Sequence record: AB910393.1 | Length of the DNA: 64,000 nt | Source: Pseudomonas phage KPP25 | Strand: one strand, 5' to 3' | Shown here: one piece after another, positions 1 to 64,000 of the stretch | Position numbering within the stretch: the first letter of the stretch is position 1 | Layout of the letters: every line of letters begins with the position of its first letter | Made by a program: the position numbers and the translations under genes | Notes under the pieces: model-generated | The model's input: the letters and a program-made list of their open reading frames with translations, nothing else | What the model was told of the DNA's origin: nothing | Database searches by the model: none

Positions 1-10054: not shown

Positions 10055-10570
10055 TCACACGATGTTGGTCGGCACGTACGTGATGCCGGAGATAAGTTGG
10101 GCGGTCTGCCCGGTGGTGAGCGGTTTCGGGGATGCGAATCGTACTACCGACAGAAGCAGCCCGTTGTTACCGCCTTTGGTGCTCGACGACACGAGGAACG
10201 CACCGTACACGGTGCGGTCCTGCGTTACGGTGAACTGCGCGCGGTTGGCGATGTTGTCCATGGTGCCTACCCCGTCGTACGCTCGGTTCCACACGGGGCG
10301 AGTCGTTTCGGAATAGTTCGTGAACTCCTGCATGTTGGTCGGGATGTCGGCGGCAGTCGTCGAAGACGACGGGATGTAGTTGCCGGCGAACAGGCCGCAG
10401 TAGAACGTGCTGATCGGCGCGGTATCGCCGAACGGCGACCGGATGAGGAAGTCCACACCGACCTGCGGAATCAGGTTGTGGACGATCTCTTCATCCACGA
10501 CGGTGCCGTCCTTGTCACAGATCACGAGCCGGTGAATGAATCCGTCGAGGATCACTGCGCTACTGGTCAT
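10055..10570 (-). CDS. virion protein, 171 aa (hypothetical)
   Basis: Co-directional ORF. Confidence 0.55.
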   Translation of the reverse strand: MTSSAVILDGFIHRLVICDKDGTVVDEEIVHNLIPQVGVDFLIRSPFGDTAPISTFYCGLFAGNYIPSSSTTAADIPTNMQEFTNYSETTRPVWNRAYDGVGTMDNIANRAQFTVTQDRTVYGAFLVSSSTKGGNNGLLLSVVRFASPKPLTTGQTAQLISGITYVPTNIV

Positions 10571-11786
10571 TGTCGATTACCTCAAGCTGCCAGAAGTCTC
10601 CGGCTCCGAGTGAATTGGTGGTCGTTTGGCCTTTCAGGGTAGTGACGACCAACTGGTTACCGTTGTGCTCCAGCACGCCAGCAGCGCCATCAGTCGCAAT
10701 GTCGGGAGCATAGTTTACCCGGTTTGGTAGTTCAATGTTCCCACTGGCGTCGCCTATGGCTTGACCGTACCGGGTAAACCAAGCCGCGCGGCCATCGGGC
10801 AGCTTGACAGCGGTCCCGCGCACTGCGCCGAAGTTCGTCTTGCGCACCGAACTCGGCTCGTCCGTTTCGACATCGGTCAGCCAGTAGGTTTCCTCGTCGG
10901 TGGCAACGAACACGCCGGTGTCGACGCTGGCGAGCATGGTGATGTCGCGCGGTAGCTGGATGAATCGAGTGATGGGGTTGGTCAAGTGCGGCCACATCGG
11001 CTCGGTCATCACGATGATATTGTTGTAGGCTCCAACGATGACAGCGTGGTGCGACACAAGGAGCGAGCACGGCGGCATAGGGGTCATTTCGTCGGTAGTG
11101 AACCGTTGAGTGTTATCCACCGTGGACGTGATGATGAACGTGTTCAGACTGACCAGCCCCTGGGCGTACAACGTCGATCCGTTCACAGAGCTGCAATACA
11201 CCGTGCAGGACCGCGGGTCGTTGCACGAAATCTGGATCGCTTTACCACCCGGTACAGACACGACAACGGCGTCAGCACCGGACTCTTCACCCTGCTCGCC
11301 GTAAGCTGTCACAGCCACCTTGTACGTTCCGGTCGGCAAGTGGCCGTCGACGAGACTGATGGTGTATACCGGCGACGGCACTCCCCACTTCCGAACCGTG
11401 TTGCCGTCGAAACGAAGGCTTTCGGTGGGGGTAGACAGGTACAGCTGATTATTGTGTTCGCAGCCGGCCACTTCACCGTTGGGGTTAACCGACCCGACGA
11501 CATGCCCCTGGTTGGTCCTGGCGTCGAATACTTTGAGGTCGCCGCCATCGACGAACAGAATGGCCGTGCCGAGCGGGAACACGGCCCGGCCAGCAGCGCA
11601 GTCATTCACCTTGACGAAGCCGGTGCGCAGCTCGAATTTCCCGCCGTTGGTGGGGTCCATGTTCACCGCCTTGACGACGGAGTTCTCCGGCAACCGCTCC
11701 GGCTTGGCGATGTTGTTGGACCCGCTGGCCCAGTTGTCGCGCGTCTCGATGCTCATTGCGCCAGTACCTTCTTGGCCTTCTGCCAA
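10560..11786 (-). CDS. virion protein, ~398-408 aa (hypothetical)
   Basis: The ORF begins with TTG; an internal ATG (MSIETRD..., ~11756) overlapping the endolysin stop is the likelier start. Confidence 0.6.
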   Translation of the reverse strand: MAEGQEGTGAMSIETRDNWASGSNNIAKPERLPENSVVKAVNMDPTNGGKFELRTGFVKVNDCAAGRAVFPLGTAILFVDGGDLKVFDARTNQGHVVGSVNPNGEVAGCEHNNQLYLSTPTESLRFDGNTVRKWGVPSPVYTISLVDGHLPTGTYKVAVTAYGEQGEESGADAVVVSVPGGKAIQISCNDPRSCTVYCSSVNGSTLYAQGLVSLNTFIITSTVDNTQRFTTDEMTPMPPCSLLVSHHAVIVGAYNNIIVMTEPMWPHLTNPITRFIQLPRDITMLASVDTGVFVATDEETYWLTDVETDEPSSVRKTNFGAVRGTAVKLPDGRAAWFTRYGQAIGDASGNIELPNRVNYAPDIATDGAAGVLEHNGNQLVVTTLKGQTTTNSLGAGDFWQLEVIDNDQ

Positions 11787-12376
11787 CGGTTTTCCCTGTC
11801 CTCAGCTCCATTCATCCCGCCGTTGATCCGGCGGGTGATCTCGCTGAACCGACCCTGGTCCGCCAGGGTGTTGCAGCCCTTGTCTCGCCACGTAGCGGCT
11901 GCGGCTTCAAGGCCGCCGTCGTAGGTGGCCATCATGTCCGGGTCATCTACGAACGGGCGTCCGGTCATGACCTGTGCCCTGCGGTAGCCATCCTTGCCGG
12001 TGACCTGCAACGGGCCGCGGCCGCGATACCGCCATCCATCACCACTGAGCACGTCGCCATTGCCCATGCGGTTGGCGTACGTGTTGTTGGCGATGGCCTG
12101 CGGGTTGCGCGCGATTTGCGTAGCCAGGGCATTGGGACCGCCGCTGTGTGCTTTGTAGCGACTGGGCCACACAGCGGCTAAACGGGCAGCGCTGTAATTG
12201 AGATTTTCTTCGAAGCGGGTGAGGCCGGAGGATTCATGGCCGATTTGAGCAAGGTACGCCGCAGCACGCGCCGTTGACGTGATGTCGTAGCGGATCATGC
12301 TGCGTACCAGGGGTTCGAATACTTCGTCGGGAGCGTCGGGGAACAACGCCTCGAACTGCTGCTTACTGATGACCAT
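11753..12376 (-). CDS. endolysin, glycoside hydrolase family 19-like (lysozyme/chitinase fold)
   Basis: AAGGAGG Shine-Dalgarno 5 nt upstream of the ATG. GHESSG catalytic-region motif typical of GH19 phage endolysins. Lies immediately downstream of the spanin and holin genes. Confidence 0.8.
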   Translation of the reverse strand: MVISKQQFEALFPDAPDEVFEPLVRSMIRYDITSTARAAAYLAQIGHESSGLTRFEENLNYSAARLAAVWPSRYKAHSGGPNALATQIARNPQAIANNTYANRMGNGDVLSGDGWRYRGRGPLQVTGKDGYRRAQVMTGRPFVDDPDMMATYDGGLEAAAATWRDKGCNTLADQGRFSEITRRINGGMNGAEDRENRWQKAKKVLAQ

Positions 12377-12638
12377 CTAAGACCTCCTTCAGCCATTTCT
12401 GGAGTTCCACAAGACGGTCGCGGGAATCCTTGGCGATTAGGTTGTTGCTGGTCGCCGTTTGGAGAGCTTCCTTGTCATCTGCCGCCACCATCAGCTCGAA
12501 CTCGGCCGGCACTACCATCAGGCGCTGGTCGGGTTTCGGGAACGGGGCGCACTGCTGCGTCGAATCCAAGGGAGGCGTTGTAGACGCGCACCCAATCAGG
12601 AGGGAGAACGCACTTACCAGCAGCGGGGTTTTGGACAT
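12363..12638 (-). CDS. o-spanin (outer-membrane lipoprotein, Rz1-like), 91 aa
   Basis: MSKTPLLVSAFSLLIGC signal peptide with lipobox. Out of frame with, and overlapping, the i-spanin gene. Confidence 0.65.
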   Translation of the reverse strand: MSKTPLLVSAFSLLIGCASTTPPLDSTQQCAPFPKPDQRLMVVPAEFELMVAADDKEALQTATSNNLIAKDSRDRLVELQKWLKEVLDGHQ

Positions 12639-12912
12639 AGCGGACGACCTCTTTAACGACGGTTTGAGTCCGCACCTCGGTGTCTTTTTGTTGAACATCC
12701 ACACGGTCGGTGCTGGCCGCCGTGATTTTAGCGTCTTCGCGCACTTTTTGCACAGCTGCTGCCCGCTGCTGGTCAGCAGCTTCGCGGGCCTGGGCCAGCA
12801 TGGCGGCCTTCTCGACTTCGCAACGGTCCCCGCGGATCGTCCACCCGGCTGCGCCGCCGAGGCCGGCAGCAACCAGAAGGCTGAGCAGGATCAGGAATGG
12901 GGTTGGTTGCAT
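12475..12912 (-). CDS. i-spanin (Rz-like), 145 aa
   Basis: ATG at 12910-12912 with an AAGGTGAGG Shine-Dalgarno. N-terminal TMD (PFLILLSLLVAAGLGGAAGW) followed by a charged coiled-coil periplasmic region. Overlaps the o-spanin gene in a different frame. Confidence 0.65.
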   Translation of the reverse strand: MQPTPFLILLSLLVAAGLGGAAGWTIRGDRCEVEKAAMLAQAREAADQQRAAAVQKVREDAKITAASTDRVDVQQKDTEVRTQTVVKEVVRYVQNPAAGKCVLPPDWVRVYNASLGFDAAVRPVPETRPAPDGSAGRVRADGGGR

Positions 12913-13202
12913 ACCCTCACCTTGTTGCCGATGAAGGTGTTCACCAGGGACCACATGAACATCGCTACCAGCATGTTGAAGCCGATCAGGATCGAAAGCC
13001 CGTACCCGGACTGCACCAGCCGGGCAGGCTGCTCGGACCAAATCACGACCATGGCCAGGATCGCCAGAAGGCTCATGGCACCGATACCGGCCACGAGGGT
13101 CTTATCATCTTCTCGGCACTTTTCAGGGAGTCGGAAAAACTCGACTACACGGGCGAACGTGATGGCCCAAATGAGCGACGAAATGATGGTGATGGGGAGC
13201 AT
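12891..13202 (-). CDS. holin/antiholin-like membrane protein, 103 aa, ~3 TMD
   Basis: AGGAGG Shine-Dalgarno. Three hydrophobic helices. Sits inside the lysis cassette. Confidence 0.55.
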   Translation of the reverse strand: MLPITIISSLIWAITFARVVEFFRLPEKCREDDKTLVAGIGAMSLLAILAMVVIWSEQPARLVQSGYGLSILIGFNMLVAMFMWSLVNTFIGNKVRVCNQPHS

Positions 13203-13211
13203 CGGAGCCTC

Positions 13212-13511
13212 CTACGGGAAAACCCGTTTGAAGAATGCCAGCACCCGCTCTACGACGGTAGCTTCGAGCGCCGTCAGGATCGGGTAGGCAAAGAAACCGA
13301 GCAGCATCAGCAAGCTGTCTCGGTACTCGCTGGGAGGTACGAATCCGCCGAGCGCCTTCGCGGCGAACATGGCGATGAACACGTTCCCCAGGAACAAAGA
13401 GACAACGAACTTCTTGCCTCGGTTCAGGAACACATGGCTAGCCGCGCCGCCGAACCCACCAAGAGCCATGGCATATAGCCAATCGCTGATGTCCGACCAG
13501 AACCTTTCCAT
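13212..13511 (-). CDS. holin-like membrane protein, 99 aa, ~3 TMD
   Basis: Hydrophobic helices and a charged C-terminus. First gene of the lysis cassette. Confidence 0.6.
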   Translation of the reverse strand: MERFWSDISDWLYAMALGGFGGAASHVFLNRGKKFVVSLFLGNVFIAMFAAKALGGFVPPSEYRDSLLMLLGFFAYPILTALEATVVERVLAFFKRVFP

Positions 13512-13519
13512 GTCTACCC

Positions 13520-14179
13520 CTAATACTCGTTGTAGCGAATCGGCTGGAACGAGCGGTGGCTTATGGCCTGCGACTCTTTGATGTCGCCGAGTTCCATGCC
13601 GAACAGCCGAAGTTGCTCATTCGATTCCGACTTGTCGAACACCTCAGCGTCCTGTACGAGCAGGCCGAGGTACTTCATGTAGAACAGCACGGCGCGGTCG
13701 TACCGAGAATTGATCTCCAGCTTGTCGTTGATCGTCAGGCCGCATACCGGGCGACGGTACGCAGCGATAGTGAGCTGGAGCGCGGTGTTGGGCTTGGGGC
13801 GGTAGAGCGCCAGTTCGACATCGCCTTGCTGGTCGAACTGCACCGTCAACGTACGGTTGCTGCCGTGGCAGTTCCAAGCATCTTGCACGCCGAATGCCGG
13901 GAGCTGGTCTTCGACGCAGTTGATCTCGACCTCACCGCGCTGGGATTCGATCCAGGCGCGGCGAGGGCGGATGATCGCCTCGTCCATAATGACGATGCCG
14001 GTCCCAGGTTCCACCTCAAGGGTGAACTGGCCGACCAGACAGAGGGTTTTCTCGGCGATCTTCAGCTGAGCTTCCCGGATGTAGCTGACCAGCAGATCGT
14101 TCGACCAGAAGTAAGGCTGGACCTTATCCCGCATTTCTTCCCGGAACGTCGTGACAAGATCAGCTACACGGGTGCCCAT
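13520..14179 (-). CDS. head-associated protein, 219 aa (hypothetical)
   Basis: GGAG Shine-Dalgarno. Downstream of the major capsid protein. Confidence 0.6.
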   Translation of the reverse strand: MGTRVADLVTTFREEMRDKVQPYFWSNDLLVSYIREAQLKIAEKTLCLVGQFTLEVEPGTGIVIMDEAIIRPRRAWIESQRGEVEINCVEDQLPAFGVQDAWNCHGSNRTLTVQFDQQGDVELALYRPKPNTALQLTIAAYRRPVCGLTINDKLEINSRYDRAVLFYMKYLGLLVQDAEVFDKSESNEQLRLFGMELGDIKESQAISHRSFQPIRYNEY

Positions 14180-14183
14180 GGCC

Positions 14184-14633
14184 TTACTCCGGCTTGTCGG
14201 TCTGGTACAGCTTCCAGGCGGAGTCGCGTTCAGCGGCTTTCACTTCAAAGCCGGTGATGGAAGCGATTGCTTCGGTCTTCGGCTTACCGCCGGAGGCGAA
14301 GTCAGCAGAGTCGCCGCGATCCACCAGAGTCTTGATGGCGGCCAGGATCTGATCGACGCGTTCAGCCGCGTTGTTGTCGATCTGCTGGTCGACGGTGGTA
14401 GCGGTGCCCGGCTCGCCGGTGAGCTTCAGGGAAGCGCGCAACTTCTCGTCGGTGATGCTGTTCACATCGACACAACCAGCTTCGCGTACAGCCTTCAGCA
14501 CGAGGTTGTGGTTCGGGATGGAACGCGGTACGCCGGCCTCGAACCGAAACGCGTGCCCAGTGATGGTGGCCACGACCTGATCGGTCAGGGAGACGTATTG
14601 GACGGTGTTCTGGACGGGGGTTTTGCCAGCCAT
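14184..14633 (-). CDS. head-associated protein, 149 aa (hypothetical)
   Basis: AGGAG Shine-Dalgarno 9 nt upstream. Confidence 0.6.
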   Translation of the reverse strand: MAGKTPVQNTVQYVSLTDQVVATITGHAFRFEAGVPRSIPNHNLVLKAVREAGCVDVNSITDEKLRASLKLTGEPGTATTVDQQIDNNAAERVDQILAAIKTLVDRGDSADFASGGKPKTEAIASITGFEVKAAERDSAWKLYQTDKPE

Positions 14634-14710
14634 AGTGATGTGCTCCTACGCTGTTCGTTGGGGGATGAAAACAGGGGAGTCTTTCGACTCCCCAAGCCCC
14701 GTGAAGTGTA

Positions 14711-15142
14711 TCAGTTGTACGCCGGGGAGCCGTAAGTCTCGTTGCCGCGACCTTCGACGATGTAGGCCAGCAGGAACTTGAACTTACCGGCGGTGCCACC
14801 AGTGGAAGCGGTAGCAGTGAAGGTGATCACTGCGCCGTTCGGGTAGGTCAGCTTGGCCGGAGCCAGGACTTTCGCGCCGGTGGTTTTCAGATCCAGATCG
14901 GCGGCGATGCCGTCCGGGTCGGCTGCCAGCCCCGGCTCGATGACGCCGATGTCCAGGGTTGCAGCACCGGCAGCGTTCGATGCGGTGGTGACCAGCAGCT
15001 TGCTGATCTCCGGGACGAGGATCGCGCCGTTTTGCAGTTCGAGGGTCAGGGTAGCGGCCTGACCGTCGACCAGATCGCTGAAATCGAGGGTCTGCTCGAT
15101 GAACAGCGGGTACTGGCGTGCGGTGTTTTCCAGAGTTGCCAT
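14711..15142 (-). CDS. head-associated/decoration-like protein, 143 aa (hypothetical)
   Basis: GGAGGA Shine-Dalgarno 8 nt upstream. Immediately downstream of the major capsid protein. Confidence 0.6.
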
Positions 15143-15178
15143 TTTCCTATCCTCCAGAGGACTGGGGAACGTGGCCGC

Positions 15179-16309
15179 TTAGGCGGCCACGTACACGTTG
15201 ATGACACCGAAGTCCTCGGTGTTACCGTCCTCGTAGATCGACGGGAACTGAGGCTTCAGGAAGCCGAGGATCTTCGCCACGGAGATACCGTGCTTGTTGT
15301 CGTAGTCGAATTCCTTCTCGACCCAGCGCGGGTTGCCGATATCGGCGAAGCCCAGCGCCTGCGCGCCGCAGAAGAGCATCGAGCAGCCGTCAACGTTGCC
15401 GGAGGCACCCCACTTGGCACCCGGAGCCATGCCGCGGGTGTTATACACGTGGCGGAACTCGTGAATCACCAGACCATCCACGGTCACGATGCCGCCCTTG
15501 AACAGCGGGTTCACGTTGCCGCGGGTGTAACCGCTACGCAGGTTGGCGATGTAGTCCGGGTCCAGCTTCAGCTTGGCCATGGCCAGCGGGTCGAGGAACA
15601 CGTGGTACATTTCCTCGCCGCCGTCGCCGCGCAGACCACGGATGTACTTGGTCTTCGCGTACGCCTTGAGGTTGACCAGCAGAGCGTAGCTCGGGGTATC
15701 GGCGGCGGTAACGTCGGAGGTGGCGGCGTTCGGAACCAGCACCTTGTTGGTGCCATCCCAGCGCAGACGACGGTTGGCCGAAGGCGGAGTAACGTCGGCG
15801 GCGAAGGTGAGGTTCGGGAACGGCGAGCTACCACGCAGCGCACCGTTGGTGCGATAGGCATAGCTCACGCCGGCCAGCGACAGGAACGCTAGTTGGTCCA
15901 TACGGTCGGCCAGCCAGTACGCCAGCATGTCGCGGCTGGTGGTACGGAAGTTGACGATGGAACGCTGGTCGGCCATGCGGCCTTCGTGGACGTTGGCGGC
16001 GCGCATCTGGTCCAGCTGGATGACGGTATCGAAGGCGGTCAGCGCCTCTTCGTTACCTTCCAGTTGGTTGTCGCCGACCACACCGTCGCCAACCATGTCA
16101 GCGATCAGGGTGATTACGGCGCGTGCGCCTTTCTCGTCACGACGCAGTTCGGTGATCTGCTGGATCATCGAGTTGGCATCGGTGCCGAGGAACATGTTGA
16201 TGAACGCGGCGTTACGCGCTTGCCGCCAGAACTGAAGGGACCATACGGTCTTCTGTTCGTTGGTCAGGCGCGCAAAGTTGGTGTAGTTACCTTGGACGGG
16301 CAACGGCAT
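15179..16309 (-). CDS. major capsid protein, 376 aa
   Basis: Size, position after the portal and scaffold genes, and AGGA Shine-Dalgarno. The dedicated terminator upstream is consistent with a highly expressed gene. Confidence 0.7.
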   Translation of the reverse strand: MPLPVQGNYTNFARLTNEQKTVWSLQFWRQARNAAFINMFLGTDANSMIQQITELRRDEKGARAVITLIADMVGDGVVGDNQLEGNEEALTAFDTVIQLDQMRAANVHEGRMADQRSIVNFRTTSRDMLAYWLADRMDQLAFLSLAGVSYAYRTNGALRGSSPFPNLTFAADVTPPSANRRLRWDGTNKVLVPNAATSDVTAADTPSYALLVNLKAYAKTKYIRGLRGDGGEEMYHVFLDPLAMAKLKLDPDYIANLRSGYTRGNVNPLFKGGIVTVDGLVIHEFRHVYNTRGMAPGAKWGASGNVDGCSMLFCGAQALGFADIGNPRWVEKEFDYDNKHGISVAKILGFLKPQFPSIYEDGNTEDFGVINVYVAA

Positions 16310-16443
16310 GGCTGCATCCTCTTCTGCGGCATAGTGGAAAGTGGTTCAGTTCTGAGGTGTAAGCTGCGCGCTTACCGGCGGACTTGCGGGGAGGTGTTGC
16401 GTGGTCGCTGCGCGGACCTGGCGAATGCGCAAACTATAGGCAC

Positions 16444-16470
16444 AAAAAAGCCCGGTTGCAACAACCGGGC
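16444..16470 (-). terminator. rho-independent terminator after the scaffold gene (hairpin GCCCGGTTG/CAACCGGGC plus T6)
   Basis: 9-bp GC stem with a 3-nt loop followed by TTTTTT on the minus strand. The plus strand also reads T-rich, so it may be bidirectional. Confidence 0.6.
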
Positions 16471-16490
16471 TTTGTGTTCCACGTGGAACA

Positions 16491-17651
16491 TCACTCCGCG
16501 TAATCGAAGTCGCCGCGTGCTTTTGCCTGCTCAGCTTCGGACATCGACTCGATATCTTTCAGCGTTTGCGGAGTACGCACGAGCGCGGAAGCCGCGGCAG
16601 GCGGTGCAACAGCCGGCGACTTCGGCTGGTTCGACACGGCGGCGGTTGCGCGGGATACGGCTTCTTTCCGACGTTCCTGGCGCGCGCGATCCTGCGGCGT
16701 TTGCTGACCCAGCGGTTTCACCGCAGCGGCTTGTTCCACGCCCAGGACGTACTCGACGGCACGGGTCATGGCGATGACCTTGCCGTACTTCGGCGACAGG
16801 GACTGGAACAGCTCGTTGATCTCGTCGACGGTGCCCTGGTCGAACGCATCAGCGTTGTTGTCGTCCAGCACGGCGTGCGTAGACCGCAGATTGGTCAGCA
16901 GCTCTTCGAACTTCAGGTTCTCCAGCTGTTCGCGGGCGCGCTCGTCAGCGATGCTCTCGGCGCGTTTGGTAGCCATGGCTTCCTGAATCGCGCGCATGTC
17001 CTTGCGGATCTGCGGCAGCAGATCGAAGTCGTTGGCCTTCATCGCTTCGATCTCGCGCGACTCCAGCTTGTCGTAGCTGGCCTGGAGATCGACCAGTTCA
17101 GAGGTCAGCGCACGGGAACGGTTCTGCTGCTCCAGCAGGTGCTCGGCAGCCCGGCGGCGCTCAGCCTCCTTCTGCATGCGGGAGCGCGGAACCATGTTCG
17201 GGATCGGTCGGCCCTTGTCGTCGAGCTTCTGTTCCGGCTCCGGCTCCGGTTCCGGTTCCTGCTCCGTCCCGGACTTGTCCTCGGTCTTGCCCTCGGGCTT
17301 GTCTTCGGACTTGTCTTTGCCTTTCGGCTCGTCTTTGGCTTCCGGTTCGTCTTTGGCTTTAGCCTCGGCCGAGTTCGGGTCCGCGGGATTGTCGCCGCGA
17401 TCCTCCGGGAACTCTTCTTCTACGGTCTTCCGTGCGAAGCGCCCTTGCTCGTCGCGCACCGGAGCGTCTGCTTTCGGCGCAGGGCTGTCGTCGAACAGGG
17501 CGGCGTCGCCGCGGTCCCCACCCTCGTTGTGCGCGCCCGGAGTGGCGTCGCCGGCAGGGATGGAATCGATGTCGATGTCAGCCTCGGCACCGAAGGCGGC
17601 GGCGCCCTCGTCGATCGGGGCGGACAGTACGTGTCGAAGGAAATTACGCAT
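16491..17651 (-). CDS. scaffolding protein (acidic, coiled-coil), ~386 aa
   Basis: Lies between portal and major capsid protein. D/E/K-rich low-complexity N-terminus and coiled-coil C-terminus. GGAGAA Shine-Dalgarno before the ATG at 17651. Confidence 0.6.
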   Translation of the reverse strand: MRNFLRHVLSAPIDEGAAAFGAEADIDIDSIPAGDATPGAHNEGGDRGDAALFDDSPAPKADAPVRDEQGRFARKTVEEEFPEDRGDNPADPNSAEAKAKDEPEAKDEPKGKDKSEDKPEGKTEDKSGTEQEPEPEPEPEQKLDDKGRPIPNMVPRSRMQKEAERRRAAEHLLEQQNRSRALTSELVDLQASYDKLESREIEAMKANDFDLLPQIRKDMRAIQEAMATKRAESIADERAREQLENLKFEELLTNLRSTHAVLDDNNADAFDQGTVDEINELFQSLSPKYGKVIAMTRAVEYVLGVEQAAAVKPLGQQTPQDRARQERRKEAVSRATAAVSNQPKSPAVAPPAAASALVRTPQTLKDIESMSEAEQAKARGDFDYAE

Positions 17652-19830
17652 CAGTGGATTCTCCATTCTTCGCGGGGGTAGGTTTCGGCTCTTGGGCGGC
17701 CTTCTCTGCTTCGATCCTCATTTTAAGCCGTTCCGTAACCGCGTCCAGTCGCAGTTTCTCCCGGTCGAGTGCCAGCTCGGCAGTTTTGATCTTGAGATCG
17801 TTGTCTACCTTGGTCTGTTCGAGCGCCAACCGCGCGGCTTCGATGTCCACACGCTGCTGCTCGATGTTGGCACGCTGCTGCTCGGTATCGGTGCCGGCCT
17901 TGAGCGCATCCGTCTCGGCCTGGACGTTCTTGACGTTGGCCTGGGCGGACTTGTTCGCGGCGTCGGACTGCGCGCGCTGCGCCTCGGCGGTGACTTTTGC
18001 CAGATTCGCCTGGGCAGTAGCCAGTTGCAGCTGGCGCAGCTGCTGCGCCTCCAGCGAATTCGCCTCGCTCTGCATCTGCTCGATGATGTCGGCTTTGTCC
18101 AACAGGCGGCTGTTCTGGATAAGCACGGTGTCGGGGATATTGATCCCTTCCTTGCGCATCGCCAGCGCCTGATCGAACTGGCTGTCCTCCAGGGTTTCCC
18201 GCGCAGGCACGGACTGTACGGTGACGAGGTATTCACCCAGGGTCAGGTCGTTGGCGATCTCACCTTCCGGGGTCACCTCGTTGATGGTGAACGACTCGTC
18301 TTTGTTCACGCCGCCGCCGTTGATGTACAGCAGTCGCTCTTCGTAGTAGTAGGTCTGCACGATGCTCAAGATCGCACGGGCCAGGAACACGTCACTACGG
18401 TCGAGGTTGTCGAGGATACGAGCCATGCCGGCGCGCCCAGCCATGCGGTTGGTTTCCAGGGCGCGGGCCGACACGTCCTCGCGTGCCTCACCACGCATGT
18501 AGTCGGTCACGCCGGAGATCGCCTTGATCCATGCCTGGGCCTTCTGGTTCATGCCTTCCAAGCCAGCCGGGAGCTGGTTCGGCTGGATCTTGTCGATGTC
18601 GTTCACGTCCTCGACTTCGAGCACCAGACCTGTCTCGGCACCGCGTGCCTGGAGGTCGTCGACGGTCATGTTCTTGAGCGACCCGTGCTTCACCTTCCAG
18701 CCGCTATTGGCCGTGGTGTTGAGGATGTGCAGCTCCTGGCTGGCGGTTTTGTTCAGCAACTCTTGCACGCCGAACAGCTGCTCCACGATGCCAGTGGTGT
18801 GCCCGAAGCGGAAATGCGGGAAGTACGGAACAACCGTCAGGTACTCGTAGGGACTCCACCCGTCGTGTAGCAAGGTAGAGCCAGCCACCACGGTCCAACG
18901 GATTCGCTTGGCGATCTGCGAAATCTGCACGATGGACGGGTTCCGCATCAGGTACTCAGCGGTCTTCAACTCGTCCCAGCTGTCCGGCACAGGGCGCAGC
19001 TCCCCGGTGCGCGTATCGACGAACAGCTCCCGGCGGGTCAGTACGCGGTACTGCCGGTCAACCACGCGGATGTAAGCATCCTGGCGCTGGGTGCCCTCTT
19101 CGGTCTTGTTGATGTACTCCGGCAACGCGATCCGGTCCCGGTACTGGTCCGGGATGTCATTGGTCTGCGCAGAACGGTACTGGTTGGCCAGCGCGCGCAG
19201 CTCCTGGGTCTTCTTTTTCCCGTACAGAGCTTCGAGGCTGTTCGGGGACATCCAGCGGGAGACGATCACGTCTTCCCAGGTCGCGGGGTCGTAGTCAGTC
19301 GCGTCGGGGTCAATCAACACCTCTTTCGGGTTCAGGGTCGTGACGGCCACCTCCCCGTAGAGGTTCTCCGTGAAGTCCAGGCGCACGTCGTAGAACCCGC
19401 GTCCGGTGATGTTCCCGTCCTCGAACACGTCCGTACGCTTCCACGTCAGGTGGTTCCCCTGGCTGATGTGCTTGAACGTCTTGTTCAGGGCGGTGGCGGT
19501 TCGGTCGTCGACGTTCCCATACCGCGGGCTGAAGCGGATCTCGTTCCGCCCGCCGATCTGCTCCCCGACCATCACGTCCATGGTCTGGAGCACCAAGTTG
19601 ATCGTCAGGGCCGGGCGGCGCTGTGCCCGCAGGCGGGTGATATCGTCCTCTTTCCACTGGTCACCCCACCAGAAGTTTTGGCACTTCTCGGCGGTGAGAA
19701 TGAACTTGTCGTGGCCGCTGTCGCGCATGTAGTCGTATCGGCACCACGTCGCGTTGACCAGTAAGGACTCGTCGTTCTTCGACAACGTGCCCGGTAGCGG
19801 CAGGTCAAAGGTGTATGCGGAGTTGATCAT
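17644..19830 (-). CDS. portal protein, 728 aa
   Basis: Size, position directly after terL, and a C-terminal Q/A/E coiled-coil tail. Confidence 0.75.
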   Translation of the reverse strand: MINSAYTFDLPLPGTLSKNDESLLVNATWCRYDYMRDSGHDKFILTAEKCQNFWWGDQWKEDDITRLRAQRRPALTINLVLQTMDVMVGEQIGGRNEIRFSPRYGNVDDRTATALNKTFKHISQGNHLTWKRTDVFEDGNITGRGFYDVRLDFTENLYGEVAVTTLNPKEVLIDPDATDYDPATWEDVIVSRWMSPNSLEALYGKKKTQELRALANQYRSAQTNDIPDQYRDRIALPEYINKTEEGTQRQDAYIRVVDRQYRVLTRRELFVDTRTGELRPVPDSWDELKTAEYLMRNPSIVQISQIAKRIRWTVVAGSTLLHDGWSPYEYLTVVPYFPHFRFGHTTGIVEQLFGVQELLNKTASQELHILNTTANSGWKVKHGSLKNMTVDDLQARGAETGLVLEVEDVNDIDKIQPNQLPAGLEGMNQKAQAWIKAISGVTDYMRGEAREDVSARALETNRMAGRAGMARILDNLDRSDVFLARAILSIVQTYYYEERLLYINGGGVNKDESFTINEVTPEGEIANDLTLGEYLVTVQSVPARETLEDSQFDQALAMRKEGINIPDTVLIQNSRLLDKADIIEQMQSEANSLEAQQLRQLQLATAQANLAKVTAEAQRAQSDAANKSAQANVKNVQAETDALKAGTDTEQQRANIEQQRVDIEAARLALEQTKVDNDLKIKTAELALDREKLRLDAVTERLKMRIEAEKAAQEPKPTPAKNGESTDA

Positions 19831-19843
19831 CGGGCGTTCCCCA

Positions 19844-21715
19844 TCATGCGCTCATGTGACTGCCGTTCCCGACGCCGCGCAGGATGTCGGACAACTGCTG
19901 CGCAACGGTGCGATCCCCGCGACGCGGCCGGCGCGCGGAAAGAGGGAGCGGTGGGTTCTTAGTAAGGATCAGCTGTGCCATCCATGCAAGCGCGTCGACT
20001 ATATCATCGTGCCGGCCTACCGGGAATCGAAGGAACTCAGCCTTCATCGTCTCGATCCAGCGAGCGCCGCGGCGCAGCGTGACCATGTGGTTCGCCATAC
20101 GGCCCTGGAGCGGCCGGGCACGTGCCGATTTATCGGTCAGCGGCTTCAGCAGTTCGACCTTGACGTAGATTTTCCGCCGCTTGGCCTCGGCTTCGAAATA
20201 CGGCCTGATCGACTTCCAAATCTGCCCATCTTCCACGCCCAGGACGGGGTTGTGCGACTTGTACCGCTGCACGGTGTCGAGTATGGCCGTGACCACCTTC
20301 GAGCTGTCCCCTGTGCGCATACGGATGATGTCGTCGACGTGGATCGTGTCGTTCGGCATGTGCAACCCGGCGGCGATGACGGTGTAGTCACTGGTCTGCT
20401 TCTCGGTGATCGCGAAGTCCACGGCGATGTACGCCGTGCCGTCGTAGCGCTCGTCCCCAGGGTCGTGCTCGATGAAGTAGTCCGACTTGAAGTATTCCCC
20501 GTCGTCCGGCACCGGGTTCTGCTGGTACAGGCTGTTCCAGTCCCGTGCGTGCAAAATCCGTTTCAGATTGAGCAGGTACTTCCGGCTGTACCGGGCTTCG
20601 TGCAGAGCTTCCCCGGCCTTCCTGAACGGTACGGCGCCGGGCAGCGGTGAGTCGACGATCGTATCGTCCTGGGTCAGCCACTCGTCGTTCTCGGCCAAGG
20701 CAGCGAAGTTGACGATCTTCCATTTCTCGTACTCAGGATCTTCCTGCATCGCGGCGCAGAGCCGGCCGGACAGGTCATCATCGTGCCAGCGGGTGTTGAT
20801 CAGCAGCACGCCGCCGCCGGGGGTCAAACGAGTCAGCGCCGTCGAGGTGTACCAGTCCCAAGTCTTCTCCCGGATCGTCTCCGAATCCGCCGATTCCCGG
20901 TCCTTGAACGGGTCGTCGATGATCAGCATGTGGCAGCCCATACCAGTCACGCCGACGCCGACGCCCGCGGCACGTACACCGCCGCCTTTCGATGTGGCCC
21001 AGTCATCGATACGCTCGTTGACCAGTTCCAAGTCCGGGAAGATCGCCCTGTATTCCTGGCTCTTCACCGTGCTGAGGATGTCGCGGGACATCTTCTCGGC
21101 CAAGTCCATGCCGTAGCTGGCCAGGATGATCCCTGCCTCCGGGTATTTCCCCAGCGCCCAGGCTGGGAACTTCCGGCTGGTCTGCTCGGATTTCCCGTGC
21201 CGCGGCGGGAACGTGACCATGACGCGGGGCGACCGCCCATTCATGGAGTCGTCGAGAAATTGCTCCAGTACGCGCGCCAGGATCTCGTGGGCGACGGCTA
21301 CCTCGTACTTCGAGTTCATCTTCTGCACGAACGGGAGGAACCGCCGGCGCATGAGCGTGCGCTCGGCCATGATCTTCTGCGCGGCGGCCAGCTGGTACTC
21401 GTGGCTATCCCGGCTGACGACCCCGATACTGCCGTCCTCGTAGATCACGTGGGCCGAATTCGACCGCGTGTTCTCACGCATGATCTTCGGGTTGGCGCGG
21501 GGCTTCTTCTTGTCGATCCGGTCTTTCTTCAGCTTGGCCGTTTTCGGGATCGGCACGGTATCGACAGGATCGTTCGCTACATCGACGATCTTGTTCCCTC
21601 GGCCGGCGACGCGGCAGGACAGACAGATCCCGGTGCTGTGCCTGGGGGTATAGATCGGCGATTCGCACTTCGAGCAGTGCCAGCGCGGCTTACGCTCACT
21701 CGACGTATTCGGCAT
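19844..21715 (-). CDS. terL: terminase large subunit, 623 aa
   Basis: Walker A (FPPRHGKSE), Walker B-like (LLINTRWHDDD) and nuclease-domain acidic motifs (DDIVDALAWM), plus an N-terminal Cys4 zinc ribbon. Overlaps terS by 20 nt. Confidence 0.9.
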   Translation of the reverse strand: MPNTSSERKPRWHCSKCESPIYTPRHSTGICLSCRVAGRGNKIVDVANDPVDTVPIPKTAKLKKDRIDKKKPRANPKIMRENTRSNSAHVIYEDGSIGVVSRDSHEYQLAAAQKIMAERTLMRRRFLPFVQKMNSKYEVAVAHEILARVLEQFLDDSMNGRSPRVMVTFPPRHGKSEQTSRKFPAWALGKYPEAGIILASYGMDLAEKMSRDILSTVKSQEYRAIFPDLELVNERIDDWATSKGGGVRAAGVGVGVTGMGCHMLIIDDPFKDRESADSETIREKTWDWYTSTALTRLTPGGGVLLINTRWHDDDLSGRLCAAMQEDPEYEKWKIVNFAALAENDEWLTQDDTIVDSPLPGAVPFRKAGEALHEARYSRKYLLNLKRILHARDWNSLYQQNPVPDDGEYFKSDYFIEHDPGDERYDGTAYIAVDFAITEKQTSDYTVIAAGLHMPNDTIHVDDIIRMRTGDSSKVVTAILDTVQRYKSHNPVLGVEDGQIWKSIRPYFEAEAKRRKIYVKVELLKPLTDKSARARPLQGRMANHMVTLRRGARWIETMKAEFLRFPVGRHDDIVDALAWMAQLILTKNPPLPLSARRPRRGDRTVAQQLSDILRGVGNGSHMSA

Positions 21716-22394
21716 CTTCGGCTCCTTCGATTTCCTCGGCCGACAAGATCCGGCTGTTCTCTTGGATCACCTTCAACAACTCGGCGTCGGTCTTGGTCTG
21801 CATCTGCGCTGCGATCTGCGCCGCGCCGCCGGTGATCTCGATCTTGACCTTGGCCTCATACATCCCGTGCATCAGGCCCAGTTCCCGGTAGCCGGCGATC
21901 ATCGTGCGGGGGTCAGCCATCTGCCGGGCGATGGCAATGGCATCCCGGAACCCATGGATGATCTCTTCGCGCGTGACCTCGCTGATTTCCATGTTCTTTT
22001 CGAAGAGCGTACGCAGCGCGCGCTGTACGCCGACACGGTTCATCAGCTTCTTGGCATCCGCCGCGGGGGAGGGGAAGTTCGCGCCGGCGGCGGCATCGAC
22101 AGGACTCTGCCCCTGGGCCACACGGATGCAGAACTCCCTTTCCATCGGGTCAAGGTCCATCAGGGACTTCGCGCGGGTGCGCTGGAGCTTGTAGTGACGC
22201 TGCTCGTCAGGGTCGACGAACGAATGCTCCGACTTGACCTCAGCCACTGCGGTCGATGCGCGTGACATGGCGGTGGCCGCCTTGGTTTTCGAGGGCGGCC
22301 GCCGGGAAGTGGCCTTGGTAGCGGTTGTCTTGGTAGCGGTTGTCTTGGTAGCGGTCTTGGTGACCTTGGTAGCGGTCTTGGTGGTGCGTGCCAT
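21696..22394 (-). CDS. terS: terminase small subunit, ~232 aa
   Basis: Sits immediately upstream of and overlapping terL. GGAG Shine-Dalgarno before the ATG at 22394. N-terminal TKTATK tandem repeats. The conserved C-terminal region resembles small-terminase families. Confidence 0.7.
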   Translation of the reverse strand: MARTTKTATKVTKTATKTTATKTTATKATSRRPPSKTKAATAMSRASTAVAEVKSEHSFVDPDEQRHYKLQRTRAKSLMDLDPMEREFCIRVAQGQSPVDAAAGANFPSPAADAKKLMNRVGVQRALRTLFEKNMEISEVTREEIIHGFRDAIAIARQMADPRTMIAGYRELGLMHGMYEAKVKIEITGGAAQIAAQMQTKTDAELLKVIQENSRILSAEEIEGAEDAEYVE

Positions 22395-22541
22395 GTCGTA
22401 CTCCACGGGGATGGGACGGCTGTTTCATGGCACAAAGTGTAGCGGGGCGGGGAGTAGGTGGTCCATCCGTGGACCGGTCGGCATGGCTCGCGGGTTCAGT
22501 CTACGCAGCTGCCGAGGGGCGCGTAAAGAGGTCGGCGCAGG

Positions 22542-22841
22542 TCAGATTTCGAGCGATTCGTTGATTTTGATAAGCGCCAGCTCTACATAGCGCAGGCGGT
22601 CGTTCAGGGAGTCGAGTGCATTGAACAAAGGACTATGTACGGCAGGAGACACCGGCACGTCGTTATTTGCCTTGACGGTGGTCAGCATGACCGGTGCGAG
22701 CCGGGCGGCCAGTTCGTCCACTGCACGATCGAGGCGGTTGACGGTACGCTCGATTTCGACGATGGCATCGGCCACGGGCGAAGAGGCCGTAGATTGCGCA
22801 GCCTGCGCGGTGTTGAGGTCGGCGTGAGTAGGTGCAAACAT
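22542..22841 (-). CDS. hypothetical protein, 99 aa
   Basis: AGGAG Shine-Dalgarno 9 nt upstream of the ATG at 22841. Confidence 0.5.
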   Translation of the reverse strand: MFAPTHADLNTAQAAQSTASSPVADAIVEIERTVNRLDRAVDELAARLAPVMLTTVKANNDVPVSPAVHSPLFNALDSLNDRLRYVELALIKINESLEI

Positions 22842-22846
22842 GGTAG

Positions 22847-23206
22847 TCACTCCTGTACGGGGCTGGTGAGGCCGTTGGGTTCCAGGCGCACATCCATCCA
22901 GGCGCGGAAGCCGGCCAGTTCCCACAGCTTGTCGCGGGCCTGATCCAGGGCTTTGCCGGTGGCGATGCGCTCGCCGATCTCACGATTGAAGTTGTTCGGG
23001 TCCACGCAGGCGCTGATGGCAGTAGCCAGGGTGAACTCACCGTCGAGCAGCGCGACGGCAACTGTCGTGGTGGTGCCTTCTACGACGTGGCAGCGGACGA
23101 CCACACGGTTGAACAGGCTCTGGATATACGACGAGGGGATGCGCGGGGCGGTCAAACCCTTGGCTTTCATTTCCTGCTCGGTCTTGCTCTCGGATTCGAT
23201 GGACAT
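22847..23206 (-). CDS. hypothetical protein, 119 aa
   Basis: AGGAG Shine-Dalgarno. Start abuts the upstream stop. Confidence 0.5.
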   Translation of the reverse strand: MSIESESKTEQEMKAKGLTAPRIPSSYIQSLFNRVVVRCHVVEGTTTTVAVALLDGEFTLATAISACVDPNNFNREIGERIATGKALDQARDKLWELAGFRAWMDVRLEPNGLTSPVQE

Positions 23207-23210
23207 TCGA

Positions 23211-23642
23211 TCACTCCTGGGGCTTGTTGAGTTCGTGGTCGTCGGTGATGACGAGATCGGCGTTCGCACCGGTGATCGCTCCCGACAGTGCAGACGGTTC
23301 AGCGTGCATCAGCTCGTGTTCAGCACGTTCGATCTCGGCGCGCTTGGACTCGATCACGTCCTTGTTGCTGTAGGAACCGTGCTTGCCTTCTTCCACTTCA
23401 CGAGCCAGCTCTTCGATGGAGGGCAGGCCGAAGGCTTCACGAGCGCGTTGGATGATGCCGCCGTACGAGTTGACCAGATCCATGTGCAGGGTGGCCAGTT
23501 CGCGCATGGCGTCGTCGGCCTGGAACTGATCTTCGGAGTCGATGCACTGCTGGAGGTATTCGATACGGGACTTGAGGTAGTCGAGGTCGTTGAGGTGGGT
23601 AACGCAGGCTGCGATGGTGACTTGCTTCAGGGAAGGGTTCAT
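23211..23642 (-). CDS. hypothetical protein, 144 aa (first gene of the minus arm)
   Basis: AAGGA Shine-Dalgarno 8 nt upstream of the ATG at 23642. Confidence 0.55.
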   Translation of the reverse strand: MNPSLKQVTIAACVTHLNDLDYLKSRIEYLQQCIDSEDQFQADDAMRELATLHMDLVNSYGGIIQRAREAFGLPSIEELAREVEEGKHGSYSNKDVIESKRAEIERAEHELMHAEPSALSGAITGANADLVITDDHELNKPQE

Positions 23643-23969
23643 GCCGTGATCCTTTGCGGTTGGGTTGAACGCGGTGAATGTAGCACTGAAACGTTCAACG
23701 TGACAACCTTGTGGGTTGGTGGTTTTATTTTGAAACTGCTCCGATGGCCTTGCGGTTTTGTTTTTGACGACCTCGCGACTTTGTTTTAGATGGCCATGGG
23801 AGCGTGGGGGCAGGTCCACCCCTCCCCTTCAAAACACCCACTCCCCGCTTCGGATTCGTTTTCGTCTCCGACCAAAAGAATTCTTACCCCCTCCCCCTAT
23901 GCCTCTCGTGATTCGCGGAGCGAATCACCCTTACTCCTTGTGTCTTTCATCCACACTGGAGTTCGCATC
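23643..23969. promoter_or_regulatory. divergent intergenic control region between the two arms
   Basis: Contains an inverted repeat GTTGAACG-N20-CGTTCAAC (23664..23699), three gTTTTnTTTTg tracts, CCCCTCCCC tracts, and a perfect 9-bp stem/GGA-loop hairpin (23908..23928). Confidence 0.5.
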
Positions 23970-24200
23970 ATGACCTTGCTCGCTCGCTACAAGACCTTCG
24001 TTTCGGTTCTCAACCGTGTGCTTGCTCTCAAGTTCAGCCTCGGCTTGATCATCTTCTGCATCACCTACGTCGGCATCAGTGCCTTTGGCTTCTATGCCTT
24101 GTGGTTCACCTACGGCTGGTGGTGCGTACCCATCCTCGCTGGCGCTACCGTGGTCATCTACTACACGCAGCGCTTCTTCATCGACGCCATCTTCATCTGA
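23970..24200 (+). CDS. small membrane protein, 76 aa
   Basis: Two hydrophobic helices. First plus-arm gene. Confidence 0.5.
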   Translation: MTLLARYKTFVSVLNRVLALKFSLGLIIFCITYVGISAFGFYALWFTYGWWCVPILAGATVVIYYTQRFFIDAIFI

Positions 24201-24268
24201 CCTACCGTGCGCGCTGCGGAGCAGCGCGCTCTCTGTCTCTACGCATTCATTCACTTCGAGGATCTACC

Positions 24269-24550
24269 ATGTCCACTTTCGCTGCTCTGAAGAACCTGGG
24301 TTCGGCCATCGTCTCCGACATCGCTGCTGGCGCACGCGCGACCGCATCTGCAACCAGCTCGGCCTACGAGTCGGTCAGCGCCAAGGTCGCGCACAAGCGT
24401 GGCGAGCGCCAGATCATCAACGAGTTCCGCAACATGCTGAACGAACATCCTGGCGAGCTGCTGGCTGCGATGCGCAGCATTCAGGATCAGCTCGCACAGC
24501 CGGCCAAGCCTGCACGCAAGCCTCGCGCTCGCAAGGCGGCTGCACAATGA
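24269..24550 (+). CDS. hypothetical protein, 93 aa
   Basis: AGGA Shine-Dalgarno. Basic C-terminus. Confidence 0.5.
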   Translation: MSTFAALKNLGSAIVSDIAAGARATASATSSAYESVSAKVAHKRGERQIINEFRNMLNEHPGELLAAMRSIQDQLAQPAKPARKPRARKAAAQ

Positions 24551-24744
24551 GCCAGTCGCAGGTCAACGAGTTCCTGGCTCTGCTCCAGGCCAACCGCCAG
24601 CTGATGGCGCAGCTGTCCGAAGCATTCGGCACTGCGCTTGAAATGGCCGACCACCACATGGCGAGCGCATCGCGGCACATGGCTCGCATCAACGACGAGC
24701 TGCTGGCCGCGGTGCATCGCATCGAGAATCCATCGCAGGTCTGA
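24547..24744 (+). CDS. hypothetical protein, 65 aa
   Basis: ATGA start/stop overlap with the upstream gene. Confidence 0.45.
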   Translation: MSQSQVNEFLALLQANRQLMAQLSEAFGTALEMADHHMASASRHMARINDELLAAVHRIENPSQV

Positions 24745-24750
24745 CGACGA

Positions 24751-24779
24751 GGGCGCACCGGGAGGTGCGCCCCTTTTTG
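24751..24779 (+). terminator. rho-independent terminator
   Basis: GGGCGCACC-GGGA-GGTGCGCCC followed by CTTTTTGT. Confidence 0.6.
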
Positions 24780-24820
24780 TCGTTGTGGCAATTCCGCCAC
24801 TTTATATAGGACTCCGTACC

Positions 24821-25612
24821 ATGACCTACATCACCGATCTGCTCGATTCCAAGTCCCCGGCTGCTCTGGCTGCTCTGCGCACCACTGCGAACAGCTGCCT
24901 GATGCGTGCCGTCAACCAGTCACTGCGGCTGGCGCGCATCGAGCTGCGCAACGTCGGCGCTGGCATCGACGGCGCGAACAACCTGCGTGCCAACGCCGAC
25001 GCCGCTAAGGCTCGCGCGAAGCAGCTCGAAGGCGCTGGCAAGCAGGGGATCACCGCTGAAGAGATCATCCAGCGCAACTTCCGCATGTACTACGCGATCG
25101 CTGTACGCCTGGAAGACCGCGACAACGAGTACGAGCGCGCCATGACCGTCGATCAGGCGTTCGAGCTGGTAACCACGCCGCGCGACAGCAGCAAGTTGTC
25201 GCAGTCCGTGGAGCTGGCTGCACTGTCGAAAATCTCCGGCATGTCGCCTGAAGACATCCTGAAGATGCGCGACCTCGACGCCCGCCGGTTCGCCGACTCG
25301 GCCAAGGATGCGGTGCCGCTGGCTCGCACGCTGCTCGACGACGTTTCCCACAACGGCGTCGGTGAGGACGAGCTGTTCCTCGAACTTCCGGTCCAGCAGC
25401 AGTTCCAGACCTTCGCCAAGGCAACCGAGGCTGCGGTCATCCAGCTGCAACGCGACACGCAGCGTGCTGCTCGCTTCCTCGAAAGCCCGGTGCGTGCTCT
25501 GCGTGACCTCGCGTTCAGCGACGTGACCGTGAGCAAGGCCGATGCGGACTCCCTGGAGAAACAGCTGGAGCACTTCATCGTCACCCACAAGTCCGAACTG
25601 GAATTCATGTAA
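24821..25612 (+). CDS. hypothetical protein, 264 aa
   Basis: ATG at 24821 preceded by a TTATATAGG AT-rich box and no obvious Shine-Dalgarno. Confidence 0.55.
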   Translation: MTYITDLLDSKSPAALAALRTTANSCLMRAVNQSLRLARIELRNVGAGIDGANNLRANADAAKARAKQLEGAGKQGITAEEIIQRNFRMYYAIAVRLEDRDNEYERAMTVDQAFELVTTPRDSSKLSQSVELAALSKISGMSPEDILKMRDLDARRFADSAKDAVPLARTLLDDVSHNGVGEDELFLELPVQQQFQTFAKATEAAVIQLQRDTQRAARFLESPVRALRDLAFSDVTVSKADADSLEKQLEHFIVTHKSELEFM

Positions 25613-25688
25613 ACCCTGGCGCTCGGCTCTTCGGAGTCGAGCGCCTTTTCCGCGTTCTACCCTCAACCACCAACCGCGCCTGGGCGCT

Positions 25689-26105
25689 ATGGACATCACT
25701 ATGGACATCATCAAAAGCAACACCAACGAAGTCGACACCGACGCTGTAATGGAAGAACTCCACAACATCATGGCCAGCTACGCCGAGCGCGGCATATTCC
25801 TGTCGCTCTACTTCACCACCAACATCGAAATCGTCAACAAGGACGGCAACGATTACGGCTTCCGTGCTGCACGCGGCATGGTCAGCGTACCGGGCTGGGT
25901 GCATGGCGGTGGTATCGGCGCTGTCCTGAGCGCTATGGGTGAAGGCGTCGAGTTCACCGACAACCCGATCACCCTGGTGATGCGCGCTGCTCAACATGCC
26001 GCGGCGCACCAACAACTGATCACCGAGCACATGAATCAGGTGGGCGAAATCGGCCTGATCCAGCTTGTGGATAACTCCAAGTTGGACGTGGTGAAAGCCG
26101 ACTGA
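25689..26105 (+). CDS. hypothetical protein, 139 aa
   Basis: Co-directional ORF. Confidence 0.5.
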   Translation: MDITMDIIKSNTNEVDTDAVMEELHNIMASYAERGIFLSLYFTTNIEIVNKDGNDYGFRAARGMVSVPGWVHGGGIGAVLSAMGEGVEFTDNPITLVMRAAQHAAAHQQLITEHMNQVGEIGLIQLVDNSKLDVVKAD

Positions 26106-26269
26106 TTTCCGCACGTGTGTGAGGGGATCGGAGGGGGCCGACCCGCCCCCTTCTCCCCTCCGCCCTTTCTGTATCGATCGCTAACCTAAGTGGTTGTTTC
26201 TTGAAACCAATTAGCTTTTTCTATCGCTGTAACGCTTTCGTTCCAAACAGGATGAGACTGACTCTCAAC

Positions 26270-26735
26270 AACCGTCACGATGTTACGAAATTCCGTCCAC
26301 CGACGAAAATTTCGTAACACGCTCCAGCCCAGGCAGCACTAGGGGCACAGAGCTTTCTGTTACGATGTTACGATCTTTTCTTCTTTATTCCACTACAGAA
26401 AATAAAAAAATAATAATAGATATAGTTAATAAGTATATAGGGCCACATATACACTGTATCTGTAGCGGAATAGCGCAGAACTTCGTAACATTCGTGACAA
26501 AAGTGGCTCAAACCCGCGTGGCACTAAGGCTCCAGCGTGTTACGAAATTTTTTGAGATCGTGACAATCGTGACAAAATTTCCCGGCCAAAACCCCGCAAA
26601 CCCGCGTGGCACTAAGGCTCCAGCCTGTTACGAAATTTTTTGAAGATCGTGACAAAACCTCGGTGTCACCCGGCACAAACCCGCGTGGCACTAAGGCTCC
26701 AGCGTGTTACGAAATTTTTTATGCACTTTCCGTCA
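26270..26735. repeat. element A: AT-rich, repeat-dense non-coding element (hairpin, GTTACGA and TCGTGACA repeats, three 45-bp tandem direct repeats)
   Basis: Hairpin 26281..26319 (12-bp stem, 14-nt loop). AT-rich core 26380..26450 in a GC-rich genome. 45-bp direct repeats at 26509..26553, 26597..26641 and 26676..26720. Homologous to 58130..58440. Confidence 0.85.
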
Positions 26736-26781
26736 CTCCGTGACCAGATCCTTCATTTCAGTCATCCACAGGAGCCTGGAA

Positions 26782-26985
26782 ATGCGCGTCCGCGACGTTC
26801 TGTTCTTCGCCATTTTTGCTTTCTTCGTCTTCATCGCCATGGCCATCTTCGTTTATGCCCCGGCAAAGGCCAGGAAAGCGCATTTCGAGGCGTGTTCAGC
26901 GCAAGGTGGGGTGTTGGTATACACCCGGTACGAAACCCCTCTATGCGTGAAATCTGACGCCTTCCTGTCCATCCCTAACTATTAG
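26782..26985 (+). CDS. small membrane/secreted protein, 67 aa
   Basis: AGGAG Shine-Dalgarno. Hydrophobic N-terminus. Confidence 0.45.
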   Translation: MRVRDVLFFAIFAFFVFIAMAIFVYAPAKARKAHFEACSAQGGVLVYTRYETPLCVKSDAFLSIPNY

Positions 26986-26996
26986 GAGATCACCCC

Positions 26997-27323
26997 ATGT
27001 TCGTCGACGCTCTGGCCTTCGGTTTCATGGCTGCCATCGGCATCTTCATCCTGCTATGGCGTCTGCCTCGCATCCTCGTCCTGCATCTGCTGGGTATGGG
27101 TTTCCTGCTCGACACGGCGTTCACCACCCTGGTGTTCTGGATGCACTGGGGCACAGCCATCGGCATGTTCGTCGCCACGATCGGCGGTCTGTTCGGGTCC
27201 GCCGGCATCAGTCTGGCCAAAGGCGTGCTCGGCTCGATCGACTTCAAGACCAAGCAGTACAAAGCTGGTTGGTTCGGTGACCGTCGCCCGCCCGAGTACA
27301 AGACCACTCCGCCGGCCAACTGA
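26997..27323 (+). CDS. membrane protein, 108 aa (~3 TMD)
   Basis: Hydrophobic helices. Confidence 0.5.
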   Translation: MFVDALAFGFMAAIGIFILLWRLPRILVLHLLGMGFLLDTAFTTLVFWMHWGTAIGMFVATIGGLFGSAGISLAKGVLGSIDFKTKQYKAGWFGDRRPPEYKTTPPAN

Positions 27324-27327
27324 GCAC

Positions 27328-27359
27328 CCACTCACCCACTCACCCGCTCACCCGCTCAC
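27328..27359. repeat. 8-bp tandem repeat (CCCACTCA/CCCGCTCA) x4
   Basis: Read directly from the sequence. Lies 40 bp upstream of the pentapeptide-repeat gene. Confidence 0.8.
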
Positions 27360-27397
27360 CCTTCCCACGACCAAACTCTCATTGCCAGGAGCACGCC

Positions 27398-28474
27398 ATG
27401 CCGAGCTACGCCGATTACCCCATGCCTACTAAACACAAACGCTTGATCACCAAAGTCGAGGTATCGAAAGCGTTCGAGGCTGATCTGGACAACCACCTCC
27501 CGGTAGTGAGTGAATTGGCCAAGGTCAGAACCTACGCAGACTATGGACTGCGTGGCACGTCCAGCTACGACTCGTATGTGAATGGTTTCGACTTCGACAA
27601 GTCCAACGCTCCCGACGCTATTCCGTATATCGGCTCGAAGGCCCAACTCGCCAAAGCCAGGACACAACACCATGGCTTGTTCGACAAGCACGTGTTCAAC
27701 CTGGCTTTGGCTCGTCACAACCCCAACCCCGGCACCCTCATGAAACCTTCTAGAAGCCGACTCGACCGGTCCATGTGCTACAGCCAGTTCACCGACTGCT
27801 TCTTCGACGACTGCCTTTTTCAAAACATCGATATAGTCGACGCAACATTTACGAACTGCGTTTTCTTCGGTTGCACGTTCAACAACTGCGCTAGCTACCG
27901 CACCAAGTTCGTCAACTGCATTTTCCTCAGTACGTTTTTTCAAGAAGGCAAGTGGGCGAACGCCAAATTCACCGGCTGCAAAATGTACAGGGTACGCTTC
28001 TGCCTATCGACACATTCCGTCTCTACGTCGATGCCACAACTCGAATACGTTCAGTTCTACATGTCGAAACTCGTAGACGTAACCTTCGAAGGCGATATCT
28101 TCTATGACACTATCTTTCCGATGTCCCACTTGATCGGCGTGGCCCTGATAGATGTCGACCTAGCGAACGTGGATATGCGCACAGCACTCCACGTCGACAT
28201 CGAAAGCATGCGCGGATGCAGGCTCAGCCGACCGAATCCGACGCAGTTCATGTCGATGAACATCCACGACTACCCGATCGTGTACACCTCGAACGTCATA
28301 CAGATCGGTTGTCAGGCGTTCAGCATGGACCAGCTACGCCACTGCATCAGCATGGAAACGCAGGAGCTGTACCAGCTGGCTTCCGATGCGCCGAGATTGG
28401 TGAAAGCCCACCTGAAGTGGCTGCTCAAGACCATCGAGCGCTTCAAACCCAAGCCGCTCCCGTACGAGTGCTGA
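27398..28474 (+). CDS. pentapeptide-repeat protein (Qnr/MfpA-like beta-helix, possible DNA mimic), 358 aa
   Basis: More than 25 consecutive 5-residue repeats with a hydrophobic (F/L/I/M) residue at every fifth position (e.g. DCFFD DCLFQ NIDIV DATFT NCVFF GCTFN NCASY ...). Confidence 0.75.
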   Translation: MPSYADYPMPTKHKRLITKVEVSKAFEADLDNHLPVVSELAKVRTYADYGLRGTSSYDSYVNGFDFDKSNAPDAIPYIGSKAQLAKARTQHHGLFDKHVFNLALARHNPNPGTLMKPSRSRLDRSMCYSQFTDCFFDDCLFQNIDIVDATFTNCVFFGCTFNNCASYRTKFVNCIFLSTFFQEGKWANAKFTGCKMYRVRFCLSTHSVSTSMPQLEYVQFYMSKLVDVTFEGDIFYDTIFPMSHLIGVALIDVDLANVDMRTALHVDIESMRGCRLSRPNPTQFMSMNIHDYPIVYTSNVIQIGCQAFSMDQLRHCISMETQELYQLASDAPRLVKAHLKWLLKTIERFKPKPLPYEC

Positions 28475-28477
28475 ACA

Positions 28478-28699
28478 ATGAACCCTCCCAAGCGTTACCG
28501 CCCCGACACGGGGTTCGAGCGTCATGCATGGCGTCCCCACAATTACCTGCTGGACCACCCGCGGTTGGAATGGAACCCGTACACCAATCATCGCCCGTGC
28601 AGGGACTTCGATTCGTCCCAGCTGGTACAGATCCAGCTGTTCGTCGTGGAGCACTCGCGCGAAATCATCAACCGCATCATGTGCGCTGCACAGGAGTAA
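28478..28699 (+). CDS. hypothetical protein, 73 aa
   Basis: Co-directional ORF. Confidence 0.4.
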   Translation: MNPPKRYRPDTGFERHAWRPHNYLLDHPRLEWNPYTNHRPCRDFDSSQLVQIQLFVVEHSREIINRIMCAAQE

Positions 28700-28702
28700 C
28701 AC

Positions 28703-29237
28703 CGTGCTGATCGTCCACACTCACCCCGATCCTCGGCACATGAACCCTGAATCCATCACGCCGCCGGCACCGTTGCCCTACGTCAGCCGGCGCGCACTGG
28801 CACGTGTCCGTGAATGGACCCCGCCACCGGAGCGCTGCCCGAACTGCGACGACAGGGTGAAGCTCGTCAACAACATCGAAATCTACCGTACCCGCTCGTA
28901 CGGGGAATGGCCCTACGCCTACCGCTGCGTGAACCCGCGTTGCGATAGCTTCGTCGGGCTGCACAAGCACACCGACCTGCCGCTGGGCACGTTGGCCACC
29001 AAAGCCATGCGTGACGCGCGGAAGGATGCGAAAGCAGTCTTCCACGACCTGATGGATCAATGGTCCGGCGTCTTCAACCGCTCGGAAATGTACACCTGGC
29101 TGGCCAAACAGCTGGGTATCCCGAAAGCGCACTGCCACTTCGGAATGTTCGATGTCCCGACGTGTCGTCGCGCGCTGCAAATCTGCCTCGCAGAACTGAA
29201 GGAACGGAACAAATTTGGAAAACACACAACCTTTTGA
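28703..29237 (+). CDS. zinc-ribbon protein, 177 aa
   Basis: GTG start with an AGGAG Shine-Dalgarno. CPNC...C-x4-C motif. Confidence 0.5.
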
Positions 29238-29248
29238 GATCACCACCC

Positions 29249-29554
29249 ATGAGCAATTCCAACGACACCACCACCACCAGCACCATCACCACCATCCTCC
29301 CCGATGATGTCGCCGCCGTAACCCCCGGCTCCATCCCGATGTCCTACTACCGCCTGCTGGCCCTGCGCGCACAGCTGCGCATCCAGGCCGCTGGCATGAA
29401 GACCCGTAGTGGCTCGATCCGCAAGAAGATCGCTGCCGAACTCGGACTCAAGCCCAGGGACAGCTACGAAGTCTTCATTGCTCGCATCAATGAACTGATC
29501 GAAGAAGCCAAGCTGCGCGCCGGACAACGCGCTGGTGTGCTGCCCAAGGATTGA
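29249..29554 (+). CDS. hypothetical protein, 101 aa
   Basis: Co-directional ORF. Confidence 0.45.
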   Translation: MSNSNDTTTTSTITTILPDDVAAVTPGSIPMSYYRLLALRAQLRIQAAGMKTRSGSIRKKIAAELGLKPRDSYEVFIARINELIEEAKLRAGQRAGVLPKD

Positions 29555-29566
29555 CTGGAGAACGTA

Positions 29567-30223
29567 ATGCTCGACAAGAAACGCGACCGAATCCTCGCCA
29601 ACCAGACCCCGCATGCGCGGAAGGTCTACGAATGCGTACCGATAGCTGAACCCTGGCCGGCGCACCAGATCATGGCGCAGTTGAAAGTCGATCGTGGTTC
29701 TGCCTTGAGCGTCGCGGTGGTTCGTGGCTGCTTGAAGGCTCTGCACGAAGCTGGGCTGATCCGCCGGCCGACCAGCGATCTGTACATCCGCGAGAAGGTG
29801 ACTGAATCGGCGGCCGCCACGATCGCCGAGCAGATGGACGAAACCGTCGCCGACTACAAACGCACAAAGCCAGCCCAGCCAGCCCAGCCAGCCCAGCCAG
29901 CCCAGCCAGCCCAGCCAGCCCAGCCAGCCCAGCCAGCCCAGCCAGCCCAGCCAGCCCAGCCAGCCCAGCCAGCCCAGCCAGCCCAGCCAGCCCAGCCAGC
30001 CCAGCCAGCCCAGCCGAAGGAACCCAGCATGTCCACCTCGATCGACACCCTGCTGAAAATCGCACAGCAGCTTTCTGTCCTGGCCGCCGAAGTCGAAGAG
30101 AAGCTGTCGGAGATCGCATCCGAGATCGAGACGGCGGCCAAGCAGGTCGAGTCCACCACCGCGGCCGATCGTGAGCAGCTGGCCAAGCTCAAGCAGCTCC
30201 AGTCTCTACTGAAGGATCTGTGA
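29567..30223 (+). CDS. winged-helix-like DNA-binding protein with a (PAQ)x16 tandem repeat linker and a coiled-coil C-terminus, 218 aa
   Basis: Perfect 9-bp nucleotide tandem repeat at 29870..30015 that encodes PAQ. Confidence 0.6.
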
Positions 30224-30477
30224 CCATGATCAAGACCAGAAAAGAGCCGCGCAGGGATCTCGAAGAGATCCGCCGCAAGCACGAAGAGTACATCGCCGCG
30301 CACAAGGCCAGCGGCGGTGTAACCCAGGTCTACCAATGCCCGTTCTGCGCCCAGCAGATCGAGACTGCATCACCGTCTACCAAGCACAACATGTGGGACA
30401 CCATGACGAGTTGCCCCTGGTGCGATGGGCTGCATTTCAAGCGCGTGTATTTCACGCACGTCGAGGTAAGAGTATGA
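30220..30477 (+). CDS. zinc-ribbon protein, 85 aa
   Basis: CPFC...CPWC motif. Confidence 0.45.
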
Positions 30478-30800
30478 GCACGAACGAACCACGTAATTGG
30501 CTGAACCACTACAGCTGCTCGTGCGGCTGCGAATGGTCGGATGAATGGTCCTGCCAGTGCGATGACAAGTGCCCGGAATGTGGAACCGCGTGCAGCCCGA
30601 CCAAATCCGAATGGATCGGTACTGAACTTCCCAACCCTTCCATCGGCGAGAAGATGCGCTTGCGGCATTACTACGGCTACATGCGTCTGCGCTTCAACGC
30701 TGACGGCACCGTCGATGCGCAGAAGGGATCGAGCTGGGGGCCGCTGCTCACCAACCGGGAGTGGATGAAGACGCTTACCTTGTGGCGTCAAGGGAGGTAA
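30474..30800 (+). CDS. Cys-rich zinc-binding protein, 108 aa
   Basis: C-S-C-G-C...C-Q-C...C-P-E-C motif. ATGA start/stop overlap. Confidence 0.45.
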   Translation: MSTNEPRNWLNHYSCSCGCEWSDEWSCQCDDKCPECGTACSPTKSEWIGTELPNPSIGEKMRLRHYYGYMRLRFNADGTVDAQKGSSWGPLLTNREWMKTLTLWRQGR

Positions 30801-30802
30801 GC

Positions 30803-31084
30803 ATGATCACCACGATTTACCACGTGACCGTCGATGTACCCACTCTGGTCTGGAATCATTTCCGCGACGACCGGATTTATTTCTGTGAGATATGCGAGGC
30901 GTTCAAAGGAAACGTAGGGTCTGGCACCAACCACTACGATGTGGTTGAAGAATGGGCCGACTTCCACGATTCCTCCACCGCCGTTGCTGCTGAGGCAAAA
31001 GCCAAGGCATTGATGGTGAAGTACGAACACCTCGCCAAGGTACTTGAGGAACAAGCTGAAGAGGGATACGAGGGTGACCACTAA
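30803..31084 (+). CDS. hypothetical protein, 93 aa
   Basis: Co-directional ORF. Confidence 0.45.
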   Translation: MITTIYHVTVDVPTLVWNHFRDDRIYFCEICEAFKGNVGSGTNHYDVVEEWADFHDSSTAVAAEAKAKALMVKYEHLAKVLEEQAEEGYEGDH

Positions 31085-31376
31085 ACCTGTCCCTCAGAAG
31101 ATCACCATCGAAGGTGATATCGCCACGAACGTACGCAAGCGCGGGTATCGGTTCGTACGCCGCTTCGGTTCCATACCGACTCCCGGCGACGAAGGCTCGT
31201 CATCCACCACCACGTGGCCGGTGCTGCTCTGGCAACACGCTGTCTACCCGGATCGGTTCGCTGTGTCGTACGGTGCCGATCTTACCTATTGCCTGGACTG
31301 GGTACAGGCGGCCGAACGACTCGGCGCTGCTCTGCTCCATGCCACAACTGTCGACGGGAAAATCAACGATGACTAG
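31074..31376 (+). CDS. hypothetical protein, ~100 aa
   Basis: The start is uncertain: TTG at 31044 or GTG at 31074. Confidence 0.35.
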   Translation: MTTKPVPQKITIEGDIATNVRKRGYRFVRRFGSIPTPGDEGSSSTTTWPVLLWQHAVYPDRFAVSYGADLTYCLDWVQAAERLGAALLHATTVDGKINDD

Positions 31377-31935
31377 CAGCAGACAACTCAAGTTCGGTTC
31401 GTACATTTCCGGCACCATGCGCACGCAGGATCTGGTGCCGAAGTTCTTCGAGATCCTGATGTCGGTATCGACGAACGCTGTGTACCAGATCGTGCTGACC
31501 AGGGCATTCGAGGACGACATTTCGCTGCCTGATCATTGGCTCTTCGAAGCTATTACGGACGAAGAATGGCCGCACGACGACCACGGTTGGTGGTCCTCTG
31601 TCGAAGCTGCGGAAATGGTCGATGCGCTGATCAACGCGCTTCAGGACTTCGTGCCGGTGGGTCACTACTTCGGCGCGCATCCTGGCGATGGTTCGGACTT
31701 CGGTTGCTGGCGCTTCGAGGACTCGCATCTGTTCACCGTGTTCGTACGCCAGAGTAACAACGAAGGCACCACGTACGTCGAGTCGGTGTGGACGAGTAAC
31801 GCCACCGAAGCCGCCGAGATAATCCTCGCCAACTGCGCCAATGCGTGGGAGCGCCCCGCATCGGAACTGCGCGTACTGGGCATCATCGCCAGCGAGGCAG
31901 AAATCGAAGTCGTTGAATGGAACGACGAGGAATAG
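31369..31935 (+). CDS. acidic hypothetical protein, 188 aa
   Basis: Co-directional ORF. Confidence 0.5.
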   Translation: MTSSRQLKFGSYISGTMRTQDLVPKFFEILMSVSTNAVYQIVLTRAFEDDISLPDHWLFEAITDEEWPHDDHGWWSSVEAAEMVDALINALQDFVPVGHYFGAHPGDGSDFGCWRFEDSHLFTVFVRQSNNEGTTYVESVWTSNATEAAEIILANCANAWERPASELRVLGIIASEAEIEVVEWNDEE

Positions 31936-31938
31936 ACC

Positions 31939-32604
31939 GTGGACGACATCCAAGTTCGGCTAGCCAAGTACAAAGACCGTAAAGAAGAATCTCGATACTT
32001 CAAAACCCTCTTTTACAACTACGGCCTCAGCTTTGGACACCCGAATGGCGGACGTACTCCCGACCGCGGTGAGTTCACGACCTGGGTCGAACCCTCGCTT
32101 CGATTCGTAGGTAACGCGGATTGCTTGGCGCGCATCGGGCGCCGAGGCTGGTACATCGATCTGTTCCAGCACGATGTTGCATATGGGGAGGTCTATCAGC
32201 TCTCGGCCAGGAATGGCGAAGAGCGCTATCTGGCTGCCTACGTCTACAGCTACGACACCGACTGCGTGACGTTCGACATCACTGAGGTGTTCGACGACAA
32301 ACGAGAAGCAGCCCTGGCCGCCGACGAAATGGCCAGGATCGCCGCCGAGCATAGCCGCGAAGCTGATCAGGAAGACGAAATCAACCAACAGAAAGAAGAG
32401 GCGCGTGGACTACGCGCTGAGGTACGCACGCGCATGCGTGCGGTGATCGCCGGACTGCGCTGGAAGCGCCACGCAGCCAGGATGATGTCGCCGGTCTACA
32501 TCCCGGACATCTTCAACGTGCTGGCCATGGAAGAATTGAGCCGCGGGTTCGAAGCACGCGCTGAGCTGTACAAGCTTTGGAAGAACGGACCCGACAATCT
32601 ATAG
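31939..32604 (+). CDS. hypothetical protein, 221 aa
   Basis: GTG start. Confidence 0.5.
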   Translation: MDDIQVRLAKYKDRKEESRYFKTLFYNYGLSFGHPNGGRTPDRGEFTTWVEPSLRFVGNADCLARIGRRGWYIDLFQHDVAYGEVYQLSARNGEERYLAAYVYSYDTDCVTFDITEVFDDKREAALAADEMARIAAEHSREADQEDEINQQKEEARGLRAEVRTRMRAVIAGLRWKRHAARMMSPVYIPDIFNVLAMEELSRGFEARAELYKLWKNGPDNL

Positions 32605-32619
32605 CTGGAGGGTTAGGCC

Positions 32620-32973
32620 GTGAGTGATTGCTTCGATCACATGGTAGATGCGTTCGAGGACTACGAAGCCCGCGGGTGTGACGATGATGCTGGTGACGGA
32701 AGTTGGTTCCTGTCTCGTCGCGACCGTCGCGGCCGTCGCGGTCGTAGCAGCCGTCGTAGCAGCACTTTTGTACGTGACCCTCTCTACTACCACACCAAGC
32801 TCGAATTCAAGCGAATCGTCCACCGCACCGACAAAGCCATCCTGTTCGAATTCAAGCATTTCGGCGAGCAATGGGTTCCTGAAAAGCTCTGCCGAAAACT
32901 AAACGAAGAGGAATGCTCAGTCTTCGTTTACACCCCATTCATCCGCAGCATCACACTACGAGGAACACCGTAA
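32620..32973 (+). CDS. hypothetical protein with an Arg-rich segment, 117 aa
   Basis: GTG start. Confidence 0.45.
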   Translation: MSDCFDHMVDAFEDYEARGCDDDAGDGSWFLSRRDRRGRRGRSSRRSSTFVRDPLYYHTKLEFKRIVHRTDKAILFEFKHFGEQWVPEKLCRKLNEEECSVFVYTPFIRSITLRGTP

Positions 32974-33581
32974 TGCACGACTTCATCATCACCCTGAACC
33001 TGGCTTACCTCGGCCGCCAACTCTCGTCGACCCATGGTACGCAGAAAGGCTACGCGAACCAGCTCATGGTTCTTCTTCGCATCGCGGACCTCAACGAGGT
33101 GAAGGCTACTGAGCATGCGAACATCCGCATGACCGCCGAGCAATTCGCTGAGTTCATCTACCTCCGCGCAGCCGCCGGTGCCACGAACGGCATCAAGGAA
33201 CTGCAAGCTCGGCGTGTGCCGTCCAACCAGCCGACTGATGTCTACCTGACGCGAGACTTGACCGGTACCGATCTGGATAGCCAAGGCTACCCGAAACAAG
33301 GCCGGCGAAGCCCTGCCCTCGACGACGCTATATCCGTAGTTGCAGACATCAACATGTCCGCCACCGGGAGCGCATCGGCGTCTACCGGCGGTATGAGCCA
33401 CTACGCAGCGGAGATCGATACGCTGCGTGCCATGGCTTCGAAAGTCGAAGACGCACAGATCGTATCGATCTGCGGCGGCATCGAAGTGGATCGCATCAGC
33501 GCACTGGATCTGGTGTACGACGAAATCCACAAGCGTGAACAGGCTATCGCCAGCATGTTCACTTCCAACCGTCAACAGTAA
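32973..33581 (+). CDS. hypothetical protein, 202 aa
   Basis: TAATG start/stop overlap. Confidence 0.5.
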   Translation: MHDFIITLNLAYLGRQLSSTHGTQKGYANQLMVLLRIADLNEVKATEHANIRMTAEQFAEFIYLRAAAGATNGIKELQARRVPSNQPTDVYLTRDLTGTDLDSQGYPKQGRRSPALDDAISVVADINMSATGSASASTGGMSHYAAEIDTLRAMASKVEDAQIVSICGGIEVDRISALDLVYDEIHKREQAIASMFTSNRQQ

Positions 33582-33592
33582 GGATCATCACC

Positions 33593-33991
33593 ATGGGTAG
33601 TCACGTTGCAATAGCGCATTACCTCGACCCCATTACGGGCGAAAAACACAACGAGCACATTCTGCTCGATACGCAACTGAAAGACAGGCTGCCGGACCAT
33701 CCGGTAGCTATCGGCTTCGAACTGAACGACGAGCACAAGAAGCTGCATGCCGATGGTTACATCGCCCTGGTCGCTATCGACCGTGCGAAATCCCGCGGCA
33801 CCAGACCGCAGGATGTATATCGCCTGGGTACTCACATGCACGTTCGCCGTGAAGCACTCAAGCACATCCTGAACATCAACGACGCGGATCTGGCACTGCC
33901 GCTGATTTGGGTCGATGTGGAAGTCATCGACACCATCAAGGCAATGGCTGGTATCGAAGAGGAAAATGCCAGTGCAGAAGAAGCCGAGTAA
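33593..33991 (+). CDS. hypothetical protein, 132 aa
   Basis: Co-directional ORF. Confidence 0.45.
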   Translation: MGSHVAIAHYLDPITGEKHNEHILLDTQLKDRLPDHPVAIGFELNDEHKKLHADGYIALVAIDRAKSRGTRPQDVYRLGTHMHVRREALKHILNINDADLALPLIWVDVEVIDTIKAMAGIEEENASAEEAE

Positions 33992-34382
33992 GGACGCAGC
34001 ACTGAATGTGCTGGAGTTCATCGCCAACGAAGCCCTCGAAGCGATCGCCAAGTTCGAAGCAGTGCAGAGCGACGACAACATGTCGGAACTCTTCGCTACC
34101 CGGATGCGCCTGAAGGTGCAGCTCGACGAACTAAAAGCAGCGCGTGGCGAATCGCTCACCAACGATCTGTACCTCAACGGCTCGTTGCGTGATGTGAAGT
34201 CGCCGGAGCTGCTGATGCTCAAGCGCGGCGAAATCGAGTCCATCGAGTACATCAAGCGCCGGGCGACGATCCTGCGCAAGAAGCTCGGTATCTCCCACTA
34301 CAACGCACTGGAGTTCCTGGCGCGCGAAGCTGGTTTCGATTCGTACCGCCACGCGCTCCGAGAGCTGGAGTACGGCAAGTGA
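33966..34382 (+). CDS. hypothetical protein, 138 aa
   Basis: Co-directional ORF. Confidence 0.45.
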   Translation: MPVQKKPSKDAALNVLEFIANEALEAIAKFEAVQSDDNMSELFATRMRLKVQLDELKAARGESLTNDLYLNGSLRDVKSPELLMLKRGEIESIEYIKRRATILRKKLGISHYNALEFLAREAGFDSYRHALRELEYGK

Positions 34383-34645
34383 CCATCCCGTTCAACGACG
34401 ATTTTATCGTCATCGAATACGAACCCGACGAGACGAAAGGCGAACTTGCGGAGTACCTGTATGGTTCCGCGACGTACGACTTCGCTCTGCCCGTAGAGTG
34501 GGTCAAACGTGCCGAAGCTATCACCGGCCAGCAGGTAGTACCGCACTTCGTGTGGTTGTACCCGTCGGGCGATATAGCTGGCATGCCTGCGCCACTCACC
34601 CTCACCGGCGTGCATATCCTGATGCAGTTAGCGCGCTACCCGTAA
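34379..34645 (+). CDS. hypothetical protein, 88 aa
   Basis: GTG start overlapping the upstream stop. Confidence 0.4.
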   Translation: MTIPFNDDFIVIEYEPDETKGELAEYLYGSATYDFALPVEWVKRAEAITGQQVVPHFVWLYPSGDIAGMPAPLTLTGVHILMQLARYP

Positions 34646-34651
34646 ACCGTC

Positions 34652-34678
34652 CACCCACTCAACCACTCAACCATTCAT
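34652..34678. repeat. 8-bp tandem repeat (CCACTCAA x2, CCATTCAT)
   Basis: Lies 25 bp upstream of the AAA+ ATPase gene. Related to the repeat at 27328..27359. Confidence 0.7.
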
Positions 34679-34702
34679 TTCTCTACGCAAGGAACATCGG
34701 AT

Positions 34703-36175
34703 ATGTCGAACAACGCCACCGTCAAGAAAGCCGTCAAGTCGCTCAGCGAAATCCCCGAACAGCACCACGTCGCCGAGATCGTCCACCACGGCGACAAGCT
34801 GACCCTGCCCGAAGGCATGGGCGTCAGCGATGCCATCGAGCTGCTGGAGCGCCGCCGCAGCTACCTCGAAGAAGCTGTCGGCCTGACGCGCACTTTCAAC
34901 GTCTTCCCTTGGGACGGCGCGAACGCCATCAACATCGCCCTGGCACGTCGTTTCGGCTGGGCTGCCGCCGAGGCTACCCCTGGCTTCTTCGGCAGCACTC
35001 CGCCGAAGATGATCACCATCGAAGTCGGCCCTGGCCAGACCCGTCGTGTACCGTGGGGCCGCTTCAGCATGCCGGGTATCGATGGTTACGTGGGAACCAG
35101 CGCCAGCATGAAAGACGGCCGTCTGTGCTTCCAGCTGGTCGCGGAGGTCCGGCGTAAGGACGAGCAGACCATCGAGAAGCTGTTCGATGAAGTCGAAGAC
35201 GTGCTGAAGCACGAATCGATCTACGCCGGCAAGGCGATCAAGATCCGCTTCCGTGACGACGACGGCAACACCCTGGAAATGCCCGAGCCGAAGTTCCTCG
35301 ACGTGAGCGGCGTGTCGCGCGACATGCTGGTGTACTCGAAAGAAGTCACCGACTCCATCGAAACCAACCTGTTCACGCCCATCGAGCGCGTCCACGACTG
35401 CATCAAGAACGGTATCCCGGTCAAGCGCGGTGTCCTATTGGGCGGCCCGTACGGTACCGGTAAGACCCTGGCCGCCACCGTTGCCTCGCGTCTCGCTGTC
35501 GACGCCGGCGTAACCTACCTGTACGTGCCGCGTGCGGACGAGCTGGCCGACGCCATCGAGTTCGCCAAGCAGTACCAAGACGTGGCCTGCGTGATCTTCT
35601 GCGAGGACATCGATCGCTGCATGAGCGGCGAGCGTTCGGTGGCAATGGACGACATCCTGAACATCCTCGACGGCATCGACACCAAGTCGTCGCGGATCAT
35701 CACCGTTCTCACCACCAACCACCTGACCGACATCAACCCGGCCATGCTGCGCCCCGGCCGCCTGGACGCGATCATCGACGTGGTTCCGCCGGACGCCGAA
35801 GCCGTCGTTCGCCTGATCAAGCTCTACGGCGCTGGCGACATCGACGAGCAAGCTGACCTGACCCCGGCGGCCGAGCTGCTGGCCGGTGCGATTCCGGCGG
35901 TCATCGCCGAGGTAGTCAAGCGTTCGAAGCTGGCCCAGCTCCAGCTGCAAGCGCCGGGCACCGCGATCGAGAAGATCACCGGCGACGCGATTCTGCTGGC
36001 GGCGCAGGCCATCCAGAGCCAAGTCAAGCTGCTAGCCGAGCAGTCCATGCCGCGTGTGGCTCCGCTCACCATGGACAGCCTGCTGCGCAACATCGTCAAG
36101 GACGAGTTCGAAGCGCTTGCAACCGAACTGGACAGCATCCGCCAGTTGTCCGAAAGCATCCGCGAACGCGTATAA
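34703..36175 (+). CDS. AAA+ ATPase (classical clade), 490 aa
   Basis: Walker A GPYGTGKT, Walker B VIFCEDID, and second region of homology with an Arg finger (TTNHLTDINPAMLRPGRLD). A ~230-aa N-terminal domain of unknown function. Confidence 0.8.
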   Translation: MSNNATVKKAVKSLSEIPEQHHVAEIVHHGDKLTLPEGMGVSDAIELLERRRSYLEEAVGLTRTFNVFPWDGANAINIALARRFGWAAAEATPGFFGSTPPKMITIEVGPGQTRRVPWGRFSMPGIDGYVGTSASMKDGRLCFQLVAEVRRKDEQTIEKLFDEVEDVLKHESIYAGKAIKIRFRDDDGNTLEMPEPKFLDVSGVSRDMLVYSKEVTDSIETNLFTPIERVHDCIKNGIPVKRGVLLGGPYGTGKTLAATVASRLAVDAGVTYLYVPRADELADAIEFAKQYQDVACVIFCEDIDRCMSGERSVAMDDILNILDGIDTKSSRIITVLTTNHLTDINPAMLRPGRLDAIIDVVPPDAEAVVRLIKLYGAGDIDEQADLTPAAELLAGAIPAVIAEVVKRSKLAQLQLQAPGTAIEKITGDAILLAAQAIQSQVKLLAEQSMPRVAPLTMDSLLRNIVKDEFEALATELDSIRQLSESIRERV

Positions 36176-36193
36176 CCGTTCGCATCACCAAAA

Positions 36194-36219
36194 GCGGCTC
36201 CTTCGGGGGCCGCTTTTTT
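36194..36219 (+). terminator. rho-independent terminator
   Basis: GCGGCTCC-TTCG-GGGGCCGC hairpin followed by TTTTTT. Confidence 0.6.
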
Positions 36220-36231
36220 ATCGAGGTTCCC

Positions 36232-36564
36232 ATGACCCTATCGTTCGATTATTCCGGTTTGCTGTACTTCGCCGCCGGTGTGCTGTTCGGTATCCTGATC
36301 GGCCCGGCAGCTCTGTCGCTGCTTAAACCCCGCAACAGATTCATGGAAGGCTTCAAGCACGCGGCCGTGATCATCGTGGGTGCTGACGATCCGGCGGATG
36401 CAATCCTGTACCTGCTGAACAAGGTCGAAGAATCGAAGAGCTTCGATATGTACGACCAGTACGACGGCGGTGTAGAAGCAGCCGTGGAAATGTTCATCGA
36501 CGGTATGAAGAACAGCGCACACATCGTGAATTCGTACGAGGTACACCGAAGTGACACCTATTAA
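36232..36564 (+). CDS. membrane-anchored protein, 110 aa
   Basis: N-terminal TMD. Confidence 0.45.
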   Translation: MTLSFDYSGLLYFAAGVLFGILIGPAALSLLKPRNRFMEGFKHAAVIIVGADDPADAILYLLNKVEESKSFDMYDQYDGGVEAAVEMFIDGMKNSAHIVNSYEVHRSDTY

Positions 36565-36928
36565 TCTCTACCACCGCCACACGCACTCGTATGTGTCTGG
36601 CTGGAAGTACCTCGACAACTACACCTACATCGGCAACGCACTCGTCAAGTCGCCTATGCACAAGTTGTTCGAAGACGACGAAAGCGTGAAGTACCACGGT
36701 GTGGTTGAGCTGCCGGCTGTGCAGCGTAAGCATATGCGTCGGGTATGGAAACGAATCGGTAAACCGGTGAGCTTCGGCCGTTTCGTACTCAACGCGCTCG
36801 AAGATTACTGGACCGGCAGCTGCCAGTGCGAACACGACTGCTGTGGGTGTTTCTCCTACGCGGCCATAGCAAACCGCGTGAACCACAAGAAGTACACCGT
36901 GATCGTTCAAGGCCGGCGCAACATATGA
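36551..36928 (+). CDS. Cys-rich hypothetical protein, 125 aa
   Basis: CQCEHDCCGC motif. Confidence 0.45.
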   Translation: MTPINLYHRHTHSYVSGWKYLDNYTYIGNALVKSPMHKLFEDDESVKYHGVVELPAVQRKHMRRVWKRIGKPVSFGRFVLNALEDYWTGSCQCEHDCCGCFSYAAIANRVNHKKYTVIVQGRRNI

Positions 36929-37026
36929 CTATCGAGATCATCTACCACTTCTTCGACTACCTGCCCTGGTACACAGCGCCGGTGTGGCTGCTTCCGCTCC
37001 TAGCCTTGGCACGATAAGGAATCGAC

Positions 37027-37239
37027 ATGCCTGAATTCATCATCACCATGCTGATCTGCACCTCGCCTGATATCTGCATTCCGTTCAAAGACGACAGCAT
37101 GCGCTTTACCCAGGAACGGTGCGAAGAAGTACGACAAGAGATCACTCGTCGTTACCCGCCCGACAAGTTCGCATTGCGCGTGAAGTGCGAAGTTGTGGAG
37201 CCGGTGACCAAGCCGGTACAAACCAGTCTTGTCTTTTGA
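37027..37239 (+). CDS. hypothetical protein, 70 aa
   Basis: Co-directional ORF. Confidence 0.4.
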   Translation: MPEFIITMLICTSPDICIPFKDDSMRFTQERCEEVRQEITRRYPPDKFALRVKCEVVEPVTKPVQTSLVF

Positions 37240-37246
37240 GGTCACC

Positions 37247-37603
37247 ATGGAAGAGAACGAAAAACCCGCCGCCAAAATTGCGCACGCCAAGCGTGCCGTC
37301 CACTTCACGCTCAACGATCACACCATCACCAAGGGCATCGAGATCGCAAAAGATGCCCTGGCCATGCGCACCGGTTTGGCATCCGGCCAGAACGAAAAGT
37401 ACAAGTTCGACGTGGACACCACGATGAACGGATGGGTGCTCGTAACCGTCACCAAAACTGAACCCGACGAAACCTGGGGTAAGTGGCGAACGCTGGCGCT
37501 TTCGCCGACAGCTCTGGTCGAGTTGGCTATCGCCACCGGCTTGATCAACGCCGACCTCAACGTCGAAGACCCGCTGCATATCGTTGCAGTCGCGGGCGAT
37601 TAA
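37247..37603 (+). CDS. hypothetical protein, ~118 aa
   Basis: Co-directional ORF. Confidence 0.45.
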   Translation: MEENEKPAAKIAHAKRAVHFTLNDHTITKGIEIAKDALAMRTGLASGQNEKYKFDVDTTMNGWVLVTVTKTEPDETWGKWRTLALSPTALVELAIATGLINADLNVEDPLHIVAVAGD

Positions 37604-37624
37604 CCAACTACATCGGAGGCCGGC

Positions 37625-37846
37625 ATGATCATCGCGTCTTTCATGGACTTAACGCTGGACGTTCACATCCGCGTGGAATGCCGGCGTGTAACTGTGACCC
37701 TGGTCGAGTACAAGCTCGTGTACGTGAAGATCACGACCGGAGAACTCGTACTCTGCCAACCTTTCTTCGAACGCCCCGCGGTCGAGAACCACTTCCGTGA
37801 GATCGTAGAAGACCTGATCCTTAAACAACGAGGCACTGTGCAATGA
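37625..37846 (+). CDS. hypothetical protein, 73 aa
   Basis: Co-directional ORF. Confidence 0.4.
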   Translation: MIIASFMDLTLDVHIRVECRRVTVTLVEYKLVYVKITTGELVLCQPFFERPAVENHFREIVEDLILKQRGTVQ

Positions 37847-38055
37847 AAAAGAACTGGAGTTCGATGGGGCTGAATTTCATGCGATCGCTGGCTGCTGGTG
37901 TGTTCTCTGGCAGCATCGGGAGAACTGCCCACCGCACGAATTACACCCCCGCGGCAGTCGATAAGCAGACACCCGAGCAAATCCAAGCTGCCAAGCAGCG
38001 CGCGCAAGAGCGTCGTGAACGACGGATGAAACGTCCGCAAGGGTTCGGAGGCTGA
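37843..38055 (+). CDS. hypothetical protein, 70 aa
   Basis: Co-directional ORF. Confidence 0.4.
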   Translation: MKKNWSSMGLNFMRSLAAGVFSGSIGRTAHRTNYTPAAVDKQTPEQIQAAKQRAQERRERRMKRPQGFGG

Positions 38056-38057
38056 CC

Positions 38058-38519
38058 ATGAACATCAAGCATCTGGCGAGCATCGCCCGTACCAACTACA
38101 CGACCATTTCGGTCGAGTTCTCCGAGACGCGCGGCAAGTTCTACACCTACAAGGCCGAACTGCCGTTCCCGCCGACCATCAGTATGGTCGTGGTTTCGTC
38201 GCCCTCGAAAGGCTACTGCTTGGCGCGGGTCGTGGAAGTCCACGACGTGCCGCAGATCGACGTGAACGCAGCGTACGACTACAAGTGGATCGTGGCCAAG
38301 GTAGACGATTCGCGCTACATGACCCTGGTCGAAGAAGACAAGGAATTCACCAAGCGCATGCGGGCGCACGAACAGACCAAGATTTACAACGAACTGCGGG
38401 CGCAGTTCCCGCAGGCCATGGAGATCATGGGCAGCATCACCGGTCGCGTGTGCTTAGACAGGCAGCAATCGGAAGCTGCCTCGAAAGACCCGTACGAGGA
38501 TTTGAACAGCGAAGGGTGA
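38058..38519 (+). CDS. hypothetical protein, 153 aa
   Basis: Co-directional ORF. Confidence 0.5.
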   Translation: MNIKHLASIARTNYTTISVEFSETRGKFYTYKAELPFPPTISMVVVSSPSKGYCLARVVEVHDVPQIDVNAAYDYKWIVAKVDDSRYMTLVEEDKEFTKRMRAHEQTKIYNELRAQFPQAMEIMGSITGRVCLDRQQSEAASKDPYEDLNSEG

Positions 38520-38660
38520 TCTATCGCTGCGCCATACTCCGATAGCGCAAGGCTATCGGGGTACACCAGATATTGTGTCAAGTTCATTGCATTTGACCGA
38601 TGGGTAGGGGCAAGCCCATCCTTCACTTCCCCCTACCCATTTTCTCGCCTGGATTAGCCT

Positions 38661-41066
38661 ATGGACATCGCTTTCCTGTCCGCACCCGTGCCTCTGACGA
38701 AAACGTACAAGCAGCTTCGCGGACGCATCGAAAAATCGAACTACCCGAACACCTCGTCCTTCACCTCCCACACCGAAACACCGAAACGCCTCGAAGATTT
38801 CTACGCCGCCATCGTCGAGCACGCCAAGCAAGGCCACTGCTTGCTCAAGGGGCAGCTCAATCGAAACCTCGTCGAGGAATCCCGCGCTGGCTCGACCGAG
38901 AGCAACCAAGCCACCGAGTGGGTCTGTCTGGATATCGACGGCCTGGAAGTCGAATCCCCACAAGCGTTCATGGACGCCATCGGTCTTGGCAGTGTCAGTT
39001 ACATCGTCCAGTACAGCTCAAGCTATGGGGTACTTGATGACCTGCTGCGCTGCCACATCTTCTGCCTGCTGGACAAGCCGGTCGCTGCACCGCTGCTCAA
39101 GCAGTGGCTGATCGACGTGAACTTCAACACCGAGCTGCTGTGCAGCCAGATGTCCCTCACGCCGAGCGGCAACGGCCTGCACTGGCCCCTGGATATTACC
39201 ACCTGCCAGAACGACAAGCTGCTGTACATCGCGCCGCCGAACCTGATCGGCGTGCCTGATCCCTTGCAGCCCGACGAGCGCTACCAGCTCGTCAAGAACA
39301 AGGGTACGCACTTCAAGCTGCCGAAGCAGATCGGCACCGTCAGTGCGAACCGGTCGCGGATTGACGACAAGGTAAACGAGCTGCGCCTGGAAGCTGGTAT
39401 GCCCAAGCGCAAGGCGTCGAAGTACAACAGCATCGGCCCCGTCGAGTTCGTAGCGAACCCGGATCAATGCACCGTCACCGGGATTAAGGAAGACCGTGGT
39501 TTCGTCTACCTGAACCTGAACGGCGGCGACAGCTGGGGTTATTACCACCCGGTCGACAAGCCGGACTTCATCTACAACTTCAAGGGTGAGCCGACCTACA
39601 AGACCAAGGATCTGGTCCCGGACTATTGGCACGACCAGCAGCGCAAGGTCGAAGAGGCCGAAGAGTCCGGCGAGGTTGTCACGCATCTGGCATTCCGCGA
39701 CTTCAACTCGGCGAAGTATTACAACGGCTGGTATGACCCGGACACACGGGAGCTGGTACTCAAGCAAGCAGCCAGCGAGAAGCAATTGGCTGACTACATG
39801 GCCAGTCAAGGCCGCGCGCTGAGTGATCGAATCCCTATCTGGTCCATGGAGTTCCTGCCGTCCGAGGATTGGACGCTGAACCGTGACTATGATCCGCCGG
39901 TGATCAACACGTTCGTGCAGAGTCCTTACCTCCAGGCCAAGCGCCCAGCTAAAGCACCGAGTGTGCCGACGCTTATCGCGCGTATCATCCACCACGCATT
40001 GGGCGGTGACGAAGAAGTAACGGACCGGTTCTACAACTGGCTCGCCGCAGTGATGCAGAAGCGTGTAGCTATCGGCACCAGCTGGGTGCTCAGCGGCACG
40101 CAAGGCACTGGCAAGGGGCTGATCTGCAACAAGATCCTCCGCCCGATCCTGGGCGATACCTATGTCCAGCAGAAGCGCATGGACGAGTTGGACGAGAAGT
40201 TCAACGACTTCATGGAACAGTGCATCTTCCTCTTCGTCGATGAAGTGCAGCTGTCCGAAATGCGTAACGGCCGGGCACTGATGCAGCGAATCAAGAACCA
40301 GATCACCGAAGAACGGATCAGCATCCGCGGCATGCACCGCGCTGGGCAGATGATGGTGAACCACGTCAACTGGGTCTTCTGCACGAACATGCCTGACCCG
40401 ATCTACCTGACCAGTGACGACCGTCGCTTCAACATCGCACCGTTCCAGCCCAACAAGCTGCTGATCACCTCCGAAGAGATCGAAGCGATCGAAGACGAGC
40501 TGCAACAGTTCTGCGACTACCTGATGATGCGTGAAGTCGATTTCGACCTAGCGCGCGCGGTCATCATGACCGAGCAGCGTGAGCGCCTGATCAACACCAG
40601 CAGCACCAGCATCGAACTGGCTTGCGACGCTGTACGCCGCGGTGACCTCCAGTTCTTCCTCGACGAACTGCCGAGCGATAGCCAGTCCTTCGTGCTGCCT
40701 GACACCATGCTCAAGTTGTCCCAGTACAAGCGTGCGCTTCGTGAAGTCATCGAGCACGCTTCTACGGGCGGCAAAGGCGTAGGGCGGGATGTGCTCCACA
40801 CGCTGCTGCGCTACGTGCTACCGGACTGCCCCACGTCCAGCCACAAGTTCACTTCGCTGATCAAGCACCACGGCCTGTACGTGCAGTCCATGCGTATCGG
40901 TACGCGCACCACGCGCGGCATCGAAGTGGACTGGGTGGTCCCGGAAGGTGCCCTCGACCAGATCGATGGCGTCGCCGATAAACCGGTCAACGACGAGATT
41001 TCTCCGAAGACCAAAGCCGAACTGAAAAAGCACCTGAAAGGTGTAGCCGGAGGCAAATCGAAATGA
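38661..41066 (+). CDS. bifunctional primase-polymerase / SF3 (D5-like) helicase, 801 aa
   Basis: The N-terminal CLDIDG is an archaeo-eukaryotic-primase-like acidic motif. The C-terminus has Walker A GTQGTGKG and Walker B FLFVDE, typical of the P4/D5 helicase family. Confidence 0.8.
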   Translation: MDIAFLSAPVPLTKTYKQLRGRIEKSNYPNTSSFTSHTETPKRLEDFYAAIVEHAKQGHCLLKGQLNRNLVEESRAGSTESNQATEWVCLDIDGLEVESPQAFMDAIGLGSVSYIVQYSSSYGVLDDLLRCHIFCLLDKPVAAPLLKQWLIDVNFNTELLCSQMSLTPSGNGLHWPLDITTCQNDKLLYIAPPNLIGVPDPLQPDERYQLVKNKGTHFKLPKQIGTVSANRSRIDDKVNELRLEAGMPKRKASKYNSIGPVEFVANPDQCTVTGIKEDRGFVYLNLNGGDSWGYYHPVDKPDFIYNFKGEPTYKTKDLVPDYWHDQQRKVEEAEESGEVVTHLAFRDFNSAKYYNGWYDPDTRELVLKQAASEKQLADYMASQGRALSDRIPIWSMEFLPSEDWTLNRDYDPPVINTFVQSPYLQAKRPAKAPSVPTLIARIIHHALGGDEEVTDRFYNWLAAVMQKRVAIGTSWVLSGTQGTGKGLICNKILRPILGDTYVQQKRMDELDEKFNDFMEQCIFLFVDEVQLSEMRNGRALMQRIKNQITEERISIRGMHRAGQMMVNHVNWVFCTNMPDPIYLTSDDRRFNIAPFQPNKLLITSEEIEAIEDELQQFCDYLMMREVDFDLARAVIMTEQRERLINTSSTSIELACDAVRRGDLQFFLDELPSDSQSFVLPDTMLKLSQYKRALREVIEHASTGGKGVGRDVLHTLLRYVLPDCPTSSHKFTSLIKHHGLYVQSMRIGTRTTRGIEVDWVVPEGALDQIDGVADKPVNDEISPKTKAELKKHLKGVAGGKSK

Positions 41067-41290
41067 GCAACACCTATACCACGTACGTCATGCAGATGCC
41101 GACCGATCCGAAAATGCGCAGCAAATTCGTCGGTAAGCTGAACGACCTCGCCGACAAGTTCGGTGTTGAGTTCGTAGCCATGTCCTTGCACGACGAAATT
41201 TCCTGGGAAGAGTACCTGCGCAACGCAGTCGCGGAGGAATCGTCCATGGATCTCGAAACCCTCCGTACCAAATGGGAGAAAAATCAATGA
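41063..41290 (+). CDS. hypothetical protein, 75 aa
   Basis: Co-directional ORF. Confidence 0.45.
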   Translation: MSNTYTTYVMQMPTDPKMRSKFVGKLNDLADKFGVEFVAMSLHDEISWEEYLRNAVAEESSMDLETLRTKWEKNQ

Positions 41291-41628
41291 CCCGTCGCAC
41301 CGCCGCGAAACCCGCCGTCCCGACTTTCGACGTACCCGGCTACGACAAGCTGCGGGACGTACTGCACGCAGCCTATCAACAGGCTTCGGTCGGTAAAGGT
41401 CACGAACGCCACGGCAGCGAAGCAGCGTTCGAAGAACAATCCACGCAGATCATCAGCGGCCTGATGGGCACCTCTGACGGGATGTACTTCCAGGCCATGA
41501 AGAAGCTCAACGAGAGCCGTGGCATGGAACACGAAGCGCGCAAGCGTGAACTGCTCGGCGCGATCGTGTACATCGCCGGGATCTACATCTTCGAGGAAGC
41601 GCACAATGCCGCGGAACGTTCGTAATTT
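41287..41628 (+). CDS. hypothetical protein, 113 aa
   Basis: Co-directional ORF. Confidence 0.45.
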
Positions 41629-41878
41629 CTGGATCGAGCTGTCCGTAGACGGCAAGGCGACTAAAGTCGCTACTGGCCCTCAAGGCAAAGACGGCGGATT
41701 CGATCTGCTGGTCAAGCAACGTGACCAGGGCGGCATCATTGTCGCCCTGGCGGTGATAGGCCGCGCGAAGTACGTCGGTGACGAGATCCACCTCACTCTG
41801 ACTGCGGACGGTGAAGGTGTCAGTACCGCAGTCGAGGAAGGCAGTGTCGTCGTCCTCAAGTGCAAGACCATTCGATAG
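41606..41878 (+). CDS. hypothetical protein, ~90 aa
   Basis: Co-directional ORF. Confidence 0.4.
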   Translation: MPRNVRNFWIELSVDGKATKVATGPQGKDGGFDLLVKQRDQGGIIVALAVIGRAKYVGDEIHLTLTADGEGVSTAVEEGSVVVLKCKTIR

Positions 41879-41887
41879 GAGGCTGGC

Positions 41888-42649
41888 ATGGCCAAGCATA
41901 TTCAACTCACCAACACCATGCGTGAGCACATCGCTTCGATGCTCATGTGCGAGGCAGCGAAACCGAAAGCGGCGGACCTGATCGCTCGCGTAACGGATCT
42001 CAACGACAAGTTCTGGCATACGCACGCGAAACGTTTAGCCGCGATGGGTATCACTTCCAGTACCTGGCCCGACCTGATCGTGAACGGCGTATGCACTTCT
42101 GTGTTAACCGCCATTCCGTGCTACTACGAAACGAAGTTAGGTCAGTACAGTAGTAGCCGCTCGGAAGATACTTCCCTCAAGACGTACGGAGTGTATCCAC
42201 ATATCGCCTTGCGGACTTTCCAAGAACATGGCGTACTCATTCGTAGCCTGCTGAGTTCTGATGCTTTCGCACCGCTTAACAAGTTCATCACTACGGAATA
42301 CAAGTTGAACTACGACTTCAAGTTGAAGTTCGTAGCGTCTGCTACGGTGCCCCGCATCGTCAACATGTCCGTTAAAACCGTGGAGGTTGCGGGTATTCAC
42401 CAATCCATGGGTGAGCTGTGCGCTGACATCAACGAAGTGATCCGTGCAGCACTCGACTTCCACAAACAAGCACTCGAACTTCTGCGTGCGTGCCGCACTT
42501 CCAAGCAGCTGGAAGAGCTATTCCCCGAAGCGATGCGGTTCTTGCCGGCCAAAACCCAGGAGAAGAGGCAGGATATCGCGCCTGTCGAGCTGGCGGCCAA
42601 TGTCCGCAGCATGCTGAACAAAGGCGTCCCGCCGGTCATCACCAAGTAA
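41888..42649 (+). CDS. hypothetical protein, 253 aa
   Basis: Co-directional ORF. Confidence 0.5.
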   Translation: MAKHIQLTNTMREHIASMLMCEAAKPKAADLIARVTDLNDKFWHTHAKRLAAMGITSSTWPDLIVNGVCTSVLTAIPCYYETKLGQYSSSRSEDTSLKTYGVYPHIALRTFQEHGVLIRSLLSSDAFAPLNKFITTEYKLNYDFKLKFVASATVPRIVNMSVKTVEVAGIHQSMGELCADINEVIRAALDFHKQALELLRACRTSKQLEELFPEAMRFLPAKTQEKRQDIAPVELAANVRSMLNKGVPPVITK

Positions 42650-42661
42650 TCCCCCCGCCTT

Positions 42662-42687
42662 GCCACCGGGAAACCGGTGGCTTTTTT
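42662..42687 (+). terminator. rho-independent terminator
   Basis: GCCACCGG-GAAA-CCGGTGGC hairpin followed by TTTTTTG. Confidence 0.65.
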
Positions 42688-42736
42688 GTTACGCTGTAAT
42701 GTACAATGCAGCAGACTAATCCCTGGAGCTACCCTC

Positions 42737-43465
42737 ATGCGCTGGTCGATCAGTAAGCTGCACGTCCGCGAAGGCTGTGCATACCGCTACAAACTGAAGT
42801 ACATCGACAAAGTTCCCGAACCTGAACGCCCCCTCCCCCCTGGTAAGTCTGAGCACGCGAATGACCGCGGCTCTCGTGTCCACGAGCAGAACGAACTATT
42901 CGTTCGCGGTGAAGTGGACAAGCTGCCGGCAGAATCTGCTGACTTCCAAGCCTTGATCGAAGACCTGCAAGAACGTTTCCGCGCCGGCTTGGTCATGCTG
43001 GAGCATGACTGGTGCTTCGACGAAGATTGGGAACCCTGCTCGCCCGAAGAGCGGGCCGCCATCGCCATCGTCGACGTGGCTGTCTGGATCGTCAAAGATC
43101 GTTGGCTCCTGATCATCGATTACAAGACCGGGCGCAAGTACGAAACCAAGCACATGGATCAGATGCAGCTCTATGCCCTGGCCGCCTTCAAGAAATGGCC
43201 GTTCCTCGAACGAGTCACTACCGAACTCTGGTATCTCGACATCGACGAGATATCGACCAGCCATTTCACCCGAAACCATATCCCGGCTATCCAACGTGCG
43301 TTCCACAACCGCGTCGGGAAGATGGAACGGGACACCGAATTCAAACCGGCCGCGAATATCTACAGCTGCCGGTACTGCCCGTATAAGGACGGGATTTGTC
43401 CGCACGCGGTAGACGAAAAAACGCCCGTGAAGGGCAACGAATGGGCCTCTGAGTGGAAGATATGA
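42737..43465 (+). CDS. PD-(D/E)xK nuclease, Cas4/RecB-exonuclease-like, 243 aa
   Basis: An IIDYKTG-type motif and a C-terminal Cys cluster (CRYCPYKDGIC), typical of the Cas4/DUF83 family. Confidence 0.65.
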   Translation: MRWSISKLHVREGCAYRYKLKYIDKVPEPERPLPPGKSEHANDRGSRVHEQNELFVRGEVDKLPAESADFQALIEDLQERFRAGLVMLEHDWCFDEDWEPCSPEERAAIAIVDVAVWIVKDRWLLIIDYKTGRKYETKHMDQMQLYALAAFKKWPFLERVTTELWYLDIDEISTSHFTRNHIPAIQRAFHNRVGKMERDTEFKPAANIYSCRYCPYKDGICPHAVDEKTPVKGNEWASEWKI

Positions 43466-43764
43466 AGAACCTGTACGCTGAACTGAAGAAGCGTTTCGAT
43501 ATCGACGTAGCCCTGTCCGACACAGGGTTTCGTTTTGTCTACGGAGCCATCGACCAGTCGGACGGTGATTACCGCGTAGGCATGGCCTCTTTCAAGATGG
43601 GTCTGCGTCCGGACCCGGTGATGTACAACCGCTACCAGTACGACATGCTGAACCGCCTCAAAGGCTACCTCGGCGACCATCTACGCGCGGACCGTGCCCT
43701 GGCCGAGCTGTTCCATGCTACCCGCATGCGCGCGAAGCTGCGGTCCCAGCCCGCAGTTGCGTGA
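43462..43764 (+). CDS. hypothetical protein, ~100 aa
   Basis: Co-directional ORF. Confidence 0.4.
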   Translation: MKNLYAELKKRFDIDVALSDTGFRFVYGAIDQSDGDYRVGMASFKMGLRPDPVMYNRYQYDMLNRLKGYLGDHLRADRALAELFHATRMRAKLRSQPAVA

Positions 43765-43774
43765 AGGAGGACTC

Positions 43775-45136
43775 ATGGCAAAGTTCAAACCGATCAAACT
43801 GATGCCGCACCAGAAGAAGACGCTGAAGAAGCGCGGCGAAACTTCGATCTTGCTGGATCTGTCTGAACCGGGCACCGGGAAGTCCGTGGCGCATGCAACG
43901 CATTTCGTCGAGCATCGGAAGGCTGGAGGTGGAGCTGGACTGATCGTAGCGCCGCTGTCGTTGATCGATACGGTATGGCCGCATGAAGTCGGTCTGGTCG
44001 ATCCTGATGTCGATATCAGCGTGGCATTCGCCAGCAATCGCGCCAAGGCATTCCAACCGGGCCACGATCTGTACGTCACCAACTACAACGGCCTGGAGTA
44101 CCTGTCCGAAAACCCCAGCCTCATGCGGAAGTTGGGAATCGATTGGTTCCTCGGCGACGAGGCCACCGCCTTCAAGAACCCGCAGGCCAAGCGCACGAAG
44201 CGCTGCCATAAACTGGTTCGGAACGTCGAGTTCAAAGCGCTGCTGTCCGGTTCGCTCGGCGCGAAGATGATCACCGATTACTTCGCACCGACGCTGATAC
44301 TCGACGACGGTAAACGCCTGGGATGGCAGTTCAGCCGGTTCCGCGAAGCAACCTGCTACCCGGTGCAAGTTGGCCGGCAAGCGCACATGATCCAATGGGA
44401 GCCGCGCGAAGGCGCAGACTTGGCCGTGGCTCAGCTCTTGCAGGACATCAGCATCCGTCACCTCTTCGCCACCACGGTGAAGCAGAGCATCCGCACGATC
44501 GAATTCAAGCTGCCGCCGAAGCTGCGCAAGTTGTACGAGCAGATGGCGCGGGAGCAAGCCATGTTCCTCAAGGACAAGGTGATCACCGCGGCGAACGGTG
44601 GGGCAGCCGCGCAGAAGTTGCTCCAGATCGCCAGCGGCTCGACCTACGACAACCAGAAGGCCAACACCCTGCTCGACATGCAGCGGTACGAACTTGTCGC
44701 TGATCTGGCCGAGGAACGCGAAAAGACCCTGATCGCGTTCCAGTGGCACCACCAGCGTGAAGCGCTTGAGCTGCTGCTGAAAAAGCGAGGGCGGACCACC
44801 GCGTATATCGACGGCACCGTACCGGGCGAGAAGCGTAAAGCTATCGTCGAAGCGCACAAGCGCGGTGAGATCGATGACCTGCTTCTTCAACCGCAAGCGG
44901 CTGCACACGGCCTGACCCTGGTGAATGCCAGGACTACGATTTGGGCCACGCCGACCTACGACTATGAGCTGTTTGACCAGCTCAACCGGCGGACCTATCG
45001 GACTGGCCAGAGCCAGGATTGCGAAGTCATCGTGATATGCGCCGAGAACACACTCGACGCCAAAGCCTTCGAGGTCTGCACGACCAAAGGCAAGCGCATG
45101 ATGACGATGTTCGAGTACATCCGCGACTTCACGTAA
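43775..45136 (+). CDS. SNF2/DEAD-like superfamily-2 helicase, ~453 aa
   Basis: GGAGG Shine-Dalgarno. Motif I (PGTGKS), motif II (DEAT) and C-terminal helicase-domain motifs. Confidence 0.8.
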   Translation: MAKFKPIKLMPHQKKTLKKRGETSILLDLSEPGTGKSVAHATHFVEHRKAGGGAGLIVAPLSLIDTVWPHEVGLVDPDVDISVAFASNRAKAFQPGHDLYVTNYNGLEYLSENPSLMRKLGIDWFLGDEATAFKNPQAKRTKRCHKLVRNVEFKALLSGSLGAKMITDYFAPTLILDDGKRLGWQFSRFREATCYPVQVGRQAHMIQWEPREGADLAVAQLLQDISIRHLFATTVKQSIRTIEFKLPPKLRKLYEQMAREQAMFLKDKVITAANGGAAAQKLLQIASGSTYDNQKANTLLDMQRYELVADLAEEREKTLIAFQWHHQREALELLLKKRGRTTAYIDGTVPGEKRKAIVEAHKRGEIDDLLLQPQAAAHGLTLVNARTTIWATPTYDYELFDQLNRRTYRTGQSQDCEVIVICAENTLDAKAFEVCTTKGKRMMTMFEYIRDFT

Positions 45137-45147
45137 GGATCGTTGCG

Positions 45148-47112
45148 ATGACGATTATGGTTCCGCGCATCCACGACGGGATGAAACCCGTTACGCTGCG
45201 CCCGTTGAAGAAATTCAAACCGCTGGTGGTCGACTTCGAAACCTACTGGGGTCCGAAGTATTCCCTGCGCATGATGTCTACCAGCGATTACGTTCGCGGT
45301 GACCAGTTCAAGATCCACTGCGTAGGTGCCAAGCTGGGCAACGCCAAGACGCGTATCTTCACCGACATGAAGAAGTTCGCTGCATGGCTGGCGAAGATCC
45401 AGGCTGAGTATGAGATCGAACTGATCGGCCACAACCTGTACTTCGACGGCTTGATCCTCAGCGAGTATTTCGGATTCGTGCCGGCGGCTTACCGCTGCAC
45501 GATGTCGATGTCGAAAGGGCTGTTCCGCAACACCATCGCGCACGGCCTTGACACCGTAGCGAAGCTGTTCGGCCTGGCCGGTAAAGTAAAGGCCCAGGCC
45601 AACGTGAACACGTTCGGCAAACGGGATCTCACGCGGCACGAGTTGAGTGACCTCGGCGAATACTGCATCGACGACTGCGAAGACACCTACAGAATCTACC
45701 AGGCCATGCGTCCGTACATGCCGGACGATGAAATGGACATCATCCACGACACCGTACGGTGCTTCTGTGATCCGATCCTTCGCGTGAACGGGCCGATGTT
45801 GGAAGAGGCCATCGCCGAAGTAGAAGCCAAGCGCGCGATCTTGTACGAACAAGCCATCGCGCTGGTCAATACCTTGGCCCCCGGCATGGTCAACGCGAAG
45901 CGCCCGTTCGAGACGGTGCTGCGATCTGCTGTCGATTTCCCGCTGCTGCTTGAAGCACTCGGCGTCGAAGTGCCGATGAAGCAGAACGACAAAGGCTTGT
46001 GGATACCAGCACTGGCCAAGAAAGACACAGGGTTCGTCGAGCTGTGCGAAGACCCTGATCCTCTGGTCCGTCTTCTGTGTGAAGCGCGACTTCAGTTCAC
46101 GTCGAACCAGACCGTCACGCGTGCGCAGCGCCTGCTGGACGCTACCCAGGACGGAGCACTGCTGCCGGTGATGTACGGCTACTGCGGCGCATTGTCGATG
46201 CGCTGGACAGCCGGCAACAAGATGAATCTCCAAAACCTTCAGCGGGGGTCGGCGCTTCGCCGAGCCATCGAAGCGCCGAAGGGCTGGCACATCATGACCG
46301 GGGACTCGGCACAGATCGAAGCACGAATTCTGGCGTACATAGCTGGGCAGTGGGATCTGGTCGAAGCGTTCCGCGTCGGCGCGGACGTGTACTCCGAATT
46401 CGCCATGGAGATTTACCCGGATGTCGAGGTAAGCAAGGAAAACCCGGATACGGAAACCGAGCGTCACGTAGGTAAGACTTCCATCCTCGGCCTGGGTTAC
46501 GGCATGGGGTTCAGGAAGTTCATCACCACGATGGCGACCAGCTTCATCCCCGTGCTGATGGAAGTCGAAGACGCCAAGCACGTCGTGAACACGTACCGCA
46601 CGAAGTACCCGATGATCCCGGCGTTGTGGAAGTACCTCGACAGCATCCTGGCCGATATGGCTGCTGGTAACAGCGGGTTCATCGAGTTCCAGTGCGGGCT
46701 TCGCCTGGAATACGAACCTGACCGGATCTGGATGCCGAATGGCCTGTGCCTGCATTACCCCGAACTCCGTGAAGAGTACGACGAGGACACTGGGCGGAAG
46801 AACGGCTACACCTACTCGATCGTCCGCGGGAAGAACGTCAGCCGGAAGAAAATCTACGGCGGGCTGCTGACTGAAAACATCGTCCAGTGCTTGGCGCGGA
46901 TCGTAGTGGGTGACCAGATGCGGCTCATGGCGAAAGCCTACCGTGTGGTCATGACCACACACGACGAAGTGTCGATGCTGGTCCGGGCTACGAAGACAGC
47001 GCTGGCCAAGGCCACGAAGTTCATGGTGAAAACGATGTCCACTGCACCCTGGTGGGCACCTGACCTGCCGGTGGCGACTGAAGTGAAGGACGCCCCGTAC
47101 TACTGCAAGTAG
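45148..47112 (+). CDS. DNA polymerase family A (Pol I-like) with 3'-5' exonuclease domain, ~654 aa
   Basis: AAGGA Shine-Dalgarno. Exo I motif (VVDFETY), polymerase motif A region (DSAQIEARILA), motif B (RHVGKTSILGLGYGMG) and motif C (THDEV). Confidence 0.85.
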   Translation: MTIMVPRIHDGMKPVTLRPLKKFKPLVVDFETYWGPKYSLRMMSTSDYVRGDQFKIHCVGAKLGNAKTRIFTDMKKFAAWLAKIQAEYEIELIGHNLYFDGLILSEYFGFVPAAYRCTMSMSKGLFRNTIAHGLDTVAKLFGLAGKVKAQANVNTFGKRDLTRHELSDLGEYCIDDCEDTYRIYQAMRPYMPDDEMDIIHDTVRCFCDPILRVNGPMLEEAIAEVEAKRAILYEQAIALVNTLAPGMVNAKRPFETVLRSAVDFPLLLEALGVEVPMKQNDKGLWIPALAKKDTGFVELCEDPDPLVRLLCEARLQFTSNQTVTRAQRLLDATQDGALLPVMYGYCGALSMRWTAGNKMNLQNLQRGSALRRAIEAPKGWHIMTGDSAQIEARILAYIAGQWDLVEAFRVGADVYSEFAMEIYPDVEVSKENPDTETERHVGKTSILGLGYGMGFRKFITTMATSFIPVLMEVEDAKHVVNTYRTKYPMIPALWKYLDSILADMAAGNSGFIEFQCGLRLEYEPDRIWMPNGLCLHYPELREEYDEDTGRKNGYTYSIVRGKNVSRKKIYGGLLTENIVQCLARIVVGDQMRLMAKAYRVVMTTHDEVSMLVRATKTALAKATKFMVKTMSTAPWWAPDLPVATEVKDAPYYCK

Positions 47113-47121
47113 GAGATCGAA

Positions 47122-47343
47122 ATGAGCGTGACGTTGTACCAGAGCGAACTGATGCGGTGTGAGAATTTGCAGACGGGCAACGTCACGTACTACATGCAGG
47201 TGTGCAACGCGATGCGGAGGATTTCCAAAGCCGAGTACGACGAGCGCTACACCAAGGCTGACGGTCTGACCTGTCTGTACACCAAGAGAAGTAAACGTTA
47301 CTGCCGGCATTACCTTACCCTGCTCTACGAGGTGGCGAAATGA
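47122..47343 (+). CDS. hypothetical protein, 73 aa
   Basis: Co-directional ORF. Confidence 0.4.
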   Translation: MSVTLYQSELMRCENLQTGNVTYYMQVCNAMRRISKAEYDERYTKADGLTCLYTKRSKRYCRHYLTLLYEVAK

Positions 47344-47705
47344 AGCTCGACAAGATTGCGGCATTGCCTTTCCCTACTTTACAAGGTGGCGAAATGAAGT
47401 TCGACAAGATTGAGTACAGCGTATGCAACGATTGCTTGCTCTTCGTGGCGGACGGTGAACCGCCGGAGAACGGTGCCGACATAGAAGCCGCGATGCGACG
47501 AGAGATCGGCGAAGCGAAGAATGCGTACTTCGTGTGCGGCGTCGAGCCAACCGAAGATGACCCCGATGGGATCGGTGAAAACGAATTCAGCTGGCAATGG
47601 TGCGAACTTTGCCTGAGCACGCTCGGTGGTAGTCGCTACGGCGTGACGTTGATGATACCCCTGGAAGAAGGAACCGAGGATGGCAGCGCCGAAGAGCCGG
47701 ACTAA
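47340..47705 (+). CDS. hypothetical protein, ~110-121 aa
   Basis: Two alternative starts created by a 28-bp duplicated Shine-Dalgarno-plus-ATG segment. Confidence 0.4.
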   Translation: MKLDKIAALPFPTLQGGEMKFDKIEYSVCNDCLLFVADGEPPENGADIEAAMRREIGEAKNAYFVCGVEPTEDDPDGIGENEFSWQWCELCLSTLGGSRYGVTLMIPLEEGTEDGSAEEPD

Positions 47706-48072
47706 CCCCAACTGGCTAGCACTGCAAGATCCGAACGACCCTTCCCTCAACAAGAATTACCGGAGATCGGTACGCTACTACAGGCAGCTGTTCCTGGCAT
47801 GGCCGAAGTGGTGTGCCGATCATCCGGGGTTCAAGAAAATCTACGACGAAGCCGCGCGCCGTCGTAGTGCTGGCGAGGACGTGCATGTGGATCACATCGT
47901 GCCGATCTGTTCCAAGCTGGTTTGTGGTCTGCATGTTCCGTGGAACCTACAGATCATAGGCGCAGGCCCGAACCTCAAGAAGTCCAACTTGTGGTGGCCG
48001 GACCATCCGTTCGAGAACCAGTGTCTCTTCGGCGGGTCCGATGAACCTGAGCAGTACGAACTTCGTCTGTAA
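47680..48072 (+). CDS. HNH homing-type endonuclease, 130 aa
   Basis: HVDHIVP...H...N motif pattern. Confidence 0.7.
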   Translation: MAAPKSRTNPNWLALQDPNDPSLNKNYRRSVRYYRQLFLAWPKWCADHPGFKKIYDEAARRRSAGEDVHVDHIVPICSKLVCGLHVPWNLQIIGAGPNLKKSNLWWPDHPFENQCLFGGSDEPEQYELRL

Positions 48073-48095
48073 TTGTTACTTTGGGAGTTGCAACA

Positions 48096-48499
48096 TGGCA
48101 ACGAAAAAACCTACAATCTCTTTCGACCGCGATGCCGCGATCAAGGAGTTCCACAAGCTCTCCAAGCAGATCACTGACCTGAACGCGAAAGTCAAGGAAC
48201 TGACCTCGCTCAAGGCCAGCTTGGAAGAAGAGCTGATCGAACACCTGAACATGGAACAACTCGGCACCGTGACGTTGAAGAACGGAATGGGAGTCAAGCT
48301 GCAAGACTCCGTGGTGCCGCAAGCCGAGGACTGGGACGTGTTCTACAAATGGATGTCCCGGACCAAGAACTTCCAGATGCTCGAACGCCGCTTGACGGTG
48401 ACGGCATACCGGGAGTTCCGGGAGAAGGGCAAAGAAGTCCCTGGCCTGCGCGATTTCACCAAGACCAAGGTCGGTCTGATCAACCCGCCGAAGAAGTAA
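48096..48499 (+). CDS. hypothetical protein, ~134 aa
   Basis: Co-directional ORF. Confidence 0.45.
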
Positions 48500-48567
48500 T
48501 TCGGCGGGGCTTTTCGAAGCTCACAACGTAAGCAAAGCCCACAACGTAACCGAGAGGAAACAGCCTG

Positions 48568-49446
48568 ATGGCTACCAAAAAAACCACCGACGCCCCGGCT
48601 AAGCCGGCCACCAAGAAGCCTGCTGCCGGCAAAGCTGTAGCCACCATCGGCAAAGGCAGCAAGGTGCCGGTCGATGCCAAGGCGCTCCAGGCACAGCTGC
48701 TGGCTCGTAAGCAGCAGGTGCTCGATAAGCTGGGCCGTCCCAGCACCCCCACCATCGCCGTGCGCAACGACAAGTCCTTCGAACTGCCGGATGGAAGTAT
48801 CGTCCAGGCACCGGAGTTCATCCGTGCCGTGGTGATCGACTTCGCTTCCGTCAACTCGCTGTACGAAGGCCCGTACGATCCGAAGAACCCGGAACCGCCG
48901 ATCTGCTTCGCCGCTGGACTCGGCAGCCCGGATTCCCTGATCGCCTCGGACAAGTCCCCGCAGAAACAAGCGGACGACTGCGCCACCTGCCCGCTGAACC
49001 AGTGGGGCAGCGGCAGCGGCGATGGCAAGGCTTGCAAGAACACCCGCAAGCTGGCCGTCGTACTCATGGACGAGCTGGACGACGAAAACCGCGAAGGGGA
49101 TCTTCAGTTCTACCCGCTGAACGTGTCGCCGACCGGTATCAAGCACTGGGATGGATACGTGCGCAATCTGGCAACCCGCAACGATCTGCTGCCTGTCCAA
49201 GTCGTCACCAAGATCGGCTTCGACGCGCAATCGACCTGGGCCAGCCTGCGGTTCGCGCCGGATGAAGTCCTCGGCGATGACCAACTGGCGCAAGTTCTCG
49301 GTCTGCAAGAAGCCGTTGAAGACATGCTGACGGCCGAGCCTGATTGGGCTGGGTTCGAAGCGCAGCGTGCTGAGCGTCAAGCCAATCGCAAGCCTGCCGG
49401 CGGCCGTCGCCCGGCTGCGAAACCGGCTGGTCGCGCCCGGCGCTAA
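48568..49446 (+). CDS. hypothetical DNA-metabolism protein with a Cys cluster and basic tail, 292 aa
   Basis: Co-directional ORF. CATCPLNQWG...C motif. Confidence 0.5.
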   Translation: MATKKTTDAPAKPATKKPAAGKAVATIGKGSKVPVDAKALQAQLLARKQQVLDKLGRPSTPTIAVRNDKSFELPDGSIVQAPEFIRAVVIDFASVNSLYEGPYDPKNPEPPICFAAGLGSPDSLIASDKSPQKQADDCATCPLNQWGSGSGDGKACKNTRKLAVVLMDELDDENREGDLQFYPLNVSPTGIKHWDGYVRNLATRNDLLPVQVVTKIGFDAQSTWASLRFAPDEVLGDDQLAQVLGLQEAVEDMLTAEPDWAGFEAQRAERQANRKPAGGRRPAAKPAGRARR

Positions 49447-49462
49447 ACCAAGGAGGTAACGA

Positions 49463-49804
49463 ATGAGCACCACGCTGGCGAGTGCCCTGCGAACGATCCG
49501 ACAGCTGTACCGTGAACTGCCGACGTTTAACGCCGAGCAGATAGAGCGACTTGTCGATCTGGAGTTAAAGGGCGCGAATCGGCGCTCGGTGCTCAATCGT
49601 CTCGTCTCCCGCGCAGCACAGCTCGCTGCGGACAACAAACTGATCCAACTCCAATCGAAAATCGAAAGCAAAAGGAACCACGAGCATGGCACGTCAACCC
49701 GCCAACAAAACCCCGAAAGTATCGACCCTGAGCAGCAACCCGATTCCCGCCGACGCCAAGCCGGTAAAAGGAACCGTGGTAGCGCGCGAAAAGCCCAGCG
49801 TTAA
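49463..49804 (+). CDS. hypothetical protein, 113 aa (the 3' third overlaps the next gene out of frame)
   Basis: The overlap is long, so the real C-terminus is uncertain. Confidence 0.3.
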   Translation: MSTTLASALRTIRQLYRELPTFNAEQIERLVDLELKGANRRSVLNRLVSRAAQLAADNKLIQLQSKIESKRNHEHGTSTRQQNPESIDPEQQPDSRRRQAGKRNRGSARKAQR

Positions 49805-50216
49805 GCCGGCTGCCGCGGCGGCCAAGGCTGCTCCCAGCAAGGCCGAAATCAAGGCCAAGGAAAAGCGCGTAGCCGAGCTGCGTAAACTGGCCATCCAGAC
49901 GCAGAAGGATTACGACGCCGAGGTCAAGCGCATCCGCGCCGAACGCGACAAGAAGCAGGATGACGCCGCCAAGCCTGTCGCGCTGCTGGACAAGGAAATG
50001 GAAAAGCTCAGCGCTGAGTTCAACAAGGCGAAGGACAAGCTGACCAAGCAGCGCACCAAGGCGCTCGCAGCTTCCGAGAAGGTCAAGGCCAAGGCGCGCA
50101 AGGAAGGTGATTCGGCGCTGGCCAAGCTGACCAAGGCCAAGGAAGCCGACGACAAGAAGCTGGCTTCCGACCTGTCCAAGGCCGAGAAGGAACTCGCCGC
50201 CCTGGCTACTAGCTAA
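49686..50216 (+). CDS. Lys/Ala-rich histone-H1-like basic coiled-coil protein, 176 aa
   Basis: Composition of the ORF. Confidence 0.5.
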   Translation: MARQPANKTPKVSTLSSNPIPADAKPVKGTVVAREKPSVKPAAAAAKAAPSKAEIKAKEKRVAELRKLAIQTQKDYDAEVKRIRAERDKKQDDAAKPVALLDKEMEKLSAEFNKAKDKLTKQRTKALAASEKVKAKARKEGDSALAKLTKAKEADDKKLASDLSKAEKELAALATS

Positions 50217-50233
50217 GCCAGCACGCACCATCA

Positions 50234-50257
50234 GGCCGCCTCCGGGCGGCCTTTTTT
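50234..50257 (+). terminator. rho-independent terminator
   Basis: GGCCGCC-TCCG-GGCGGCC hairpin followed by TTTTTT. Confidence 0.65.
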
Positions 50258-50273
50258 ACCTCTGGAGAAAAGC

Positions 50274-50780
50274 ATGGCGAACCCTGAGAACCAAGCAATC
50301 CAGAACCTGCACACGAAGCTGCCAAGCTTCGTCCACCGCGAAAAAATGAGCAACCCGTACAGCAACGGCACAGCTGATGTGTGGTATGCCGCGTGGCCGT
50401 GCGATTTGTGGGTCGAGTACAAATTCCTGGCAAAGCCCCCGCAACGGGCGGTGACACTCGACCTGACGGATAACCAACGTATCTGGCTTGCGGACAAGTA
50501 CCGCAAGGGGCGCGCGGTCGCCGTGGTGTTGCTGTTCCCTGCAAAATTCGGCGGGGTGATCTACACGCACTTGTCGTGGGGCGAACGGAAAATCCAACTA
50601 CCTGCACCGGATGCCGACCACATCATCAAGCGTGAACTGATCGCCGAGTTCATCGTTCGGAGCTGTACCTGTGCCGCCTTTAATTCCTCTCTTGTATACC
50701 GGGGCGAAGATCGCTCGGTCGCTGTACCTGATCGCCGCATTTTCCGCGGCGACATACCTCACTATTCGGAGCCTACGTGA
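50274..50780 (+). CDS. hypothetical protein, 168 aa
   Basis: Co-directional ORF. Confidence 0.45.
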   Translation: MANPENQAIQNLHTKLPSFVHREKMSNPYSNGTADVWYAAWPCDLWVEYKFLAKPPQRAVTLDLTDNQRIWLADKYRKGRAVAVVLLFPAKFGGVIYTHLSWGERKIQLPAPDADHIIKRELIAEFIVRSCTCAAFNSSLVYRGEDRSVAVPDRRIFRGDIPHYSEPT

Positions 50781-51319
50781 TGGCAAAGCAAATACCTACG
50801 GAACTGTCTATCGACCTGGAAACCCTCGGAACCTCCGTGGAATCGGTGATCCTTTCGGTGGCGATGGTGACGAGCACCGGCGAAAAGTTCCACATAGCAA
50901 TCGATCCGTCCGAGCAAATCGCCGCCGGCCGTAAAGTCGATGCGAGTACGATCATGTGGTGGCTCGGCCCCGGCGCTGGTGAACCGGCGCGCGGGGCAAT
51001 GACCGAACTCATGGCCAAGCGGAAGTACGGCATGGAAGACGCCAAGCTCGAAATCATGTCGTTCCTCGACGACGTGCTGAGGAAAAACCCGCGCGTGCGC
51101 GTGTGGGGTAACTCCCCGTCGTTCGACTGCGAAATGCTGGCGAATTTCCTCGGCTGTAAACCGTGGCTCTTCTTCAACGAGCGTGATGTTCGTACGGCGC
51201 GCATGGTGGTTGGGCGTACCCAGGCCAGTACCGGACACGACGCGCTGGCCGACGCAGAAGCGCAGCTCGTCGACGCCATGCGTTTCATCGAAGTGGCCGA
51301 CAAGGAGGCGCGCAAATGA
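50777..51319 (+). CDS. DEDDh 3'-5' exonuclease (DnaQ/RNase T-like), 180 aa
   Basis: Exo I (SIDLETLG) and Exo III (HDALADA) motifs. Confidence 0.7.
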   Translation: MMAKQIPTELSIDLETLGTSVESVILSVAMVTSTGEKFHIAIDPSEQIAAGRKVDASTIMWWLGPGAGEPARGAMTELMAKRKYGMEDAKLEIMSFLDDVLRKNPRVRVWGNSPSFDCEMLANFLGCKPWLFFNERDVRTARMVVGRTQASTGHDALADAEAQLVDAMRFIEVADKEARK

Positions 51320-51558
51320 ACATCGTGGAACTCATTGAAGCGATCGGCATGGACAACATCGAAGCGCAGTCCCTCAACAAGTCCACGATCAAAGCCAATA
51401 CCGTCAAAGACGAAACCGTGGTCAAGTTCGTCACGAAGTCCATGACGCCGACCGACTTCGTGCTCGGCACCAAGATCGGGCTGATCTTGTGGTTCGATGC
51501 GGACAAGTTCAACGCGGCCGTCGACAAGGTAGAAAGTGAAAAGGCCGCGGAAGGCTAA
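51316..51558 (+). CDS. hypothetical protein, 80 aa
   Basis: Co-directional ORF. Confidence 0.4.
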   Translation: MNIVELIEAIGMDNIEAQSLNKSTIKANTVKDETVVKFVTKSMTPTDFVLGTKIGLILWFDADKFNAAVDKVESEKAAEG

Positions 51559-51895
51559 GGTCCGCTGCCGGTGCCGTGAATGCGGCGCTCGGAACACCAA
51601 GCGCGGCGATCTGAAGTTCGGACTCGCACGCGCTCGGTGCCGGGCGTGCGGAAAGATCGGCACGCTGCGCATCGACAAATGGGCCGACAGAAGAGGATGG
51701 CTGGTCGGTAGGTTATGCCGCTGCGACGGTGTGCCATTCCCGCATCGCCCAGGGATGGTCGGGTACATCACGTACTGCGGCGCTGAGATTTTCGTGGAGT
51801 GCTTACATGGCCAGGGGCATCGGATCGACGAAGCGCCGGCAGGAACTGTCGAAGCGTGCGGCCCGGTTGAAGAACCAGGGCTTTACCCTTTCTGA
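51536..51895 (+). CDS. zinc-ribbon protein, up to 119 aa
   Basis: CRCRECG...CRACG motif. The 3' part overlaps the next ORF. Confidence 0.35.
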   Translation: MKRPRKAKVRCRCRECGARNTKRGDLKFGLARARCRACGKIGTLRIDKWADRRGWLVGRLCRCDGVPFPHRPGMVGYITYCGAEIFVECLHGQGHRIDEAPAGTVEACGPVEEPGLYPF

Positions 51896-51977
51896 AATCT
51901 CGACCCTCACCGGTATACCGCGCGACAAGGTGCATATGCGCGTGAAGCTCGGCGAGCGTCTACTGAGCCTGGAGTAA
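51807..51977 (+). CDS. small helix-turn-helix protein, ~56 aa
   Basis: FTLSEISTLTGIPRDKV looks like a sigma-region-4/LuxR-like HTH. Confidence 0.35.
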   Translation: MARGIGSTKRRQELSKRAARLKNQGFTLSEISTLTGIPRDKVHMRVKLGERLLSLE

Positions 51978-51980
51978 AGC

Positions 51981-52523
51981 ATGTGGAACTATTGCCCTGA
52001 GTGTGGGTGCAGAACGTTCGAGAAGCACGACAGCTACAACGTCTGTGTGAACTGCGGACAGGATTGGTATCCCGGAACGGACTACACGAACGTCGTGCGA
52101 GCGCACCTCAGTAAGACGTACCAAGACAAGGACGCGGAGATCGCGCGCTACAAGCAGCTGTACCACAAAGCGATCGGTGCGATGGAGCGGTTGAAGACCC
52201 CGACCAAACGGGACGTTGACGCCATGATGTGCGTGCTGTCGTCGCTCGTGGCGGCCATATCCCTGCTGGAGCGCGGCGGGAAGAAAGCAGCGGCATCGGA
52301 CACCATGTTCAACCAGATGCTGCTCGACTACAAAGCTGCTGTGACCGTAGGACGGAAAGCGCTACGGCGTATGCGCGGCGATAATGACCAAGCATACGAC
52401 AGCAACGCGGAACGCTTGACTAGGGAAGCGCTCGGCCCTGGTGCAGAAATAAATCCCGACGCAACGTCCGTAGACGATCTGTTCCTCGACGGTACGCCGC
52501 CGAACAAGAAAGGTGACCTATGA
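51981..52523 (+). CDS. zinc-ribbon protein, 180 aa
   Basis: CPECGC...CVNCG motif. Confidence 0.45.
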   Translation: MWNYCPECGCRTFEKHDSYNVCVNCGQDWYPGTDYTNVVRAHLSKTYQDKDAEIARYKQLYHKAIGAMERLKTPTKRDVDAMMCVLSSLVAAISLLERGGKKAAASDTMFNQMLLDYKAAVTVGRKALRRMRGDNDQAYDSNAERLTREALGPGAEINPDATSVDDLFLDGTPPNKKGDL

Positions 52524-53098
52524 TCGAAAGCATAATCAAGCAAATCGACTTGACCGCCAAGCTCGGCCAGGACGGCAGCTCGCTCCAAGCCATGAACGCG
52601 CTGCGCGTCATTCGGGAGACTATCGCTAAGCACATCGCGGAGCTGGAGAAGCAGACCTACAAACAGCACCCGCAAATCGTAGGGTATGCCCGCAAAAAAG
52701 ACTTGGAGCCGCTGCTGGACCCGTGCATGCCCGACGGTGGTTATATCTATATAGGTTTGGACCATCCGTCTCTCTGGTCAGAAGAACCGCCGTACGAATT
52801 TCTTACTCCGCTCTACACCGCCCCTGTAGCCCAGGCTCAGCACAGCGTGCCGGATGGCTACCGCCTGATCCGCCTCGAACACTTCGCCGCTATCAAAGCG
52901 CAGCTCAATCCTGAGCAGGTCGATGCGTACCGGGGACGGAACATCTACGACGAAGACAAGGTGTACGCGAACTGGAACGCGTGCCGCTCAGCGCTCGACG
53001 AAATAAAGGATGTGTTTCAGCAGATCGATTGGGATGCCGAAAACGAGCTGGCTGAGCTACTCGCCGCTGCGCCCGGTAAGGAGGTAGGTCATGAGTGA
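52520..53098 (+). CDS. hypothetical protein, 192 aa
   Basis: Co-directional ORF. Confidence 0.45.
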   Translation: MIESIIKQIDLTAKLGQDGSSLQAMNALRVIRETIAKHIAELEKQTYKQHPQIVGYARKKDLEPLLDPCMPDGGYIYIGLDHPSLWSEEPPYEFLTPLYTAPVAQAQHSVPDGYRLIRLEHFAAIKAQLNPEQVDAYRGRNIYDEDKVYANWNACRSALDEIKDVFQQIDWDAENELAELLAAAPGKEVGHE

Positions 53099-53795
53099 GG
53101 TCCAACGGTTCTGGTGCGATGAGGCGCGGAACATCCGGTGCGTCCGTGAGGATGACTTCGACGCACTCGAAGCCGAGGCCAAGGCGCTAAGGGAGGAAGT
53201 CGCGAAACTGCGCACCAAACTAGCCATGGCCGAGGACGCCGCGTCCAAGGGTGACGCTGCCCGCCAGAAGTGCGGTGGCATGGAAATGCAGATACAGGAG
53301 CTGCGCGAGAAGTTCACGAAGTGCATGGAACTGGTGTTCTCCGAGATCGCCTACTACGTCAGCCCGGAGAAAGCTCGTGACCCTAATTCGCGCGCACGCA
53401 AGGCGTCGGTGTTGGCTACCGAACTACGCGATATGCTCGCCGCCGCGCCCGGCACGGAAGTGCCGCAAGCATGGCTCGATGTCCAAGCCGAGCGCCGCCG
53501 GCAGGTCACTGCCGAAGGATGGACGCCGGAGCATGACGATGCGCACGCCTGCGACGAGATTGCGGCCTTCGCGTGCTTCTACGCGATGCCGCCGGCAGCG
53601 CGCGATTGGGACGCCAGCAGCACCGGCTACGGCGACACCCTGGGCGAGGCCATTGTGCCTGAAGGCTGGGAACCGAAGACCGGTGATCGACGCCGCGAGC
53701 TGGTCAAGGCCGGCGGACTGATCCTGGCCGAGATCGAGCGCCTGGATCGAGCAGCCATGCGCAGGGAAGACAGTTATGGAGGTGCAGAGCAATGA
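53091..53795 (+). CDS. hypothetical protein, 234 aa; the C-terminal WTPEHDDAH region could be an NTP-pyrophosphohydrolase-like fold (weak)
   Basis: Motif resemblance only. Confidence 0.45.
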   Translation: MSEVQRFWCDEARNIRCVREDDFDALEAEAKALREEVAKLRTKLAMAEDAASKGDAARQKCGGMEMQIQELREKFTKCMELVFSEIAYYVSPEKARDPNSRARKASVLATELRDMLAAAPGTEVPQAWLDVQAERRRQVTAEGWTPEHDDAHACDEIAAFACFYAMPPAARDWDASSTGYGDTLGEAIVPEGWEPKTGDRRRELVKAGGLILAEIERLDRAAMRREDSYGGAEQ

Positions 53796-54184
53796 ACCTG
53801 TCCTGGGACTTCATGAAGTCCATCGCTGAGCGGGAAAGCGTGAAAGAGGTACTGTCGGAATTCCTCAAGGAATCGACACTCAAAGTGAACGGCGCTGACG
53901 CACTGCTGGTTCTGCACATCGTATCGGCGTACACCACCTGCGACGGCAGCCACGGCGGGCCAGCATGTGGTGACCCTGATTGCTTCGCCAATCAGAAACC
54001 CGACGACGCGAAAGTTCACATGCAGCTGAAACGCGCCGTGAATGCATTGCGAACGTTGTGCAACGTCGACACGAAGGAAGATATCGACGCAATGCTGCTC
54101 GCTATGCGTGCCATGCCCGGTGACTTGAACGACCGCATCGCGGTCATAGCAACCTTGGAACTACTGAAGGAGCTGATGGGATGA
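53792..54184 (+). CDS. hypothetical protein, 130 aa
   Basis: Co-directional ORF. Confidence 0.45.
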   Translation: MNLSWDFMKSIAERESVKEVLSEFLKESTLKVNGADALLVLHIVSAYTTCDGSHGGPACGDPDCFANQKPDDAKVHMQLKRAVNALRTLCNVDTKEDIDAMLLAMRAMPGDLNDRIAVIATLELLKELMG

Positions 54185-54321
54185 CGAAAGACGAACTGAT
54201 GGAAGCGGTGCGTGGCTTCTATGGCGACACGTCGCGGTCGCGTGAAGAAACGCGTGAACTGCTCGAAGAAGTGCGTGACGAGATCGATATCCTGATCGAG
54301 TCGTTGTACGAGGACGAATAA
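54181..54321 (+). CDS. hypothetical small protein, 46 aa (last plus-arm gene)
   Basis: ATGA start/stop overlap. Not in the ORF track because it is under 60 aa. Confidence 0.3.
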   Translation: MTKDELMEAVRGFYGDTSRSREETRELLEEVRDEIDILIESLYEDE

Positions 54322-54340
54322 CCGCCCTCCAGAAACAAGA

Positions 54341-54366
54341 AACCCGGCCAGTGGCCGGGTTTTTTC
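54341..54366. terminator. rho-independent terminator, likely bidirectional (AACCCGGCC-AGT-GGCCGGGTT plus T6)
   Basis: T-rich on both strands at the point where the two arms converge. Confidence 0.6.
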
Positions 54367-54421
54367 TTGCATCGCAAGGAAGCGCGACAGCAAGGCTCCA
54401 TACGCAGTGCTCATTTTACCA

Positions 54422-54452
54422 GAAACCCGGCCATGTGTCGGGTTTCTTTTTG
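54422..54452 (+). terminator. second tandem terminator (GAAACCCG ... CGGGTTTC plus T5), followed by the perfect 14-bp palindrome GCTCTGTACAGAGC
   Basis: Sequence-similar to the first terminator. Confidence 0.5.
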
Positions 54453-54481
54453 CTCTGTACAGAGCTATGGGGTGCGGGGTT

Positions 54482-54709
54482 TCACTCCGGTAGCGGATAC
54501 CTCGCCTTGATTTCCTCGACCTTGGCGATCCAGGCACTGTAGTCCGGTTCGGTGCCGGCCTTGATCGCGTCGAACTCGGCCTCGGTCTTGAGCGGGTCAC
54601 TTTCCAAGCGGTAGGCATTTGCCCGTGCTGTGACCGCGGCATCGTACTCAACCTGCCTGCGCTCTTGCGCCTGCTGTTCAGCGGTCTTTACCTTGCTCCA
54701 ATCGATCAT
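54482..54709 (-). CDS. small protein, 75 aa (tail-fibre assembly/chaperone-like position)
   Basis: Last gene of the minus arm, downstream of the tail fibre. Confidence 0.45.
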   Translation of the reverse strand: MIDWSKVKTAEQQAQERRQVEYDAAVTARANAYRLESDPLKTEAEFDAIKAGTEPDYSAWIAKVEEIKARYPLPE

Positions 54710-55017
54710 CGCGGTAACTCCACCGGGCCATCGGCCTCGACCAACAACGGCTCAGGGAATCGAGCGGCTTCGCTAGCATCCACATCAAGCGGGTAGCGCA
54801 GGGTCAACTCCAGCCGGCCGTTTCTTCGTACTACAGAACCGACGAACCATTCCGACTCAATAGCCTCGGACGGCAATTCACCACCCTCCGGGAGCGGCGT
54901 AAAATCGAACTCCTGATCGTTCACAGTGAGTACATCACCAGTCCTGCTCAACGACAGGTGCTCGTTGCTATCGGGGAGCGGTGCGTACGGTGACAACTTG
55001 ATGATCATCAGAACCAC
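54706..55017 (-). CDS. hypothetical protein, 103 aa
   Basis: Co-directional ORF. Confidence 0.5.
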   Translation of the reverse strand: MVLMIIKLSPYAPLPDSNEHLSLSRTGDVLTVNDQEFDFTPLPEGGELPSEAIESEWFVGSVVRRNGRLELTLRYPLDVDASEAARFPEPLLVEADGPVELPR

Positions 55018-55964
55018 CTCCCGTTGGCTATCGCGGAGATTGCTGTCGCGGTTCCGGTCGCCCTCGAAGCGATGTCGAATATCCGCAACGTCACGCTAGT
55101 CGTACTAGCAACCCCGCCGACAGTTCCCCAGCCTGCGCCAGTCCCCCAGCGAAATAGACCGACGCTCACCGTCGGGCTACCGACAAACGTCGCAGGGAAA
55201 GACCATCCACGAGTGCCGGTAAACAAGCTGCCGTAAGCGGTATCGACCGCCTGATCGGTAACGCTGGCGTTGAACCAGCAGAGCTGCGTACCGTCTGCGA
55301 GTCGGATGTATTCCCCGTTCGCGTTGCTGCCTCGCTCAAGAATAGAGCCGATCGGCGAGCCTCCAGACTGAGCTACCGTACCAAGAAGCTGCGCGTCGGA
55401 CAGCACGCGAATCCACGGCTGCCAAGTACCAGATCCCTTGCGTCGGAAGTAGAAGATATTCGAAGTCCGCGGTACGAACAGCTGCACCGCAGTTGCTGCG
55501 TCGTAGGGGTGGTGGTAGAGCATCGAACCGATAGGGTTCAGCGAATCGATACCCGGCGGCAGATTCGACCAGGGCGATGTACCGATACCGTAGAACCCAC
55601 ATTCGTCAGGGACCGTATTCGGGTCGGAGAAGGCCCGGTTGAACGACATACTTTTAGGTACGCCGCCGATATAGTTCAAGGCGTTTGCCTGCGTACTGGC
55701 GTTGATAATCGCACGGCCTACGGCGGTGAACGGCGTTTGCGCCCAGGTATTCGCGCCGTTCTGGTACGGCAGCACATCCGTGCCGCCGGCCAGACCCGCG
55801 AAGTTGTTCACCCGTGCCGTGGCCAGGGCCGCGAACGCATCGGTTGCAGTGGAAGCGCCGGTCCCACCGTTGGTGATAGGTACGGTGTCGCTGGTGGCGA
55901 ACTGGGACAGGTTCCCGTTGCCGCCACCGTTGTCGATTACCTTGAGGGGGATTGCGTCAGCCAT
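55008..55964 (-). CDS. tail fibre / receptor-binding protein, 318 aa
   Basis: N-terminal ITNGGTGA fibre-type anchor motif. The C-terminal ...ANGRWF ending resembles knob-domain fibres. Confidence 0.6.
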   Translation of the reverse strand: MADAIPLKVIDNGGGNGNLSQFATSDTVPITNGGTGASTATDAFAALATARVNNFAGLAGGTDVLPYQNGANTWAQTPFTAVGRAIINASTQANALNYIGGVPKSMSFNRAFSDPNTVPDECGFYGIGTSPWSNLPPGIDSLNPIGSMLYHHPYDAATAVQLFVPRTSNIFYFRRKGSGTWQPWIRVLSDAQLLGTVAQSGGSPIGSILERGSNANGEYIRLADGTQLCWFNASVTDQAVDTAYGSLFTGTRGWSFPATFVGSPTVSVGLFRWGTGAGWGTVGGVASTTSVTLRIFDIASRATGTATAISAIANGRWF

Positions 55965-56163
55965 TGGTCACCACCGGTACGCTGAGCGAGCCGCCGGCGG
56001 CGAGCGCCACCGGGAGCATCTGGTTGTTGTTCAACGACACGCGAAGGGTGCCGCCGGCGCGCATGTACACCAGCACGCCGAGAGGTACGCCGAGAAGCGT
56101 ATCGCCGGCCGGCAGCTCACGAGGAAAGCCGCTGCCGTGGACGAGAGGTCTGCGGGCAGCCAT
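55957..56163 (-). CDS. small ORF, 68 aa
   Basis: Fills the gap between adjacent genes; weak support. Confidence 0.3.
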   Translation of the reverse strand: MAARRPLVHGSGFPRELPAGDTLLGVPLGVLVYMRAGGTLRVSLNNNQMLPVALAAGGSLSVPVVTNG

Positions 56164-56171
56164 GCGTCACC

Positions 56172-56687
56172 TCACGCCAGGACGATCGGCTGGCGGCCGA
56201 TCTCTACGTTGACCACGGTAGCGCTCACCGCGGTGCCCAGCGGCTGAACGATCTGGCCGGAACCGGTAGGCGGAGTCGCCACGCCCAGGCCGGGAGTGGT
56301 CGCGCTGAGCCACACGTTACCGGGGGTCATGCCAGTGACCTGGGTGTTCGAGCCTTCGAAGTACACGGTGGCGTTCGCCGCGCTGGATACAGCGGCGAGG
56401 ACGAAACCGTGTGCCATCTTCGAGGTGCCGCCGGCGGCGTCGGCTTTGCGCACTTTGAACGCGCCGGCATCGGCCCACACGTTCACATAGTCGCCGGCAG
56501 CCAGCGCCTCGGACGCTTCGATGATCGCGGTGTCGGCACCGATACCGGTCGGCAGCACGGAGCTGTCGAGGCGGCCGGTAGAGTCGAGCGCCGGGATATC
56601 GCCGGCGTTACCCGCGCCGGCCGAGACGACAGTCGCCTCGACCTCGGTGGGGAAGCCGTTCTGGTTGGAAAGGTACTTGTCTGCCAT
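56172..56687 (-). CDS. DUF2190-like small structural protein, ~171 aa
   Basis: GGAGG Shine-Dalgarno before the ATG at 56687. MADKYLSNQNG... followed by a GDYVNVW...KVRKA...G..V..A pattern. Confidence 0.45.
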   Translation of the reverse strand: MADKYLSNQNGFPTEVEATVVSAGAGNAGDIPALDSTGRLDSSVLPTGIGADTAIIEASEALAAGDYVNVWADAGAFKVRKADAAGGTSKMAHGFVLAAVSSAANATVYFEGSNTQVTGMTPGNVWLSATTPGLGVATPPTGSGQIVQPLGTAVSATVVNVEIGRQPIVLA

Positions 56688-56688
56688 G

Positions 56689-57366
56689 TCACACCTCCAG
56701 CGTGATCGCCACGCCAATGTCGATAAATAGAGTAGTAGGGTCGAGCGCGAAGCCTACGATCAGCGAGAACAGCGCGCCAGAGGGAACGGTCTGCGTGAGA
56801 TTGCCATCCTGGCCGAGAAACACGGCACCGGGTGTCCACGCCCACCCGGAGTGCTGCACTTCACCGAGGCGCTGCACATCCACTGTGCCGCCAGGGGACG
56901 CCGCATTCAGCGACAGCCCCAGGGTGTTTATGCGATTGATCAGCGTCGCGCAATCAGCGTACACCACTTGGTTGGCGTCGATCGGTGCAACCATGCGATG
57001 CCCGGACATCGGCACCGACGCCACCTTCTGGATGATCGCGCCGCCGGCCGGGCCGGGTTCACCTTTGTCGCCCTTGCGCCCAGGCTGCCCGGCCAGGACG
57101 ACGAACGCCGCCGAGCGCAAGTCCTGCACCTGCTGCGCCCCCGGCTGGATCAGCACCTCGGTAACGGCCTGCGCAGGCGGCAGGACCATGGCGGTGTACT
57201 CCAGCTGCGACGCTGGCCGCGCCAGGGGCAGGACGATCTCCATGTCAGGGTCACGCACGAGCAACGCCTGCGAGCGCTCCCTAGTGACAAGCGCCTGCGG
57301 TGTCGATACCGCCACGGACAGGCACTGGCCGACCCGGCGGACGACTAGAGCCTGACCTGCGTTCAT
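56689..57366 (-). CDS. collagen-like-repeat tail fibre protein, 225 aa
   Basis: GQPGRKGDKGEPGPAGG, a run of Gly-X-Y triplets. Confidence 0.6.
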   Translation of the reverse strand: MNAGQALVVRRVGQCLSVAVSTPQALVTRERSQALLVRDPDMEIVLPLARPASQLEYTAMVLPPAQAVTEVLIQPGAQQVQDLRSAAFVVLAGQPGRKGDKGEPGPAGGAIIQKVASVPMSGHRMVAPIDANQVVYADCATLINRINTLGLSLNAASPGGTVDVQRLGEVQHSGWAWTPGAVFLGQDGNLTQTVPSGALFSLIVGFALDPTTLFIDIGVAITLEV

Positions 57367-57945
57367 TTCGCTACCTCAGCCGTGACGGTCACTCGGCCAG
57401 ACCCCACCGGGTACACCACCGACACGTCGGTCGGGTCGTACAGTTCGAGGTCGTACAGCGCCTTGTTCCAGTCCAGGGTGGCGGTCACGTCCGCACCGAT
57501 CAGCATGCTGATGGTGCTGGTGGGGATATCGATCACGACTCGCCCGTCAGTGGTGTTCCCGGTAAGCAGCGCGTCGGCATCGCCAGGGGTGCGGCGGATG
57601 GCGAACCGCGCGGCCAGCCCAGTGAGATCCGCGGGGGTGTAGAAGACGATGGTGCCGGCTCCGCCGAACGCCTTGAAGCCGATGCCGTTCACGTCGTTCA
57701 GTTCCAGGCTGTCCGGGGTCAGGACTTTGGCCAGATGGAACTGCCCAGGCTGGGTATTCAGCTCAGGAGGGGCTTTCACGCTCTGCACCTCGAACGGCCA
57801 GCCATCAGACAGGCCGTGCCCAGGGACCGTCAGCACGACCGGGGCGGTGGCCGTAGCGCCCGTGATGGGCTTGTAGAGCTTGATCGGGTCGGCCCAGCGG
57901 AAGGCGAATTCGAACGTTTTCCCCTGGAGAATCTGCAAGTCGATG
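57363..57945 (-). CDS. virion protein, ~194 aa
   Basis: AGGAGG Shine-Dalgarno 7 nt upstream of the ATG at 57945. First gene after element B. Confidence 0.55.
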
Positions 57946-58129
57946 GTGCAAGTCATGGTGCGCCCTCCTGTGAGCTGCGGAAAGTATGCCAGCCGGCCCG
58001 GAGCTGCGCCACGCTGCACGTTCCCGCCGTAGGGGTAGCAGAGTGGCGGTTCCACAACTGGAGCGCACCACGGGCCTATTTGGTGCCCTACAGCCTGTAT
58101 CGATACCGTTGATGGTCCAGAGCACTACT

Positions 58130-58440
58130 ATTAATTGCAACGATGTTACGAAATTTTCGGAACGGGCCAAAATTTCGTAACACGCTGGAGCCTTAGTGCC
58201 ACGGGGCTTACAGCGATTTCTGTTACGATGTTACGATTCTTACTACTTTATTCCACTACAGAAAAAATAAAATAAATATATAAAGAATATAGATACTTAG
58301 GGCCGCCGGGGGTACAGGGTAGTATGTACGTGCTCCAGCTCCGAAAAGTTTTTTCGTGACATTCGTGACATTCGTGACAGCTTAGTGCCACGCGGCCTCC
58401 AGCTGACCCAGGCTGTCACGATGTTACGATCTTGGCCCTG
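58130..58440. repeat. element B: second AT-rich, repeat-dense element, homologous to element A
   Basis: Hairpin 58144..58182 (14-bp stem identical in sequence to A's stem, different 11-nt loop). Tandem GTTACGAT pair. AT-rich core 58245..58310. TTCGTGACA x3 at 58354..58380. The ~30-bp motif occurs inverted relative to element A. Confidence 0.85.
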
Positions 58441-58520
58441 TTCGACCTCCCTTGTTGAGAACGTTTCTCAAAATATCGATTATGGTTAAATGCGCCAGGG
58501 CGATATTTCCGCCCTGGAAC

Positions 58521-61500
58521 CTATCGATCAATCCAATCTTTCCACAGCGCGTTACCCGGAAGAGCGCTCAGCGCGGCCCCCGTCACGTCCCCGTCCATCG
58601 TCTTCTCCCCGGCCTTGAGCATGTAGCTGAAGGTCGGGCCGAGGGTGAACGCCGGGCTTTCGATACCATCGGTGGCGAACTGGCGCACGCCGAGCAGGCC
58701 GGCGCGTTCCACACCCCTCCAGATCAGGTCACCCGCGTCCTGGCTCTTGTACCAGTCGGGTTCATCGCCCGCGCCCTGGAGCATCGCCTTGAGGAAATCG
58801 GCGGCGATCATGAACGGCACGTACGCGGCCAGGGTCAGCATCGGCGCATAGTTCCCGTTCCGCAGTTCGTGCGTGGCGCGGTCGAGGATGGTCCGCTGGA
58901 AGCTGTAGGTGAACTGCTTGAGGTGCCACACGAGCATCCAGTGCGGGTCGCTGGCCCAGGCTGGGCGGTCTGCCGCGTGCGGGCGCAGGACTGCGCCGTC
59001 TACCCAGCGGCCGATGGCTTCGCGCACCAGACGGCTTTTCTCGATGGCGTCCTTCGGGTTCATGCCCTGGGCGATGAAGTCCTGCGCACGGAACAGCAAG
59101 CGGCCGTCCGCGTCGGTCTGCACATCCTTGGCGGTGATGCCAAGCTCGTCGAGGTAGCGTGTGCTGTGCTGGTTGACGCCCGCGGCGTGGCGAATGATGA
59201 ACTTCTCGGCGGCGACGGTGGCCGCCGAGCGCATGGCCGTATTCCAACCTTCCATCAGGTTGTACTTGAACAGCAGGTTGTTGGTCTTGCGCGCCCAGTC
59301 CGACATGTAGTTGGAGCCGTACATGTCACCCAGCAGGTCGAGCACGAACGACTCTTCCACGGTGCCGACATCCTCAGCGAAGCGCTGGATGTCGAGCTTG
59401 TTGCCGTTGCGCCGCAGGCTCTGCGGGATGTTCCGTACGCCGGCTTTGAAGGCGGTCCAGGCATCGCTCACTTCCCCGCCGCGTACGACGATGCCCAGCG
59501 GGTCGATAAGGGAGCTGAAGATCGACAGCGGCAGCACGACGAGGTTCTGCCAAGTGATCAGGCCGGACATGGCGCTGCGCAGGTGCGGGTCGATGTTGCT
59601 TCCGAGCGTGCCTTCGAGCGCACGGATAGCCGGCGCTACATCCCGTTCGATCTGCTCGTCCGTCAGGCCGTACCGCTTGGCTTCTTGCAGCTGATCCTTC
59701 AGGCGTTCACCGTTCCGCCCGAAGTGCTTCGTGTACTCCCCGCGCTTCGCAGCCTGGGTGACGTAGCGGGTCAGCACACGGACGATATCCGGGTCCATGT
59801 ACTGTGCGACGGCTGCACGATCCTTCAGTCGGATCTTCCGTTCGTTGACCGCCTGCATGTACGGGGAGTAGCCGGCCAAGTCTTCACTCAGCGCCAGTTG
59901 CCCCTCGGTGGTGGTCAACGTCTCGGCCACGGAGGAAGCGATGTCGGGCGTCATGTCGATCCAGTTCCCGTTGTCGTCACGTACCTGCCCGACCTGCACC
60001 AACGCATCGACGAAGTTATCGAAGTCGGCGTCGATCGCCTCCCGACTCCACGCCTGCGGGAAGTAGTCCTGAACGTTCGCCACATCGACGTTGGACACCT
60101 TCATGTAGTTGAAGATGCGACGGAGCAACGACTTGGTGTCGTCGTACTTCTGCGCCATGGTCGGATCGGTCGGGCGCACGTTCCTGTGCAGCGCCGCGGA
60201 CAGATCCGCCAGTTGCTGCTCGTCCATGGTCTTGATGATGTTGGCCAGCTGCGTACCGAACAGGTTCGTCACTTCCCGCACGGTCTGGATGTACCCGGCG
60301 CGTTGGCCCTGGGTATCGCTGCGCGCGTAGAACTGGTCAGCGATCTTGCTCAACGCCGGGTTACCGTAGTTCTTCAACCGGCCGTGCGCGGTGCGCAGGA
60401 ACTTCCCGGTGAGCGTACTCACGCGGTCAGCCACTCGACTGCTTACCAGGGCGCGCTCCGGGCCGGACAGGGACTGCATCACCACGCGGTTGACAGCGCT
60501 CGGCCGGCGCAGCTTCCCATCCTTGAATGCCTGGAGGTACAGCTCGGCTTTCTGCTCGTTGTTCAGGATCGACAAGGTGCCGCGAATCCACCCAGCGAAC
60601 CGGGACATCCACGTCTGCGGCTGCGCCTGGATGTCGAGCATGCCACTGGCCCACAACTCGTACATGTAGGCGATGCGTTCCTCCGGGTCGCTGAGCTGTT
60701 CGAGCGCGGCCGGTTCGTTGGCCAGCAGGGAGCGCATCTTGCCGAGCACCACCGGGTTACTCGCTGCGCGGTCCAGCGCCTTGATGAACTGGCTTTGTTG
60801 CTTCTGCCCGCGAAGGACGGAAATCAACGCGTGCATGGATTCATGGAACGCCGTGGACATCGGGCTGGCGGCGTTGACCGCTACCTTGATGAACCGCTGC
60901 ATGGTCGGATTCCCGTTGATGTCCGGGCGGGTAGGGTCCAGTTTCTCGGTGAACATACCGCTGATGCCCGGCAGCTTCTCGATGCTGAACATGACATCGC
61001 TCGGCAGCACGCGGGTGATGTAGTCGTTCAGGTCTTTGGCTTGCTGCTGGCTCATTTGGCTCGCACCCTGCGGCCGAGCACTCTGCTGGGAAGTCTCGCT
61101 GAGGTACTGCTGGTGGTACGCCTCCAGCGCGTCGATGTTGTCGGACAGGTACGTCACCGATCGACCAGCCAGCCCGGCTTCGAAGAACGCGTCGTCGGCG
61201 ATGAACGACAAGCGCCCCAGGCGCAGAAGACGCTCAGTCGCTGCCGGGTCAGCCCATTGTGCCGACAGCTGCTTGTCGATCCCTGCGCCGAGGATGTCCC
61301 GCGCGCGCTGAACACCCTGGCGGGTGTCGAGGCTCCGGCGGGCTTCCCGGTTCGCCGCCGGGTTCATGGACTCCCGGCGGTTGTGCAGGTCTTCGCGCGT
61401 GGCGCGGTCGAAGGCACGGGCCAGATCACCAGCGATCTTTGCCTGCGCCGGCACGGTGATGTCGAGCACGGGCACGCCGATCCGGCGAGCCAGCATGACG

Positions 61501-64000
61501 GCGGGGGTACTGGCACCGGCGGTGATCACCACATCCACGGGGTCGGTTCCGGTCGGCCCCAAGATCCGCGCGTATGCGCTCTTGCTGTACGGGCCGGTAT
61601 CCTGATCCACGTCGAGTCTGGTCCCGCTGATGGTGAACCCCCGGCGCGTGTAGGCGTTCATCAGGTTCGTGGCGTCGCGGCTGCGAAGCACCTCACTACG
61701 GTTCAAGGCGAAAGCGACCTTCAACGGCGTGCCGTTCATGGCTGCGGCCATCGGCGCGGCCCAGGCACCCGGTACGTTCGTCTGCGTGGTGTTCATCCAC
61801 GACCGCTGCTGCACGCTGGCGGCGACGTTGTTCATGTGCGCGCCGAAGTCCAGCGGGGAAGGTCCGGGCCGGCGGCGGCCTATCGGCGTCGGTTCGTTCC
61901 GCGCGGCCGCACCTTCCTGCCCGGTGGCGGCTTCGATGGTCTGCGCCTGCATGCGCTCCGGGTCGAGTTCCTGCATGCCCTGCTGGGCGGCGAAATCTTC
62001 GAGGTTCCGGCGTTGCAGCTGCTCGTCGGTGCCGGTGTTGTCCACCGGAGCAGGCCGGCGGTCGAGCTGGCGCTGCCAGAAGTCGCGCACGGACGGGTCT
62101 TGGGCCTGGGCAGCGCCCTGGGCCAGCAGGCGCAGACTTTCGCGCATGGGGCCGCGGTCGGCAACGGTCCTGGCCAGGGTGTCGATGGGGCTGCCGGGGG
62201 TGCGCAGGGAGCCTAAATCCATGGCCGGAGGCAGTGGTTCGCTGGTCAGGGTGGCGGTATTACCCTCCAGAGCCACGCCACGGGGGCTGGCAGCGCGCAG
62301 GAGACGCGCTGCGGCCTCTGGAATGGTAGCGGTGCCCCCTCGCCGCTGAAGCGCTCCCAGGAGCGTCTGGACGGCGTATTCGTCGATCAGGCGCTCAACG
62401 TCCGCCTGTCGTGCATATTGCACGGTTCGCTCCGGGTTTTCGTACGTTTGTACCAAGTCTTGGAGCGCTTCGGCGGTCGGGCTATCCAGGCCGATGGCAT
62501 CACGAGGCAGGCCGGCGCGCGGCTGGTCTGCTCCCTGGCGCAGGTCCGCCACGGTGACTGCTACCTCGCCGCTCCCGTCCTTGTACCGGGCCACTACGGC
62601 GGTATCCGGTAGCTGGAACTGGTAGCCGGCGTCAGCCAGGGTGCCCAGGCCATCGGACAGGGCGTCACGCAGCGCCTGGGCGTCACGACGACCGAATACC
62701 TGCGCGCCTACCAGACGGCGCAGGTCCACGGCTACGTTCGTGCCCTCCGGCGTCGTGGCAGCGATGTAGCTGCCGGCGGACGGGTTGTTCGGCTCTTGGT
62801 TCAGCCGCTCAACGGTAGAACGACGAAGCTGCCGTACGCTGCGAAGGGCTTGTGCTGCACCCGTAGCGTCGGGTCGGACTGCCCGAACAAGGACCGAACT
62901 TGCCAGGGCGTCAGGCGACAGCCCAAGTTCTGCCGCAACGTCTGCGGGATCGACACCGAGTTCGCGCAAGGCTCGTTCAGCGGGCACGCGCTCGATAGAC
63001 CCGTCCGGGTTCGCTCTTCGAGCTGCTTCTTCGGCACGCTGAAGTCGTTGCGTATCGGCACGGGCGATTGGGGCGGGGATACCGAGGCCGCCAGTTTGAA
63101 TCCGGCGGTTTCCGGTGGTATCGCCGAACCAGTTCTCGGCGGCGGACTCGACGGTTCGAGCTTGGTCGAACTCCCCGCCGTCAAGTTCATCGTCAAGAGC
63201 GCCAGCAGATTGGGGGGCATCGGATACCTCGCTTGTGCTACGGCTGGGGGACTCACCGCGCAGGCTGGCGTCCAGGCCGTCGAGCACCTGCTGCGGATTG
63301 GCGAAGGCGCGTTCGAGGAACGGTTGCAGCTCGCCGGTGCCGGTGGTGAGTTCGACACGCAACGCATTCGACAGCTGACGGAGATCCTGCGGTCGCATGG
63401 TGTCGCGGTACTCAGGGCGCAGGCTTTGGAGCAGGAATTGATCGAAGTCACCACGACGTTGCTGATCTTGCCGGATGGCACGCGCGGCGGCTTCATTCGG
63501 TTCCAGTGCGTTCAGGACCGAGTACGCACGCTCGCCGAACACGTCCAGCGCACCGTCGATGGTGTTCTCGTCAATCTGCCCGTTCCGCACGCGGTCAGCC
63601 AGCACGTCAAGGTACTGCCGAACTGCCGGATGGCTTGCTTCCTGGCCCTCTAGGATGCGATCGACCTGCTCGAACCCGGCTACCGGCGCGCGGCGGCTCG
63701 CACGCACACCTTCGGGCTGCATGCGGTTCAACTCACGAAGCGCGGCGTCACGAGATTGCATCGTGTCGGACAGCTGCGCGACGCGCTCCTGGGCGATGGG
63801 ATCGAGGTCCAGCACGGTATCGGCCAGTTCTTGCCGCGTAGCATCGTCGAGGTCCGTGCGGTTCAGCAGGGACTGGCGTTCCAGTTCGAGCTGCTGGCTG
63901 CGCAGCGCGTCGCGTACCAAGCTCTGCTCAACTTGCTGGGCAACCGGCAAGCTGGGATCGATGGTGTCCGGCGCACGTGCAGCACGTGCATCGAGCCTGG
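58521..64000 (-). CDS. giant virion/ejection protein, C-terminal ~1720 codons with an HExxH (zincin-like) motif; the N-terminus continues at 1..1157
   Basis: The ORF runs off the window end in frame. The first in-window start codon is TTG at 63950, which is not the true start. HESMH is encoded at 60831..60845. Confidence 0.8.
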   Translation of the reverse strand, partial: RLDARAARAPDTIDPSLPVAQQVEQSLVRDALRSQQLELERQSLLNRTDLDDATRQELADTVLDLDPIAQERVAQLSDTMQSRDAALRELNRMQPEGVRASRRAPVAGFEQVDRILEGQEASHPAVRQYLDVLADRVRNGQIDENTIDGALDVFGERAYSVLNALEPNEAAARAIRQDQQRRGDFDQFLLQSLRPEYRDTMRPQDLRQLSNALRVELTTGTGELQPFLERAFANPQQVLDGLDASLRGESPSRSTSEVSDAPQSAGALDDELDGGEFDQARTVESAAENWFGDTTGNRRIQTGGLGIPAPIARADTQRLQRAEEAARRANPDGSIERVPAERALRELGVDPADVAAELGLSPDALASSVLVRAVRPDATGAAQALRSVRQLRRSTVERLNQEPNNPSAGSYIAATTPEGTNVAVDLRRLVGAQVFGRRDAQALRDALSDGLGTLADAGYQFQLPDTAVVARYKDGSGEVAVTVADLRQGADQPRAGLPRDAIGLDSPTAEALQDLVQTYENPERTVQYARQADVERLIDEYAVQTLLGALQRRGGTATIPEAAARLLRAASPRGVALEGNTATLTSEPLPPAMDLGSLRTPGSPIDTLARTVADRGPMRESLRLLAQGAAQAQDPSVRDFWQRQLDRRPAPVDNTGTDEQLQRRNLEDFAAQQGMQELDPERMQAQTIEAATGQEGAAARNEPTPIGRRRPGPSPLDFGAHMNNVAASVQQRSWMNTTQTNVPGAWAAPMAAAMNGTPLKVAFALNRSEVLRSRDATNLMNAYTRRGFTISGTRLDVDQDTGPYSKSAYARILGPTGTDPVDVVITAGASTPAVMLARRIGVPVLDITVPAQAKIAGDLARAFDRATREDLHNRRESMNPAANREARRSLDTRQGVQRARDILGAGIDKQLSAQWADPAATERLLRLGRLSFIADDAFFEAGLAGRSVTYLSDNIDALEAYHQQYLSETSQQSARPQGASQMSQQQAKDLNDYITRVLPSDVMFSIEKLPGISGMFTEKLDPTRPDINGNPTMQRFIKVAVNAASPMSTAFHESMHALISVLRGQKQQSQFIKALDRAASNPVVLGKMRSLLANEPAALEQLSDPEERIAYMYELWASGMLDIQAQPQTWMSRFAGWIRGTLSILNNEQKAELYLQAFKDGKLRRPSAVNRVVMQSLSGPERALVSSRVADRVSTLTGKFLRTAHGRLKNYGNPALSKIADQFYARSDTQGQRAGYIQTVREVTNLFGTQLANIIKTMDEQQLADLSAALHRNVRPTDPTMAQKYDDTKSLLRRIFNYMKVSNVDVANVQDYFPQAWSREAIDADFDNFVDALVQVGQVRDDNGNWIDMTPDIASSVAETLTTTEGQLALSEDLAGYSPYMQAVNERKIRLKDRAAVAQYMDPDIVRVLTRYVTQAAKRGEYTKHFGRNGERLKDQLQEAKRYGLTDEQIERDVAPAIRALEGTLGSNIDPHLRSAMSGLITWQNLVVLPLSIFSSLIDPLGIVVRGGEVSDAWTAFKAGVRNIPQSLRRNGNKLDIQRFAEDVGTVEESFVLDLLGDMYGSNYMSDWARKTNNLLFKYNLMEGWNTAMRSAATVAAEKFIIRHAAGVNQHSTRYLDELGITAKDVQTDADGRLLFRAQDFIAQGMNPKDAIEKSRLVREAIGRWVDGAVLRPHAADRPAWASDPHWMLVWHLKQFTYSFQRTILDRATHELRNGNYAPMLTLAAYVPFMIAADFLKAMLQGAGDEPDWYKSQDAGDLIWRGVERAGLLGVRQFATDGIESPAFTLGPTFSYMLKAGEKTMDGDVTGAALSALPGNALWKDWIDR
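63688..64000. repeat. 313-bp duplicate of window positions 1..313 (genome wrap/terminal overlap) with one mismatch
   Basis: Aligned directly: identical except 63931 a versus 244 g. Confidence 0.9.

Follow-up and report, generated by a model that had tools for sequence, protein, structure and literature searches.

The window, the whole stretch of DNA analysed here, is the complete circular genome (63,687 bp, 60% GC overall) of a KPP25/phiR18-like Pseudomonas phage (Kochitakasuvirus). The genome is circularly permuted and the packaging mode of the phage is headful, with the terminase genes located at 19.8-22.4 kb, close to neither of the two elements described below. An upstream + strand gene whose stop lies at 26105 is closed by a GC-rich, terminator-like hairpin, after which comes element A; its paralogue, element B, is found on the other side of the circle (Table 1). 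Both elements are non-coding, and phiR18 and its relatives annotate no gene at either. Two ORFs that run across the AT-rich core and the repeats of A (26365-26643 and 26524-26691) were accordingly rejected as coding. A structured RNA at A was also rejected, since an Rfam search of the whole window returned nothing at gathering thresholds; around A, only chance miRNA matches appeared at E <= 1. Neither tRNA nor tmRNA genes were found.

Table 1. Features of elements A and B and the candidate initiator gene (positions in the window).
Feature	Position	Strand	Remarks
Terminator-like GC-rich hairpin	26121..26160	+	Folds at -14.3 kcal/mol, z = -2.2
Variant box TGTATCGA	26170..26177	+	Left edge of A; word present twice in the genome
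Palindrome of A	26281..26319	.	Inverted pair of iterons with AAATT extensions, 15 nt apart
Left tandem iteron pair of A, TGTTACGA-TGTTACGA	26358..26373	+	8-bp period; borders the putative unwinding element
AT-rich core of A	26374..26440	.	Putative DNA unwinding element; 17.9% GC
Right tandem iteron pair of A, TCGTAACA / TCGTGACA	26483..26499	-	9-bp period; inverted relative to the left pair
49-bp repeat 1	26505..26553	+	GC-rich box (motif 2, GCGTGGCACTAAGGCTCCAGC) fused to iteron TGTTACGAAATTTTTT
49-bp repeat 2	26593..26641	+	Followed by an inverted iteron at 26647-26654
49-bp repeat 3	26672..26720	+	Ends 61 bp 5' of the ATG at 26782
Candidate initiator gene	38661..41066	+	801-aa primase-helicase (SF3 / DUF5906, NrS-1 polymerase-like)
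Element B, paralogue of A	58096..58429	.	Same orientation as A; 31,870 bp from A, 50.04% of the genome
Variant box of B	58096		
Palindrome of B	58144-58182		
Inverted 45-mer of B	58169-58210		Intact; faces the - strand tail-fibre cluster
Iteron pair of B	58221-58236	+	
AT-rich core of B	58237-58299		
Three inverted iterons of B	58354-58379	-	
Canonical motif 2 of B	58381-58403	-	Second B copy; points into the AT-rich core, not toward a gene
Iteron pair of B	58414-58429		

The sequence-only reading had described a repeat-dense non-coding island at this position. The island is real and every feature listed for it was found, with small corrections. The stretch of about 70 bp (26380..26450) said to be almost pure A/T is AT-rich, although with 17.9% GC at 26374-26440 the wording was too strong. 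The arms of the proposed hairpin are 12 nt each and 100% complementary (TGTTACGAAATT at 26281-26292 and AATTTCGTAACA at 26308-26319), with a spacer of 15 nt instead of 14; folded as single-stranded DNA, this palindrome reached -15.2 kcal/mol (z = -6.6). The count of about eight GTTACGA words agreed with the eight that we found in A over both strands, including the tandem pair at 26358-26373. The second word, TCGTGACA, does recur, also in tandem, but in four exact copies (26492, 26558, 26567 and 26647) rather than about five. Three direct repeats are present, 92-98% identical and spaced by 88 and 79 bp, yet they measure 49 nt and not 45, and the last one ends 61 bp, instead of 60, upstream of the next gene.

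The octamer TGTYACGA occurs 22 times in the genome when both strands are considered, 12 of them in A, nine in B and one elsewhere. In A, the boxes at 26358 and 26366 (+) face those at 26483 and 26492 (-) across the core, and in B the boxes at 58221 and 58229 (+) face three others (58354, 58363 and 58372, -) in the same manner. The left pair of A is the same in B and invariant across five close relatives. The variant box lies to the left of each element, at 26170 and 58096, and nowhere else in the genome. The two AT-rich cores are the least stable 60-mers of the genome (about 17% GC versus 60%), with a nearest-neighbour energy of -60 compared to a genome mean of -92.5 (sd 5); at the left border of the core of A, CCACTACAGAAAA is part of an inverted repeat (26388-26399 / 26459-26470). 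Each 49-bp module joins one iteron to the GC-rich box and holds a box pair in opposite orientation, and two more inverted iterons (26558-26574) lie 3' of repeat 1. The 13-mer GTTACGAAATTTT gave six matches when 0.00 were expected, and a 21-mer from the repeat core gave four when 0.02 were expected, which excludes chance. DnaA boxes (TTATCCACA or TTWTNCACA) were absent from A and B, with two loose matches elsewhere in the genome, and IHF sites were absent as well. GC and AT skew were governed by gene strand and, being confounded in this way, neither support nor refute an origin.

A comparison with the region 58130..58440 had been suggested, and this region turned out to be element B, which follows the same plan as A. 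Both elements align over about 250 bp with their parts in the same order; the stems of their palindromes are conserved while the loop is different, and the three tandem repeats of A are absent from B. The distance between A and B amounted to 48.8-50.2% of the genome in five genomes. Among Kochitakasuvirus genomes the elements were 96.7-98.7% identical, compared to 90.7-96% for the 2 kb around A, and they are conserved above the flanking genes. A distant relative (IMGVR_UViG_3300009026_000010), whose giant virion protein is only 42% identical, carries both elements in synteny and with the same octamer, again separated by about 50% of the genome. It presents the inverted box pair with a 15-nt spacer and the ACAGAAAA...TTTTCTGT of the AT-rich core and inverted repeat, and it lacks the three tandem repeats. 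The earlier proposal had staked itself on conservation in related phages, and the elements are indeed conserved within the genus and both kept in this distant relative. Protein searches for further complete relatives that started from the 108-aa protein beside A or from the C-terminal end of the giant protein retrieved short contigs only, and single-protein locus searches retrieved close relatives only.

The candidate initiator gene is separated from A by 12 kb and from B by 17 kb, so that it is not adjacent to either element in this phage. In five relatives (L009, L027, L030, L031 and L034), by contrast with this arrangement, the element is located upstream of the primase-helicase gene, in the order terminator, boxes, AT-rich region, inverted boxes and primase ATG; in L027, L030 and L031, a canonical terminator stands at the matching place, right before the origin-like gap. 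The proteins of about 300 aa that precede the origin in relatives showed no homology to window proteins. The box word is TGTTACGA in the subfamily of the window and in L009 (C-terminus outside the available sequence), of the CTTCCAA type in three contigs (P0027, P0071 and P0050) and ATTCCAA in P0056; the truncated P0016 locus has one copy of this last word. Across these loci the iteron word is correlated with the C-terminal subfamily, three subfamilies going with three words. P0013 and P0022 present an AT-rich gap in which clear iterons are absent, and P0012, which belongs with P0003, P0005, P0007 and P0008 to the primase subfamily of the window, showed none within 10 kb. A recognition-helix-like motif, KFTS-L-KHH, is nearly invariant across subfamilies with different boxes, and box specificity would therefore have to sit in the wing or in another domain. 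Pfam found nothing in the C-terminal tail of the window protein. Clusters of the same octamer, with the same plan, also adjoin DUF5906/D5_N, DUF927+HTH_56 (Cch-like), AAA_25 and VapE helicase genes on unrelated contigs, although the presence of the octamer beside helicases of other families may be partly due to chance or to sample selection. The C-termini of the helicases beside TGTTACGA clusters had no mutual similarity by BLASTP, and a common DNA-binding domain was rejected on this ground. The phage also has a family-A DNA polymerase.

The anatomy, paralogy and conservation of the elements, their association with genes for helicases and the way in which the iteron varies with the subfamily of the initiator are direct observations. 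Together they suggest, with a probability that we put at about 0.68, that A and B are iteron-type replication origins, or an origin and a cis-acting partner. The sequence-only reading had already considered an origin on the basis of the iterons, the AT-rich unwinding element and the hairpin, and this idea is now backed by comparative evidence from B, the distant relative, the primase loci of the relatives and the plan of SaPI origins. We found no description of replication or transcription signals for Kochitakasuvirus in the literature searched, and no paper found there discusses origins or promoters of KPP25/phiR18-type phages. In the proposed mechanism, the phage SF3 primase-helicase would bind the TGTYACGA boxes through a box-reading domain, and the two facing tandem box sets, placed across a core of 60-70 bp and 17% GC, would nucleate two helicase rings. 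The core would then melt, the primase-polymerase domain of the same protein would prime and the phage family-A DNA polymerase would extend, with both elements possibly firing. The outer boxes, in the palindrome and the three 49-bp modules, would lengthen the array; they may increase the occupancy by the initiator locally, make A pair with B or link initiation with transcription of the operon that follows. A separate conserved box, the GC-rich half of each 49-mer, probably brings in a further factor, which is most likely to be a protein of the host.

Among the closest known arrangements is that of the SaPIs, whose origins have an AT-rich centre with at least two iterons per side in opposite directions. 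Their Rep initiator doubles as the replicative helicase; it has a C-terminal winged-helix domain and a fused or paired primase, and needs no loader (PMC9371898). As in SaPI/PICI origins, short iterons are concentrated at one locus, at least two opposed iterons flank each side of a central AT-rich region in both A and B, and the iteron is, by correlation, specific to the initiator subfamily. The differences are that the boxes here are octamers instead of penta- or hexamers, that the origin is apart from the initiator gene and present in two copies per genome, that the plan is extended by a palindrome and three 49-bp composite repeats, and that the predicted initiator is a fusion of AEP primase-polymerase and DUF5906 of the NrS-1 type, with a C-terminal domain that could not be demonstrated to be a winged helix. 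The clusters beside DUF927+HTH_56 genes recall SCCmec Cch in the same way. In satellite phage P4, ori and crr are separate cis elements that share one octamer iteron, TGTTCACC, about 4.5 kb apart; the second element consists of direct repeats, each with iterons, and the alpha initiator, a self-loading SF3 primase-helicase fusion, reads the iterons via its C-terminal domain. The phage described here resembles P4 in having two separate cis elements with a common octamer and direct repeats containing iterons, but its elements are antipodal (about 32 kb) and each carries a full core of boxes, AT-rich region and inverted boxes. In the origin proposed for the deep-sea vent phage NrS-1, the word TTTGGTTA is instead a primase recognition site on single-stranded DNA; there is no iteron array around an AT-rich core, and neither iterons nor duplicated origins have been described. 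In lambda-type origins the initiator gene itself contains the iterons and the AT-rich region lies to one side of them, whereas A and B are non-coding and have boxes on both sides.

The GC-rich half of the 49-bp repeats, motif 2 (31 bp), reads GCTG(G/A)A(A/G)(G/C)CC(G/C)-CGTGGCACTAAGGCTCC-AG, and no description of it was found in the literature searched. It was also present at iteron and AT-rich regions of Rep_3 plasmids, a P4-like satellite and phage Persinger, and at the left end of phiKMV-like phages; wherever a host of these replicons is named, it is Pseudomonas. In Rep_3 replicons and in a Pseudomonas mendocina plasmid that also has the DnaA box TTATCCACA, motif 2 lies between AT-rich repeats and iterons. 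This half of the 49-mer is what the phage shares with the oriV of Rep_3 iteron plasmids. In other respects they differ: no Rep_3 protein was found among about 30 window proteins scanned, A and B have no DnaA box, and the 8-bp iterons are inverted around the AT-rich core, while the plasmids carry direct repeats of 15-22 bp on one side. A bolder and still doubtful extension of the origin reading is that motif 2 might be a portable, undescribed origin box, docking a conserved Pseudomonas-type host replication or transcription factor and adopted by unrelated replicons, with the antipodal spacing of A and B under selection. As a tentative proposal, it would cover the Rep_3 plasmids, the P4-like satellite, DUF5906 phages, Persinger and the left end of phiKMV-like phages.

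Alternatively, A and B could serve mainly transcription control, with the 49-bp repeats as three tandem promoters (or promoter plus operator) and the octamers as operators for a phage regulator of an early-to-middle/late switch, which we consider unlikely. The layout lends itself to this explanation. Element A stands between a terminator-like hairpin and a long + strand operon that begins 61 bp past the last repeat, so that a promoter is expected somewhere in A; in the relatives, the element likewise comes after a terminator and is followed by a gene, so that the promoter must lie inside; and in B the intact inverted 45-mer faces the - strand tail-fibre cluster. Moreover, in LUZ19 the mapped antisense phage-RNAP promoter P001 has motif 2 immediately upstream. 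However, the search for sigma-70 sites (-35/-10 hexamers with 16-18 bp spacing) found one weak - strand match in 2 kb, equal to the shuffle expectation. The same scan gave no convincing promoter at the divergent region of 23.8-24.0 kb, where a single - strand site matched at 9 of 12 positions, and it was uninformative in B as well, so that it carries little information for this phage. It is at that divergent region that early and late transcription must begin, and motif 2 is restricted to A and B in this genome and absent there. The sigma-54 pattern (TGGCAC-N5-TTGC) had no match in A or B: motif 2 has a perfect TGGCAC but CTCC in place of TTGC, and GG-N9-GC on the reverse strand, so that GG-N10-GC is missing on both strands. 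The second B copy of the box (58381-58391) aims into the AT-rich core and not at a gene, and in phiKMV-like phages the box is oriented differently, with respect to the genes beside it, from the box in this phage.

The comparison with T7 and N4, from which three tandem early/middle promoters had been proposed, was not supported either. The repeats resemble T7 A1-A3 and N4 P1-P3 in being three in tandem upstream of an operon and behind a terminator, but they lack the sigma-70 consensus of T7 A1-A3. N4 promoters are small hairpins with a 5-7 bp stem and a 3-nt loop, read by a virion-packaged RNA polymerase. Unlike them, the 49-mers are unfolded (z = +0.5), and no RNA polymerase was detected among the large proteins of the phage; the palindromes form stems of 12 bp or more, with larger loops of up to about 15 nt. 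A giant virion protein of 2107 aa had no match in Pfam and only 'virion structural protein' in PHROGs, and a cryptic RNA polymerase is possible. Finally, promoters alone leave unexplained why the iteron changes with the primase-helicase subfamily and why the GC-rich box is common to the origin regions of Rep_3 plasmids. The features of A would possibly accommodate both origin and promoter roles.

Far less probable is a role of the repeats in partition or pairing, after the manner of a centromere, or in recognition by the terminase as a pac site. The sopC site of F consists of tandem 43-bp repeats, each with an inverted repeat, and the direct repeats of about 45 bp in A, each with its box pair in opposite orientation, are reminiscent of it; the relative L028 encodes a ParA/CbiA-like ATPase, and in other contigs some of the octamer clusters are close to genes for terminase (L063, L013/L017 and L019). 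Nevertheless, ParA/ParB were not found among about 30 window proteins scanned, a set that left many small ORFs outside, and the three repeats are missing from B and the distant relative. The sites are two, half a genome apart and neither near the terminase genes, and an AT-rich core flanked by inverted boxes has no role under either function. Least credible of all is a selfish or mobile (MITE-like) non-coding element or recombination hot spot in two copies with no life-cycle role, as the paralogous pair and the horizontal spread that the GC-rich box in unrelated replicons could reflect are outweighed by elements that show no terminal inverted repeats or target-site duplications, are both syntenic in a relative as divergent as the 42% one, are conserved above their flanking genes and match functional origins in internal plan.

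Under the origin reading, two roughly antipodal elements raise a testable question on how theta replication is organised in a headful-packaging phage. If the portable-box extension were true, the box would be amplified three-fold in one of two antipodal, co-oriented origins, and the half-genome spacing would have been selected so that each origin copies one half of the circle. NrS-1-like primase-helicases are numerous (of 8,000 candidates that were scored, 2,234 were homologues at E <= 1e-5, many of them on phage contigs of 60-70 kb), and the family appears, from the loci compared, to use SaPI-style origins with subfamily-specific iterons, so that origin prediction could become possible in many uncultured phages. 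KPP25, phiR18 and CRPAP1904 (Kochitakasuvirus) are phages under development for P. aeruginosa therapy, and a defined origin and initiator would be of use in phage engineering, in building Pseudomonas vectors derived from phages and in interpreting defence systems that target replication. The presence of motif 2 in Pseudomonas plasmids, a satellite and the phiKMV/LUZ19 left end points to an unrecognised host-linked component of replication initiation or of origin-coupled transcription.

All the features that the sequence-only reading had listed for element A, a non-coding repeat island of KPP25, were found in the sequence, and its proposal of a replication origin became the best-supported interpretation. 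We extend it to the paralogous element B and give it a probability of roughly two in three, on the basis of the anatomy, paralogy and conservation of the elements, the link of such elements to the initiator gene in relatives, and the variation of the iterons with the initiator subfamily. GTTACGA and TCGTGACA, previously taken as separate repeat words, were both present but represented a single motif, TGTYACGA (the box), in two orientations. The genome contained 22 boxes, 12 in A, 9 in B (within 58130-58440, a region also flagged earlier) and one elsewhere, and the 13-mer GTTACGAAATTTT had six matches against 0 expected. The stretch of about 70 bp described as almost pure A/T was AT-rich but had 17.9% GC, while the next lowest 60-mer had 35% and the genome mean was 60.2%. 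By a wide margin, the AT-rich stretches of A and B were the two least stable 60-mers of the genome (nearest-neighbour energy of -60; genome mean -92.5, sd 5).

Alignment showed that A and B are paralogues, with their parts in the same order and the same + strand orientation: the variant box TGTATCGA, whose sole two genome copies lie one in each element; a palindrome of two inverted boxes (in A, the hairpin noticed earlier, with 12-nt arms and 15 nt between them, z = -6.6 as single-stranded DNA); the tandem box pair TGTTACGATGTTACGA; CCACTACAGAAAA followed by the AT-rich core; a spacer of ~40-55 bp; and oppositely oriented boxes, two in A and three in B. After this shared plan, A carried the three direct repeats proposed before (at 26505, 26593 and 26672, 92-98% identical), although their length was 49 and not 45 nt. 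Each 49-bp module joined a GC-rich box, motif 2 (GCGTGGCACTAAGGCTCCAGC), to the box TGTTACGAAATTTTTT. One or two inverted boxes lay about two helical turns downstream of modules 1 and 2, and just a degenerate GTCAC...GTGAC palindrome downstream of module 3. Element B had two motif 2 copies, both on the - strand, one of which abutted the three core-bordering boxes. In A, the terminator-like hairpin and the palindrome were separated by 110 bp (26160-26270) that contained two degenerate words resembling the box, CTTTCTGTATCGAT and CTTTTTCTATCGCT, and presented a single variable site across five genomes with 4-9% divergence in the flanking genes.

Features of the KPP25 window and related loci
Feature	Position	Strand	Basis or remark
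Structural genes	~23.8 kb leftwards to position 1, then past the wrap as far as 58,521	-	phiR18 annotation and ORF map
Early and replication genes	~23.9 kb to 53.8 kb	+	phiR18 annotation and ORF map
Small cluster including tail fibre gene	54.0-58.05 kb	-	phiR18 annotation and ORF map
Element A	26106-26781		between two + strand genes
GC-rich, terminator-like hairpin	26121-26160		precedes element A; fold
Motif 2 copies	26516-26536, 26604-26624, 26683-26703	+	
Motif 2 copies	58184-58204, 58381-58403	-	
Primase-helicase, 801 aa	38661-41066		matches Pfam DUF5906, PHROG 'DNA primase'
Giant virion protein, 2107 aa	58521-63687 plus 1-1157	-	gene end (58,521) adjoins element B
Origin-like arrays directly upstream of primase-helicase gene	L027:9540-10001, L030:2575-3001, L031:2324-3001, L034:1079-1501		CTTCCAA-/ATTCCAA-type iterons around AT-rich core
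Motif 2 in other replicons	L121, L127, L141, L153, L154, L152, L151:754-778		

The same 313 bases stood at both ends of the window, indicating that it covers a single complete circular map (63,687 bp); the gene layout was drawn from the phiR18 annotation and our own ORF map. The giant protein beside element B carried an HExxH motif (HESMH), had no match in Pfam and was labelled just 'virion structural protein' by PHROGs; it could conceivably have a cryptic enzymatic role, for instance as an ejected protein. The early genes include, about 600 bp downstream of A, one for a pentapeptide-repeat protein of 358 aa (Pfam Pentapeptide_4, Pentapeptide_3; 27398-28474, +), possibly a Qnr/MfpA-type DNA mimic. 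Further on, an Nmad5 (nucleotide modification associated) domain protein, labelled 'DNA polymerase' in phiR18, adjoined a PD-(D/E)XK exonuclease (41888-42649 and 42677-43465, both +); the pair may form a DNA-modification or recombination module.

Close genomes, all of the genus Kochitakasuvirus (KPP25-like podoviruses), were phiR18, CRPAP1904 and YMC17/07/R4900a (96%, 95.5% and 90.7% identity over 2 kb). In five close genomes both elements were near-invariant, with changes restricted to spacers or to a T/C swap at the degenerate position of the box, and element identity reached 96.7-98.7% compared to 90.7-96% over 2 kb around A. Both elements were also kept, at syntenic positions, by the distant relative IMGVR_UViG_3300009026_000010 (62,440 bp), whose giant protein and primase were 42% and 59% identical to those of the window; its elements had the same octamer, inverted-pair plan and core border ACAGAAAA...TTTTCTGT but no triple 49-bp repeat. 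The cores of A and B (~26400 and ~58270) were 31,870 bp apart, 50.04% of the circle, and the spacing was 49.8% in phiR18, 48.75% in CRPAP1904, 50.2% in YMC17 and ~49.6% in the distant relative, if its whole contig is taken as the full genome. This half-genome spacing is no proof of selection, since common synteny could alone account for it. The cores were co-oriented in four Kochitakasuvirus genomes and the distant relative, though the flanking genes lie on opposite strands. Element A was located 2.5 kb from the point of transcription divergence; forks from A would run mostly co-directionally with transcription on both arms and meet near B, whereas forks from B would run mostly head-on. From these directions, B could be a second origin, a partner like P4 crr or the site where forks arrive.

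The candidate initiator is the 801-aa primase-helicase, whose closest solved relative was the helicase and tail region of NrS-1 polymerase (6k9c, E 3e-25), an enzyme that unites a primase-polymerase and an SF3-like hexameric helicase in one fusion protein (PMC7102993). Among 8,000 candidates scored, 2,234 homologues had E <= 1e-5, many of them on 60-70 kb contigs. In relatives with a readable locus, the gap directly upstream of this gene contained a terminator and then the plan seen in A and B, with tandem and inverted tandem boxes on either side of an AT-rich stretch, followed by more pairs. The four arrays listed in the table came from uncultured 60-70 kb phages with primase-helicases 42-45% identical. 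Three of them (L027, L030, L034) combined the box word TCTTCCAA or CCTTCCA with the C-terminal protein signature KHHRIHM.KVWVD..RAVQG, and L031 combined ATTCCAA with KHHRIQVKK; the truncated L033 had one ATTCCAA copy. The subfamily of the window showed TGTTACGA and KHHGL.V.PCR, and in L009 a TGTTACGA cluster immediately preceded a primase gene with 40% identity, whose C-terminus lies beyond the available sequence. Exceptions were L032 and L035, which presented an AT-rich gap with no clear repeats, and L028/L029, with no such array within 10 kb. Judged from these sequences, the box word varied with the initiator lineage, as would be expected for an origin and its initiator.

An exact search with TGTTACGATGTTACGA returned 19 viral and 85 genome loci; 52 of the latter held nothing beyond the two boxes of the query, and most genome matches were isolated, consistent with chance. 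Most clusters with the inverted-pair/AT-rich plan (all but L037) adjoined replicative helicase genes: DUF5906+D5_N+PriCT_1 (L006, L010, L011), DUF5906+D5_N+Pox_D5 (L042), VapE/DUF5906 (L063), DUF927+HTH_56 of the Cch type (L007, L014, L018) and AAA_25 (L021), on contigs ranging from 30% to 61% GC. The presence of the TGTTACGA plan beside different helicase-primase families could be due to convergence, to a DNA-reading domain in common or to chance in the sampling. In plan, the cores of A and B match SaPI origins, which have six to twelve iterons, at least two per side in opposite directions, and a central AT-rich region, with iterons read by the C-terminal winged-helix domain of Rep without a loader (PMC9371898).

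A ~30-bp box, GCTG(G/A)A(A/G)(G/C)CC(G/C)CGTGGCACTAAGGCTCCAG, forms the GC-rich half of the 49-mer. Exact 17-mer matches to it were found in 29 independent viral and metagenome loci, indicating that the 49-bp repeats are no private invention of KPP25. About half of these loci also had a 10-nt upstream extension, CTG(G/A)AA(G/C)CC(G/C/A), lying outside the query (14 exact, L122 with one mismatch; chance ~5e-5 per hit), and there motif 2 stood amid other iterons and AT-rich repeats. Such loci included replicons with a Rep_3 initiator (L127, L141); a P. mendocina plasmid with, in this order, AT-rich CTTGTTTTT repeats, motif 2 and nine GCTACAGATTCAATG iterons in groups of four and five, separated by a TTATCCACA DnaA box; DUF5906 phage contigs that carried ACTGGGACAA iterons; pHS87b, a P4-like satellite plasmid, in which motif 2 lay downstream of the DUF927 gene and was accompanied by GGGAAC repeats; and phage Persinger, where motif 2 lay at the end of the replication module and GTGACCA iterons flanked an AT-rich stretch. 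In annotated collections, motif 2 was confined to Pseudomonas entries (89 phage records and 3 plasmids), and none of 5,426 complete E. coli genomes contained it. PhiKMV-like phages made up most of the listed phage records; in these the box was at ~730-790 (left end), with the terminal repeat on one side and the early sigma-70 promoters on the other. The LUZ19 copy was located directly upstream of P001, an antisense promoter of the phage polymerase that was mapped by ONT-cappable-seq (PMC10914365). From this distribution we infer that motif 2 is a module associated with origins and probably serves as the site of a host factor.

The 49-bp repeats had also been proposed as three tandem promoters, which we do not favour as their main function. 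A promoter should be present in A, since A lies downstream of a terminator-like hairpin and upstream of an operon, and the same applies to the elements of the relatives. However, no sigma-70 site above shuffle expectation was found in A or B, a scan that is weakly informative for KPP25 because transcription must start in the divergent region, where it gave no convincing site (one 9-of-12 match, - strand). Motif 2 contained a perfect TGGCAC, but its spacing and -12 element failed for sigma-54; the 49-mers, unlike N4 promoters, did not fold as hairpins (z = +0.5); no phage RNA polymerase was found among the large proteins of the window; and the orientation of motif 2 relative to adjacent genes was inconsistent between replicons. 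By analogy with the T7 or lambda origins, origin-coupled transcription is possible.

As origins, A and B belong to an already known kind, the iteron/AT-rich origins of self-loading helicase-primases. What is new here is a putative origin unlinked from its initiator gene, its duplication at antipodal positions, its extension by composite repeats and a conserved GC-rich box common to unrelated Pseudomonas replicons, for which no description was found in the literature searched. The arrays directly upstream of the primase-helicase gene in the uncultured relatives could provide a general rule to predict origins in this large group of phages.

Follow-up and report, generated by a model that had tools for sequence, protein, structure and literature searches.

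Iteron origins such as lambda ori and those of iteron plasmids consist of short initiator-site repeats beside an AT-rich unwinding region. Phage P4 needs two iteron-bearing cis sites, ori and crr, and its alpha initiator is a primase/SF3-type helicase. The origins of HSV-1 (oriS and oriL), SV40 and papillomavirus have an AT-rich centre that is flanked by inverted sites for a helicase-type protein, with HSV carrying several origin copies per genome that are located between transcription units. N4 promoters are formed by a 5-7-bp stem with a 3-nt loop and require a virion T7-like RNA polymerase. In R1 parC, which is a type II centromere, two iteron arrays flank a promoter and the repeats are all direct. 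In the phage NrS-1 genome an 8-nt recognition word occurs only twice, once on each strand and both times at the genome centre, and these copies have been proposed as the origin; this word (TTTGGTTA, or GTG) is read on a single-stranded template by the primase (PMC7102993, PMC8718748).

Phages of the genus Kochitakasuvirus, whose type phage is Pseudomonas phage KPP25, are under development for therapy, and their replication and transcription signals are undescribed. The published genome papers call most genes hypothetical and leave the two regions studied here unmentioned. We analyzed a window of 64,000 nucleotides, the whole stretch of KPP25 DNA in sequence record AB910393.1, in which an earlier note had pointed to two elements, A (26.1-26.8 kb) and B (57.96-58.52 kb), that share a hairpin, short tandem repeats, AT-rich DNA and a motif of about 30 nt. 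The features listed in that note are real, with each lying at or within a few bases of where it had been placed. The elements are most probably ancient paralogous copies of a composite, symmetric protein-assembly site, serving either as origins or as an origin and its cis-acting partner.

Comparison of A and B with the systems described above reveals both likenesses and differences. As in iteron origins and in P4, repeats are found beside AT-rich DNA and KPP25 also encodes a primase/SF3-type helicase, but the KPP25 repeats converge from both sides with two-fold symmetry, are accompanied by an extra motif that we call M, and form two equivalent paralogues ~32 kb apart, neither of which is in or beside the candidate initiator gene. 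As in the HSV, SV40 and papillomavirus origins, inverted sites flank an AT centre and give rise to hairpin potential; however, KPP25 is a bacterial virus, and its elements are ~350-450 bp in length with more sites and with spacers of ~80-130 bp. The NrS-1 genome differs in its two word copies, as KPP25 has ~21 copies in two distant double-stranded arrays. The three tandem units located upstream of the early operon in A are reminiscent of the tandem early promoters A1-A3 of T7 and P1-P3 of N4, although in KPP25 a sigma-70 consensus is missing, the hairpin does not have N4 geometry and no virion RNA polymerase was detected. R1 parC also has two repeat arrays around a centre, with one protein that would act as both structural binder and regulator, whereas the KPP25 repeats are convergent, ParR/ParM-like genes are lacking and the phage is virulent. 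Origins composed of iterons and AT-rich DNA are thus well known, while a two-copy, roughly antipodal, mirror-symmetric version that includes M was not found in the literature searched.

Genome context of elements A and B

Bases 1-313 of the window recur at 63688-64000 with a single mismatch (G244 versus A63931), so the window represents a circularly permuted genome of 63,687 bp. The structural genes are on the minus strand and run from ~23.7 kb down past position 1, wrapping into the giant virion-protein gene (58521..63687, continuing to ~1158), which is a 2,107-aa open reading frame with its stop at 58521. Beyond element B, a minus-strand operon that includes the tail-fibre gene extends from 57956 down to ~54.5 kb. 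Its first gene (57363..57956, 197 aa) has its ATG at 57956-57954 and a ribosome binding site AGGAGGG, which corrects the operon start of 57945 given in the earlier note. On the plus strand, small genes at 23.97-26.1 kb end in a strong hairpin, and a block of early, replication and lysis genes follows element A (26.78-54.3 kb), with the first ATG of the early operon at 26782.

Each element is located between co-directional genes, just past a hairpin, and is not a divergent promoter region. The hairpin preceding A (26117..26163, plus strand) is G+C-rich, follows an upstream gene that stops at 26105 and has a predicted RNA fold of -34.9 kcal/mol (z -3.2). The hairpin preceding B (58495..58517, minus strand; CCAGGGCG-N7-CGCCCTGG) begins 4 nt past the giant-gene stop and folds at -19 kcal/mol (z -3.1). 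There is no U-run behind the stem of the latter and the terminator scan did not call it, nor did the scan report any terminator-like site in the interval 57700-58800; Rfam yielded no match anywhere in the window. Both hairpins look terminator-like, and termination at these sites would shield elements A and B from read-through.

Replication proteins encoded by KPP25 include a helicase, a family A polymerase, exonucleases and an 801-aa putative primase-polymerase/SF3 helicase (38661..41066, plus strand) that matches Pfam DUF5906, PHROG "DNA primase" families and PDB 6k9c. Of the solved structures, this last entry, the NrS-1 phage primase, is the one most closely related to the 801-aa protein (E=3e-25). 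The terminase genes are at 19.8-22.4 kb, far from both A and B. We also considered the giant protein as a candidate virion RNA polymerase and rejected it, as there is no Pfam or PDB polymerase match and no DxDGD, with HExxH the only motif present.

Two elements with one symmetric plan

Pairwise alignment of A and B produced an ungapped colinear core of 139 nt with 77% identity, which bears out the earlier claim that B is a second copy of the architecture of A. The claim that the two copies are antipodal is equally sound: they are 31,863 bp apart, which is 0.500 of the 63,687-bp genome. Both elements are 98-99% identical to those of Pseudomonas phages phiR18, YMC17/07/R4900a and CRPAP1904 of the same genus, and the A-B spacing in four Kochitakasuvirus genomes is 0.486-0.501 of the genome. 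The genome contains only two stretches with a GC content of 33% or less over 80 nt, one in A (26337-26488) and the other in B (58200-58317); the AT-rich core of B has a GC content of 0.37 versus 0.60 for the genome. The sequence TTTATTCCACTACAGAAAA is the same in A and B and is followed by AT-rich DNA and (T/A)TAGGGCC.

Element B contains an inverted iteron pair, the "hairpin" of the earlier note (58144..58182; TGTTACGAAATTTT-N11-AAAATTTCGTAACA), of which the right arm is also the 3' end of an M+iteron unit. The adjoining intact copy of M (58183..58209, minus strand; AAGCCCCGTGGCACTAAGGCTCCAGCG) reads toward the tail-fibre operon and is a candidate promoter or second protein site. Next are two tandem plus-strand iterons facing the core (CTGTTACGATGTTACGAT, 58220..58237, also present in A at 26357-26374), the AT-rich core itself (58238..58352) with a conserved CCACTACAGAAAA box at 58253-58265, and three tandem minus-strand iterons that also face the core (TTCGTGACA x3, 58353..58379), whose counterpart in A is TTCGTAACATTCGTGACA. 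These are followed by a rearranged, degenerate right-hand M (58380..58412; CTTAGTGCCACGCGG, an inverted first half followed by CCTCCAGC...GGC) and a right-hand pair of plus-strand iterons (58413..58430; CTGTCACGATGTTACGAT). The right-hand M remnant was judged by reading the sequence and by comparing it with the intact right-hand M of the relatives L027, L034 and L036.

Element A is colinear with this arrangement, having an inverted iteron pair (26281..26319) and a degenerate minus-strand M (26306-26345, of which 26320-26345 lies beyond the pair). The core of A (26357..26499) comprises two plus-strand iterons (26357-26374), CCACTACAGAAAA...TCTGTAG within the AT-rich block and two minus-strand iterons (26482-26499). 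Between the core and the early operon are three tandem plus-strand units (26505..26745, with starts at 26505, 26593 and 26672 and spacings of 88 and 79 nt), each composed of M, a plus-strand iteron, AATTTTTT and one or more minus-strand iterons.

When oriented alike, the elements share a plan that consists of an inverted word pair, a reverse M, 2-3 plus-strand words and the AT-rich core, followed by the mirrored side with 2-3 minus-strand words, a forward M and a second inverted word pair. The core is ~80-130 bp in length and is bounded by (C)TACAGAAA ... TTTCTGT(A/G)G. Each element is a large imperfect palindrome with two-fold symmetry. Plus-strand words are to the left and minus-strand words to the right of the AT-rich centre in 10 of the 10 elements that were aligned, and in the alignment of these 10 cores TTACG (twice), ACAGAA, CTGT and CGTAA (twice) are invariant.

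The repeated word

A single word accounts for both arms of the hairpin, for the "tandem" repeats and for the 3' end of the 30-nt motif; it also makes up the TTCGTGACA triplet, TTCGTGACA being the reverse complement of TGTCACGAA. In its 8-nt form, TGTYACGA, this word has 22 matches in the genome versus 4.2 expected by chance, and all but one of these are in A (12) or B (9), which together constitute 1.9% of the genome (binomial p=1.4e-35). An extended 12-bp consensus, TGTYACGAWNTT, is present in 9-14 copies per element. The word varies by lineage, for example GATTACGAAAT in L034 and L036 and GGTGGCC in L050, and because it drifts in step within a lineage it behaves as expected of sites that co-evolve with a binding protein. 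A scan of L050 for GGTGGCC, aimed at locating a second element, was swamped by chance matches.

Three viral lineages unrelated to one another (L012, L019 and L022) have arrays of the same 8-mer that adjoin a primase or helicase gene. In other viral contigs the neighbors of TGTTACGA arrays are tail genes (L006) or terminase genes (L020, L022), and the idea that such arrays are a constant mark of replication genes is weakened by these cases. The association with replication genes is suggestive. A full-text literature search for the 8-mer matched only 16S primers. In a search for the protein that binds the word, Pfam analysis of 20 early proteins revealed no DNA-binding domain, and no DNA-binding or origin-binding domain was recognized in the 801-aa SF3 helicase protein. 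BLASTP comparison of the 801-aa C-terminus with the C-termini of the array-adjacent primase-helicases of L012 and L019 detected no similarity.

Conservation of the elements in relatives

An exact scan for TGTTACGATGTTACGA located both elements in one 62,440-bp contig, Ga0102829_1000007, in which the giant protein is 43% identical to that of KPP25. The elements are at the same two gene positions, at a distance of 30,982 bp (0.496 of the genome) from each other, which extends the antipodal placement to a distant relative. Additional B-type elements were reached through homologues of the giant-protein C-terminus (L027, L034 and L036), and A-type elements through homologues of the small membrane protein encoded downstream of A (L037, L039 and L040). 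The element positions, after the giant gene and before the early operon, are kept in relatives with giant proteins that are 43-66% identical. In uncultured relatives (~40-60% protein identity) the layout and the two positions are the same, with the hairpin weaker or lost and the orientation of M changed.

No carrier of the elements was found among cultured phages outside of the genus Kochitakasuvirus. The B-type element is absent from distant relatives of the giant protein (27-35% identity) and from Aeromonas phage phiA008, which has an AT-rich element with TCTAGAG boxes at the A position and stands alone among other cultured phages in having a primase homologue of near-full length. Metagenomes contain more than 2,200 homologues of the primase-helicase, which has essentially no cultured relatives outside of the genus. 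In L010 the element directly adjoins a homologue of the 801-aa primase-helicase gene.

Similarity among the elements indicates their relative age. A-type elements from different lineages are more similar to each other (0.66-0.69) than are A and B inside the distant genome (0.59), so both copies predate the divergence of the lineages; within the window lineage, the best match of A is B and vice versa (0.67).

Origin-like assembly sites as the preferred reading

Our best reading, which we hold tentatively, is that A and B are paired iteron-type, origin-like assembly sites that would be shielded by the terminator-like hairpins upstream and that would carry promoter-like units on the gene side. 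An origin-type role had been hinted at in the earlier note. Several observations argue for it. The word is clustered in A and B to the near exclusion of the rest of the genome, and its dense plus- and minus-strand arrays converge, in each element, on a block of ~100 bp that is AT-rich, with these two blocks being the only easily melted DNA that the genome contains. The same symmetric order occurs in A and B of the window and in distant elements at both positions, and both the element positions and the two copies have been kept since the common ancestor. Additionally, the word drifts in step within lineages, the element of L010 adjoins a primase-helicase homologue, and the 8-mer arrays of L012, L019 and L022 are near such genes. 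KPP25 encodes its own replication module while its genome offers no other iteron or AT-rich candidate, and transcription toward either element first meets a hairpin.

We propose that a phage-encoded, sequence-specific protein would coat the words. Candidates for this protein are the primase-polymerase/SF3 helicase (38661-41066) or an early protein without known relatives. The AT-rich block would then melt and two helicase rings would load head to head, giving bidirectional synthesis by analogy with SV40, papillomavirus, HSV and the ori and crr sites of P4. Gene-proximal M+word units may restart transcription of the downstream operon, possibly under control of the same protein, and the "hairpin" would be a by-product of two inverted words rather than a selected structure.

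Against an origin role is the distance of 12-17 kb that separates the primase-helicase gene from A and B in the window; an iteron origin located in or beside its initiator gene is common in the family but is not obligatory. Two equivalent origins would also be unusual in a 64-kb phage. Neither GC nor GC3 skew switches at A or B, with GC3 also showing no switch at the midpoints between them, and cumulative skew reaches its extremes at ~23.5 kb and ~44-45 kb. The GC3-skew pattern looks driven by codon bias, and skew is weak evidence in phages.

Motif M and possible control of transcription

At three mismatches or fewer, CGTGGCACTAAGGCTCCAGCG has exactly four matches in the genome where none is expected by chance, three on the plus strand in A (26517, 26605 and 26684) and one on the minus strand in B (58183-58203). 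Comparison with relatives defines M as a motif of ~25 nt with the consensus AAACCCGCGT(G/C)CTAGAGCGG, for which the window has the variant AAACCCGCGTGGCACTAAGGCTCCAGCG. M is more conserved than is the word. For example, the 64.6-kb contig L050 keeps M together with the repeated word GGTGGCC, and there is no clear protein similarity in 11.8 kb of that contig. Most relatives have one M on each side of the core, and the tandem triplication of the M unit is absent in L009, L037 and L040.

The orientation of M was described in the earlier note as plus in A and minus in B, always pointing toward the downstream operon. That description fits the four good copies, but it overlooks the degenerate minus-strand copy in A and the rearranged remnant in B. 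Among relatives, M points toward the downstream genes in L027, L034, L036 and L037, as it does in this genome, whereas in L009, L040 and L050 it is directed either at the core or away from the genes.

A possibility that we consider unlikely, though it is still the main competitor, is that A and B are primarily transcription control regions. In this explanation M and the adjacent word would form a promoter that restarts transcription past the hairpin. The early operon would have three such promoters in tandem, as in T7 A1-A3, and the tail-fibre operon a single one. A regulator of the phage would use the word arrays as operators to time these promoters or shut them off, and the AT core would be an upstream or curved-DNA element. 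Each element indeed has a hairpin on one side and the first gene of an operon on the other, so that a promoter must lie in between, and only the gene-facing copies of M are intact in this genome, with four exact or near-exact copies versus degenerate gene-distal ones. In three lineages, moreover, the CCCGCG box of M and the word downstream of it are a constant 24-25 nt apart, L039 has a wordless M ~90 nt before the first gene, and in L009 and L037 the word pair nearest the genes contains weak sigma-70-like sites (TTGAAC-16-TAAAAT and TTACGA-17-TAAAAT).

Other features are difficult to accommodate if promoter function is the primary role. The orientation of M relative to the genes varies, being reversed in L009 and L040 and coreward from both sides in L050, and an intact M directed antisense into the gene upstream is retained in L027, L034 and L036. 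The best-conserved bases of M would fall in the spacer of a promoter. Scans for the sigma-70 consensus (TTGACA-N16-18-TATAAT, with A at -11 and T at -7) stayed at background level and gave no site in or beside any window copy of M. A sigma-54 promoter was likewise rejected as its GG-N10-GC spacing (TGGCAC-N5-TTGC) is not present; in the window, TGGCAC of M is followed by TAAGG-CTCC with no GC at -12, and TGGCAC is absent from M in L034, L036 and L050. No phage RNA polymerase was detected, and the large structural operon that begins at ~23.7 kb is without M or a word array. Finally, control of transcription leaves the symmetric far-side arrays and the ACAGAAA...TTTCTGT box without a role.

The triplicated M+word units before the early operon and the decay of gene-distal M in this lineage do suggest that the element functions, in part at least, in transcription, as some of it probably does. 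The origin and promoter readings are compatible and not mutually exclusive.

Other possible uses of paired site arrays

The origin reading has also to be weighed against other transactions that employ site arrays, such as terminase recognition at a pac site, the formation of genome ends, site-specific or homologous recombination between A and B, or genome folding through pairing of A with B in a centromere-like or Mu-SGS-like manner. A and B do share protein sites about half a genome apart, word arrays adjoin terminase genes in L020 and L022, and the L038 contig ends inside its A-type element. However, the KPP25 terminase genes are distant from both elements, a pac site is normally single, and two long relative contigs begin in the divergent region equivalent to ~23.8 kb and not at A or B. 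Direct copies that recombined would leave the genome split in two, searches revealed neither a recombinase gene nor a partition gene, and phiA008 has an element at the A position only. We therefore regard this group of explanations as improbable.

The inverted word pair at 58144-58182

In B the sequences TGTTACGAAATTTT / CGGAACGGGCC / AAAATTTCGTAACA form a 14-bp stem with an 11-nt loop, and the counterpart in A (26281-26319) has an identical 12-bp stem with an unrelated 15-nt loop. From this combination of a conserved stem with a divergent loop, the earlier note had argued that the structure is functional. Both window copies fold significantly as single-stranded DNA (-14.1 and -15.2 kcal/mol; z -5.2 and -7.2), and the B-type copy in Ga0102829_1000007 does so to a greater extent with a 26-bp stem (-32 kcal/mol, z -13). 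One arm position co-varies across lineages (AAATT/AATTT versus AAGTT/AACTT), but two inverted sites bound by one protein would be expected to co-vary just as much.

This argument for structure is not supported by our comparison. The stem arms are two inverted copies of the 8-12-bp word that is found ~20 more times outside of hairpins, and what the relatives keep is the inverted word pair, with loops of 15-34 nt and stems of 8-10 bp. Folding is weak or non-significant in L034 (z=+0.15) and L039 (-5.2 kcal/mol), the words are unpaired in L040, and in L036 the word types are not in the mirror order of a hairpin. The change T58157C in three close relatives breaks the top pair without compensation. 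Pairing that is independent of sequence was not observed across the relatives, where the stems are the binding word and the folds are weak or lost. The conserved feature is a pair of inverted words and not a structure; a structure-dependent hairpin is not supported. An intrinsic terminator or a known RNA family was also rejected for this site as there is no U-run and no Rfam match. It is very improbable that the hairpin is itself functional as single-stranded DNA or RNA, whether as an N4-type promoter (its stem of 12-14 bp and loop of 11-15 nt do not have N4 geometry, and no virion T7-like RNA polymerase was detected), a single-strand origin or an RNA stem-loop, despite the significant folds and the one co-varying position.

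Significance

A more far-reaching proposal, which we regard as distinctly unlikely but worth stating, is that a large clade of ~60-70-kb phages has two equivalent, mirror-symmetric origins about half a genome apart that act as a dual-origin, replication-coupled transcription switch. The primase-polymerase/SF3 helicase would be loaded head to head at each origin, giving simultaneous starts at antipodal sites; alternatively, the two loci might pair via the shared binding protein, with the same protein gating the adjacent operons. Such a switch, if true, has not been described for tailed phages, and dual symmetric origins of this kind would be rare among tailed phages if both copies are active origins.

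The clade to which this proposal applies is almost entirely uncultured and includes the therapeutic Pseudomonas phages KPP25, phiR18 and CRPAP1904. These phages could consequently be an experimental handle on the whole, mostly uncultured clade. A conserved cis element that is present in two copies per genome, with three kinds of conserved site, provides targets for origin mapping and for identification of a new DNA-binding protein with sequence specificity. For genome engineering of these phages, A and B are regions that should not be deleted.

Window repeat, possible genome ends and the giant virion protein

The first 313 nucleotides of the window (1-313) recur at 63688-64000 with a single mismatch, G244 versus A63931. 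This mismatch gives the tail copy an in-frame stop within the giant open reading frame (ORF) and, as a consequence, the ORF is listed as 1,809 aa, while on the circular genome it encodes 2,107 aa (58521-63687 plus 1-1158). The best-conserved part of this virion protein is its C-terminal 500 aa, which is 62% identical to that of a relative and includes hydrophobic segments. Searches for family and PDB matches to the 2,107-aa protein returned none. We also observed an HExxH motif (FHESMHAL) around residue 1350.

The physical genome ends may lie at a divergent intergenic region at ~23.8 kb that occupies ~23,700-23,970 of the window and positions 1-370 and 1-276 of the metagenomic viral contigs L025 and L037, respectively. 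Both of these long contigs, which come from relatives (62,440 and 59,867 bp), start in the equivalent of this region, one of them with a poly-G run. Ends at this location would leave roughly 2.5 kb between the left end and element A, one of the two paired word arrays in this genome.

Early genes

The product of the early gene at 27398-28474 is a pentapeptide-repeat protein of 358 aa (Pfam Pentapeptide_4, E=1e-9). DNA-mimicking proteins, among them Qnr and MfpA, have this fold, and by analogy the phage protein may inhibit a host enzyme that binds DNA. Another early ORF (29567-30223) contains about 17 copies of the 9-nt tandem repeat AGCCAGCCC (29868-30020) that code for a long low-complexity linker. 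A Pfam search with the protein from this ORF gave no match; judged by eye, its N-terminus resembles a small helical DNA-binding fold.

Features of the 41-54 kb region

The 253-aa protein encoded at 41888-42649 matches Nmad5 (nucleotide-modification-associated domain 5, E=7e-8), a sequence similarity that hints at DNA base modification in the KPP25 phage group. The minimum of cumulative GC skew, at ~43-45 kb, falls within the plus-strand block, close to the genes for the helicase and DNA polymerase, and does not coincide with a change of transcription direction. Genes at 27-44 kb have a GC3 skew of about -0.19; for those at 45-54 kb it is near zero. At 47305-47412, a 54-nt stretch is duplicated in tandem with 89% identity, and both copies carry GGTGGCGAAATGAAG, readable as a ribosome-binding site together with a start codon. 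The beginning of a small gene seems to have been doubled here. Finally, a pair of hairpins that resemble each other and have T-runs (ACAAGAAACCCGGCC...GGGTTTTTTCTTGC) lies at 54335-54453, spaced 83 nt apart, where the plus- and minus-strand blocks converge; they are probably bidirectional terminators.

Motif M and word arrays in other viral contigs

In the unrelated viral contig L006 (IMGVR_UViG_3300005918_000687, 2330-2470), 12 or more 8-mers (ATCGTAAT / ATCGTAAC / ATTGTAAC ...) form a head-to-tail array between the tail-terminator and tail-tube genes. The 64.6-kb viral contig L050 (IMGVR_UViG_3300009347_000009, 3985-4720) has kept four copies of motif M, the conserved ~25-nt motif beside the outer words of elements A and B. 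Its repeated word is GGTGGCC(C/G), present in more than 12 copies in place of TGTTACGA. Motif M therefore outlives the word in evolution.
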